Source: an uncultured Clostridia bacterium
Lineage (GTDB): Bacteria > Bacillota > Clostridia > Oscillospirales > CAG-272
Direction: 5' to 3'
Assembly (NCBI GenBank): GCA_947632285.1
Contig: CANROT010000002.1
Location: forward strand, 1 to 42,982
Length of the DNA stretch: 42,982 nt
Of the stretch, positions 1 through 42,982 are shown one piece after another; the first letter of the stretch is position 1; the number at the start of each line of letters is the position of its first letter. Under the pieces are notes generated by a model, which was not told where the DNA came from, made no database searches, and saw only the letters and a list, made by a program, of their open reading frames with translations. The position numbers were made by a program, and so were the translations under genes.

Positions 1-644
1 TCGCCGGAGACGTAGTCGTGCATCAGGATAATGTCGCCGCCCTTCACGTTGTCAAGCACCTCGTCAACGATGCCGCGGCAGCTCCTGTGGTTCCAGTCAA
101 GGGTGTCTATCGTCCAGAGGACGAGGACCTTGTCCTCGTATTTTGACGCCGCGACGACGGCGCTGTCGTATATGCCGCCGGGCGGGCGGAGAAAGCGCGT
201 CTTGTACGGGCAGACCTCGTTTATCGAGTCGTCCGCCGCGCGTATCTCTTTTTCGATCCGCTCCTCCGAATAGCCGCGAAGGAATTTGTGCGAGTCGGTG
301 TGGTTGCCGACCTCGTGTCCTGCGGCGATGACGCGCGCGGTCACCTCCGGGTAGAGGCGCACGTTGCAGCCTATTTCGAAAAATGTCGCCTTCACGCCGT
401 ACTCGTCGAGTACGGCTAAAATTTCGTCCGTCTCCCTCGGGTGCGGCCCGTCGTCAAACGTGAGCGCAACGGTGCGGTCCCCGTAACCTGCGAAGACGTC
501 GCCGCCATGATAGACGGACGCGGAAGATTCGAATACAAATGTCGAAAAATCGTCTGAAGCCGAGAAAACGCGCGACGCGGAAGAAAAAAGCGAACAAACG
601 GAGGCGACGGCGGCAGCTGCCGCCGCAAGTCTTATTTTGCGCAT
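1..644 (-). CDS. Polysaccharide deacetylase (CE4/NodB domain); 3' end runs off the window
   Basis: Absent from the ORF track because it leaves the window. My minus-strand translation from ATG 644-642 gives MRKIRLAAAAAAVASVCSLF...RTVALTFDDGPHPRETDEILAVLDEYGVKATFFEIG...GHEVGNHTDSH...FLRPPGG...GGDIILMHD. This is a signal-like N-terminus plus CE4 motifs (TFDDG, HxxxH, RPP). The start overlaps the upstream gene's stop by 13 nt. Confidence 0.85.
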   Translation of the reverse strand, partial: MRKIRLAAAAAAVASVCSLFSSASRVFSASDDFSTFVFESSASVYHGGDVFAGYGDRTVALTFDDGPHPRETDEILAVLDEYGVKATFFEIGCNVRLYPEVTARVIAAGHEVGNHTDSHKFLRGYSEERIEKEIRAADDSINEVCPYKTRFLRPPGGIYDSAVVAASKYEDKVLVLWTIDTLDWNHRSCRGIVDEVLDNVKGGDIILMHDYVSG

Positions 645-1441
645 AATTCATCGAGCGTGCCAAAGCGGTACCCATCTTTTACACAGATGTCTATGACCTC
701 TCCGAGAATATCGGCGTTTGTCTTAGACGTCGGGTGAAGGAGGATAACGGCTCCGTTGTGAAGATTGTCGGTTATTTTCTTGATCGCGTATTCACGGGAG
801 GGCTGCTTGTTGTTGTCCCAGTCGGCATATGCAAAGCTCCAGAAAACGGTGTGATATCCCATCGACTGCGCGAATTTGAGATTGCGTTCGCAGAATCTTC
901 CTTCCGGCGGGCGGTAGTATTTCGGCATTTCGTCCCCCGTCAGCGCTTTGTAAGCGTCGGAGAGGCGGCAGAGCTCGGCGGAGAATTCCGCCTCGTCACA
1001 GACGGTCGACATATCGTTGTGCGTATACGTGTGGTTGCAGACGAGGTGCCCCTCATCGCGCATGCGGAGCACGAGGTCGGGGAAGCGCTCTATCATATTG
1101 CCGAGTATGAAGAACGCGCCGTGCACGTTTTTCTCCTTCAGCGTGTCGAGAATGCGCTCGACGTTGCCGTTTTCGTACCCGGCGTCAAATGTCAGGTAGA
1201 GCACACGGTCCTCGGCATCATCGCCGTGGTTTTTGTCGACATAGACGCCGCCGAGCTTTTCGATAAACGCCATGTTCGAGTCTGCGGGCGGCTGAGTGTG
1301 GTCCTTTTTGCGTATCACATACCAGTTATAGGGGCGCGTGTCGTCGTATGCGGCGTTCGCGCGCGGGGCGAGAGCGAACAGCGACAGCAGCATCGCCGAG
1401 GCGAGCATTGCCGCCGCCGTTCTTTTATAATTTCCGTTCAT
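632..1441 (-). CDS. pdaA: Polysaccharide deacetylase, PdaA-like (delta-lactam-biosynthetic MurNAc de-N-acetylase family)
   Basis: 269 aa ORF with signal peptide (ALAPRANA-AY). Motifs LYLTFDAGYENG, GHLVCNHTYTH, YYRPPEG, TVFWSFAYADW and AVILLHP are collinear with B. subtilis PdaA as I recall it. Confidence 0.8.
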   Translation of the reverse strand: MNGNYKRTAAAMLASAMLLSLFALAPRANAAYDDTRPYNWYVIRKKDHTQPPADSNMAFIEKLGGVYVDKNHGDDAEDRVLYLTFDAGYENGNVERILDTLKEKNVHGAFFILGNMIERFPDLVLRMRDEGHLVCNHTYTHNDMSTVCDEAEFSAELCRLSDAYKALTGDEMPKYYRPPEGRFCERNLKFAQSMGYHTVFWSFAYADWDNNKQPSREYAIKKITDNLHNGAVILLHPTSKTNADILGEVIDICVKDGYRFGTLDELCAK

Positions 1442-1547
1442 TTTTATCGCGGCCTTTCTTTTCTTTTGACTTTATTTTTCCCGCGCCCCGCCGCCGCAAA
1501 CGTGTGAAATATTAGAAAAACATTTTAAACCGAATAAATGGGGTATT

Positions 1548-1603
1548 ACGAAAAACGTTATGCACGCGGAGCGCATATTTATGTATCGCGGCATAACGTT
1601 TTT
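1548..1603. other. Long hairpin / inverted repeat (13-nt perfect arms aaaaacgttatgc ... gcataacgttttt)
   Basis: Read directly from the sequence. It lies between the stop of the 313-aa gene and the pdaA promoter region. It could be a second terminator or insulator on the minus strand. Confidence 0.4.
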
Positions 1604-1688
1604 TGCAGCCGCTGATATCTGATCTTCAGCAAATAAATATTGTGCCCGCTTGTTTTTTCGTTTTTAAATCGTAATATTTAAATTAAAA

Positions 1689-1729
1689 GGGAGATCACGA
1701 GACTTTCGCTCGAATGATCTCCCTTTTTC
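1689..1729. terminator. Bidirectional intrinsic terminator
   Basis: Stem gggagatca...tgatctccc (1689-1723), flanked by aaaa on the 5' side and ttttt on the 3' side. It lies about 45 nt downstream of the stop of the minus-strand gene 1771..2712. Confidence 0.7.
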
Positions 1730-1770
1730 TTTTGCGCCTTTTTTCAGAGTCCCTTATTTATATATATCTT

Positions 1771-2712
1771 TCAATTTTTGAGAAAATTATATGTAATAAG
1801 CATATTCTGGTATTCCTGTTCTTTTGCGATCCGCTCGGAATTGTATGCGGTAATGGCGCTGTTTACCGCCGCACTTTCAGCGGAGGAGGCAGCGCGTATC
1901 GTGGCGTTGACGAGTTTGTCGCACTTGGAGTTGATATTTAAAAGATCGGAATGAAGCTCGTGCGTTTTGTCGATCAATGTATCAAGTTTACTCGATATCT
2001 CATTCATTGTATACTGCATCTGATCCATGCGCAGCTCTTTGCGGATAAGGTAGTAGAGCCCGTCTGCCCCTTCGAGCTTTGTCGCTATCCCGAGCCGCAG
2101 AAATTCATTCATATAACTTATTGGGACAATATTGCGGTAGTGACTGTCTATTCCGATGGCATTGTAGAAGCGATTTAGCTTTTCCACAGCTTCCCGACTG
2201 CGCTTGATAAGTGCAGCTTTTTTTGAAATAATTTTGTCTTTTTGCAGGTTCTCGTTTGCCACGCGTTTTTTGTCATTATTTATCTTCTCTAAGTATTCGG
2301 CATACTTAGCATTATATATTTTTTTATTATCATAAACATCATAGACTAAAAACAAAAAATAAGAAGCGTTTACAACTATAATGCCTGCCGCTATAAACCC
2401 AAGAAAAGCAATTGTCATTCCGTAATTATTCAGGTTCTTTAATACGTTAAAACAATCAAGAAAAAGAAATATAACAAAACCTGCAAATCCTCCCCCGAGA
2501 GAACAACCTCTAATTTCGTCGAATTCGATCATATCAAATAGGCGTCTATTTTTTTGTGGAGCAGGTATATTTCGTTGTCGACCGAGAAAATTAATCTTAT
2601 AATCCAACTCGGATATAGCACGATTCATCATATAGTTGTTCAGTTCCATGTCGTACAAAATCCCAATGCCTTCTTTCAGTGCAGTCGAAGTGACAGCGGT
2701 TTGTTCGTTCAT
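1771..2712 (-). CDS. Hypothetical membrane protein: N-terminal helical region, two TM helices, long C-terminal coiled-coil-like region
   Basis: 313 aa ORF with RBS ggagaag upstream. Hydrophobic segments GGGFAGFVIFLFLDCFNVL and MTIAFLGFIAAGIIVVNASYFLFLVY. K/E/N-rich heptad-like tail. Composition is very AT-rich against GC-rich flanks. I recognise no family motif. Confidence 0.75.
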   Translation of the reverse strand: MNEQTAVTSTALKEGIGILYDMELNNYMMNRAISELDYKINFLGRQRNIPAPQKNRRLFDMIEFDEIRGCSLGGGFAGFVIFLFLDCFNVLKNLNNYGMTIAFLGFIAAGIIVVNASYFLFLVYDVYDNKKIYNAKYAEYLEKINNDKKRVANENLQKDKIISKKAALIKRSREAVEKLNRFYNAIGIDSHYRNIVPISYMNEFLRLGIATKLEGADGLYYLIRKELRMDQMQYTMNEISSKLDTLIDKTHELHSDLLNINSKCDKLVNATIRAASSAESAAVNSAITAYNSERIAKEQEYQNMLITYNFLKN

Positions 2713-2760
2713 TTGCTTCTCCGTAAAAAAATATAATAGTGAATTCGCATCTTTATTACA

Positions 2761-2789
2761 ATAATATCATAAAAATGTGCTAATGTCAA
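2761..2789 (-). promoter_or_regulatory. Sigma-A-type promoter for the 313-aa membrane protein gene
   Basis: The minus strand reads TTGACA (2789-2784), a 17-nt spacer, then TATTAT (2766-2761). Confidence 0.55.
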
Positions 2790-2821
2790 GAAAAATTCTT
2801 ATCTTTAATACGTTAGCACAT
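2775..2821. promoter_or_regulatory. 12-bp inverted repeat, candidate XRE operator
   Basis: atgtgctaatgt (2775-2786) matches the reverse complement of acgttagcacat (2810-2821) at 11/12 positions. The left arm overlaps the -35/spacer of the minus-strand promoter. The right arm sits about 20 nt upstream of the XRE gene start. Confidence 0.5.
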
Positions 2822-2840
2822 ATTTTAGAAAGATGATGGA

Positions 2841-3131
2841 ATGAAGATATATAATTATCACGGCAGAAAAAATATTTGCGGTGAACGAATACGTGAGGCG
2901 AGACAACGACTCGGGCTGTCTCAGGAATACCTTGCCGCGAGAATGCAGATATGCGGCGTGAATCTTGTCCGAGAATGTATAAGCAAGATTGAGACGGGGG
3001 AGCGCTTTGTAGCGGATTTTGAGGTTCTTATGTTTGCATCTGTGCTTCACGTTGAATTAATGTGGCTGCTTGGAGACGGCAGTACAGAGGAAAACGGTAT
3101 AACGGGGTATGGCATTGATGAAAATATATGA
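2841..3131 (+). CDS. XRE-family helix-turn-helix transcriptional regulator (paralog 1)
   Basis: 96 aa. The core ICGERIREARQRLGLSQEYLAARM...ISKIETGER is typical of HTH_3/Cro-C1. It is divergent from the membrane protein gene. Confidence 0.8.
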   Translation: MKIYNYHGRKNICGERIREARQRLGLSQEYLAARMQICGVNLVRECISKIETGERFVADFEVLMFASVLHVELMWLLGDGSTEENGITGYGIDENI

Positions 3132-3375
3132 CTATAACGGTAAAAAGAATATTTGTGGTGATCGTGTCCGTCAAGCGAGGCGTGCATCTGATCTTACTCA
3201 GACAGAACTCGCCGAATGTCTTCGCGCGATGGGCGTAGATATTGAGCGAGACAGTGTCAGCAGGCTCGAGGCAGGCGAACGTTTCGTTGCAGACTACGAG
3301 CTTCCGGCGTTGGCTAAAGTCCTGCACGTATCCGTGCTTTGGCTGCTTGGCTCGGACGAAGCTTTTTCTACGTAA
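3118..3375 (+). CDS. XRE-family helix-turn-helix transcriptional regulator (paralog 2)
   Basis: MKIYDYNGKKNICGDRVRQARRASDLTQTELAECL...VSRLEAGER. About half its residues are identical to paralog 1. I chose the start at 3118 by homology of MKIY(N/D)Y; the track's 3109 ATG is an in-frame alternative. It overlaps paralog 1's 3' end. Confidence 0.75.
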   Translation: MKIYDYNGKKNICGDRVRQARRASDLTQTELAECLRAMGVDIERDSVSRLEAGERFVADYELPALAKVLHVSVLWLLGSDEAFST

Positions 3376-3389
3376 TTTTCGTATTCGCC

Positions 3390-3418
3390 GTGACACGGGG
3401 CGCGATTTGTGATAAAAT
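3390..3418 (+). promoter_or_regulatory. Putative promoter of the isomerase-kinase operon
   Basis: GTGACA (3390-3395), a 17-nt spacer, then TAAAAT (3413-3418). Confidence 0.4.
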
Positions 3419-3462
3419 ATACCGTGATATCGCGAAATAAAGATAAAGTGAGGTCACAGATC

Positions 3463-4143
3463 ATGAAGCGCTCGGAGATAAACCGCATAATGCGGGAAAA
3501 CCTTGAATTTATAAACAAAATGGGCTTTCACCTGCCGCCGTTCGCGTTCCTTACGCGCGGCGACTGGGAGAAGTGCGGCCACGAATACGACGAAATACGC
3601 GATCATATGCTCGGCTGGGACATAACGGACTACGGACACGGCGACTTTAAAAAGATCGGGCTCTTCCTCTTTACGCTGCGGAACGGCTCGCTCTCCGACC
3701 CGAACTGCAAAAAAACATATGCCGAAAAGATCCTCATCTCCGACGAGGATCAGTATTCGCCGATGCATTTCCACCACTCCAAGATGGAGGACATAATCAA
3801 CCGCGGCGGCGGGGTGCTCGTCGTCGAGGTATACAACGCGACGGAGGACGACGGGCTTGCCGACACGGACGTCACGGTGACGCTTGACGGCCGCGTCATG
3901 ACCGTTCCCGCCGGGACTAAACTTCGCCTCATGCCGGGCGAAAGCATCACGCTGCCGCCGAGGCAGTACCACGCGTTCTGGGCGGAGCGCGGCTCCGGGA
4001 AGGTTTTGATCGGCGAGGTCTCGATGGTCAACGACGACAACACGGACAACAGGTTTTACGAGGAGCAGGGCAGGTTCCCGACGGTCGAGGAGGACGAGGA
4101 GCCGCTATACCCGCTCTGCTTCGAATATCCGCGCGCGAGGTGA
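3463..4143 (+). CDS. D-lyxose/D-mannose ketol-isomerase family cupin
   Basis: Start at MKRSEINRIM, with RBS gtgaggt upstream. The track ORF begins earlier, at 3409. LGWDITDYGHGDF, MHFHHSKMEDIINRGGG and QYHAFWA are typical of the YdaE-like lyxose isomerase family. Confidence 0.8.
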   Translation: MKRSEINRIMRENLEFINKMGFHLPPFAFLTRGDWEKCGHEYDEIRDHMLGWDITDYGHGDFKKIGLFLFTLRNGSLSDPNCKKTYAEKILISDEDQYSPMHFHHSKMEDIINRGGGVLVVEVYNATEDDGLADTDVTVTLDGRVMTVPAGTKLRLMPGESITLPPRQYHAFWAERGSGKVLIGEVSMVNDDNTDNRFYEEQGRFPTVEEDEEPLYPLCFEYPRAR

Positions 4144-4147
4144 GGTC

Positions 4148-5008
4148 ATGAAAAAAATAAAGCTCGCCGTGTTCGGCGAGATACTGTGGGACATATTCGG
4201 CGAGGAAAAAACGATCGGCGGCGCTCCGTTCAATTTCGCCGCGCACGCCTCGCGGCTCGGCGCGGACGTCGGGCTTATATCCGCCGTCGGCAGGGATCCT
4301 CTCGGGGACGCGGCGCTCGCGGCGGCGGAGTCATACGGAGTTGATGTCGCAAACGTCGCGCGCGTCGGCGCGCCGACGGGATTCTGCCGCGTGACGCTCT
4401 CGGACGGGCACCCATCATATGAGCTTGTGCGCGGCGTTGCATACGATATGATACCGATGCCAGCCGGGGATATTCTTGCGGACGCGTTTTATTTCGGCTC
4501 GCTCGCCGCGCGCGATGAGGCGTCGGCGGCGACGCTTGAAGGGCTGCTACGGCTGCCGTTTCCCGAGATATTTTTCGACATAAACATTCGCCAGAGCTAT
4601 TATACGGACGCGTTCCTCGACTCGGCGGTGCGGCGCGCGACGATACTGAAGTGCTCGCGCGAGGAGATGGGCGTCTTCGGGCTCGAGGGCGGGTGCGAGG
4701 ACGTGTGCCGCGCGCTTTCGGAGCGGTACACGAATCTGCGCCTCGTCATAATGACGCTCGACCGGGACGGCGCGCTCGTCTTCGAGACGACGGCGGGGCG
4801 CGTGTACCGCTCGCCCGTCCCGACTTCTCGCGCGGTCTCGACCGTCGGCGCGGGGGACTCGTTCTCGGCGTGCTTCCTTGTGAACTACCTCTCGGGCGCG
4901 GGCGTCGAGCGCTCGCTTGCGCGCGCCGTGGCGCTGTCGGACTATGTCGTCACCCGGCTCGGCGCGGTCCCGGAATATCCGGCGTCGCTTTTGCCGCTGA
5001 TAAAATAA
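4148..5008 (+). CDS. PfkB-family carbohydrate kinase (fructokinase-like)
   Basis: 286 aa with GEILWDIF...GGAPFNFA at the N-terminus and the GAGDSF anion-hole motif. It starts 4 nt after the isomerase stop. Confidence 0.85.
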   Translation: MKKIKLAVFGEILWDIFGEEKTIGGAPFNFAAHASRLGADVGLISAVGRDPLGDAALAAAESYGVDVANVARVGAPTGFCRVTLSDGHPSYELVRGVAYDMIPMPAGDILADAFYFGSLAARDEASAATLEGLLRLPFPEIFFDINIRQSYYTDAFLDSAVRRATILKCSREEMGVFGLEGGCEDVCRALSERYTNLRLVIMTLDRDGALVFETTAGRVYRSPVPTSRAVSTVGAGDSFSACFLVNYLSGAGVERSLARAVALSDYVVTRLGAVPEYPASLLPLIK

Positions 5009-5018
5009 ATGACGCAAA

Positions 5019-5040
5019 GAGGGGCGGCGAGCCGCCCCTC
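5019..5040. terminator. Bidirectional terminator hairpin between convergent genes
   Basis: gaggggcggc-ga-gccgcccctc, a perfect 10-bp GC-rich stem between the pfkB-like stop (5008) and the DUF11 gene stop (5051). Confidence 0.65.
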
Positions 5041-5050
5041 TCGGTTTGTG

Positions 5051-5902
5051 TCAGACCGTGCCGGAGATGGCGACGGTCGTGATACCCGGGGTCACCGTCC
5101 ACGCGCCGGTGAACGGATTCTGCGTATAAGTCGCCGCCGGGACCGTTATCCTGCCGCCGACGGTGCGGAAAACGCCGGTCGCCTCCGAATACGTGTACGA
5201 CGAGGCGGGGAACGGCGCGCCGTTGTACGTCACCGTCATGCCGCGAAGGATCGGGTTGAACGTGTCGGTGATGACGATGTTGTCCGCGGCTGTTGCCGGG
5301 GACGGGCCGAGGTTGCGGATAGCGAGCGTGTACGTCAGCGTCCCGCTGCCGGTGATGACGGTCGGCGTGAGCGTCTTTTCGATGGAGAGGCGCGCGCCCT
5401 CGAGCGCGCTGACCGTTTCGGACACGGTGATCGGCGTCGTTATCCCCGCGCCGTCGATGACGGCGGTGTTCGTGACCGTCCCGCCGATGACGGGCGGCGC
5501 GAACTCGTTCACCGCCGCCTTGTATATGAGGACGACGCTGCCGCCCGCCGGGACGGTCAGCCCCGTGATGCGCAATGGCGCCGCGGACGCTACGTTCGGC
5601 GCGGCCTGAAGCTCGCCGTTTTGATAGTACGTCGCCGAGCCGGCAACATACGTGAGCGGATAGACGGTCGAGCCGCCCGCGATATACGAGCCGAGGTCGT
5701 CCGTCACGGTGACGCCGCTCTGCGCTGTCCCGCCGGTATTCACGACGGAGACGACATACGTTATCTCGTCGCCCTCGACGTAATTTTCCGTGACGGCGTG
5801 CTTTTCGGCGGTGAGCTCCTCTCTGAATTCGCCGACGGTGATGTTTGAGTTTATGACCGTTCCGTTATACGACAGTTGTGCCTGATTTGTGAACTGTGCC
5901 AT
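5051..5902 (-). CDS. DUF11 / conserved-repeat-domain protein (two beta-sandwich repeats), no signal peptide
   Basis: Start at MAQFTNQAQLSYNG (ATG 5902-5900, RBS gaaaggaaaaag). The track ORF extends to 5980 through an Arg-rich non-coding-looking leader. Repeats ITYVVSVVNTGGTAQSGVTVTD and LTYTLAIRNLGPSPATAADNIVITD resemble the TIGR01451/DUF11 pattern. Confidence 0.75.
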   Translation of the reverse strand: MAQFTNQAQLSYNGTVINSNITVGEFREELTAEKHAVTENYVEGDEITYVVSVVNTGGTAQSGVTVTDDLGSYIAGGSTVYPLTYVAGSATYYQNGELQAAPNVASAAPLRITGLTVPAGGSVVLIYKAAVNEFAPPVIGGTVTNTAVIDGAGITTPITVSETVSALEGARLSIEKTLTPTVITGSGTLTYTLAIRNLGPSPATAADNIVITDTFNPILRGMTVTYNGAPFPASSYTYSEATGVFRTVGGRITVPAATYTQNPFTGAWTVTPGITTVAISGTV

Positions 5903-5918
5903 AGCTTTTTCCTTTCGC

Positions 5919-5952
5919 CGCCCCGGAGGTGCCCCTCCGAGGGCGTTTTTTT
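5919..5952. other. GC-rich hairpin plus T7 run inside the 5' UTR of the DUF11 gene
   Basis: cgccc-cggagg-tgcc-cctccg-a-gggcg (5919-5945) followed by ttttttt (5946-5952). On the plus strand it reads as a canonical intrinsic terminator. On the minus strand it is a leader stem just upstream of the RBS. Confidence 0.5.
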
Positions 5953-6112
5953 GTTCCGTCTTGCGGGGTCGCCCCCGCATTTACATTATATGACGGCGGC
6001 GACCGCGCGGTCACACGCGAAAAAAAGTTTGATAAGGGTAGAAATTCCCGGAATAATGTGATATACTTAATGAGGGACGGCAAAAAACGCGTTTTCGGGG
6101 GGAGTCGGTACT

Positions 6113-6517
6113 ATGCTTCATGATGAGCTCGGCGGAGCGGCGCTCGCCTATCTCGGGGACGCGGTCATAGAGGTCTGGGTCAGAAAGACGCTGCTTGAGC
6201 ACGGCGTCACGACGCCTGCCGCGTGCAATGCGGAGGCGCTCTCGTTCGTGACGGCGCGCTCGCAGAGCGAGGCGTTTTCGCGCGTCGAGGACGCGCTCAC
6301 GGAGCGCGAACGCGACCTTTTCCGCCGTGGGCGAAACGCGCACGTGACCGCGCCGAAGAGCGCGAGCGTCGCCGAATATCACCGGGCGACGGGGTTTGAA
6401 TCCCTTATCGGCGCGCTGTACCTTGACGGGGAGGCGGACCGGATATCGGAGCTGCTCGCCGCCGCATACGGCGACGCCGTCGCCGCGCTGTCACGCCGCC
6501 GAGGCGTGGAGGAATAA
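6113..6517 (+). CDS. mrnC: Mini-ribonuclease 3
   Basis: 134 aa with LAYLGDAVIEVWVR, RRGRNAH and ATGFESLIGALYLDG, the Mini-III/YazC signature. Confidence 0.9.
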   Translation: MLHDELGGAALAYLGDAVIEVWVRKTLLEHGVTTPAACNAEALSFVTARSQSEAFSRVEDALTERERDLFRRGRNAHVTAPKSASVAEYHRATGFESLIGALYLDGEADRISELLAAAYGDAVAALSRRRGVEE

Positions 6518-6585
6518 CGGGTCTGACATCTGCCGGGAGCAGATGAGGCTATAAAACAAAGGAAAAAAACAGGGAGAGTGGGAAC

Positions 6586-7053
6586 ATGAAAAAATTCATT
6601 TCCGAATTCAAGGCGTTCATCAATCGGGGCAACGTCATCGACATGGCGATAGGTGTCATCATCGCGACGGCATTCGGCGCGATAACGAACGCGCTTGTAA
6701 ACAACATCTTTATGCCGCTCATCGGCCTTGCCACGGGCGGCACGGACTTCACCGACAAGCTCAACTGGGTCGTCGTCGCGCCGACTTACGATGAGGCGGG
6801 CGCCGTCACAGACGCGGGCGTGACGATAGGCTTCGGCACGCTCTTGTCCGCGGTCATCAACTTCCTCATAATTGCATTCATCTGCTTTATGATCGTCAAG
6901 GCGTTCAACAGCGCGGCGAAAAAGGCCGAGGCGCTGAAGAAGAAGGAAGAAGAGGCCGCACCAGAGCCCGAGACGCCCGCAGCGCCCCCGGCGCCGACCG
7001 AGGCGGAGCTGCTCGCCGAGATCCGCGACCTGCTCAAAAACAGAGCGGAATAA
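6586..7053 (+). CDS. mscL: Large-conductance mechanosensitive channel
   Basis: MKKFISEFKAFINRGNVIDMAIGVIIATAFG...FLIIAFICFMIVKAFN, the classic MscL N-terminus and TM2. It has an extended acidic/proline C-terminal tail. Confidence 0.92.
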   Translation: MKKFISEFKAFINRGNVIDMAIGVIIATAFGAITNALVNNIFMPLIGLATGGTDFTDKLNWVVVAPTYDEAGAVTDAGVTIGFGTLLSAVINFLIIAFICFMIVKAFNSAAKKAEALKKKEEEAAPEPETPAAPPAPTEAELLAEIRDLLKNRAE

Positions 7054-7122
7054 GGTACATATCCCCGGCACCCATGATGGGATAAGCCCCGGGCGACCCG
7101 CAGCAAAAAATACCGAAATCGC

Positions 7123-7151
7123 TTGCAATATTCGGCTTTGTGTGGTACAAT
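7123..7151 (+). promoter_or_regulatory. Putative sigma-A promoter of the DtxR-family regulator gene
   Basis: TTGCAA (7123-7128), a 17-nt spacer, then TACAAT (7146-7151). Confidence 0.5.
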
Positions 7152-7188
7152 ATATACAAATCAAGGTCGGAACACGGGAGGCGGTATC

Positions 7189-7560
7189 ATGACGCTGCTC
7201 GAATCGGGCGAAATGTATCTTGAGACGATATATATCCTGTCGGAGCAGAAGAAAAACGTGCGCTCCATAGACGTCGGCGAATACATGGGGTATTCGAAGC
7301 CGAGCGTCAGCCGCGCCGTCGGGATTTTGCGCCGCGGGGGATATATCGAGGTCGACGCGTCCGGATATATCACGCTGACGGACGAGGGGCGGCGTCAGGC
7401 GGAGAAGACGTATGAGCGCCACCGCGTCCTGACGGACACGTTCTGCCGCCTCGGTGTTGACGAGCGCGTCGCCGCGGAGGACGCCTGCAAGATAGAGCAC
7501 GTCATCAGCGACGAGACGTTTGACGCGATCAAGCGATATCTCGCGGAGCACACAAAATGA
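7189..7560 (+). CDS. DtxR/MntR-family metal-dependent transcriptional regulator
   Basis: Start at MTLLESGEMYLETIYIL (RBS gggagg). SKPSVSRAV is the HTH, and ERHRVLTDFF-like plus ACKIEHVIS is the metal-site region. The track's 7123 start lies inside the promoter. Confidence 0.85.
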   Translation: MTLLESGEMYLETIYILSEQKKNVRSIDVGEYMGYSKPSVSRAVGILRRGGYIEVDASGYITLTDEGRRQAEKTYERHRVLTDTFCRLGVDERVAAEDACKIEHVISDETFDAIKRYLAEHTK

Positions 7561-7582
7561 TGTTTTGTCGTATTGTATAACG

Positions 7583-7609
7583 CCGCCCCCGGCCGGGGGC
7601 GGTTTTTTT
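7583..7609 (+). terminator. Intrinsic terminator
   Basis: ccgcccccgg/ccgggggcgg stem followed by ttttttt. Confidence 0.85.
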
Positions 7610-7701
7610 CCGAATCGCGTATTGTAATCGGGTATAAAAGTATGGTAAAATAATTTCGACCGACAGCGGCAGCTTTTTTACGAAAGGACGGCGGGAAAGA
7701 C

Positions 7702-8178
7702 GTGAAATATATCGTTATGGTCTGCGGCAGAGCGGCGGTCGATGAGGCGGACACGCCGAATATGGACGCGCTCGCCTCTATGGGTGAGCTCGGCACCGTG
7801 CGCGCGGTGATCGGGGATTTCAGCGCCGATTCATTAAAGCTCGGAGACGGAATTCGCGCCGGAGACATCGACGCTGACGCGGCGTGCAAAGCCGCCGATG
7901 CACTGATCTCGGGCGGGTGCGACCTTGTCTTTGTACACGTCGGCGACGCGGCAGATGAGGTGCTCGGCGGCATAAAGGCGCAGATGGACGCGTCCGGGGA
8001 GCCGTATCGGCTGCTGCTCATATCAGGGACGGCGGCAGATAAAGTTTTGCCTTACGTGATATACGACAGCACGCGCCAGCTACGCCGGATAGCGCGGTAC
8101 AGCCTCGGTGAGGCGGAGGCGGCGGACATATTCGCGGGCGACGGGGAGACCCTGTTCAAAAGATTTATCGGGGAGTGA
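7702..8178 (+). CDS. Short degenerate homolog of cofactor-independent phosphoglycerate mutase (ApgM) / proposed homoserine kinase family
   Basis: 158 aa, GTG start. The N-terminus MKYIVMVCG....DTPNMDALASMGELG and the C-terminal part DLVFVHVGDAADE...PYVIYD resemble the ends of ApgM-family proteins of about 400 aa. The central region and the DE-GH metal motif are missing. Located directly upstream of thrC. Confidence 0.55.
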   Translation: MKYIVMVCGRAAVDEADTPNMDALASMGELGTVRAVIGDFSADSLKLGDGIRAGDIDADAACKAADALISGGCDLVFVHVGDAADEVLGGIKAQMDASGEPYRLLLISGTAADKVLPYVIYDSTRQLRRIARYSLGEAEAADIFAGDGETLFKRFIGE

Positions 8179-8181
8179 CAG

Positions 8182-9675
8182 ATGGAAAATATAATGTATA
8201 AAAGCACGCGCGGACGCGGCGGGGAGCTGATGGCGTCACAGGCGATACTTCGCGGACTTTCGCCGGACGGCGGGCTCTACGTGCCGGACAGGCTGCCGAG
8301 GTTCGATTTTACGATGGCGGAGGCGGCGAAATTTGACTACTGCGAGCTCTCGTACCGCGTGATGCGGCAGCTGTTGACGGATTTTACCGAGGAGGAGCTG
8401 CGCGCCGCCTGCCTCGGTGCATACGATTCGAAGTTCGATACGGAAAACATAGTTGAAATGAGGCGCGCGGCGGGCGCGTACTACCTCGAGCTGTTCCACG
8501 GGAAGACGATCGCGTTCAAGGACATGGCGCTCTCGATCCTGCCGAGACTTATGACGGCGGCGGCGCGCAAAAACGGCGTCGAAGAAGAGATCGTGATCCT
8601 GACGGCGACGTCGGGCGACACGGGGAAGGCGGCGCTCGCGGGGTTCGCTGATGTGCCGGGGACGCGCATCATCGTGTTCTATCCGAAGGGGAGCGTTTCC
8701 CGCGTGCAGGAATTGCAGATGGTGACGGAGCGCGGCAAAAACACGTCCGTCGTCGGCGTGCGCGGTAATTTTGACGACGCACAGAGCGGCGTCAAGGCGA
8801 TATTCTCGGACGCGGAGCTCGGGGAAACCATGCGCCGCGCCGGGTTCCGGTTCTCGTCCGCAAACTCTATCAATATCGGGCGGCTCGTCCCGCAGATCGT
8901 ATATTACGTTTGGGCGTATTCGCGCCTGCTCGGCGGCGGGGTGCTCGGGGACGGCGAGCCGATGAACGTCGCGGTCCCGACCGGGAACTTCGGCAACATA
9001 CTTGCCGCGCACTACGCGGGGCGCATGGGCGTGCCGATAGGAAAGCTGATCTGCGCCTCGAACGACAACCGCGTCCTGACAGACTTTTTCGAGAGCGGCG
9101 TCTACAATAAAAACAGGCCGTTTTATACGACGTCGTCGCCCTCGATGGATATCCTCGTTTCAAGCAACCTCGAGCGGCTCATATATGAGCTGACGGGGGA
9201 GGACGAGGCGAAGAACGGCGCGTATATGCGCGGGCTCTCGGAGCTCGGCACGTATACGATAGACGGCGGCGAACGCGCGGGACTTTCCGGCTTTTACGGC
9301 GGCTCCGCCGACGAGAGCGAGGTCGCGGAGGAGATCGCGCGCGTATGGAAGTCCGACGGGTACGTGATAGACACGCACACCGCCGTCGCCTCGCGTGTTT
9401 ACGCGAAGTACAGGGAGGCGACCGGGGACACAACGCCGACCGTCATCGCGTCGACGGCGAGCCCGTACAAGTTCGCGCGCAGCGTCCTTTCCGCGATAGA
9501 TGAAAAATACGCGCCGATGGACGATTTCGAGCTGATAGACGAGCTTGAGCGCATCTCGGGCGTCAAAATACCGCCCGCCGTCTCGGAGCTGAGGTCGGCG
9601 CCCGTCGTTCACACGCGCGTGATGGAGAAGACCGGCATGAGGGCGGCGGTCGAAGAAATTCTCGGGCTCGGGTGA
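8182..9675 (+). CDS. thrC: Threonine synthase (long form)
   Basis: 497 aa with YKSTRG, FHGKTIAFKDMAL (PLP lysine) and TSGDTGKAA. Confidence 0.93.
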   Translation: MENIMYKSTRGRGGELMASQAILRGLSPDGGLYVPDRLPRFDFTMAEAAKFDYCELSYRVMRQLLTDFTEEELRAACLGAYDSKFDTENIVEMRRAAGAYYLELFHGKTIAFKDMALSILPRLMTAAARKNGVEEEIVILTATSGDTGKAALAGFADVPGTRIIVFYPKGSVSRVQELQMVTERGKNTSVVGVRGNFDDAQSGVKAIFSDAELGETMRRAGFRFSSANSINIGRLVPQIVYYVWAYSRLLGGGVLGDGEPMNVAVPTGNFGNILAAHYAGRMGVPIGKLICASNDNRVLTDFFESGVYNKNRPFYTTSSPSMDILVSSNLERLIYELTGEDEAKNGAYMRGLSELGTYTIDGGERAGLSGFYGGSADESEVAEEIARVWKSDGYVIDTHTAVASRVYAKYREATGDTTPTVIASTASPYKFARSVLSAIDEKYAPMDDFELIDELERISGVKIPPAVSELRSAPVVHTRVMEKTGMRAAVEEILGLG

Positions 9676-9699
9676 TCGGGGCCGAGGGATCCAAAAATT

Positions 9700-9734
9700 C
9701 CGGGTGGGGCTTTTTGCAAAAAAGCCCCGCCCGG
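9700..9734. terminator. Hairpin downstream of thrC (weak T tract)
   Basis: ccgggtggggcttttt-gc-aaaaaagccccgcccgg. The next T-rich stretch is a few nt downstream. Confidence 0.5.
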
Positions 9735-9816
9735 CCGCGTTTTGCGCTTTTTGCGAGCAGTCGCTTTTTTTTGGAGAGCGGCGCTTAAAAATTTCCGCGT
9801 TTTGTGGGATTCGATA

Positions 9817-9845
9817 TTGCTTTTCACCCTGAAATTTGGTAAAAT
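9817..9845 (+). promoter_or_regulatory. Putative sigma-A promoter of the GH127 gene
   Basis: TTGCTT (9817-9822), a 17-nt spacer, then TAAAAT (9840-9845) with TG two nt upstream. Confidence 0.45.
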
Positions 9846-9880
9846 CAAATCGAAGAATGTCCCGATAACGGGAGGAAAAA

Positions 9881-12800
9881 ATGAAAAAATTGCTTTACGC
9901 TGCCGCGGCGCTCATTGCGGCGGCGCTGCTCACGGCGACGCTCTTTGCGGCGGGAGAATTTGCGAATGCGGGAACGTATGAGGAAGGCTCCGCCGTCGGC
10001 TCCGTCGCGACGGACAAGACCGAATACGCGCCGGGCGACAAAATGACCGTGCGGCTGTCGGTGAAAAACAACGGGAGCGGTCCGCTCTCGGACGTCACGG
10101 CGTACGTCGACCTGCCGGACGTTGTCACGCCGGACGATGGAAAGACGGTGGTCGCGCTGCTCGGCAGCGACGACGCGCTCGAGCCCGGCGGGGAGAAGTA
10201 CGTTGACCTTACCGCGACTGTCGGCAAGGGAGGCGCCCCTTGGGGCATCATCATCGGGTGCGCGGCGGGCGGCGCTGCCGTCATCGGCGCTGTCGTTGCG
10301 GCCATAGTTATAAAAAAGAAGAAGGGAAAGGGCGGCGGCGCCGCGGCGGCTGTGCTCGCGCTCGCGCTCATGCCGGCGCTCGCGTTCGCGCTCACGGTCG
10401 CCGTCAATGCGACGTCGCCGGACGCGCCGCACGCGGAGGTGAAAGTTATGATATCCGGAAAAGAAGAGACGGTGCGCATGTACCTCGAGCTTGGCGACAA
10501 AAGCGGCGACGGCGCGGTCCTGCCGGAGACGGTCGGGATAACGCACTTTTCGATGGGCGAGGTGACGGTCGAGGACGACTACTGCGAGAACGCGCTCGCG
10601 CTCGAGGTGAAGTATCTCGAATCGTTTGATACAGGCAGGCTGCTCGCGGGATTCCGCGAGACGGCGGGGCTCGACATGGAAGGAAAAAAGCGCTATGACG
10701 GCTGGGAAAACTCGCTTATCGGCGGGCACTCCGTCGGTCACTATCTCTCCGCCGTAGCTCAGGCGGTCGCGAATGCGAGCGTCCCCGAGGCGGACCGCGA
10801 AAAGCTCAACGCGATTTTGACAGAGCTCGTGGACGGGCTGCTCGAATGTCAGCGCAATTCGAGGGGCGAGCCCGGATTCATTTTCGGCGCGACGCTCGTG
10901 AACAGGAACAATGTTGAGGCGCAGTTCGACAACGTCGAGGCGGGGCGGGCGAATATTACCACCGAGGCGTGGGTACCGTGGTACACGATGCACAAGATAA
11001 TCGCGGGGCTCCTCGACGCATATGAGCTCGCCGGGGACGAGCACGCGCTCGAGGTCGCCGAGGGACTCGGGGACTGGACATATGAGCGCGCGTCCGGCTG
11101 GGACGCGTCGACGCAACAGCGCGTCCTCTCCATCGAATACGGCGGAATGAACGACTGCCTCTACAGGCTGTACGCCTGCACGGGCGAGGAAAAATACGCG
11201 GTCGCGGCGCATAAATTCGACGAGGAGGCGCTCTTCAAGCGCGTCGCGCTCGGGCAGAAGGACGTGCTCAACGACCTGCACGCGAACACGACGATTCCGA
11301 AATTTCTCGGCGCGCTCAACCGCTACATGGCGCTTGACGGCAAGGAAATAGAGGGAAAGACGGTCGACGCGTCCGAATATCTCGAATACGCCGAGGCGTT
11401 CTGGGATATGGTCGTCGAAAGGCACACGTATATCACCGGCGGCAACAGCGAGTGGGAGCACTTCGGGCGCGACGGCATACTTGACGGCGAGCGCACGAAC
11501 TGCAACTGCGAGACGTGCAACGTCTACAATATGCTGAAGCTCTCCCGCGCGCTCTTCACGATAACGGGCGAGCGGAAGTACGCGGACTACTATGAGAACG
11601 CGTTTTACAACGCGATACTGTCGTCCCAGAATCCGAAAACGGGCATGACGATGTATTTCCAGCCGATGGCGACCGGGTACTTCAAGGTGTACAGCGAACC
11701 TTTCACGAAGTTCTGGTGCTGCACCGGCTCCGGTATGGAAAACTTCACAAAGCTCGGGAACAGCATATATTTCCACGATAACGGCACAGTCTATGTAAAT
11801 ATGTACTTTGACTCGACCGTGTCTTCCGGCAAATTCACGCTGAAACAGGATTCCGACATTCCGGTCGGCGACACCTCGACCTTCACCGTGAACGCGGACG
11901 GCGGCAAGATCACGCTCGCGCTCCGCATTCCGGACTGGGCGGCGGGGGACCCGACGGTCACGCTTGACGGCGAAAAATACAGCTACACCGAGAAGGACGG
12001 GTACGCGTATGTCTCCGACATCTCGGGCGAGCATGAGGTGAAGATAACGCTCCCGATGAAGGTGACGGCGCACCCGCTGCCGGACAACGACCGCGTGATC
12101 GGCTTCAAATACGGCCCGATCGTGCTCTCGGCGGGCCTCGGAAAGTCCGATATGACGACAACGACGACGGGCGTTTCCGTTACGATCCCTGCGTCAAAGG
12201 TCGTTGACAGCGAGGTGCTCGTCCTGCCGGACGGCGTCTCCCCTGCGGACTTTGTCAAAAACATCGCCGACTATATGAAGCGCGACGGCGACGGGCTCGA
12301 GTTCAGGCTCGAGGGCTGCGACTACGTCTTCGGTCCGCACTATGAAAAGTACGACGAGCGCTACGGCATTTACTGGCAGTTCATGACGGCGGAGGAAAAG
12401 GACGTCGCCGACAACGGCCCCAAGCGCACCGAGGAGGAAACGCTTGACACGGTGCAGCCCGGCTACGGTCAGTACGAAAACGACGAGCTCCACGCGATGG
12501 ACGAGAGCGGCAGCGTCGGCGTGACGAACGACGGCACATACCGCTACGCGGAGGCGGGCGGACATTTCGCCTACCGCATGTCTGTCAAAAAGGGCGCCGA
12601 CAACTACCTCGTCTTCACGCTGCGCGCGGAGGATAACGGCAAATCGCTCGTCATAAAGTCCGGGGACACGGTCCTCTGGAGCTCCGTGCTCGACTATATC
12701 GGAAAAGAGAAGACGTATGAGGTCCGCGTCCGCATACCGGACGGAGTCGTTGACAGGGCGGAACACATCACGGCGAACGGCGAGGAGCACGACGTCATCG

Positions 12801-13459
12801 AGGTGCGCTTCGAGGGAGACGGCGGCGAGTCCGCAAGGGTGTGCGAGTTCATATACGTGAAGGAGGTCAAGCTCCTCTACGAGGTCGACGGCGACGTCGC
12901 ATACTTCGTTGACTGCGGCGACCACAACGTATACACGCTCTCGGACGGCGACAGCTTCGGCGTTTACAACAGCGTTACCGAACAGCTCTACGGGTACGAC
13001 CCCGTGACGGGCAAAAAGTGGGGATTCATAGACGACCCGACGGACAGGTACAGCGGCGGCTCCATAAGCGGCGCGATCTATACGGCGAACACGTGGGCAT
13101 ACGAATTCAACCCGAAGGACGGCGCGCCGAAGACGGAGACGAACCGCTACACGAAAAACCAGTATGAAAACGGCATCGCGGAGCGCTATCTCGACTACGC
13201 GTTCGAGCTTGAGAACGGCAAATACGAGGTCGAGATCGGATTCGCCGACCCGTGGGGCTGCTCGAATCTGCACGACGTCTGGGCGAATATAGATAAGGCG
13301 GACGCCGTCGAGCTTGCGAGCGGCTATAACGTCTCCTCCGGTGCGCTCCGCGCGACGGTGAACGTGACGGACGGCGAGCTTACGCTCAATTTCCGCAACA
13401 AGACGCAGTCCGGCCTCGCGATCAACGTCAGCTACATTATCATACGTTTCGCAAAATAA
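9881..13459 (+). CDS. Multidomain glycoside hydrolase family 127 (DUF1680, beta-L-arabinofuranosidase-like). Has an N-terminal CARDB/DUF11-like domain, an internal TM hairpin and a C-terminal malectin-like carbohydrate-binding domain.
   Basis: 1192 aa. LIGGHSVGHYLSA, NCNCETCN (E-x-C) and FWCCTGSGMENF (CC) match the GH127 Zn/catalytic Cys motifs as I recall them from HypBA1. The C-terminus YLDYAFELENGKYEVEIGFADPWG is malectin/CBM-like. Confidence 0.85.
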   Translation: MKKLLYAAAALIAAALLTATLFAAGEFANAGTYEEGSAVGSVATDKTEYAPGDKMTVRLSVKNNGSGPLSDVTAYVDLPDVVTPDDGKTVVALLGSDDALEPGGEKYVDLTATVGKGGAPWGIIIGCAAGGAAVIGAVVAAIVIKKKKGKGGGAAAAVLALALMPALAFALTVAVNATSPDAPHAEVKVMISGKEETVRMYLELGDKSGDGAVLPETVGITHFSMGEVTVEDDYCENALALEVKYLESFDTGRLLAGFRETAGLDMEGKKRYDGWENSLIGGHSVGHYLSAVAQAVANASVPEADREKLNAILTELVDGLLECQRNSRGEPGFIFGATLVNRNNVEAQFDNVEAGRANITTEAWVPWYTMHKIIAGLLDAYELAGDEHALEVAEGLGDWTYERASGWDASTQQRVLSIEYGGMNDCLYRLYACTGEEKYAVAAHKFDEEALFKRVALGQKDVLNDLHANTTIPKFLGALNRYMALDGKEIEGKTVDASEYLEYAEAFWDMVVERHTYITGGNSEWEHFGRDGILDGERTNCNCETCNVYNMLKLSRALFTITGERKYADYYENAFYNAILSSQNPKTGMTMYFQPMATGYFKVYSEPFTKFWCCTGSGMENFTKLGNSIYFHDNGTVYVNMYFDSTVSSGKFTLKQDSDIPVGDTSTFTVNADGGKITLALRIPDWAAGDPTVTLDGEKYSYTEKDGYAYVSDISGEHEVKITLPMKVTAHPLPDNDRVIGFKYGPIVLSAGLGKSDMTTTTTGVSVTIPASKVVDSEVLVLPDGVSPADFVKNIADYMKRDGDGLEFRLEGCDYVFGPHYEKYDERYGIYWQFMTAEEKDVADNGPKRTEEETLDTVQPGYGQYENDELHAMDESGSVGVTNDGTYRYAEAGGHFAYRMSVKKGADNYLVFTLRAEDNGKSLVIKSGDTVLWSSVLDYIGKEKTYEVRVRIPDGVVDRAEHITANGEEHDVIEVRFEGDGGESARVCEFIYVKEVKLLYEVDGDVAYFVDCGDHNVYTLSDGDSFGVYNSVTEQLYGYDPVTGKKWGFIDDPTDRYSGGSISGAIYTANTWAYEFNPKDGAPKTETNRYTKNQYENGIAERYLDYAFELENGKYEVEIGFADPWGCSNLHDVWANIDKADAVELASGYNVSSGALRATVNVTDGELTLNFRNKTQSGLAINVSYIIIRFAK

Positions 13460-13471
13460 ACGGTAAAAATG

Positions 13472-13520
13472 ATCTCCGCCCCCGTCGAAATACGACGGGG
13501 GCGGAGATTTTTGCTTTTTT
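13472..13520. terminator. Bidirectional intrinsic terminator
   Basis: Perfect 16-bp stem atctccgcccccgtcg/cgacgggggcggagat, then ttttgctttttt, with aaaaat on the 5' side. It sits between convergent genes. Confidence 0.9.
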
Positions 13521-13522
13521 CA

Positions 13523-13996
13523 TCATTTCACGTTTTCCTTCGCGGTGACTTCAAGCACGTTCAGCCTGAAGACGGCGACAGCGTCGAGCGAGGACGCGCT
13601 GCAAGCGAAATTTCTCGTCGCCTCGTATCGCGCCATCAATATTTCATCAAGCGCGCGCCGCTTTTTGTCCCCGGAGAGCATCTCGACGGACGCGCGCCCC
13701 ATGACGGACCTGTACCGCATCGTCACATATTTCCCCTCCGCGTTGACGTCGAGCCCGAGGGGGACGTCCATTTCAAACGAGCAGAGCGGATTTTTTGTCA
13801 AAAGCTCGTATTTTCTGCCCGCCGCCGCTCCGTGGATATAGAACGCGAGCTTGCCGCCCTCGGCCGTGTACGCGAAGTTGACGGGGACGATGTAGGGGAA
13901 ATCCCCGTCGGAGAGCCCGAGCCTCAGAACGTCGCACGCGTCAATGAAGGAGACGATCCTGTCGATATCCGTGACCTCACGGTCTTTTCTTCTCAT
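13523..13996 (-). CDS. Pyridoxamine 5'-phosphate oxidase-family FMN-binding protein
   Basis: 157 aa. MRRKDREVTDIDRIVSFIDACDVLRLGL...PYIVPVNFAY is the typical N-terminus of the PNPOx-like split-barrel family. Confidence 0.8.
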   Translation of the reverse strand: MRRKDREVTDIDRIVSFIDACDVLRLGLSDGDFPYIVPVNFAYTAEGGKLAFYIHGAAAGRKYELLTKNPLCSFEMDVPLGLDVNAEGKYVTMRYRSVMGRASVEMLSGDKKRRALDEILMARYEATRNFACSASSLDAVAVFRLNVLEVTAKENVK

Positions 13997-14039
13997 AATT
14001 TTCGTTCCTTATATAACGTCACCCGGTCGTCGGGCAAAA

Positions 14040-14069
14040 GCGCCCCGGGCAAAGCTTTGCCCGGGGCGC
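14040..14069. terminator. Bidirectional terminator hairpin
   Basis: gcgccccgggcaaagctttgcccggggcgc palindrome, flanked by caaaa and ttttttt. It is downstream of the minus-strand 72-aa gene. Confidence 0.7.
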
Positions 14070-14089
14070 CGACGTTTTTTTGCGGCGGC

Positions 14090-14308
14090 TTATTTCTTTC
14101 CGAACAGCCCGCCGAGCGCGCCTGTGACCTTGTCAAGGCTGACTTTCGCCTTGACGCCGTCAACGATCTTTTCGATCTGATCGTCCGGCAGGTCGACGCC
14201 GATGAGCCCCTCGACCGTCTTTACCGGGTCGCTCTTGAATTTTTCGCCGATCTCCTTGTCGTTTTTGACCTTGTCGGTCAGCTCTTCGATCTTCGCTTTG
14301 ATGTCCAT
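14090..14308 (-). CDS. Small conserved-looking hypothetical protein (72 aa, K/D/E-rich, helical)
   Basis: ORF with RBS (aaaggaaagagaa on the minus strand) and its own terminator. The sequence MDIKAKIEELTDKVKNDKEIGEKFKSDPVKTVEGLIG... is coding-like. I recognise no family. Confidence 0.6.
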   Translation of the reverse strand: MDIKAKIEELTDKVKNDKEIGEKFKSDPVKTVEGLIGVDLPDDQIEKIVDGVKAKVSLDKVTGALGGLFGKK

Positions 14309-14330
14309 TTTCTCTTTCCTTTCATTATTT

Positions 14331-15467
14331 TTAATCTATCGACCGCTCGCCGAGGATCACCCGGTATTTGCGGTAGAAGGCTTCGTAATATCCGCCGTCG
14401 AGCGCGTCGCGTATCTTCTGCATGAGTTCATTGTAGAAGTAGAGGTTGTGCAGGACGGCGAGGCGCATTCCGAGCGCTTCCTTCGCCTTTATGAGGTGGC
14501 GAATGTAGGAGCGCGAGTGCGCGCGGCAGGCGGGGCAGCCGCACCCCTCGTCGATGGGGCGCGGGTCGCGCATGTATTTTTCGTTCAGAAGGTTCATTTT
14601 GCCGTGCCACGTGAAGAGGTTCCCGTGGCGCGCGTTACGGCTCGGCATGACGCAGTCGAAAAAGTCGACGCCGCGCCACACGCATTCAAGGATATTGACC
14701 GGCGTGCCGACGCCCATCAGATAGCGCGGCTTGTGCTTCGGCATGTGCGGCTCGACGGATTCGATCGTGCGGTACATTTCCTCCGTCTCCTCGCCGACCG
14801 CGAGCCCGCCTATCGCGTACCCGTCAAGGTCGTATTCCGCTATCGTGTCCATATGCCAGGCGCGCAGATCGTCATATGTGCTGCCCTGATTTATGCCGAA
14901 TAGGAGCTGATGGCGGTTTATCGTGTCGGGCAGGGAATTGAGCCGCTCCATCTCCGACTTGCAGCGCAAAAGCCAGCGCGCCGTCCGCTCGACGGAGCGC
15001 TTTACATAGTCGTAGGGCGCGGGATTCTCGATACATTCGTCAAACGCCATCGCGATGGTCGAGGCGAGGTTCGACTGTATCCTCATGGATTCCTCCGGCC
15101 CCATGAAGATGCGCTTGCCGTCTATGTGCGAGGCAAAGTATACGCCCTCCTCCTTGATGCGGCGGAGCCCGGCGAGCGAGAACACCTGGAACCCGCCGCT
15201 GTCTGTAAGGATCGGCCCCTGCCAGTTCATGAATTTGTGCAGCCCGCCCATGTCGCGTATGAGCTCGTCGCCCGGGCGAATGTGGAGGTGGTACGTGTTC
15301 GAAAGCTCGACCTGGCAGTTTATGGTTGAAAGCTCGGGGGCGGAGACGCCGCCCTTTATCGCGGCGCACGTGCCGACGTTCATGAACACGGGCGTTTCGA
15401 TCGTCCCGTGGACCGTTTCGAGCCTGCCGCGGCGGGCGCGGCCTTCTTCTTTTATGAGCGTAAACAT
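14331..15467 (-). CDS. tgt: Queuine tRNA-ribosyltransferase (tRNA-guanine transglycosylase)
   Basis: 378 aa with GRLETVHGTIETPVFMNVGT, LTDSGGFQVFS, AIGGLAVGE and the Zn site CGCPACR...H. Confidence 0.95.
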   Translation of the reverse strand: MFTLIKEEGRARRGRLETVHGTIETPVFMNVGTCAAIKGGVSAPELSTINCQVELSNTYHLHIRPGDELIRDMGGLHKFMNWQGPILTDSGGFQVFSLAGLRRIKEEGVYFASHIDGKRIFMGPEESMRIQSNLASTIAMAFDECIENPAPYDYVKRSVERTARWLLRCKSEMERLNSLPDTINRHQLLFGINQGSTYDDLRAWHMDTIAEYDLDGYAIGGLAVGEETEEMYRTIESVEPHMPKHKPRYLMGVGTPVNILECVWRGVDFFDCVMPSRNARHGNLFTWHGKMNLLNEKYMRDPRPIDEGCGCPACRAHSRSYIRHLIKAKEALGMRLAVLHNLYFYNELMQKIRDALDGGYYEAFYRKYRVILGERSID

Positions 15468-15485
15468 AGTTTTTCCTTTGTGTCG

Positions 15486-17402
15486 TTATTCTGTGCGCCT
15501 GAAGTGGCGGTCGAGCTGCGCGTGCGAGAGCTCGAGCGCGACCGGGCGCCCGTGCGGGCAATATTTGATGTCCGGCAGGCGGAAGAGCTCGTCGCAGATC
15601 CATTTTATATGCTCGATCCCGTAGACGCGGCCGCCCTTGATCGCCGCCTTGCACGCGGCGGTGTAGAGCGCGCGCTCAAAAACCGCGTCGCGCGCGTCCG
15701 CGGCGGACGTATAGAGCTCGCTGCCGAACGACTGGAACATCGGCGCCGTCATGTCCGCGGTAAAGCCGGAGGGGACGCCGGTGACGGTCGCCTTTGCGCC
15801 GTCGAGCGAGAAAATGAATCCGGCGGCGCGTATGTCGTCCGCGTATTCGGCGATGTTTGAGGCCTCGCCCTCGGTGAGCGCGACCTCGAGCGGGACGAGC
15901 AGTAACTGTGACGCGGAGGCCGCCGGGTCGGCGCGCATATTGCGCCGCATCTGTTCAAACAGAATGCGCTCGTGCGCCGCGTGCTTGTCGATGAGGACGA
16001 GCTTGTCCCCGAGCATCACGATGACGTAGCAGTCCCAAGCCTCCCCGAGGATCTTATATTCGGGCGGGGCAGCATTCACAGGCGACGCCGCTGCGATTTG
16101 CGGCGCCGCTGTGATCTGCGGCTCCGGGGCGGGGATCGGTTTTTCGGCTCTCTCTGAGGGTGGAATAACCGGCGGCGCAAAGCTCTGGCTGAGATTAAAC
16201 TTCGTGCGCGGCCCTTTTCCCACACCGCCGAGGACGACGCCCTCGTTACCGGTGTCTATCCTTATCGTCTTCGGCGAGGGCTGCCCGTCCCGCACGGGGA
16301 CGAACGCGGACGCCGTATTCTCCGCGCGGCGCATATATGCGTCGTGCAGGCCCATGCCGCCGTCGGTGACGGCGAGCTCGCCGCGCGTCATTTGGCGCTC
16401 GAGCGCCGGGCGGACGGCGTAATAGACCGTCTCAAAGACGAGCTTTTCGTTTGAAAACTTGACCTCCAGCTTTGCCGGGTGCACGTTGACGTCGACCGAG
16501 TCGGGGGAGAGGGAGAGGGAGAGCACGCAGGCGGGAAAGCGGTCGCTCGGTATGTATGTCAGATACGCCTGCTCGAGCGCGGCTCCCGCGGTCTTTGACC
16601 GGACGAGGCGCCCGTTGATGAAGAATATCTCGCCGTTGCGGTTGGCGCGCGCCGTGTCCGGCATACCGATATAGCCGGTGACGCGCAGGCCCGCGCCATC
16701 GTTTTCGTAGTCGACCTTTATCGTCCGCGAGTGAAATTCGCGGCCGAGCACCGAATATATCGCGCCGGAGAGGTCGCCGTTGCCTTCGGTCCGTATTTTC
16801 ATCTCGCCGTTCGATATGAGGCGGAACGAGATGTCCGGCCGGGAGAGCGCCATGCGCTCGACGACCGTGATTATCGCCGCCGCCTCGGCGGTGTCCTTCT
16901 TTAAAAATTTGCGCCGCGCGGGGACGTTTGAAAACAGCTCCTCGACGATGACGGTCGTCCCGGCGGAGCAGCCCGTCTCCGTGTGCTCGGTTATCTGCCC
17001 GCCGACGGCGTCAAGGAGCCCGCCGAGCTCCGAGTCCGCCGGGCGGCTTATGATGCGCAGATGCGAAACGGACGCTATCGCCGCGAGCGCCTCGCCGCGG
17101 AACCCGAGCGTCCCGATCCTGTCAAGGTCGGCGGCGTCCCTTATCTTGCTTGTCGCGTGGCGGAGGATCGCGGTCGGCATATCGTCAAATCCGATGCCGC
17201 AGCCGTTGTCGGTGACGCGCATATACGTTATCCCGCCGTGCTTGATCTCGACGGTGATGACGGTCGCGCCGGAGTCAATCGAGTTTTCAGTCAGCTCCTT
17301 TATGACGGACGCCGGCCTGTCGACGACCTCGCCCGCCGCGATAAGGTTTGCGACCTCGAAGTCGAGCACGTGTATTCTGTTTTCCTTCACAAAAGACCGC
17401 AC
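15486..17402 (-). CDS. mutL: DNA mismatch repair protein MutL
   Basis: 638 aa with NLIAAGEVVDRPASVIKELTENSIDSGAT, TLGFRGEALAAI and the C-terminal endonuclease-type domain. Confidence 0.95.
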   Translation of the reverse strand: MRSFVKENRIHVLDFEVANLIAAGEVVDRPASVIKELTENSIDSGATVITVEIKHGGITYMRVTDNGCGIGFDDMPTAILRHATSKIRDAADLDRIGTLGFRGEALAAIASVSHLRIISRPADSELGGLLDAVGGQITEHTETGCSAGTTVIVEELFSNVPARRKFLKKDTAEAAAIITVVERMALSRPDISFRLISNGEMKIRTEGNGDLSGAIYSVLGREFHSRTIKVDYENDGAGLRVTGYIGMPDTARANRNGEIFFINGRLVRSKTAGAALEQAYLTYIPSDRFPACVLSLSLSPDSVDVNVHPAKLEVKFSNEKLVFETVYYAVRPALERQMTRGELAVTDGGMGLHDAYMRRAENTASAFVPVRDGQPSPKTIRIDTGNEGVVLGGVGKGPRTKFNLSQSFAPPVIPPSERAEKPIPAPEPQITAAPQIAAASPVNAAPPEYKILGEAWDCYVIVMLGDKLVLIDKHAAHERILFEQMRRNMRADPAASASQLLLVPLEVALTEGEASNIAEYADDIRAAGFIFSLDGAKATVTGVPSGFTADMTAPMFQSFGSELYTSAADARDAVFERALYTAACKAAIKGGRVYGIEHIKWICDELFRLPDIKYCPHGRPVALELSHAQLDRHFRRTE

Positions 17403-17425
17403 TCCTTTCGGAATCAGATATGGCG

Positions 17426-20011
17426 TCAGCCGCCGAGCGAGCGCTTCAGCTCGAATATCAGGTTCATCGCCTCGATGGGCGTCATGGTGTTCAGGTCGGT
17501 CGAGAGTATGCGCTCGGCGGCGTCATGCTCGTAGAGCGAGAGCATCGAGAGCGAGTCTTCCTCGGTCTTTTTTTCGACAAAGACGCGCCCGGCGCCTTCC
17601 TCGACCTCGGCGAGAACTTCTCTCGCGCGCTTTATGACCTCTGCCGGCAGCCCCGCCAGCTTTGCGACCTCGATGCCGTAGCTGTCGTCCGTCCCGCCGC
17701 GCACGATCTTTCGCAGAAACGTGATGTCGCCGCCTCGCTTTTTGCACGCGATATTGTAGTTGACCGCGCCCTCGAGCGTGTCCTCGAGCTCGCACAGCTC
17801 GTGATAGTGCGTCGCGAACATCGCGCGCGCGCCGAGGCGCTTTCCGTGCGTGTATTCGGCGACGGCGCGGGCGATCGCAAGCCCGTCAAACGTGCTCGTG
17901 CCGCGCCCGATCTCATCGTAAATGATGAGCGAGCGGCGCGTTGCGTTTTCGAGGATATACGAGACCTCGGACATCTCGAGCATGAATGTCGACTGCCCGG
18001 ACGCGAGGTCGTCGGACGCGCCGACGCGCGTGAACAGCTTGTCGACGATGCCGATCCTCGCCTCGGACGCCGGAACGAACGAGCCGGTCTGCGCCATCAG
18101 CACGATGAGCGCGACCTGCCGCATATACGTCGATTTGCCCGCCATGTTCGGGCCCGTTATCACCATCAGTCGGTTGTAGCCCGTGTCGAGCAGCGTGTCG
18201 TTCGGGACGAAATATTTGTCGCGGACGAACTGCTCAACGACGGGGTGGCGCCCGTCCTTTATCTCTATGACGTCGGAGTAGTCGACCTCGGGGCGGACGT
18301 AGTTATTCTGCTTTGCCGCGTCCGCAAGGGAACAGTACACGTCCGTTTTCGCGAGATTCGCCGCCACGCTTCGGATCCTTGCCGTCGCCTCGCCGACCGA
18401 GGTGCGGACGGCGCAGAAGAGCTCGTATTCGAGGCCGCGCAGCTTGTCCTCGGCGCCGAGTATCGTTGCCTCGCGGTCCTTCAGCTCCTCCGTTATGTAT
18501 CTCTCGCCGCCGACGAGAGTTTGTTTTCTTATGTATCGCTCCGGCACCTGTGACACGAACGATTTTGAGACCTCGATATAGTAGCCGAAGACCTTGTTGT
18601 AGCCGACCTTGCGCGTTCTGATACCGGTCGCCTCGCGCTCCGCCGCCTCGATCTCCTCGACCCAGCCGTGCCCGTCGCGCATGACGCCGCGCAGATAGTC
18701 GACGTCTTCGCTGTAGCCGTCCGCGATGATGCCGCCCTCGCGTATCGTGAACGGCGGCTCCTCCGCGATGGAGGCGCGAATGAGCTCGCGCACGTCGGAG
18801 AGCTCGTCGAGTTCGTCATATACCGAGCGCAGCTCGGGCGAGGACGTTTCCGACAAAAGCGAGCGCAGCTCGGGAATTATGTCGAGCGTCGTCATGATGG
18901 CGCGCAGGTCGCGCCCGTTCGCGGTGCCGAAGCCGACCTTCGTTGTGAGCCGTTCGAGGTCGAGGACGGAGGTGAGCAGGCGCTGGCATTCCGCCCGGAG
19001 CATGAAGTTCTCCGCCAGCTCGCCGACGGCGTCCTGCCGGGCGCGGATCGCCTGCGTATTGCAGAGGGGGTGCTCCAGCCACGCGCGCAGCAGCCGTGCG
19101 CCGAGCGCGGACTTCGTGCGGTCGAGCACGGAGAGCAGCGAGCCGCGCTTTTCCTTTGAGCGCATCGTCTCCGTGATCTCGAGGCTGCGCCGCGTCGACA
19201 TATCTATTTCGAGGTATCCGCTCGCGGCGTATATGTTCAGTTCCTTTATGTATGAAATGTCGGAGAGCTGCGTTTCAGCGACGTAGGAGAGCAGGGCGCC
19301 CGCGGCGCAGGTGATCTCGTCGTCGCGGGAGAAGGATCCGGCGCCGAGCACGCCGAACTGGTCGTCGCACCGCTGCCTGCATGATTCCTTTTCGAACCGC
19401 CCCGAGTCGTTTTTCGCGGTCAGGGACGAGAGGCGGTCGGAGATATATGAAAACGTGCGCGGGAGCGACTTTTCGTCCGTGTTCGACAGCACCTCGCTCG
19501 GGCAGAAGACCGCGAGCTCGTTTATGATGCGCGCCTCGTCGTCAAGCGGGAAGGAGGTCGCCGAGATCGAGGACTGCGTGATGTCGCAGAACGCGACGGC
19601 GGCGCGGTTCGCATCGGCGTCGTAATATATCGTCGAAAGATAGTTGTTCTCCTTTTCGCGCAGAAGGTCCCCGCTCGTGATCGTCCCCGGCGTGACGACG
19701 CGGACGATCCGGCGCTCCATCGGCCCCTTTGTCGAGCCCGGCTCGCCTATCTGCTCGCAGATCGCGACCTTGTAGCCGCGCGACACGAGCTTGTTTATGT
19801 ACGGCTCGCACGAGTGGTACGGAACGCCGCACATCGGCGCGCGTTCCGCCTCGCCGCAGTCCCGCCCGGTCAGCGTCAGCTCAAGCTCGCGGGACGCCGT
19901 TTTCGCGTCGTCGTAGAACATTTCGTAAAAGTCCCCGAGGCGGTAAAACAGTATGTGATCCGCGTATTTCCGCTTGATCTCAAGATATTGCTCCATCATA
20001 GCCGTAGCCAT
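17426..20011 (-). CDS. mutS: DNA mismatch repair protein MutS
   Basis: 861 aa with MMEQYLEIKRKY...FYRLGDFYEMF and Walker A TGPNMAGKSTYMRQ. Confidence 0.96.
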   Translation of the reverse strand: MATAMMEQYLEIKRKYADHILFYRLGDFYEMFYDDAKTASRELELTLTGRDCGEAERAPMCGVPYHSCEPYINKLVSRGYKVAICEQIGEPGSTKGPMERRIVRVVTPGTITSGDLLREKENNYLSTIYYDADANRAAVAFCDITQSSISATSFPLDDEARIINELAVFCPSEVLSNTDEKSLPRTFSYISDRLSSLTAKNDSGRFEKESCRQRCDDQFGVLGAGSFSRDDEITCAAGALLSYVAETQLSDISYIKELNIYAASGYLEIDMSTRRSLEITETMRSKEKRGSLLSVLDRTKSALGARLLRAWLEHPLCNTQAIRARQDAVGELAENFMLRAECQRLLTSVLDLERLTTKVGFGTANGRDLRAIMTTLDIIPELRSLLSETSSPELRSVYDELDELSDVRELIRASIAEEPPFTIREGGIIADGYSEDVDYLRGVMRDGHGWVEEIEAAEREATGIRTRKVGYNKVFGYYIEVSKSFVSQVPERYIRKQTLVGGERYITEELKDREATILGAEDKLRGLEYELFCAVRTSVGEATARIRSVAANLAKTDVYCSLADAAKQNNYVRPEVDYSDVIEIKDGRHPVVEQFVRDKYFVPNDTLLDTGYNRLMVITGPNMAGKSTYMRQVALIVLMAQTGSFVPASEARIGIVDKLFTRVGASDDLASGQSTFMLEMSEVSYILENATRRSLIIYDEIGRGTSTFDGLAIARAVAEYTHGKRLGARAMFATHYHELCELEDTLEGAVNYNIACKKRGGDITFLRKIVRGGTDDSYGIEVAKLAGLPAEVIKRAREVLAEVEEGAGRVFVEKKTEEDSLSMLSLYEHDAAERILSTDLNTMTPIEAMNLIFELKRSLGG

Positions 20012-20055
20012 GGCACGCGTTTTTCTCCTTTAGTGCAGTTCTTGTCCGTCTTTTG

Positions 20056-20487
20056 TCAGTCGTAGATGTGCTCGTCCGAGGTTGAGCACCCGCCGCCGCA
20101 TGAGGCGCAGTCTCCGCTGCAGCCCTTCGGCGCCTCGCCCGTCAGCGCGAAAAAGATCTCGTCGTTGACGCCCTTGATGAGCTCGTCGAGCTCCGCCTTC
20201 GCGTCTACGAATTCCCTGTATACGGGGTTCTCGGTGATCTCTAAATAGAGCGTGTTTATCCTGCCCTCGATCGCGTCCGTGAGGTCTTTGCCGACGTCGG
20301 GCTTGCCTGCGACGGAGGCGAGCGCCGCCTGCTGGGCGCTGTATTCGGTCATCATTCGCGTGAGCTGCGGCTCACCCTCGAACGCCTTGTGCGCCGCGTC
20401 ATATCGAATGAAGCGGCGGTCCTGTTTTATCGTTTCTCCGAGGTGATGAGCCATCTCGATTATCATGTCGTCAAGTCTGTCTTCCAT
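20056..20487 (-). CDS. ylbF: YlbF/YmcA-family regulatory protein with a Cys-rich C-terminal tail
   Basis: 143 aa. The helical N-terminal part (IKQDRRFIRYDAAHKAFEGEPQLTRMMTEY) resembles the YlbF family. The tail is GCSGDCASCGGGCS. Confidence 0.7.
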   Translation of the reverse strand: MEDRLDDMIIEMAHHLGETIKQDRRFIRYDAAHKAFEGEPQLTRMMTEYSAQQAALASVAGKPDVGKDLTDAIEGRINTLYLEITENPVYREFVDAKAELDELIKGVNDEIFFALTGEAPKGCSGDCASCGGGCSTSDEHIYD

Positions 20488-20512
20488 TTTAAAAATTTCT
20501 CCCTTTTGCTTT

Positions 20513-21943
20513 TTATTTTATTATGTCCCCGTACAGGCCGAAAGTATCGGCACGGGTAATTTTGACGTTGTAAAATTCTCCGGGGACCACATCTCCGCGA
20601 ATGTGGACGAGCTTGTTCCCGTCCGTGCGCCCGGTCGGGTCGGCGGGGTCGTCGAAATCGTCGTCCGCGAGCACGCGGAGCGCCTGCCCGACGGCGGATT
20701 CGTTTTTCTCCCTCGATATCGCGTTCTGGCAGTCTATCAGGCGGGCGAACCGCTCCGACTTGACGTCCTCCGGGATCTGCTCCGCCATCTCGGCGGCAGG
20801 CGTGCCGCGGCGGGGAGAGAAGATGAAGGAATATATCATGTCAAACCGCGCGCGGCGCATGACGTCAAGCGTGGCGGCGAAATCGTCCTCCGTCTCGCCG
20901 GGGAAGCCGACCATTATGTCCGACGTGATGACGATATCCGGCATCGCGGCGCGGAGCTTTTCGATGATGCCGAGGTATTTTTCGGCGGTGTAGTGCCTGT
21001 TCATGACGGCGAGGACGCGGTCGCTGCCGGATTGCAGCGGCAGATGAAAGTGGCGGGAGGCGACGCGGCTCTCCGCCATGGCGGCGATGAGGTCGTCGGT
21101 CGCATCTTTCGGGTGCGAGGTCATGAAGCGCAGGCGAAAGTCGCCGTCAAGGCGGGATATCTCGCGAATGAGGTCGGCGAAGGTGACGCCCGAGTCGAGG
21201 TCGTGGCCGTATGAATTGACGTTTTGCCCGAGCAGCGTTATGTCGCGGCAGCCGCCGCCGACAAGGCCGCGCACCTCGGAGATGATATCCTCCGGCAGCC
21301 GCGAGCGCTCGCGCCCGCGGACATACGGGACGATGCAGTACGAGCAGAAGTTGTTGCAGCCGTACATGACGCTGACCCACGCGCGCGTCCGCGACCGGCG
21401 CAGGACCGGGACCTCCTCGGAAAAATCGGTCGAGGAAAGTGACGCCGCAACGTCGGGAAAGCGCCGACGACCGCCGCGAAGGCGGTCAAGGACGAGCTCC
21501 GGCACGCGCCACAGCTCCGTCGTGCAGAACGAGAAGTCAACGTACGGGTAGCTGCGCTTGAGCGCGTCCGCCCTGTGCTGCTGGGACACCATACAGCCGC
21601 CGACGCCGATGATGACGGACGGGTCGGCCGCCTTTATGTGCTTGAGCTGACCGATGCAGGAGAGCGCCTTTTTTTCGGCGTGCTCGCGGACGGCGCACGT
21701 GTTGACGAGAATGAGCGAGCATCCGTCCGGCACGGGCGACGGCTCATATCCCATCGCCTCGGCAAATCCGGCGAGCCGTTCGCTGTCGGCCTCGTTCTGC
21801 TGGCAGCCGAACGTCATGATATAGAATTTCGGGCTGCCGCCCCGCGCCCGCATCATGTCCGTCAGCTCGCGCACGGCCCTGACGGACGAGAGCATCGCCG
21901 ATGACGCGGCGGGCGGTATCAGATTGTTTTGCCTTTTATCCAT
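20513..21943 (-). CDS. miaB: tRNA-2-methylthio-N6-dimethylallyladenosine synthase
   Basis: 476 aa with FGCQQNEADSE, the radical-SAM motif CNNFCSYCIVP and a C-terminal TRAM domain. Confidence 0.93.
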   Translation of the reverse strand: MDKRQNNLIPPAASSAMLSSVRAVRELTDMMRARGGSPKFYIMTFGCQQNEADSERLAGFAEAMGYEPSPVPDGCSLILVNTCAVREHAEKKALSCIGQLKHIKAADPSVIIGVGGCMVSQQHRADALKRSYPYVDFSFCTTELWRVPELVLDRLRGGRRRFPDVAASLSSTDFSEEVPVLRRSRTRAWVSVMYGCNNFCSYCIVPYVRGRERSRLPEDIISEVRGLVGGGCRDITLLGQNVNSYGHDLDSGVTFADLIREISRLDGDFRLRFMTSHPKDATDDLIAAMAESRVASRHFHLPLQSGSDRVLAVMNRHYTAEKYLGIIEKLRAAMPDIVITSDIMVGFPGETEDDFAATLDVMRRARFDMIYSFIFSPRRGTPAAEMAEQIPEDVKSERFARLIDCQNAISREKNESAVGQALRVLADDDFDDPADPTGRTDGNKLVHIRGDVVPGEFYNVKITRADTFGLYGDIIK

Positions 21944-21996
21944 AGTCTTTCAAAATACTGTAAAACCGCTCGCGCGGACAAAATCATACAATCTAT

Positions 21997-22025
21997 ATTA
22001 TACATAAAACCTCGGCGGATTGCAA
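21997..22025 (-). promoter_or_regulatory. Putative sigma-A promoter of the miaB-ylbF-mutSL-tgt block
   Basis: The minus strand reads TTGCAA (22025-22020), a 17-nt spacer, then TATAAT (22002-21997). Confidence 0.55.
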
Positions 22026-22091
22026 TAAGGACGCGAAAAAACGCGCCGATTTTCCGGCGGACCGTTTTTCCCGCTTTTTTTGCGGAAACGC

Positions 22092-22120
22092 TTGACAAAA
22101 TGAGGCATGTCCGATATAAT
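22092..22120 (+). promoter_or_regulatory. Consensus sigma-A promoter of the aromatic amino acid operon
   Basis: Perfect TTGACA (22092-22097), a 17-nt spacer, then TATAAT (22115-22120). Confidence 0.8.
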
Positions 22121-22151
22121 ATATGAAAATAATAAAGAGGGGTACGGGATC

Positions 22152-22229
22152 ATGCCGCGCTTTTACAGAGGCTGCTTTTATTTTTATACAAGACGCGCGA
22201 TGGGCTGCGACATTTTGCCGACCGAGTGA
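22152..22229 (+). CDS. Candidate 25-codon leader peptide rich in Phe/Tyr codons
   Basis: ATG 22152 is preceded by aagagggg (22135-22142). My translation is MPRFYRGCFYFYTRRAMGCDILPTE with stop TGA 22227-22229. It has 3 Phe and 3 Tyr codons within codons 4-12. It lies between the promoter and the terminator upstream of pheA/tyrA. It falls below the track's apparent ORF length cutoff (no listed ORF is shorter than 60 aa). Confidence 0.5.
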   Translation: MPRFYRGCFYFYTRRAMGCDILPTE

Positions 22230-22260
22230 CAGAATAGGTCACAAAAAGGTAAAAACAGCA

Positions 22261-22302
22261 TCCACCGCCGTTTGTCGTGCAAAGGCGGCGGGTGTTTTTT
22301 TA
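22261..22302 (+). terminator. Leader (attenuator) intrinsic terminator immediately upstream of the pheA RBS
   Basis: ccaccgccgtttg-tcgtg-caaaggcggcgggtg, an imperfect GC-rich stem, followed by ttttttt. The pheA RBS gggggag and the ATG at 22313 follow directly. Confidence 0.7.
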
Positions 22303-22312
22303 TGGGGGAGTT

Positions 22313-23401
22313 ATGATGGAACTTGCGGAGGCGAGGCGCCGCATAGACGAGATAGACGGGGAGATGGCGGAGCTTTTCCGCCGGAGAATGGAGGCGGCGG
22401 CCGACGTTGCCGAATACAAGCGCGCGCACGGGCTGCCCGTCTTTGACGCGGAGCGCGAGGCGGCGGTCCTTGAGGCGGGCTCGGCGCGCATCGGTGAGCA
22501 GTCGCTCGTGCTTTACTACAAGCTGTTTTTGCAGTCGGTCATGGACATTTCAAAGCAGTACCAAAAGCGGCTGCTCTCCGGAATGCGCGTCGCGTACTGC
22601 GGCGTGCCCGGCGCGTTCGCGAACATCGCCGCGCGCCGCATCTTCCCGGACGGGGAGGCTGTCTCGTACAGCAGCTTTCACGCGGCTTATGAATCTGTCG
22701 GGCGCGGCGAGTGCGACTGCGCCGTTCTGCCGATAGAGAACAGCTATGCCGGCGAGGTCGGCCAGGTGCTCGATCTGATGTTTTCGGGCCCGCTGTATGT
22801 CAACGGCGTTTACGACCTGCCGGTGACGCATCACCTGCTCGCGCCGGAGGGGGCGGTCCTGTCCGAGATAGAGACGGTCATATCACACCCGCAGGCGCTC
22901 TCCCAGTGCGAGAACTATATAAAAAAGCACGGATTTGTGCAGGTGGAGGCGACGAACACCGCCATCGCGGCGCGCGCCGTCGCCGAAAGCGGGGACCTGC
23001 ACACGGCGGCGATAGCGAGCGAGGAGACGGCGGAGCTCTATCACCTCGCCGTCCTCGACCACGACATAAACGACAGCAACGCGAACACGACGCGGTTCGC
23101 CGTTTTCTCCGGGGTCAAGGAGACGGGGCGGAAAACCGGCGGCAGCTTTATTCTGATGTTCACGGTCAAAAACGCCGCCGGGGCGCTCGCGAGGGCGATA
23201 AGCATCATCGGCGAGCACGGCTTCAACATGAAGGTGCTGCGCTCCCACCCGATGAAGGAGCTCGCGTGGCAGTATTATTTCTATATCGAGGCGGAGGGCA
23301 GCCCGGACGGCGAGGCGGGAGAAGATATGCTCGCGGCGCTTTCCGAGGTCTGCGACAGGCTGAAGGTCGTCGGCGGATATGACGGGGAGGCGAGGCTGTG
23401 A
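22313..23401 (+). CDS. pheA: Bifunctional chorismate mutase / prephenate dehydratase (P-protein) with ACT domain
   Basis: Start at MMELAEARRRIDEIDGEMAELFRRRM (AroQ-class CM). The PDT domain has VAYCGVPGAFANIAA and ENSYAGEV. The ACT domain has FILMFTVKNAAGALARA. The track's GTG 22277 start lies inside the terminator, so I rejected it. Confidence 0.92.
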   Translation: MMELAEARRRIDEIDGEMAELFRRRMEAAADVAEYKRAHGLPVFDAEREAAVLEAGSARIGEQSLVLYYKLFLQSVMDISKQYQKRLLSGMRVAYCGVPGAFANIAARRIFPDGEAVSYSSFHAAYESVGRGECDCAVLPIENSYAGEVGQVLDLMFSGPLYVNGVYDLPVTHHLLAPEGAVLSEIETVISHPQALSQCENYIKKHGFVQVEATNTAIAARAVAESGDLHTAAIASEETAELYHLAVLDHDINDSNANTTRFAVFSGVKETGRKTGGSFILMFTVKNAAGALARAISIIGEHGFNMKVLRSHPMKELAWQYYFYIEAEGSPDGEAGEDMLAALSEVCDRLKVVGGYDGEARL

Positions 23402-24420
23402 AACTCACGCTCGATCTCGGTGCGAGGAGCTACGATATAATCGTCGAGCGTGGCTGCTCGGCGCGCGCCGGGGAATATTTAGACCTCGACCGGCGCGTCC
23501 TCATCGTGACGGACGACGGCGTGCCGGAGCAGTACGCGGACCGCGTCGCCGCCGCCTGCCGCGAGCCGGTCAAAGTCACCGTCCCGCAGGGGGAGGGGAG
23601 CAAGAGCATACAGCGGTTCGAGGAGCTGCTCTGTGAAATGCTCGCGCACGGCTTTACCCGCCGCGACTGCGTCGTCGCCGTCGGCGGCGGCGTTGTCGGC
23701 GATCTTTCGGGGTTCGCCGCGTCCGCGTATATGCGCGGCGTCGACTTTTACAATATCCCGACGACGTCGCTCTCGCAGATAGATTCGTCTGTCGGGGGGA
23801 AAACGGCCGTTAATTTATGCGGAATAAAAAACGTCGTCGGCGCGTTCTACCAGCCGGGGCGCGTGCTCGTCGATCCGGACGTGCTCGCGACGCTGCCGGG
23901 GAGGCAGATGGCGGCGGGGCTCGCGGAGGCGGTGAAAATGGCGGCAGCGCTTGAGGGGGAGCTGTTTTCAATGTTTGAGACGTGCGACATATCTTCGTCG
24001 CTCGAAGAGCTCATCGCGCGCTCCGTTGCGATAAAAATGCGCGTCGTCGAGGCGGACGAGCGCGAGGGCGGGCTGCGCCGCGTCCTCAATTTCGGGCACA
24101 CGATAGGGCACGGAATAGAGGCGGAAGAGGAGCTGCACGGGCTCTGCCACGGCGAGTGCGTCGCGCTCGGAATGCTGCCGATGTGCTCGGGCGAGGTGAG
24201 GGCGAGGCTTTTGGGCGTCTATTCAAGGCTCGGGCTGCCAACGGAGTATGACTATGACGTTGACCGCGTCATCGCCGCCGCGCTCCACGACAAAAAGGCG
24301 GACGGCGAGGGCGTCACAGTCGTCATTGTCGAGAGGATCGGAGAGTTTCGGTTCGAGCATCTCAGCCCCGATATGCTCAGGGCGAGGCTGACCGAATATA
24401 TAAGGGAAAATAAATTATGA
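23398..24420 (+). CDS. aroB: 3-dehydroquinate synthase
   Basis: 340 aa with VAVGGGVVGDLSGFAAS, GGKTAVN and NFGHTIGHGIE. The GTG start overlaps the pheA stop (GTGA). Confidence 0.93.
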   Translation: MKLTLDLGARSYDIIVERGCSARAGEYLDLDRRVLIVTDDGVPEQYADRVAAACREPVKVTVPQGEGSKSIQRFEELLCEMLAHGFTRRDCVVAVGGGVVGDLSGFAASAYMRGVDFYNIPTTSLSQIDSSVGGKTAVNLCGIKNVVGAFYQPGRVLVDPDVLATLPGRQMAAGLAEAVKMAAALEGELFSMFETCDISSSLEELIARSVAIKMRVVEADEREGGLRRVLNFGHTIGHGIEAEEELHGLCHGECVALGMLPMCSGEVRARLLGVYSRLGLPTEYDYDVDRVIAAALHDKKADGEGVTVVIVERIGEFRFEHLSPDMLRARLTEYIRENKL

Positions 24421-25508
24421 AAAACACATTCGGCAACAGCGTTTCGGTGACGCTTTTCGGCGAGAGCCACGGAAAATATATCGGCGCCGTGCTCGACGGG
24501 CTCTCCCCCGGGGTCAGGGTCGATGAGGCGGCCGTCGCGCGCGAGCTCGAAAAGCGCCGCCCCGCTGGCAAGATCTCAACTGCCCGCGTCGAGGCGGACA
24601 AGTTCGAGATCGTCAGCGGCGTCTTTGAGGGAATGACGACGGGCACGCCGATCACGGTCATTATCCCGAACGGGGACACGAAAAGCTCCGACTATGCGCG
24701 CGGCCTGCCGCGCCCGGGGCACGCAGACTACACGGGCTTTGTAAAATATCACGGATTTGAAGACTACCGCGGCGGCGGCCACTTCAGCGGCAGGATCACG
24801 GCGGCGCTCGTCGCCGTCGGCGCTGTCGTGAAGGGGGCGCTCGCCTCGCGCGGGACCATCATCGGCACGCATATCGCGCGCTGCGCCGGGGTAGACGATG
24901 CGCCGTTTTCGGACATTTCCCGGGAAATCGAAATTTTGAACGAAAAGACGTTCGCGGTGCTCGACGAGGGCGCGGGCGAGCGAATGAGGGCTATGATCGA
25001 GTCGGCTGCCGCCGAGGGAGACAGCGTCGGCGGCGTGCTCGAGACGGCGGTGGTCGGCGTCCCGGCGGGCGTCGGCGAGCCGTGGTTCGACACGCTCGAG
25101 GGCGTCATCGCGCACGCGGTGTTCTCGGTCCCGGCAGTAAAGGGGATAGAGTTCGGCGCGGGCTTTGCTGCCGCCGACATGCGCGGCAGCGAGTGCAACG
25201 ACGCGCTCTCCTTGTCGGGCGGCGCGGTCGTTACGGAGACGAACAACAGCGGCGGGATAAACGGCGGAATTTCGAACGGAATGCCGATAGTGTTCCGCAC
25301 GGTAATCAAGCCGACCCCGTCCATATTCAAGCCGCAGAAGACGGTCGATATATTGAAACACGAGGAGGCGGTGCTCGAGCTCCGCGGGCGGCACGATCCG
25401 GCCGTCGTACACAGGGCGCGCGCCGTCCTCGACACGGTGACGGCGATCGCGGTCGCGGATATGCTCGAGACGCGCTTCGGGACGGATTATTTCGGTGGGG
25501 CGCGATGA
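24417..25508 (+). CDS. aroC: Chorismate synthase
   Basis: 363 aa with FGESHG, RPGHADY and GRHDPAVV. ATGA overlap with aroB. Confidence 0.95.
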   Translation: MKNTFGNSVSVTLFGESHGKYIGAVLDGLSPGVRVDEAAVARELEKRRPAGKISTARVEADKFEIVSGVFEGMTTGTPITVIIPNGDTKSSDYARGLPRPGHADYTGFVKYHGFEDYRGGGHFSGRITAALVAVGAVVKGALASRGTIIGTHIARCAGVDDAPFSDISREIEILNEKTFAVLDEGAGERMRAMIESAAAEGDSVGGVLETAVVGVPAGVGEPWFDTLEGVIAHAVFSVPAVKGIEFGAGFAAADMRGSECNDALSLSGGAVVTETNNSGGINGGISNGMPIVFRTVIKPTPSIFKPQKTVDILKHEEAVLELRGRHDPAVVHRARAVLDTVTAIAVADMLETRFGTDYFGGAR

Positions 25509-26746
25509 AGTACGGGTGCATAGCGGAGCGGCTCGGGCACAGCTTTTCCCGCGAAATACATGAAAAAATAGGGCTCTATGAATACGAGCTCCGCGAGGTG
25601 CCGCGCGATGAGCTCGACGGATTTATGACCGAGCGCGATTTTCTCGGCATAAACGTGACTATTCCCTATAAGCGGGACGTGATACCGTATCTGTCCCGGA
25701 TCGATGACGACGCGCGCAGGATAGGCGCGGTCAACACCGTCGTCAACCGCGGCGGGGAGCTCTGCGGATTCAATACGGACCTCCCCGGTATGCGGGCGAT
25801 GATATCCTCCGCGGGGATCGGGATCCGCGGCAAAAAGGCGCTCGTGCTCGGCACGGGCGGCACGTCTCACACGGCGCGGGAGCTCTTGCGTCTGCTCGGC
25901 GCAAAAAAGACCGTCACCGTCAGCCGCACGGGGCGGGACGGGGCCGTGACATACGAGGAAGCGTATCGGCTCCATTCGGACGCGGATATAATAATAAACA
26001 CGACGCCCTCGGGTATGTACCCGGATATAGCGGGTATGCCGATTGACATAGGCATGTTCCCGCGCCTTTCCGGCGTCGTTGACGCCGTATATAATCCGCT
26101 GCGGACGCGCCTTGTAATGGCGGCGCGCGAGCGCGGGATCAAGGCGGTCGGCGGGCTTTATATGCTCGTCTCCCAGGCGGTCTTTGCGGCGGAGCACTTC
26201 ACCGGGGAGAGCCTCGGGCAGGAGCTTGCCGGTCGGATCTATCGCGAGCTGTACCGCGAAAAGCAGAATATCGTGCTCACCGGAATGCCCGGCTCGGGCA
26301 AATCGGCGACCGGGCGCAAGATCGCGTCAATGACGGGGCGGCGGTTCATAGATACAGATGCGGAGATAGTCTCCCGGATCGGTATGAAGATCGCGGACTA
26401 TTTCGAAAAATACGGCGAGGACGCGTTCCGCGACCGCGAGTCCGAGGTGATAGCAGATGTCGCGAAGCTGCACGGCTGCGTCATCGCGACGGGGGGCGGC
26501 GCCGTGCTGCGGGAGGAAAATGTCCGCCTCTTAAAGCAGAACGGGCGCGTATATTATCTCGACCGCCCGATAGAATGGCTGACGCCGACATCTGACCGTC
26601 CGCTCGCGCGGGACGCGGACGCGATACGCGCGCGGTACCGCGAGCGGTACGGAATATATACCGGCACGGCGGACGTCACGATAAGAATGAGAGACGACCG
26701 CCTGTGGAACGCAAAAACGATAATAAGGGAGCACGGAAAATCATGA
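25505..26746 (+). CDS. aroE: Fused shikimate dehydrogenase / shikimate kinase
   Basis: Start at MKYGCIAERLGHSFS (ATGA overlap with aroC). The AroE part has NVTIPYKRDV, GAVNTV, GFNTD and LGTGGTS. The C-terminal about 150 aa is AroK-like, with P-loop LTGMPGSGKSATGR, FRDRES and ATGGGAV. The track ORF start at 25082 is an out-of-context extension across aroC. Confidence 0.9.
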   Translation: MKYGCIAERLGHSFSREIHEKIGLYEYELREVPRDELDGFMTERDFLGINVTIPYKRDVIPYLSRIDDDARRIGAVNTVVNRGGELCGFNTDLPGMRAMISSAGIGIRGKKALVLGTGGTSHTARELLRLLGAKKTVTVSRTGRDGAVTYEEAYRLHSDADIIINTTPSGMYPDIAGMPIDIGMFPRLSGVVDAVYNPLRTRLVMAARERGIKAVGGLYMLVSQAVFAAEHFTGESLGQELAGRIYRELYREKQNIVLTGMPGSGKSATGRKIASMTGRRFIDTDAEIVSRIGMKIADYFEKYGEDAFRDRESEVIADVAKLHGCVIATGGGAVLREENVRLLKQNGRVYYLDRPIEWLTPTSDRPLARDADAIRARYRERYGIYTGTADVTIRMRDDRLWNAKTIIREHGKS

Positions 26747-27174
26747 AGCTGCTCGTCATAAACGGACCGAATCTGAATATGCTCGGCATACGCGAGCCGG
26801 ATATATACGGCAGGGAAACGTATAAAGACGTATGCCTAAAAATAAAGACATATGCCGAAAATATCGGCGTCGAGGTCGAGATCTATCAGTCGAACCACGA
26901 GGGGGACCTCGTGGACAAGATACAGGCATCATACGGGGTGTTCGACGGGATCGTCATAAACCCGGCGGCGTACACGCACACGAGCGTCGCGATACTTGAC
27001 GCGCTCAAGGCGGTGTCGCTCCCGGCGGTCGAGGTCCACATCTCGGACGTGAACGTGCGCGAGCCGTTCCGCCGCGTCAGCTACGCGGGAATGGCGTGCG
27101 AAAAGTCCGTCATAGGCAAGGGGACGGACGGGTATCTTTTAGCGATACAGTACCTTGCTGATAAGCTGAAATGA
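26743..27174 (+). CDS. aroQ: Type II 3-dehydroquinate dehydratase
   Basis: MKLLVINGPNLNMLGIREPDIYG, QSNHEG, NPAAYTHTSVA and VEVHISD. ATGA overlap with the upstream gene. Confidence 0.95.
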   Translation: MKLLVINGPNLNMLGIREPDIYGRETYKDVCLKIKTYAENIGVEVEIYQSNHEGDLVDKIQASYGVFDGIVINPAAYTHTSVAILDALKAVSLPAVEVHISDVNVREPFRRVSYAGMACEKSVIGKGTDGYLLAIQYLADKLK

Positions 27175-28373
27175 GAGCAATATTTGAAAAATCGCGCCTT
27201 TCCGGCGCGGTAAAGGCGCCGCCGTCCAAGAGCGCGGCGCACAGGCTGCTGATCGCGGCCTCGCTCGCGGAGGGCGAGAGCGTCATCACCGGAGTTGAGT
27301 ATTCCGAGGATATTTCGGCAACGCTTGACTGCGCCGCGGCGCTCGGCGCCGAGATCGAAAGATGCGGCTCGACAGTCAAAATAGACGGCCGCCGGTTCCT
27401 CTCCGAGGTCAAGGGTGTGCTTGACTGCCGCGAGAGCGGCAGCACGCTCCGCTTTTTCATACCGCTCGCGATGCTGACGGGTCGTGAGGTGACATTTATC
27501 GGCAGCGGACGGCTGCTCGAGCGGCCGCTCGACGTTTACGAACGGATCGCGGCGGAAAATTCTATTACATTCGCCAAAAAAGGCGGCTGTATAACAGTGT
27601 TAGGCAAATTGCCTAAAAAGAAATTTGTCGTTGACGGCAGCATAAGCTCGCAGTTTGTGACGGGACTCATGTTCGCACTTGCACGTCTCGGCGGCGGGGA
27701 GATACATGTTCTGCCGCCGTTTGAGAGCCGCCCGTATGTGGAGATGACGGCGGCGGCGCTCGGGCTGTTCGGGGCGGAGATAAAATTCTGCGGGAACGAT
27801 ATCACGCTTACGAGAAAGGATCGCCTCCGCCCGTGGTCGGGCGAGGTCGAGGGCGACTTTTCAAACGCCGCGTTCCTCGACGCGTTCGATCTTTTGGGCG
27901 GGGACGTGACGGTGACGGGGCTGCCCGAGGCGAGCGCGCAGGGGGACGCCGCTTACCGCGAATATTATAAAATGCTTGCGGCGGGTTCCCCCGTTATCGA
28001 CCTCTCGGACACGCCGGACCTCGCCCCCGTGCTCATCGCACTTTCGGCGTGCCTGCACGGCGCGACGTTCACCGGAACGAAGAGGCTTGCCGCCAAGGAG
28101 TCCGACAGGGGGGCGGCAATGGCGGAGGAGATGTTGAAATTCGGCGTCCAGATCGATGTCGGCGAGAACTCGATCTCGGTTCCCGGCTGCGGGATATCGG
28201 CGCCGACGGAGCCGCTGCGCAGCCACGGCGACCACCGCGTCGTCATGGCGCTCTCAACGCTCCTGACGGCGACGGGCGGGGAGCTCGTCGGCTGTGAAGA
28301 CGTCCGGAAGAGCTACCCGTCATACTTTGACGCGATTCGTTCGCTCGGGGCAAGGTTTACGATAACGGAATAG
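27171..28373 (+). CDS. aroA: 3-phosphoshikimate 1-carboxyvinyltransferase (EPSP synthase)
   Basis: 400 aa with PPSKSAAHRLLIAASLA, ESGSTLRF, KESDR and DHRVVMA. Confidence 0.93.
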   Translation: MRAIFEKSRLSGAVKAPPSKSAAHRLLIAASLAEGESVITGVEYSEDISATLDCAAALGAEIERCGSTVKIDGRRFLSEVKGVLDCRESGSTLRFFIPLAMLTGREVTFIGSGRLLERPLDVYERIAAENSITFAKKGGCITVLGKLPKKKFVVDGSISSQFVTGLMFALARLGGGEIHVLPPFESRPYVEMTAAALGLFGAEIKFCGNDITLTRKDRLRPWSGEVEGDFSNAAFLDAFDLLGGDVTVTGLPEASAQGDAAYREYYKMLAAGSPVIDLSDTPDLAPVLIALSACLHGATFTGTKRLAAKESDRGAAMAEEMLKFGVQIDVGENSISVPGCGISAPTEPLRSHGDHRVVMALSTLLTATGGELVGCEDVRKSYPSYFDAIRSLGARFTITE

Positions 28374-28390
28374 GGAAGGTAAGAAACAAA

Positions 28391-29248
28391 ATGATAATCG
28401 ACGTCCGAAAAAATATACTCATAGTCGGGCTCGGGCTGCTCGGCGGCAGCTATGCCGAGGCGCTCCACCGGTACGGGTTCCACGTCAGCGCGCTGACGCG
28501 CCGCCAAAGCTCGATAGATTATGCGCTTGAGCGCGGTATCATAGACGAAGGCGCCGAGGGCGTCGACCCCGACATGATCGCCCGCGCCGACCTTGTCGTC
28601 TTCGCGCTTTATCCGCACATTTTCATCGAGTGGATAGAGGAAAACCAAAAGTTTTTTAAGCCCGGCGCGCTCCTGACCGATGTCACGGGCGTCAAGTGCT
28701 CGGTCGTCTACCGCGTGCAGGAGATGCTCCGGCCGGACGTGGAGTTCATCGCCGCGCACCCGATGGCGGGGCGGGAGGTCTACGGCGTCGAAAACAGCAC
28801 GTCCCGAATTTTTGCCGGAGCGAACTACATCGTCACCCCGACCGCGAAGAACACGCGCGACGCCGTCGAGACGTGCCGCGAGCTCGGACTTTTGCTCGGG
28901 TTTTCAAACGTCGCCGAGCTGTCGCCCGAGGAGCACGACGAGATGATCGGGTTCGTCTCGCAGCTTACGCACTGTATTGCCGTCGCGCTGATGACGTGCA
29001 ATGAGGAGGAGCATATAGAGCGCTTCACCGGGGACTCGTTCCGGGACCTGACGCGCATCGCGCGGATAAACGACCTGATGTGGAGCGAGCTTTTCCTCGC
29101 GAATAAGGACGCGCTTTTGCGCCAGATGGATATGTTTACGGCGCAGTTTTTAAAGCTGCGGGACATGATATCGGCGGGCGACGAGGCCGGTATGCGCGAG
29201 ATGATGCGCCACTCTACCGAGCGCCGCGCAAAATTTGACAAAAAGTGA
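28391..29248 (+). CDS. tyrA: Prephenate dehydrogenase
   Basis: 285 aa with the Rossmann motif ILIVGLGLLGGS, DVTGVK, AAHPMAG and SQLTHCIAVAL. Confidence 0.9.
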   Translation: MIIDVRKNILIVGLGLLGGSYAEALHRYGFHVSALTRRQSSIDYALERGIIDEGAEGVDPDMIARADLVVFALYPHIFIEWIEENQKFFKPGALLTDVTGVKCSVVYRVQEMLRPDVEFIAAHPMAGREVYGVENSTSRIFAGANYIVTPTAKNTRDAVETCRELGLLLGFSNVAELSPEEHDEMIGFVSQLTHCIAVALMTCNEEEHIERFTGDSFRDLTRIARINDLMWSELFLANKDALLRQMDMFTAQFLKLRDMISAGDEAGMREMMRHSTERRAKFDKK

Positions 29249-29268
29249 CCCGGGGGACAGGATAGCAC

Positions 29269-30297
29269 ATGAACATGATTTTCGAGCGGAAGCTGCCGAT
29301 ACCACAGGAGGTAAAAAAGCTGTTTCCGATATCCGAGGAGGACACCGCAAACGTCGCGGCGCGCGCCGCCGAGCTGCGGGATATTTTCGAGGGCAAAAGC
29401 GATAAGCTGATACTCATCATCGGGCCGTGCTCGGCGGACAACGAGGACAGCGTGATAGATTACGTCACGCGGCTGCGCCGCCTTGAGGACAAGGTCGGGG
29501 ATAAGATCTTTTTCATTCCGAGGATATACACGAACAAGCCGCGCACGACGGGCGACGGCTACAAGGGCATGCTCCACCAGCCGAACCCGAACGAGAAGCC
29601 GGACATGTATAAGGGGATCCTCGCGATACGCGGTATCCACATGCGCGCTCTACGTGAAACGGGATATTCGTGCGCGGACGAGATGCTTTACCCGGAGGAC
29701 CACAGGTATTTAAACGATATTCTCGCATATGTCGCGGTCGGCGCGCGCTCCGTCGAGAACCAGCAGCACAGGCTGACGGCGAGCGGACTTCTGATCCCGG
29801 TCGGAATGAAGAATCCGACAGGAGGCGACATCTCCGTCATGATGAACGCGATAACGGCGGCGCAGCACAAGCACACGTTTTTGTACCGAGGCTGGGAGGT
29901 CCATTCCCAGGGCAACCCATACGCGCACGCGATCCTGCGCGGGTACGTCGACACATACGGGCAGACGCACCCGAACTATCACTACGAGGACCTCTGCCGC
30001 CTCGCGGAAACGTATGCGGAGAGCGGCCTTTCGAATCCCGCGCTGATCGTCGACACGAATCACGCGAATTCCGGCAAGGTGTATACGGAGCAGCCGCGCA
30101 TCGTCCGCGAGGTGCTGCACTCCTGCCGCATAAATCCGGACATAAAAAAGCTTTTCCGCGGGTTCATGATCGAGAGCTATATCGAGGACGGCGCGCAGAA
30201 GATCGGCGAATGCGTCTACGGCAAGTCCATCACCGACCCGTGCCTCGGCTGGGAGAAGACGGAGAGGCTCGTCTGCGAGATCGCGGACTCGATCTGA
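29269..30297 (+). CDS. aroF: 3-deoxy-7-phosphoheptulonate (DAHP) synthase, class I
   Basis: 342 aa with LIIGPCSADNE, KPRTT..GYKGML and VDTNHANSGK. The isozyme symbol is uncertain. Confidence 0.9.
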   Translation: MNMIFERKLPIPQEVKKLFPISEEDTANVAARAAELRDIFEGKSDKLILIIGPCSADNEDSVIDYVTRLRRLEDKVGDKIFFIPRIYTNKPRTTGDGYKGMLHQPNPNEKPDMYKGILAIRGIHMRALRETGYSCADEMLYPEDHRYLNDILAYVAVGARSVENQQHRLTASGLLIPVGMKNPTGGDISVMMNAITAAQHKHTFLYRGWEVHSQGNPYAHAILRGYVDTYGQTHPNYHYEDLCRLAETYAESGLSNPALIVDTNHANSGKVYTEQPRIVREVLHSCRINPDIKKLFRGFMIESYIEDGAQKIGECVYGKSITDPCLGWEKTERLVCEIADSI

Positions 30298-30420
30298 CGG
30301 CAATTTCGCACAATTTTCGGCCCGACGTTATCGCTTAAAAGTTACAAACCGTTCATACATTGAACGGAACTGTGTGATAAAATATATCGTAGAAAATATG
30401 CGGACGGCGGAGGCGCGCTT

Positions 30421-31143
30421 ATGGACCGGAGGGACGGCGGAAAAAGGAGCTTTAACAGTGAGGAAAGCTATCGCGGGCGCCGAGGCGTGTTTGAGCGCCT
30501 CCTGCGCCGCAATCGCGTGTTTCTGTTTTGGTTCCCGGCGCTGATACTTTATGACGAGCTCGTTTTTCACATTGCGCGCGGACAGGGGAGAGGGCTTGCC
30601 GGCGTGTTCTACACGCTCGTGTTCTCGCTCTCGGTCGGCTGTGTGCTGACGCTGCTGTCGACGATTTTTGTAAACAGGATAAACGTATATATCGTTGTAA
30701 CGCTGTCCGCGGTCATCACGCTCTTGTTCATAGTTCACACGGTCTTCCTCGGCGCTTTCGGCGAATATTTCCGCTGGTCGTCGCTCTTGCGCATAGGCGA
30801 GGCGGGGCAGTACGCGGGCGCGGCGGCGTCTCAGGTGATACGCGACATCGTTCCGATAATGTTTTTGCTCATGCCGCTCATTTTTTACTGCATCTGGGGG
30901 CGCGAGCTTGCCCCGGCGCTCGGGACGCCGCTCAGAGTCAAAGGAATGATACTCGCGCTCGCGATAATGTTCCATTTGACGGGGCTCACCGGGCTCGTCA
31001 CCGACCCGGCGGCGAAGGAGGCATACAGGGGGGAGTTTGTCCCCGAGGACGCCGCGTCGTATTTCGGGCTCATGACCGAGATGAGGCTCGATATGTTTTC
31101 TTCCCCGAGCGATGCGGGCGGGAATCCCGGCGGGGCGAAATAA
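30421..31143 (+). CDS. Polytopic membrane protein resembling the N-terminal membrane module of LTA-synthase/sulfatase-family proteins, with no catalytic domain
   Basis: 240 aa with about 5 hydrophobic helices after a basic N-terminus. The ORF ends at GGNPGGAK and is followed by a terminator. The family assignment is by resemblance only. Confidence 0.5.
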   Translation: MDRRDGGKRSFNSEESYRGRRGVFERLLRRNRVFLFWFPALILYDELVFHIARGQGRGLAGVFYTLVFSLSVGCVLTLLSTIFVNRINVYIVVTLSAVITLLFIVHTVFLGAFGEYFRWSSLLRIGEAGQYAGAAASQVIRDIVPIMFLLMPLIFYCIWGRELAPALGTPLRVKGMILALAIMFHLTGLTGLVTDPAAKEAYRGEFVPEDAASYFGLMTEMRLDMFSSPSDAGGNPGGAK

Positions 31144-31161
31144 TAATACTGACATGAAAAA

Positions 31162-31197
31162 ATCCGATGAACGCGGCGGCGTCCATCGGATTTTTTG
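31162..31197. terminator. Bidirectional intrinsic terminator
   Basis: atccgatg...catcggat stem, flanked by aaaaaa on the 5' side and tttttt on the 3' side, between convergent genes. Confidence 0.8.
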
Positions 31198-31212
31198 GCG
31201 TTTATGCATCGG

Positions 31213-32250
31213 TCACGTCTCGATGACGATGTCGGCGCTCTGTTCAACGCCGTATTCGGCGAAATATTTTTCTTCGGCGGGGATAAAGCGCGACTTGTAG
31301 TCTTCCGTCCGCTCGGGCGAGCGGCGCGAGATTCGCCGGAGCTGTTCAGCTTCCGCGACGGTCAAAAACACGGTGAGCGCCGGGCGGAGGCCGATATTTG
31401 ACGTGACGGCGGACGAATACGAGCCCTCTATGACGAAAAACGGCGTCCTTTTCACCTCGGCGGAGCCGGAAAACGCGCCCTTGTGCGGGTCATATGCGCG
31501 GGAGACGAACGTGTCCCCGGGAGATGAGAGCTCGCGCCGCATTCGGTCCGCGTCAAGGTTCCCGAGCTGACCCGAGCGCGCGGAGAAGGGCAGATAATAG
31601 TCGTCCGCGTGAACGACGCCGCAGCCGTAGACGGCGGCGAGCCGCGCCGAAAGCGTTGACTTGCCGGAGCCGCACCGCCCGTCAATGACGACGGAAAAGC
31701 CGCGCTCCCCCGAGGCAAGGCGCGCGTCTATGGCGGCAAAAACGGGTAGCGCTGCGGCGAACGTCGCGTGGACGACGCGGTACGCGGGCCTGTACGCGGA
31801 GGAGTACGCGGGCGAATGATGAACGGCGCCGCCGCCCTCGCAAAAGTACCGCTCAAGATACGCGGTGTAATCATGCTTTGAAAACGGAGCGACCCCCTCC
31901 TCGATGAGGGAGAGCGGCATCGCGAGCTTTTGCCGGAAATTTTCCTCGCTCCCGGGAAAGAGCGCGGCGCTCTCGCAAAACATTGAAAAGAGCGTGTCCG
32001 GGGTGAGCGACGAGGGCAGCGAGGCGAGATTCAGCCGCGCGCCGTCGGGCCCGAGCATCTCGACGGTCGGGACGGCCTCGTCCCGCGCCGTGCCGTCGAG
32101 CTCGCGCAAAAGGTAAAGGCGCGCGCCGTGCCGGTCCGATATCATGTGACCGCCGCCGAACTCGCTCTGATATAAAAGCTTCACCGCGTCCTGCGGCGTC
32201 ATTTTCCGGTATCTTTCCATATGGTACCGGAGCGCGTCATAGACGGTCAT
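31213..32250 (-). CDS. Two-domain protein: unknown N-terminal domain plus C-terminal P-loop kinase (uridine-kinase-like)
   Basis: 345 aa. The Walker A is VVIDGRCGSGKSTLSARLA, followed by HADDYYLP. The N-terminal about 170 aa (LLYQSEFGGGH) is not recognised. Confidence 0.7.
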   Translation of the reverse strand: MTVYDALRYHMERYRKMTPQDAVKLLYQSEFGGGHMISDRHGARLYLLRELDGTARDEAVPTVEMLGPDGARLNLASLPSSLTPDTLFSMFCESAALFPGSEENFRQKLAMPLSLIEEGVAPFSKHDYTAYLERYFCEGGGAVHHSPAYSSAYRPAYRVVHATFAAALPVFAAIDARLASGERGFSVVIDGRCGSGKSTLSARLAAVYGCGVVHADDYYLPFSARSGQLGNLDADRMRRELSSPGDTFVSRAYDPHKGAFSGSAEVKRTPFFVIEGSYSSAVTSNIGLRPALTVFLTVAEAEQLRRISRRSPERTEDYKSRFIPAEEKYFAEYGVEQSADIVIET

Positions 32251-32251
32251 G

Positions 32252-32737
32252 TCACGCCTCTCCGTCGTATACGTTGCCGTGGCTCAAAAGCACGCTTTTG
32301 CCGCGTATGTCGATGACGCCGAAGTCGCCGACCCGCGCGCACCCGGGATTAAAGAGATAAACGGGACGCTCCCTGTCATCGGAGACGTATTTTTCAAGCT
32401 TTATGTGCGTGTGCCCGAATATCACAAGGTCGACGCCGCGCCGCCTCGCCTCGGCGACGAGTGACGTCGGCGAAAACTTGACGTTATATCTGTGCCCGTG
32501 GACGATCAGGACGCGGATATCATCGACGGTGAGCTCGGCCTCGAGCGGGAGCGGCGAGCCGAAGTCGCAGTTCCCTCGGACGGCGACGGGCGTTGCGTTG
32601 AATTCTCTCGCGAGCGGGATCAGGTCGTCGGCGCCGTCACCGGCGTGGACAGCGTAGTCGACGGGGCGGCAGCGGGCGAACGCCTCGCGCATCGGCAGCG
32701 ACGCGCCGTGAGAATCGGAAAAAACGAGCAGCTTCAC
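32252..32737 (-). CDS. YfcE/MJ0936-family metallophosphoesterase
   Basis: Motifs VFSDSHG, HAGD, GNCD, HGH and GHTH. I place the start at GTG 32737, with aaggaga 10 nt upstream. The track's 32785 start adds 16 unlikely residues. Confidence 0.85.
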   Translation of the reverse strand: MKLLVFSDSHGASLPMREAFARCRPVDYAVHAGDGADDLIPLAREFNATPVAVRGNCDFGSPLPLEAELTVDDIRVLIVHGHRYNVKFSPTSLVAEARRRGVDLVIFGHTHIKLEKYVSDDRERPVYLFNPGCARVGDFGVIDIRGKSVLLSHGNVYDGEA

Positions 32738-32834
32738 GTTTAATAAATCTCCTTTCGCGGGGGACATATGGACGGACTTTCGCATATACTTTATATCGGG
32801 TGACCGTAATAAAAGTAAAAAGCGAGGTTCTTAT

Positions 32835-33056
32835 ATGAAGATCGACAAAGCTACAGTAGACAGACTTTTGAAACAGAGCGACGATCAGCTCTGGCGGACA
32901 GTACAGATGATAGCGGCGCAGAACGGGCTCAACCTTTCCGGCGTTAAGCGGCCGCAGGATCTCTCAAAGCTGCGCTCGGCGCTGTCCTCGATGACGGACG
33001 GCGACATAAAGCGCGCGACCGAGATCATAGAATCATATAAAAGGAACGGAAAATGA
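32835..33056 (+). CDS. Small hypothetical protein (73 aa, helical)
   Basis: The ORF has coding-like composition and its stop overlaps the start of the next ORF (ATGA). Confidence 0.6.
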   Translation: MKIDKATVDRLLKQSDDQLWRTVQMIAAQNGLNLSGVKRPQDLSKLRSALSSMTDGDIKRATEIIESYKRNGK

Positions 33057-33577
33057 CGGAGGAACGCGGGAGCTTTCGTCCGCTCCTTGATTCGTTCGGA
33101 ACGCTCCTTTCAAATCCCGTCGTGCTCGAAGGGCTGATCGCGGGGCTCTCCGCGTTCAGCGCTTCGCGGCGCACGAAAGAGGGGCAGGACAGCGCGCCGC
33201 GCGCCGGAGGTCCCGCCTCCGGGCTGCTTGATCTTTTGCCGGGAATATTGCCGCTGCTCTCAACGCTGACGGCGAGCGCCCCGGCACAGCCGGACGGCGG
33301 CGGGGACGCGGAGGCCGCGTTTGAGCCTGCCGTTGATGGAGGGGAGGACGACGGTGCGTTTGAGCCCGCCTCCGCAGACGGTGAGGAGGTGCCGCTCCTC
33401 GGCGATGCCCCGGCGTCCTCGTCCGGAGTTTTCGTCTCGGACGGGGACCGCGCCTCACAGCGGGAGAACCTGCTATTGGCGATAAGGCCGTTTTTGTCGG
33501 ATTCCCGCCGCTCCGCGGCGGACGCCATGGTGCAGGTGAACAAGCTGTCCGGCCTGTTTTACGGGGCGGGAAGATAA
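33053..33577 (+). CDS. Hypothetical protein with a low-complexity acidic/Ala/Gly/Pro-rich centre and a conserved-looking C-terminus
   Basis: 174 aa, translationally coupled to the upstream ORF. The C-terminus is RENLLLAIRPFLSDSRRSAADAMVQVNKL. Confidence 0.6.
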   Translation: MTEERGSFRPLLDSFGTLLSNPVVLEGLIAGLSAFSASRRTKEGQDSAPRAGGPASGLLDLLPGILPLLSTLTASAPAQPDGGGDAEAAFEPAVDGGEDDGAFEPASADGEEVPLLGDAPASSSGVFVSDGDRASQRENLLLAIRPFLSDSRRSAADAMVQVNKLSGLFYGAGR

Positions 33578-33595
33578 ACCCCGGGAGGTGTGCGT

Positions 33596-34087
33596 ATGGT
33601 ATATGTCGGCAAAAAAGGCGCCGGAGAGGAAGTGGACGACATGAGAATACCGCCGAAATACAGCGGAAGCGCGTTCGGCGCGGACGGCGAGCCGCGCCCT
33701 TACGACCCGGACGGGGAGGCTCTCCGCCACGCAGAGGAGCTTTTCAGGCGCGGATATGTATTTGAAGACAGGAAAATCGAGCCCCCGCCGGAGGCAGTAA
33801 ATACAGCAGAGGCGGAGAGAGTGGCTGAAAGCGTCAAGGAGGAACCGGTACATACCGCGGCGCGCGCGGAAAACACGCCGCCGGAATCGGTAAAGAGCAG
33901 CGCGCCCGGGACTGACCGCGGCGCCGCGCCCGCGTCATCTGCGGGCAGGGAGCGGGGCATACTTGCGGAGCTGTTCGGCAGGATCACGACGGACGAGATA
34001 CTCATCGGCGCGATAATACTGATCCTTGCGCTGAACGGCACGGACGACAGCCTGCTCATAATGCTCGTTATCCTTCTATTCTGCTGA
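33596..34087 (+). CDS. Hypothetical protein with a C-terminal hydrophobic anchor
   Basis: ATG 33596 lies 7 nt after gggagg. The protein contains PPKYSGSAFG and ends DEILIGAIILILALNGTDDSLLIMLVILLFC. Confidence 0.6.
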   Translation: MVYVGKKGAGEEVDDMRIPPKYSGSAFGADGEPRPYDPDGEALRHAEELFRRGYVFEDRKIEPPPEAVNTAEAERVAESVKEEPVHTAARAENTPPESVKSSAPGTDRGAAPASSAGRERGILAELFGRITTDEILIGAIILILALNGTDDSLLIMLVILLFC

Positions 34088-35023
34088 GGATATGAGCTCT
34101 GCCGCTGCCTCTGCGGACTCGGCGGCAACAAGCAGCTCAGCCGCCGGCTGCTTGAGCCACTCGGGATAGTAGCCGCTCGCGGGGATCGTCAGCGTGACCG
34201 AGACTTCGCTCTCGGTGATGCTCTTTGAAAGCTCGCAGCCGGACGCGTGCGCGAGGGATCCGGCGAACATGATGTCCGGCGTGTGCGGGCCGAAAAATGT
34301 CTCGTCCCCGTCCGGCAGTCCTTTGCGGCGGGCCGCCGAGACGGTCAGGACAGCGTCGGTGACGGTGTGCGAGGCGCGCACCGTCACGTCCCCTTCCGCA
34401 GCGTAGCCGACGGCGGCGCAGACTGCGGAGAGCATCAGGTGGAACGAATATATGTCCGTGTTCACCGTCGACTCGTCGGTGACCGTTTTGTCAACGGTGA
34501 GGACGAGCCTGTGGCCGATATTGCGCATTCTCGGAAGCGCGGAATCGAAAAATCCGGTCAAAAGCATGATAAATGCGTGCTCGGACACGGCGCGGCTGCG
34601 CAGAAACGCGGAGCCGGACGAGACGAGCGTTTCATAAAGCTCGCGCGTCCGCGCCTCGTTTTTCGGATCGGGATATGTGAGCGCGAATTCGCGCGCCGCC
34701 TCCTCGTAGATTGGCCCGGCGGGGATCGTCTGCGCGTTCGGGTACAGGCGCAAAAGACCGCCGCAGAGCTCCGCCGTGAGCGTGTCGATCGCCTCGCCCG
34801 GAAAGCGGAGGCGCACGACGCGCCGCCCCTCGGCGCGCGCGGCGCGGCATTCGAATTGAAGTGTGGGGAAAATCGAAAAGACATTTTCCCCGGAGATGAG
34901 CGCGGCGCATATTTCGTGCGCCGCGTCGTTTGCGTATATGATATTTCCGTCGCTGTCTGCAACGACGAACGGAGCAGGGGCGCCGGGACCGAACCCGGCG
35001 CCCCTGCCGAATGAAATTGTCAT
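34076..35023 (-). CDS. Hypothetical protein: PAS-like N-terminus plus a C-terminal region reminiscent of a degenerate HATPase fold
   Basis: 315 aa. PFVVADSDGNIIYANDAAHEI is PAS-like. The C-terminal ...CELSKSITESEVSVTLTIP resembles the end of kinase ATPase domains. I see no H-box or G-boxes. Confidence 0.5.
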   Translation of the reverse strand: MTISFGRGAGFGPGAPAPFVVADSDGNIIYANDAAHEICAALISGENVFSIFPTLQFECRAARAEGRRVVRLRFPGEAIDTLTAELCGGLLRLYPNAQTIPAGPIYEEAAREFALTYPDPKNEARTRELYETLVSSGSAFLRSRAVSEHAFIMLLTGFFDSALPRMRNIGHRLVLTVDKTVTDESTVNTDIYSFHLMLSAVCAAVGYAAEGDVTVRASHTVTDAVLTVSAARRKGLPDGDETFFGPHTPDIMFAGSLAHASGCELSKSITESEVSVTLTIPASGYYPEWLKQPAAELLVAAESAEAAAELISSAE

Positions 35024-35061
35024 TTTTAATACCTCTCGTGCCGATGTCTGCCGCCGCTGTC

Positions 35062-36480
35062 CTATTCTGCCGCTGTCCCGGGCTCCGGCTCGGGCTCCGG
35101 ATCAGGCTCCGGTTCGGTTTCGGTGTCCGATCCCGTGTCGGGCTCAGTCGGCGGTTCTGTGTCAGGTTCCGTCGGTGGCTCAGTGGGCGGTTCGGTATCC
35201 GGTTCAGTCGGAGGTTCTGTCGGCGGTTCGGTCGGCGGTTCGGTCGGCGGTTCGGTGTTCGGCGCTGTCGGCGCATCAGTGTCGGGGCCGGGGGCGGGCA
35301 CGCCGCCGGCGTTGCCGGTGTCGTCGGTATCGTCGGTGTCGTCGGTATCGTCCGTGTCGTCGGTGTCGCCGCCGGAGGGCGGGGCAGCCGTGCTTTCGGG
35401 AGACGTCACGACATAATAGCTGTAAACGCCGTTCTTTATGAGCGCGTCGACCGCCTCCGATTCGAGAAAGAGAATGTCGCCGCGAATGACGAACGCGAGG
35501 CTGTAGAGGGAAACGCTGCTCTTTATCGCAGCCGCCTCACGGTCGAGCTCACCGAATATTTTCGACTCGTATTCCGGCGCAGCGTTCGAATTTTCGTCTC
35601 CGTCCGTGCCGTCGGTGCCGTCGCTGCCGTCGCCCTTGCCGGGGGAGGCGTTTGCCGCGGTATACGACCAGTCGAGGCCGCGCGTGTCAACGGCGAGCGC
35701 GCCCGCCTCATCGGCAAGGGCGTCGAGCGTCTGTGACATCGACGCGTCCTTGAACACGTCGAACGGCAGCGCGAGCCTGATCATCATTCCGGGGACAGAC
35801 GCGTGCAGCTTTTCTATGACGGCGAGGGCGGACGTGCCGCCGTCCGTCAGCGGGATTCCCGATATCAGCGCCTCGTCCGCGCCGAGCGAGTACGCCTCGG
35901 CGATGACCGCCGTTTCATAGAGCATCGTCGCCTCGGAGATCACGGGATCCCGGCTCTCGGCGAACGTCATATCGTAAAAAACGGAAATTTTCGGTTCAAG
36001 TCCGTGCGCGGCGGCAGCGGCTTTTATCTCGCCGAGCTTTTCGCCGAGGCTCGGCAGCTCCGTTGTCTCGGGCTGGCGCGACAGCGCCTTTGCCGCATCG
36101 GAGTCATAGAGCAGCGCGCCCTCATTATCCGTCAGCGGAACGGTCACGGCGTCATAGCCCGCGCCGAACAGCGCGTCCGCGCTGCCGGTCGCGATGGAAA
36201 AGCAGCCGGAGCGCATGCTTGTATGCTTCTGCGCCGCGTCCCCGATGGACGGGCCGGACGGCGCCGCCTCACCCGTATCTCCGGTGAACACCGGGGAGCC
36301 GTCGCCCCCGTCGACCTTTCCGCGCAAATAGTTCCCGAGGAGGACGGCGCCGACGATGCAGACGATGACGAATATGACGATGCCGAGCACGGTCAGATTT
36401 TTTTTCAATTTCCGCTTGCCGTGGCGGCGCTTTTTGCCGTAGTGCTTGTACTGTATCGGCGCGTGATACGGTTTGTTCAT
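35062..36480 (-). CDS. N-terminally membrane-anchored extracytoplasmic protein with a low-complexity DTD/TEPP repeat tail
   Basis: 472 aa. A basic N-terminus is followed by the TM helix LTVLGIVIFVIVCIVGAVLLG. The central globular region is unassigned. The C-terminal repeats are DTDDTDDTDDTDDTDDT and TEPPTEPPTEPPTEPPTEPDTEPP... Confidence 0.7.
   Translation of the reverse strand: MNKPYHAPIQYKHYGKKRRHGKRKLKKNLTVLGIVIFVIVCIVGAVLLGNYLRGKVDGGDGSPVFTGDTGEAAPSGPSIGDAAQKHTSMRSGCFSIATGSADALFGAGYDAVTVPLTDNEGALLYDSDAAKALSRQPETTELPSLGEKLGEIKAAAAAHGLEPKISVFYDMTFAESRDPVISEATMLYETAVIAEAYSLGADEALISGIPLTDGGTSALAVIEKLHASVPGMMIRLALPFDVFKDASMSQTLDALADEAGALAVDTRGLDWSYTAANASPGKGDGSDGTDGTDGDENSNAAPEYESKIFGELDREAAAIKSSVSLYSLAFVIRGDILFLESEAVDALIKNGVYSYYVVTSPESTAAPPSGGDTDDTDDTDDTDDTDDTGNAGGVPAPGPDTDAPTAPNTEPPTEPPTEPPTEPPTEPDTEPPTEPPTEPDTEPPTEPDTGSDTETEPEPDPEPEPEPGTAAE
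35080..35372. repeat. Short-period tandem repeats (12-nt ggttcggtcggc-type and 9-nt gtcgtcggt-type) within the coding sequence
   Basis: Read directly from the sequence. They encode the TEPP and DTD repeats on the minus strand. Confidence 0.85.
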
Positions 36481-36525
36481 CGCGTCCTCCTTTCCGTTAA
36501 AAGATTACTCGATACCCGGGACGTG

Positions 36526-37545
36526 TCAGTTCTCGTAGAAGAAATCTTCGAGCGAGAGCGTGTACCAGAGATCGGTCACGGTGATCTTCATTTCTTCCGC
36601 CCTTTTGTTCACGGCGTCGCGGAACTGACCTGCCGCGTATGCGTCCGCAAGAGAGGAAATATTGTTGTTGACGTATTCTTCATCGGGCTCAAGGCGGAGG
36701 ATTATGTGGTACCCGAGAGGCGACTCGACGATGCCGGACATCTGCCCGATGCCGAGCGCGAACGCCGCCTCCTCAAATTCTTCTATCAGCTCACCGCGGA
36801 CGAAATAATACCCGCCGGGGTTCGTTATCATCTCGGGGTCCTCGCCGTAGTCGGCGACGAGCTTGTCAAAATCCGAGCCGAGCTGCGCGAGCGAGAGGAC
36901 GTTTTCCGCTTCGAGGCGGTTTTCTTTCTCGTCTTCGCCCTCGTCGTTCATGATGAGCACCTGCTTGGCGCGGCAGAATTCTCCGTTCTTTATCGCGGCG
37001 CGCACCGTTTCTTCGTCCTGCTTGATCTCGCCGCTCTCCTTCAGCTGCGCGAAAAGGCGCTCCTCCACTTCGAGCTCGGAGACGGCGAAGCGGTAGACGG
37101 CGTGCGTCATGTGCGCGGTCGACAGCGCCTCGATATATCCGTCAAGCCCGCCGAAATCGTTCTCAACGGAGGAATTTATCGTGTTCATGACTTCCTTCTG
37201 GACCGCTCCGCTGCGGTAGTCGATGCCGTAATCGAGCGCGAGCGAGAAGGTCGCATAGCAGCGCAGGAGCGCGTCGCGCACGAGCCCGTTGATCTCGGTG
37301 AAGGCCGCGGCCTTGTCGTGCTTTTTCCAGTATGTGTCGACGCCGTCGTCATACGTCGCTTTGAAATTCATAAAGAAGTAGCGGTACTGCTCAAACGGGA
37401 CCTCGTAGTCGCCGATTTTGAGGACGATCTCGGTGTCCTCCTTTGTGCTCTCGGGGAAATCGTATTTGTCCCCGCAGGAATAGAGCGGCAGGAGCAGCGC
37501 CGCCGCGAGCGCAAACAGTATTGCGCGTTTCAAAGTCTTTTTCAT
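36526..37545 (-). CDS. Parvulin-type peptidyl-prolyl isomerase lipoprotein (PrsA-like foldase)
   Basis: 339 aa with lipobox LPLYSCGD. The PpiC domain reads CRAKQVLI...GGYYFVRGELIEEFEEAAFAL..GQMSGIVESPLGYHIILRLE. Confidence 0.85.
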   Translation of the reverse strand: MKKTLKRAILFALAAALLLPLYSCGDKYDFPESTKEDTEIVLKIGDYEVPFEQYRYFFMNFKATYDDGVDTYWKKHDKAAAFTEINGLVRDALLRCYATFSLALDYGIDYRSGAVQKEVMNTINSSVENDFGGLDGYIEALSTAHMTHAVYRFAVSELEVEERLFAQLKESGEIKQDEETVRAAIKNGEFCRAKQVLIMNDEGEDEKENRLEAENVLSLAQLGSDFDKLVADYGEDPEMITNPGGYYFVRGELIEEFEEAAFALGIGQMSGIVESPLGYHIILRLEPDEEYVNNNISSLADAYAAGQFRDAVNKRAEEMKITVTDLWYTLSLEDFFYEN

Positions 37546-37588
37546 TTATATTCATGGCTCCTTGTATCTGACGTGATAATCACCTAAT

Positions 37589-37618
37589 ATTATATAACGA
37601 ACGGGCACGTAAAGTCAA
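37589..37618 (-). promoter_or_regulatory. Putative promoter of the PrsA-like gene
   Basis: The minus strand reads TTGACT (37618-37613), an 18-nt spacer, then TATAAT (37594-37589). Confidence 0.45.
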
Positions 37619-37686
37619 CCGCTTTTCGCGGCGAAAAATGCGGGGGCGGCGCAAAACGGCGAAAAAAAGAATTTTCGCCCGCGTAC

Positions 37687-37715
37687 TTGAAAAGCGCACG
37701 CGCGTATGGTACAAT
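37687..37715 (+). promoter_or_regulatory. Putative sigma-A promoter of hprK
   Basis: TTGAAA (37687-37692), a 17-nt spacer, then TACAAT (37710-37715). Confidence 0.55.
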
Positions 37716-37754
37716 GCGGTTGTAGCACATAAACGAATGCGGAGGGCCGGCATT

Positions 37755-38702
37755 ATGGGACTTAATAAACCGACGGTCGAACTCGGAAAAATAGTAGATG
37801 AATTTTCGCTTGAACCTGTATTTATGCCCGAGGACGGGCGCGAGCGCGAGATAACGATAGCGGAGGTGAACCGCCCGGGCCTTGCGTTTGCCGGATATTT
37901 CAACAGATTTGAGCCTGCGCGCATACAGCTCGTCGGGATCGTCGAGCACGCTTATCTCGAGTCGATGGACCCGGACAAGCGCAAGCTCATGCTCGCGGAT
38001 TACTTCTCGAAGCGCCCGGTCGCCGTCATAATCACGAGCGGCAACAAGCCGTCCGAGGAGATGACGGAGATGGCGGAATATTACGAGGTCCCGCTGCTCC
38101 TGACAAAACAGCTCACAAGCGAGTTCCTCGCGGCGCTGATAGCGTCCCTGAACCTGCACCTCGCCCCGCGCATAACGATACACGGCGTGCTCGTCGAGGT
38201 CTACGGCGAGGGCGTCCTCATTCTCGGCGACAGCGGGATAGGCAAGAGCGAGACGGCGATAGAGCTCGTCAAGCGCGGGCACCGCTTCATAGCGGACGAC
38301 GCGGTCGAGATCAAGCGCGTTTCGGCGGTGTCGCTCGTCGGGACCTCGCCCGAGCTCATACAGTATTACATAGAGCTGCGCGGCATCGGCATCATCGACG
38401 TGCGCCGCATCTTCGGTATGGGCTCCGTCAAGGAGACGGAGAGGGTCAACATGATAATCAAGCTTGAAACGTGGGAGAAGGGCAAGACTTACGACCGTTT
38501 CGGGCTTGAAACGGAGTATACGAACATTCTCGGCATCGACGTGCCGACGACGACGATCCCGGTCCGCCCGGGGCGCAACCTTGCCGTCGTCATAGAGATC
38601 GCCGCGATGAACAACCGCCAGAAGAAGATGGGCTACAATACGGCCGAAGAGTTCAACAAGAAGCTCATGGAGGTGTACGGCGGGATCTCGCCGACCGTCT
38701 GA
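37755..38702 (+). CDS. hprK: HPr kinase/phosphorylase
   Basis: Start at MGLNKPTV, with RBS ggaggg at 37741-37746. Motifs HGVLVEVYGEGVLILGDSGIGKSETAIEL and ELRGIGIIDV. The track start at 37638 spans the promoter. Confidence 0.93.
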   Translation: MGLNKPTVELGKIVDEFSLEPVFMPEDGREREITIAEVNRPGLAFAGYFNRFEPARIQLVGIVEHAYLESMDPDKRKLMLADYFSKRPVAVIITSGNKPSEEMTEMAEYYEVPLLLTKQLTSEFLAALIASLNLHLAPRITIHGVLVEVYGEGVLILGDSGIGKSETAIELVKRGHRFIADDAVEIKRVSAVSLVGTSPELIQYYIELRGIGIIDVRRIFGMGSVKETERVNMIIKLETWEKGKTYDRFGLETEYTNILGIDVPTTTIPVRPGRNLAVVIEIAAMNNRQKKMGYNTAEEFNKKLMEVYGGISPTV

Positions 38703-38747
38703 CAATATCCGCTTTCCCGGCGGTTTATATAAATAAAATTTAAAAAA

Positions 38748-38847
38748 GCACAGAGTAGGCGTGCGCGCGTAAAGTGTCCCGGGGACGGGGAGTTGCCCCG
38801 GGGACGAAGAGAAATCGCGGTGCGTATGCCGCATCCCGCTGATGCAC
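38748..38847 (+). promoter_or_regulatory. THF (tetrahydrofolate) riboswitch, class I
   Basis: gcaCAGAGUAGgcgugcGCGCGUAAAGUGucccggggACGGGGAGUugccccggggACGAAGagaaauCGCGGUGcguaugccGCAUCCCGCUGaugc aligns block by block with the Eubacterium siraeum THF aptamer as I recall it (AGAGUAG, GCGUUAAGUG, GGGAUGU, ACGAAG, GCGCGGUG, GCAUCCGCU). It lies upstream of folT-folC. Confidence 0.85.
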
Positions 38848-38858
38848 AAGGGAAGACT

Positions 38859-38894
38859 GTTCCTCCCGACTGCGATCTCGGCGGAAAAGGAGGA
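38859..38894 (+). promoter_or_regulatory. Candidate expression platform: anti-SD (ttcctcc) complementary to the folT SD (ggaggaa)
   Basis: gttcctccc at 38859-38867 is complementary to the SD core ggaggaa within aaggaggaa at 38887-38895. ATG is at 38903. Confidence 0.5.
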
Positions 38895-38902
38895 AAAAGT
38901 CT

Positions 38903-39469
38903 ATGGAAAGACAAACAAGAACACAAGCAAAAAGCAAGAGCCGCACGGCGGCGAAGAAGATCACCGCGCTCGCGATGATGACCGCGGTGAGCGTAGTTCT
39001 CGGCATCATCTGCAAGAATCTCTTCACCGTCGCCGTCGTTTACAGGTTCACGCTCGAAAATCTCGGCGTCATAATGGCGGGGATCTTCGTGGGGCCCGTG
39101 TCCGGCGCCGCGGTCGGCGCCGCGGTCGACATCATAAGCTGCCTTTTGTCGACGAATCCCGCCGTCAACCCGGTCCTGACCGTGGGGGCGGCGTGCGTCG
39201 GGGCAACGGCGGGGTTCGTTTTCCGCGCGCTGCGCCCGCGTATTCCGGGGAGGGGCAGCTATTTTATTGCGGCGGCGTCGGCGCACCTCGTGGGGCAGAT
39301 CATAATAAAGCAGATCGCGAAGATGATAATGTTCGGCATGCCGTGGTTCGGCGTGTTTATCGCGGCGGGCTTTTCCGCCGTTGCCGTCGTCATCGAGGGC
39401 TCTGTCATAACGGCGCTTGCGAAAAATAAACAGATAATGAGGTTTTTGGGACAAGATCATGAATTATGA
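38903..39469 (+). CDS. folT: ECF transporter S component, folate family
   Basis: 188 aa polytopic protein. ITALAMMTAVSVVLG...FTLENLGVIMAGIFVGPVSGA is typical of ECF S units. Its context between the THF riboswitch and folC supports folate specificity. Confidence 0.8.
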   Translation: MERQTRTQAKSKSRTAAKKITALAMMTAVSVVLGIICKNLFTVAVVYRFTLENLGVIMAGIFVGPVSGAAVGAAVDIISCLLSTNPAVNPVLTVGAACVGATAGFVFRALRPRIPGRGSYFIAAASAHLVGQIIIKQIAKMIMFGMPWFGVFIAAGFSAVAVVIEGSVITALAKNKQIMRFLGQDHEL

Positions 39470-40736
39470 TGACGCCTTGTCATATATACATTCCGTCTCG
39501 TGGCGCGGGAGCCGCCCGGGACTTTCAAGGATAGAGGAGCTCTGCCGCCGCCTCGGCGACCCGCAGGACAAGCTCCGGTTCATTCACGTCGCGGGCACGA
39601 ACGGGAAGGGCTCGTTCTGCGCGATGCTCGAATCCGTGCTGCGGCACGCGGGATATAAAACGGGACTTTTCACCTCCCCGTTCGTGCTCTCGTTTTGCGA
39701 GCGGATACGCGTTATGGGCGAGGATATAGGCGAGGACGAGCTCGCCGACGTCACGGAGGCGGTAAAGCTCTGTGCCGACGGAATGGCGGACCCGCCGACC
39801 GAATTTGAGCTGATCACGGCGATAGCGTTTGAATATTTCAGACGGCGCGGGTGCGAGATCGTCGTGCTCGAGGTCGGAATGGGCGGCAGGCTCGATTCGA
39901 CGAATATCATAAAGACGCCGGTGCTCTCGGTCATAACGGAAATATCGCTCGACCACACGGCGATCCTCGGCGACACGGTGGAGAAGATCGCCGCCGAAAA
40001 GGCGGGAATAATAAAAAAAGGCGTCCCCGTGCTGTTCACGGGGACGTGCGCGGGCGCGCGCGGCGTCGTCAGATCTGCGGCGGACGCGCTCGGCTCGCGC
40101 TGTTTTGAGCCGGAATACGGCGCGCTCTCGGTCATATCCTCATCAGTTGAGGGGAACCGCTTTACATATAAGGGCGCCGAATACGAAACGCGCCTTGCGG
40201 GCATATATCAGCCGCAGAACGCCGCGTCTGTCGTCGAGGCGGCACATATACTCGCCGGGCTCGGATATAACATAACGGACGGGGACGTCCGGGCGGGGCT
40301 GCTCTTTACCGTATGGCACGCGCGATTTGAGCTTTTGCGCCGCGACCCCGTCACGATCTATGACGGCGGCCACAACCCGCAGGGGGTGGAGGCGTCGTTC
40401 CGGAGCATCAACGCATATTTTCCCGGCGTCCGCGTGACGGCGGTGTCCGGGGCGATGGCGGACAAGGATTACCGCAAAACGATAGAGACGGCGTCGCACA
40501 CGGTCGGAAGGGTATATACCGTGCGCCCCGACAATCCGCGCGCGCTGTCGGCGGAGGATTACGCCCGCGCGTTCCGCGAGGCGGGCGTTGAGGCATACGC
40601 GTGCGGCAGCGTCGCCGAAGGGATCGGCAGAGCCGCAAGAGATGCGAGGGAGAACAAGCGGCCGCTCTTTATATACGGTTCGCTTTATATGTACGCCGAC
40701 GCGGCGGAGGCCGTCTCGGCGCTTGGAGGAATATGA
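39459..40736 (+). CDS. folC: Folylpolyglutamate synthase / dihydrofolate synthase
   Basis: 425 aa with HVAGTNGKGS, EVGMGGRLDSTN and DGGHNPQG. Confidence 0.93.
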   Translation: MNYDDALSYIHSVSWRGSRPGLSRIEELCRRLGDPQDKLRFIHVAGTNGKGSFCAMLESVLRHAGYKTGLFTSPFVLSFCERIRVMGEDIGEDELADVTEAVKLCADGMADPPTEFELITAIAFEYFRRRGCEIVVLEVGMGGRLDSTNIIKTPVLSVITEISLDHTAILGDTVEKIAAEKAGIIKKGVPVLFTGTCAGARGVVRSAADALGSRCFEPEYGALSVISSSVEGNRFTYKGAEYETRLAGIYQPQNAASVVEAAHILAGLGYNITDGDVRAGLLFTVWHARFELLRRDPVTIYDGGHNPQGVEASFRSINAYFPGVRVTAVSGAMADKDYRKTIETASHTVGRVYTVRPDNPRALSAEDYARAFREAGVEAYACGSVAEGIGRAARDARENKRPLFIYGSLYMYADAAEAVSALGGI

Positions 40737-41420
40737 GTGAAAAAGAGGTATAGGCATATACTTTTGGCGCCGCTCCTGCTTGCCGCCGTCCTTTCGCTCG
40801 CCTCCTGCTCGGGGGGAGAGCTGTACAGCAGCATCATGTCCTCGTTCGGCTTTGATATGAACGATTATGAGGCGGAGGCGGTCGTTCGCGTCGTCGCCCC
40901 GGAGGACGAGGGGTATTCCGACATCGAAAAGATGATCGGCATATTAACGCTCGACAGCGCGCGCATCGCGCCGTTCGAGAACCCGAGGGACGCGGCGTCC
41001 GGCAATCGGGACGCGATACTGAATTATATGCTGAATACGAGCTATTCCGCATACAGCGGAAACTCGGAGCTGCTCGCCGAGGCGTCGCGCGAGTACCCGC
41101 AGTACAATATCACGACGCTGATACCCGAGGCGGACCTCGAATCGACCGTTTACCGCTGGTTCGGCGGCAGCTCGAGCGTCAAGCACGAGAGCTCGGCGCG
41201 CTACCCGTATCTGTCGCGCGTCAGCGCGTATACGGCGACGGGACAGCCGATGCAGGTGACGGTCACCGTCGACATAAAAAACTGCGTCGAGACGGAGCAC
41301 ACGTACAGAGTCTCGTTTTCTCTCACCGATGAAAAGGGAGAGACGGGATCGTACACGGCGATGATAATGAAGCGCGAGGACGAAACGATGTATATGAAAT
41401 ATCTGCGCGCGGAGGAATAG
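40737..41420 (+). CDS. Hypothetical lipoprotein
   Basis: 227 aa, GTG start abutting the folC stop. The signal peptide carries the lipobox LSLASCSG. Confidence 0.7.
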   Translation: MKKRYRHILLAPLLLAAVLSLASCSGGELYSSIMSSFGFDMNDYEAEAVVRVVAPEDEGYSDIEKMIGILTLDSARIAPFENPRDAASGNRDAILNYMLNTSYSAYSGNSELLAEASREYPQYNITTLIPEADLESTVYRWFGGSSSVKHESSARYPYLSRVSAYTATGQPMQVTVTVDIKNCVETEHTYRVSFSLTDEKGETGSYTAMIMKREDETMYMKYLRAEE

Positions 41421-41425
41421 GGCGT

Positions 41426-42514
41426 ATGGAGGCTGTATCAAAGGAACGCAATTACGGCGTTGACCTCTTCCGCATCGTGTCCATGCTGATGGTCGTGACA
41501 CTGCACGTCCTCAACCGGGGCGGCGCGCTCGGCGCCGCCGCGAAGGGGAGCGCCGAATGGTACGCGGGCTGGGTGCTCGAGGTCATATGCTACGGCGCCG
41601 TCGACTGTTACGCGCTCATCAGCGGTTACGTATGCTACGGCAGGCGCCATAAATATTCGCGCGCGCTGTACGTATGGGCGCAGGTGTTTTTCTACACGGC
41701 GCTCGCGGGCGCGTTTTTCCTCGGCACCGGCAGGTGGGAGGTGACGGAGGAGGCGGTCGCGTATTCGTTCTCGCCGATATTTCACAATCACTACTGGTAC
41801 ATAACGTCGTATATCGGCATGACGTTCTTTATCCCGTTCATGAACCGCGCCGCGGAAACGGTCAGCGGGCGGGACGCCGCGATCTTCACGGGAGCGTCCG
41901 TCGTGCTGTTCATGGTCGTGCCGCGATTCGTCGGCACATCGGTGTTCACGCTTTCGGGCGGGTACAGCATGATATGGCTGATCATTCTCTACATGATCGG
42001 CGCGTTTATCCGCCGATTCCGCATAGGTGAGGGCGTGCCGCGCCGGGTGATACTGCTCTTCTGCCTCTGCTCCTGGGCGGTCACATGGGTGACGCGCACA
42101 TATTGGGGGATAGAGGACCTCGTCAGCTACATATCGCCGACGATATTTGCCGCCTCCGCCGGGCTCCTGATCCTGTTCTCGCGCCTGCGGATAAAGAACC
42201 GCGTCTCGGTGTGGCTCATAAAGACGTTTTCTCCGGCGACGCTCGGAGTCTATATCATACACGTCAACTATTTCATCTGGCGGCTGTATATGCTGAATTT
42301 TGCCGTCACGTTCGCGGACGGCGGGCTTTTGCGGTATCTCGGGCTCACGCTCGGCTCGGCGCTGGCGATATATGCCGCGCTTTCCGTCGTCGATGTATGC
42401 CGCATAAAGCTCTTTGAGCTTTGCCGCGTGCCGCGTGCGCTCGCGGCGCTCGACAGATGGCTCGACCGGCTCGGAAACAGAGAGGTGCAGGATACTAATC
42501 AAACAGGCTCCTGA
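41426..42514 (+). CDS. Acyltransferase family 3 (membrane O-acyltransferase)
   Basis: 362 aa with about 10 TM segments. The N-terminus NYGVDLFRIVSMLMVVTLHVLNRGG is characteristic of acyltransferase_3. Confidence 0.85.
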   Translation: MEAVSKERNYGVDLFRIVSMLMVVTLHVLNRGGALGAAAKGSAEWYAGWVLEVICYGAVDCYALISGYVCYGRRHKYSRALYVWAQVFFYTALAGAFFLGTGRWEVTEEAVAYSFSPIFHNHYWYITSYIGMTFFIPFMNRAAETVSGRDAAIFTGASVVLFMVVPRFVGTSVFTLSGGYSMIWLIILYMIGAFIRRFRIGEGVPRRVILLFCLCSWAVTWVTRTYWGIEDLVSYISPTIFAASAGLLILFSRLRIKNRVSVWLIKTFSPATLGVYIIHVNYFIWRLYMLNFAVTFADGGLLRYLGLTLGSALAIYAALSVVDVCRIKLFELCRVPRALAALDRWLDRLGNREVQDTNQTGS

Positions 42515-42854
42515 TTATTTCGATAATGCGGAATTTGACGACGTAATGCGCGTCCTTGCTGTCGGTTATGATCTTGTACTGTGACGGGGTGAAGCCCGCG
42601 TCGGTGAACTCCTCCTCCTGCGCTGCCGCCGATACTGCCGGCCTCGTACACATGCGCGGAAAGAGGACGCACCACCAGTTGTGGCCCGAGCCCTCACCGA
42701 TAATGACGCGCAGGGAGGTATAAGACCCCGCCGGGAGCGTCACCGTGCCGTATGAGCGGCGCGGATATTTTTCCTCGGTCAATGTCGCCGCGACGGATTC
42801 AGTATGTCCCGCGTCCGTGACGATCTCTGCCGCCGCGCTTTCTATCTCCGGCAA
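42495..42854 (-). CDS. spoIIR: Stage II sporulation protein R, C-terminal two-thirds only (the 5' part is missing at a junction)
   Basis: [12 protein letters not shown]...[40 protein letters not shown]...[14 protein letters not shown] matches the SpoIIR core, including the G-x-NWWCVLFP motif. The first codon of the track ORF is TTG (Leu in context). The in-frame upstream sequence ([10 protein letters not shown]) is not SpoIIR-like. Confidence 0.7.
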
Positions 42855-42856
42855 AA

Positions 42857-42982
42857 GCGAGCGAACTCGACACCCAGATCGACTTCGACAACCTCGTCGC
42901 GAAGGGTTCCATGATGGGCTCGGGCGGTCTCATCGTGCTCGATGAGGACGACTGCATGGTCGATATCTCCAAATTCTACCTC
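42857..42982 (+). CDS. Internal fragment of a NuoF/HydB-like (NADH dehydrogenase 51-kDa-type) subunit gene, running off the window
   Basis: My plus-strand translation ...[41 protein letters not shown] matches the conserved GSMMGSGG-x-IV-x-DE-x-x-CMVD block of NuoF/HydB. No start codon or upstream part of this gene is present. Confidence 0.7.

Follow-up and report, generated by a model that had tools for sequence, protein, structure and literature searches.

The question raised by this locus is how the expression of an operon for phenylalanine and tyrosine synthesis is adjusted to its two end products in a Clostridia bacterium. The window, i.e., the whole 42,982-nt stretch of DNA that was analysed, contains an eight-gene operon without trp genes, assigned by Pfam and NCBIfam, and the presence of both pheA and tyrA in it, as the initial annotation had stated, is borne out by these databases. 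The domain order of the pheA product is CM-PDT-ACT. The ORFs overlap or abut, so the eight genes probably form a single transcription unit. The initial annotation placed a ribosome-mediated Phe/Tyr leader-peptide attenuator in front of this operon, and neither a T-box nor TRAP control, and this reading is supported by the conservation, Rfam, T-box/TRAP and masking checks described below. On the strength of sequence comparison and folding models, it is very probable that the element is a transcription attenuator in which a ribosome translating a leader peptide monitors how much charged tRNA-Phe and tRNA-Tyr is available. The features of the transcription start, the leader ORF and the operon are as follows:

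22092–22120 (+): sigma-70 promoter, with the −35 TTGACA at 22092–22097, a 17-nt spacer and the −10 TATAAT at 22115–22120 (12/12 matches)
22137–22142 (+): Shine–Dalgarno (SD) sequence of the leader ORF, GAGGGG, 9 nt 5′ of the ATG
22152–22229 (+): leader ORF, 25 codons plus TGA (22227–22229), with the peptide MPRFYRGCFYFYTRRAMGCDILPTE
22161–22187 (+): putative regulatory codons, Phe4-Tyr5 at 22161–22166 and Phe9-Tyr10-Phe11-Tyr12 at 22176–22187
22304–22310 (+): pheA ribosome-binding site (RBS), GGGGGAG, with the pheA ATG at 22313
22313–30297 (+): putatively regulated operon, pheA, aroB, aroC, an aroE-aroK fusion, aroQ, aroA, tyrA and DAHP synthase

The perfect TTGACA-17-TATAAT promoter described at first is present, whereas shuffles of the 1.5-kb region yield a mean of 0.6 sites even at the far looser 9/12 threshold. 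In class-1 orthologues, TTGACA and a TATAAT-like −10 occur at the equivalent position, and the transcription start is predicted near 22127. Furthermore, AAAGGAG or AGAGGGG occupies the position of the leader SD in the aligned upstream regions of relatives, the comparative leaders all having been selected with an SD 4–14 nt 5′ of their own ATG. The SD and the 25-codon ORF with three Phe and three Tyr codons in codons 4–12 stand as first described, with the ATG at 22152 instead of 22153; the ORF contains no Trp codon. Gene callers stretch pheA in the 5′ direction through the terminator, giving calls of 374–398 aa, and miss the leader ORF. Among other amino-acid-rich uORFs in the window, none looked regulatory besides 22152–22229; one Met-rich candidate examined in its context (36356–36442) lies antisense inside a minus-strand ORF and was rejected.

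Such F/Y uORFs, defined by an SD, an ATG and at least five F/Y within nine codons, occur at 0.89/kb in the 400 nt 5′ of pheA orthologues and at 0.007/kb elsewhere in the same 80 loci, an enrichment of about 127-fold, and five of the seven matches outside the 400-nt zones are leaders sited further upstream. Where DAHP synthase lies 5′ of pheA, the F/Y uORF precedes DAHP synthase. The 70 unique F/Y uORFs sort into at least six sequence classes, an intrinsic terminator lies downstream of 67 of them, and F makes up 17.8% of their residues, Y 11.8% and W 0.3%. Phe and Tyr are each encoded by both of their synonymous codons, with TTT accounting for 82% of the leader Phe codons compared with 51% in pheA. 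These codons do not appear to serve as NusG pause motifs (TTNTTT), which show no real enrichment in the 70 leaders (present in 45; mean 1.34, where pheA-like codon usage predicts 1.15). Alignment of orthologous leaders, the check called for in the initial annotation, shows the ORF to be conserved together with its start signals and F/Y codons, and a leader ORF with its own SD and start codon is kept in 33 related loci. Within the peptide, the FYFY core is retained and both termini are free to vary.

In Firmicutes, the textbook control of aromatic genes is by T-boxes and TRAP, and a known class of leader might have been overlooked, be it a T-box, a TRAP leader, a riboswitch, the enterobacterial Phe leader or the lactococcal Leu/Phe leader. 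In one relative (L008), a T-box does lie some 1.2 kb 5′ of pheA. Because the Rfam model detects this T-box, the search is known to work. However, none of the 4227 families of Rfam 15, including RF00230, RF01859 and RF01743, gives a match at the gathering score, and at E<10 only three noise matches are obtained on 21950–22400, none of them to RF01859 or RF01743; 20 representative leaders from all classes are likewise negative. The leader of the window contains no T-box core, as was first noted, and RF00230 gives no match either. A TRAP-regulated leader carries 9–11 (G/U)AG repeats with 2–3 nt spacers, overlapping the antiterminator; in the leader of the window, five scattered (G/U)AG triplets are found, and chains with the proper spacing reach a length of 1 at most. 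An overlooked known class is therefore extremely improbable.

The leader-peptide reading requires two mutually exclusive structures 3′ of the regulatory codons, and these are formed by the following segments:

22259–22301 (+): intrinsic terminator, with a stem-loop at 22259–22294 (−19.9 kcal/mol) and a U7 tract at 22295–22301
22197–22208 (+): segment 2, GCGAUGGGCUGC, codons A16-M17-G18-C19, the 5′ strand of the antiterminator closing helix
22258–22268 (+): segment 3, GCAUCCACCGC, which pairs with segment 2 in the antiterminator or with segment 4 in the terminator
22197–22268 (+): antiterminator, a single long hairpin with imperfect pairing (−23.8 kcal/mol, z = −3.82)

The GC-rich hairpin and T7 run abutting the pheA RBS, placed at 22261–22302 by the initial annotation, are present at 22259–22301. 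The closing helix of the antiterminator joins GCGAUGG, just 3′ of the F/Y codons, to CCACCGC in the terminator 5′ arm, and the leader stop codon (22227–22229) lies within the 5′ strand of the apical stem. Positions 22259–22268 are common to the antiterminator hairpin and the terminator, and since segment 3 overlaps both, the two structures are mutually exclusive. A single long hairpin is the fold of every one of the 17 class-1 members (z between −1.4 and −5.5), and this architecture recurs in 11 close relatives. Pairing in the closing helix reaches 81.7%, compared with 27–54% in slid registers. Three of its pairs show double-sided changes, giving a covariation score of 0.173 against 0.082 in shuffles (0/500 reach 0.173); these changes come from only about three independent lineages (the L012 clade, L004 and L076), both strands being otherwise near-invariant. 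In the inner and apical stems, the sequence differs and the pairing is kept in 11 close relatives, e.g., GUGAC/GUCAC versus CUGACC/GGUCAG. The compensatory changes that were to be sought in orthologous leaders are thus found in the antiterminator at 22197–22268. The pairing of 22171–22180 with 22250–22259, first suggested as a basis for alternative folding, exists in the window (−9.8 kcal/mol), but it is not conserved, with a median of about −3 kcal/mol in 17 class members; as a functional antiterminator it is ruled out by its absence in orthologues.

The near-invariance of the two closing-helix strands could reflect an additional constraint, such as a bound factor. A trans-acting RNA-binding protein or small ligand might set the switch via the GCGAUGGAU/AUCCACCGC helix, with translation of the F/Y ORF secondary or modulatory. 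Both strands are conserved beyond the need for pairing, including an A·C mismatch (A22200 opposite C22265) kept in 15 of 17 members, and this setting of the switch by a factor is also favoured by the fact that no conserved 1:2 anti-antiterminator was found: segment 2 lacks a consistent upstream partner among the members, except in the L012/L033 subgroup. However, two alternative partners constrain the shared strand, which alone explains strong conservation, and L004 and L076 replace the motif by compensated sequences that close the mismatch. Furthermore, no Rfam riboswitch or protein-binding leader matches, and a factor leaves unexplained why every member has an F/Y ORF complete with SD and ATG, as do at least five other leader classes of unrelated RNA. 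Control by a bound factor is accordingly quite unlikely. An anti-antiterminator or pause hairpin is a feature of the trp, phe and his archetypes, not of the mechanism as such.

The pairing between the region 3′ of the F/Y run and the terminator arm extends in part to other leader classes. In a cross-leader permutation of the 33 nt 3′ of the F/Y run against own and foreign terminator arms, the Wilcoxon test gives p = 2.6e-6 overall, the sequences not being independent of one another; class 1 and the KGCP class show a clear preference for the own arm, which is not seen for the ARFYAGF or NNGFYYF classes, in which the geometry differs. Comparison of 5′-arm sequestration with dinucleotide shuffles has little discriminating power, since a GC-rich arm finds partners in many sequences. 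For the ARFYAGF class, RNAalifold recovers the terminator and a 4-bp hairpin only, and single-sequence folds hint at a four-segment arrangement of the classical kind.

The conserved competition for the terminator 5′ arm also bears on a possible post-transcriptional role of the uORF. The leader ORF has strong translation signals and the terminator abuts the pheA RBS, as might be expected if, by reinitiation or by ribosomes shielding the mRNA, the uORF boosted or gated the translation of pheA or the stability of its message, the hairpin and U-tract being a constitutive partial terminator or a processing or stability element. With such a role, however, the competing structure has no function, and the enrichment for codons of the pathway's own end products is unexplained; coupling between the uORF and pheA is itself improbable because the ORF ends 83 nt from pheA, which is too far. 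Post-transcriptional action is thus very unlikely. A pyrBI-type coupling attenuator, in which the ORF would run through the terminator, was likewise rejected: the leader ORF stops at 22229, 30 nt 5′ of the terminator stem, and the stop falls 11–48 nt short in relatives.

Whether the leader is conserved as codons, as RNA or as peptide separates sensing of charged tRNA from arrest by the nascent chain. The F/Y codons vary synonymously, F and Y interchange, and their order and number differ among members (FYFY, YFYYYF, FFFF, YYYFF). Meanwhile, the Ala at segment 2 is GCG in 20 of the 21 motif-search matches. In one relative (L162), the reading frame is shifted by 1 nt at a point 3′ of the F/Y run and 5′ of segment 2, retaining the start codon, eight F/Y codons and the segment 2 nucleotides with an altered downstream peptide. 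These sequence patterns show segment 2 to be conserved as RNA and the F/Y codons as codons. A TnaC-like arrest peptide, in which the FYFY peptide would stall the ribosome on free Phe/Tyr or another signal instead of uncharged tRNA, would fit the FYFY-like core being the best-conserved part of the peptide in close relatives and the longer motifs kept in other classes, such as ARFYAGF and KGCP. On the other hand, the order and number of F/Y vary freely and the flanking residues are unconserved, and the motifs 3′ of the run are RNA constraints because they are conserved at synonymous sites and survive the frameshift. In addition, a sensor of free amino acids would, with this geometry, respond in the wrong direction, switching biosynthesis on at high product levels. 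Arrest by the nascent peptide is highly improbable.

The charged-tRNA attenuator further depends on where the ribosome stands. In equilibrium folding with ribosome masks, the terminator is dominant at any ribosome position in most members (P > 0.85), so the switch must be kinetic, as in classical attenuators. Because equilibrium folding is uninformative here, masked folding was repeated on transcripts ending before the terminator 3′ arm in 16 members. In these shortened transcripts, the antiterminator is the minimum-free-energy structure; a footprint over the early and middle F/Y codons leaves it intact, and it disappears when the A site has moved beyond the last F/Y codons or the mask lies further downstream, in line with the translation dependence first proposed. 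When Tyr12 occupies the A site, the edge of the footprint just touches segment 2 and the sequestration probability drops from 0.88 to 0.40, and segment 2 is cleanly spared only for stalls at codons 4–5 and 9–11. A ribosome at the stop codon has its footprint over the hairpin interior and no longer over segment 2; that it blocks the 2:3 pairing is a steric argument.

From these elements, the following course of events may be proposed. The perfect promoter would start the transcript, and a ribosome would load at the strong SD and read the 25-codon leader, keeping pace with the polymerase. When Phe and Tyr are plentiful, it would cross the six F/Y codons, pass segment 2 into the long hairpin and terminate at the UGA in the apical stem. 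With the hairpin region occupied or unwound, segment 3 would be free to pair with segment 4, the terminator would form, and RNA polymerase would halt in vivo at the U7 tract 5′ of pheA. When Phe-tRNA or Tyr-tRNA is scarce, the ribosome would stall with codons 4–5 or 9–11 in the A site and its leading edge would stay short of segment 2. The emerging segment 3 would then pair with segment 2, the antiterminator would block the terminator, and the eight-gene operon would be transcribed. An untranslated leader would be expected to default to read-through and not to super-attenuation, since a conserved anti-antiterminator is not found. The whole shikimate-Phe-Tyr pathway is probably under one tRNA-charging sensor.

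The element of the window belongs to a class defined by the covariance model R1, which comprises the window and at least 33 further loci, with pheA leaders only among the matches listed. The window scores 71 bits, and pheA leaders score at least 37 bits compared with noise of at most 17. All ten closest relatives, whose PheA is 72–84% identical, carry the element (47–68 bits), and a motif search that ignores the F/Y codons yields 21 matches in about 2 Mb, all 5′ of pheA and all in frame with an F/Y run. Leader-peptide control was first expected to be unusual for the lineage. It is unusual against the Firmicutes model organisms. Within this lineage it is not, since at least 45% of the pheA-led operons in a sample of the 160 nearest relatives have an F/Y leader peptide in front of them. 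Literature searches found no described Clostridial Phe/Tyr leader. As judged from its sequence, the class is an undescribed RNA family of apparently classical mechanism, and it would add to the cis-regulatory RNAs a family with a covariance model and at least 34 members in mostly uncultured gut and rumen Clostridia. A broader reading, in which Phe/Tyr leader attenuators are the dominant aromatic control across gut and rumen Oscillospirales-like Clostridia, repeatedly invented in at least six unrelated classes and accompanied by close ribosome–polymerase coordination, is tentative and rather doubtful.

Ribosome-mediated attenuation requires a ribosome that keeps pace with RNA polymerase, and the scarcity of leader-peptide attenuators in Bacillota was reportedly tied by Johnson et al. 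in 2020 to runaway transcription. With runaway transcription at this locus, the ribosome would come too late and the antiterminator would always win. Segment 2 lies 45 nt into the ORF and segment 3 about 110 nt from the ATG; lacking an anti-antiterminator, the window class would regulate only if the ribosome is at segment 2 before the polymerase has made segment 3. Bacillota are classed at the phylum level as organisms of runaway transcription (PMC13323073). If the charged-tRNA attenuator is real, these Bacillota would closely coordinate the ribosome and RNA polymerase, through coupling or programmed pausing, against the phylum-wide label, and the element would be a compact natural reporter for the runaway-transcription question. 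With about half of the pheA-led operons carrying such attenuators, either the lineage would be an exception or local pausing would suffice; both outcomes can be tested with the 190-nt element.

Precedents for leader-peptide attenuators within Firmicutes are the Leu/phe leader of Lactococcus lactis (RF01743; Weinberg et al. 2010, PMC2864571) and the predicted His leader-peptide attenuators of the B. cereus group, C. difficile and Erysipelotrichales (PMC2965389, PMC9413887). Both differ from the present element in their amino acids, operons and sequences, and have narrow taxonomic ranges. The uORFC-13-1 motif 5′ of aroF in Acholeplasma is a predicted Phe uORF beside an intrinsic terminator (Brewer et al. 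2021, PMC8632094). It resembles the window element in its downstream shikimate-pathway gene, in its Firmicutes-allied lineage and in being a bioinformatic prediction, as here; compared by its description, it differs in having at least one Phe from the U run, in aroF alone as its gene, and in its 24 examples from Acholeplasma and environmental sequences (PMC8632094).

In its design, the element resembles E. coli pheL-pheA and trpL: a short translated leader carries regulatory codons for the pathway product, a terminator stands 5′ of the first structural gene, the antiterminator shares a strand with the terminator, and the position of the ribosome would select the structure. In pheL-pheA, moreover, pheA (CM-PDT) is likewise the first regulated gene. 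However, there is no sequence or covariance-model similarity to these E. coli leaders, RF01859 giving no match in the window, and the host is a Clostridia bacterium. Phe and Tyr codons are mixed in the window, compared with Phe only in pheL, and control would extend to the whole common pathway and tyrA. Compared with pheL and trpL, the window element also lacks a conserved 1:2 anti-antiterminator or pause hairpin, and its stop codon lies inside the antiterminator hairpin and not before segment 2. Outside Firmicutes, a Phe/Tyr leader is known from Neshat et al. 2014 (as summarised in PMC11802643), namely the C. glutamicum aroR leader 5′ of the aroF operon, which is reported to respond to Phe and not to Tyr. 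Compared with the window element, aroR is actinobacterial, contains three regulatory codons only and precedes another first gene; with its mixed Phe/Tyr regulatory codons, it is the closest functional analogue of the window element.

Upstream of pheA, the parts of a candidate Phe/Tyr leader-peptide transcription attenuator follow one another on the forward strand of the window. The promoter, SD, ORF, terminator, and operon named in the initial annotation are all present, with some coordinates displaced by one or two nucleotides from those it had assigned:

22092–22120 (+): pheA-operon promoter, TTGACA-17-TATAAT, 12 of 12 positions matching
22137–22142 (+): leader SD, GAGGGG, 5' of the leader ATG
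22152 (ATG) to 22227–22229 (TGA) (+): leader ORF, peptide MPRFYRGCFYFYTRRAMGCDILPTE
22161–22166 and 22176–22187 (+): leader Phe/Tyr codons 4, 5, 9, 10, 11, and 12
22259–22294 (+): terminator stem, GC-rich, −19.9 kcal/mol
22295–22301 (+): terminator T7, ending 3 nt before the pheA RBS
22313 (+): pheA ATG
to 30297: operon of pheA, aroB, aroC, aroE-aroK fusion, aroQ, aroA, tyrA, and DAHP synthase (Pfam and NCBIfam)

When the 1.5 kb region is shuffled, a mean of 0.6 promoter sites arises at the far looser threshold of 9 of 12 positions. A further in-frame ATG for the leader ORF, at 22107, is situated 5' of the −10 hexamer and should therefore fall outside the transcript. The gene 5' of the element (20513–21943, reverse strand) is divergent from pheA; hence, the terminator hairpin does not belong to a preceding gene. 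The pheA product carries chorismate mutase, prephenate dehydratase, and ACT domains (Pfam/NCBIfam).

The longest pheA ORF (22277–23401, 374 aa) begins at a GTG within the terminator stem, and database gene calls of pheA orthologues (P0004–P0012, 363–398 aa) are likewise over-extended, hiding the terminator and ignoring the leader ORF. Farther downstream, aroE (shikimate dehydrogenase) and aroK (shikimate kinase) share a single ORF of ~413 aa (25505–26746, forward strand), both halves of which are matched by NCBIfam and Pfam. The divergent gene is miaB (TIGR01574, cutoff 355.3, score 458.7 bits). MiaB makes ms2i6A37 on tRNAs for UNN codons, including tRNA-Phe and tRNA-Tyr, the tRNAs that the leader would sense. 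The divergent miaB–pheA arrangement also exists in the close relatives L001, L164, L166, and L167, and not in the wider set. Between the pheA promoter and a promoter-like site on the miaB side (22025–21997, 10 of 12 matches), a short GC hairpin (22044–22059, CGCCGATTTTCCGGCG) is flanked by T-runs on both strands and may act as a bidirectional insulator or terminator.

Known RNA families do not account for the leader. With Rfam 15, the sole match over the window is a THF (tetrahydrofolate) riboswitch elsewhere (RF01831, 38749–38843, forward strand; 81.4 bits, gathering score 36), and a permissive scan of 21950–22400 returned three noise matches, the best of which (E = 0.17) fits terminator-like features. 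Neither a T-box core string nor a TRAP-type (G/U)AG repeat array was found in the window leader. The initial annotation was right to exclude a T-box. Rfam also gave no match on 20 representative leaders of relatives. The search itself works, since the T-box model picks up a T-box in the relative L008.

The comparative set comprised 80 genome and 80 metagenome loci with PheA orthologues 52–72% identical, nearly all of them animal-gut MAGs labelled as Clostridia, Oscillospiraceae, Acutalibacteraceae, or Ruminococcaceae. The search counted small ORFs that start with an SD and ATG and contain 5 or more Phe/Tyr codons within any 9 consecutive codons. Their density is 0.89 per kb over the 400 nt 5' of pheA, against a background of 0.007 per kb (rest of the first 80 loci, both strands); of the seven background hits, five are again leaders of this type, located further upstream. 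In total, 70 unique leaders were collected over the 160 loci, 67 of them with an intrinsic terminator ~20–80 nt downstream, and at least six classes can be told apart among them by sequence. Where a DAHP synthase gene lies ahead of pheA, leader and terminator precede that gene. Such leaders are present in at least 57 of the 128 loci in which pheA is the first operon gene; since duplicate sequences were merged, this count is too low. Whole peptides contain 17.8% Phe, 11.8% Tyr, and 0.3% Trp; both synonymous codons of Phe and Tyr occur, and TTT is favoured (82% of Phe codons versus 51% in pheA).

Within the window's own class, 16 leaders encode peptides such as ...FYFY..AMDxC..., and their alignment contains two near-invariant blocks: GCGAUGGAU, 3–4 codons past the Phe/Tyr run, and AUCCACCGC, the terminator 5' arm. 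Apart from one conserved A·C mismatch (A22200 and C22265 in the window), each block is the complement of the other. A motif search blind to Phe/Tyr codons gave 21 matches in ~2 Mb, all upstream of pheA and all in frame with a Phe/Tyr run. A covariance model, R1, spanning segment 2 (22197–22208, the 5' strand of the antiterminator closing helix) to the terminator, scores 71 bits on the window and otherwise matches exclusively pheA leaders, at ≥37 bits versus ≤17 for noise. The 9-bp closing helix is 81.7% paired on the alignment versus 27–54% in slid registers, with double-sided changes at three pairs and a covariation score of 0.173 versus 0.082 when shuffled (reached in 0 of 500), which reflects few independent events: the L012 clade (G-C to U-A) and the leaders L004 and L076, in both of which the A·C mismatch is closed to A-U. 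From segment 2 to segment 3 (22258–22268), all 17 members fold as a single long hairpin (z −1.4 to −5.5; in the window, −23.8 kcal/mol and z = −3.82). The initial annotation had instead paired the Cys-Phe-Tyr codon block with 22250–22259; this pairing reaches −9.8 kcal/mol in the window versus a median of about −3 in the other members, and is not retained.

Ten contigs carrying PheA relatives 72–84% identical all contain the element (R1 scores 47–68 bits). Their peptides, including MSRFRCGYFYFYTTCAMACDILPTV, MSDVRFYGCFYFYTMCAMACDIMPVR, and MSGRRAKSLYFYFYICAMDCVNAPETDR, have variable N-termini around a constant FYFY core. In all 11 close sequences, a common multi-stem hairpin places the leader stop codon within the apical stem, and the stems differ in a compensatory manner (GUGAC/GUCAC, CUGACC/GGUCAG, GGGACUU/AGUCCC, and AUGAAC/GUUCAU). 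One relative, L162 (about 500–690), provides a useful natural control: a 1-nt deletion between the Phe/Tyr run and segment 2 leaves an ORF, read by hand as MRFYFYCFYFYTVCDGVRHFAG-stop, that keeps the start codon and eight Phe/Tyr codons, while segment 2 lies in a different frame with its nucleotides unaltered. Furthermore, the segment 2 Ala codon is GCG in 20 of the 21 motif-search matches. Taken together, these observations show that the 'AMD/AMA' motif is constrained as RNA and the Phe/Tyr run as codons.

The antiterminator (22197–22268) and the terminator (22259–22294) overlap at 22259–22268, and this shared strand renders them mutually exclusive. At equilibrium, the terminator plus an inner hairpin is favoured in most members under any ribosome mask; hence, the choice must be kinetic, as in trp. 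When transcripts end before the terminator 3' arm, each of the 16 members tested has the antiterminator as its MFE structure. With a 30-nt ribosome footprint placed by its A-site codon, the antiterminator stays intact for early and middle Phe/Tyr codons; its probability in the window is 0.88 for A sites up to codon 8, 0.78, 0.62, and 0.51 at codons 9–11, and 0.24–0.46 beyond the run. A short-ORF subgroup (MFFNCYFYYYFISAID) has its stop codon immediately 3' of segment 2, which matches the classical arrangement; in the subgroup that includes the window, a ribosome would enter the hairpin while translating and halt in the apical stem. A conserved upstream partner for segment 2 was sought in the class and not found, and we therefore infer a three-segment switch with read-through as the untranslated default. 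Folding and comparison together favour the leader-peptide mechanism originally proposed, in which ribosome stalling would set termination in vivo.

Other arrangements were observed among the relatives. A second, larger Phe/Tyr leader class (L010, L018, L019 at 2687–2855, L022, L026, L062, L096, and others) contains a near-invariant nucleotide block UUCGCGCGCUUUUAUGCGGGCUU, a peptide ..F(T/A)FARFYAGFYC.., and a conserved terminator, GCGGUUCUGUUUUCGGGCAGAGCCGC; in one subgroup the peptide ends in A(V/A)R(T/M/A)-stop. Folds of single sequences pair its Phe/Tyr codon region with a CGCUCGAACGG block at the ORF end and suggest a classical four-segment design. In the KGCP class (M..FFYYFYYF.KGCP..; L068 at 660–728, L078, L131, L144, L154, L155, and L159), leader and terminator lie ~1.2 kb 5' of pheA, ahead of the DAHP synthase gene preceding it, and the KGCP codons match the 5' arm of the terminator by complementarity; L131 carries a tandem pair of these leaders (positions 50 and 255). 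Relatives lacking a Phe/Tyr leader (L007, L013, L015, L023, L028, L046, L071, and L072) share a near-palindrome, (T)TAACAGTGTTAAC, 15–30 nt 5' of the pheA RBS, which resembles an operator for a transcription factor and may represent an alternative aromatic control in the same clade. L008, an Acutalibacteraceae MAG, bears a bona fide T-box (RF00230, 1589–1839, 100.1 bits) ~1.2 kb 5' of pheA. Related genomes would thus differ in placing the same genes under T-box, operator-like, or leader-peptide control. In addition, three contigs labelled Treponema or Spirochaetia (L040, L049, and L080) have Clostridia-like pheA (54–58% identity) and Phe/Tyr leaders (MNTNTFAFFSFEAFSFYYFSKNG..), which points to mis-binning or to joint horizontal transfer of operon and leader.

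The literature searched yielded no account of Phe/Tyr leaders in front of Clostridial aromatic operons. The element is a new sequence family of an already-known mechanism type, and its interest lies in the wide spread and diversity of apparently independent leader classes. It is unusual relative to B. subtilis-type models, but its rarity in the lineage was overstated in the initial annotation, such leaders being common among the organism's relatives. Bacillota have been classed wholesale as a runaway-transcription phylum (PMC13323073), a label with which the element's reliance on close ribosome–polymerase timing would be in tension. The two might be reconciled if the Phe/Tyr codons also served as TTNTTT NusG pause motifs, but these motifs show no enrichment. 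Known or predicted leader-peptide attenuators in Firmicutes include the Leu/Phe leader of L. lactis (RF01743, PMC2864571) and predicted His leaders in the B. cereus group, C. difficile, and Erysipelotrichales (PMC2965389, PMC9413887); in Acholeplasma, uORFC-13-1 is a predicted Phe uORF with a terminator 5' of aroF (PMC8632094). Functionally, the proposed mechanism is the same as that of pheL/trpL. The nearest analogue is C. glutamicum aroR, a Phe-Tyr-Phe leader ahead of the aroF operon, for which a response to Phe and none to Tyr has been reported (PMC11802643, citing Neshat et al. 2014).
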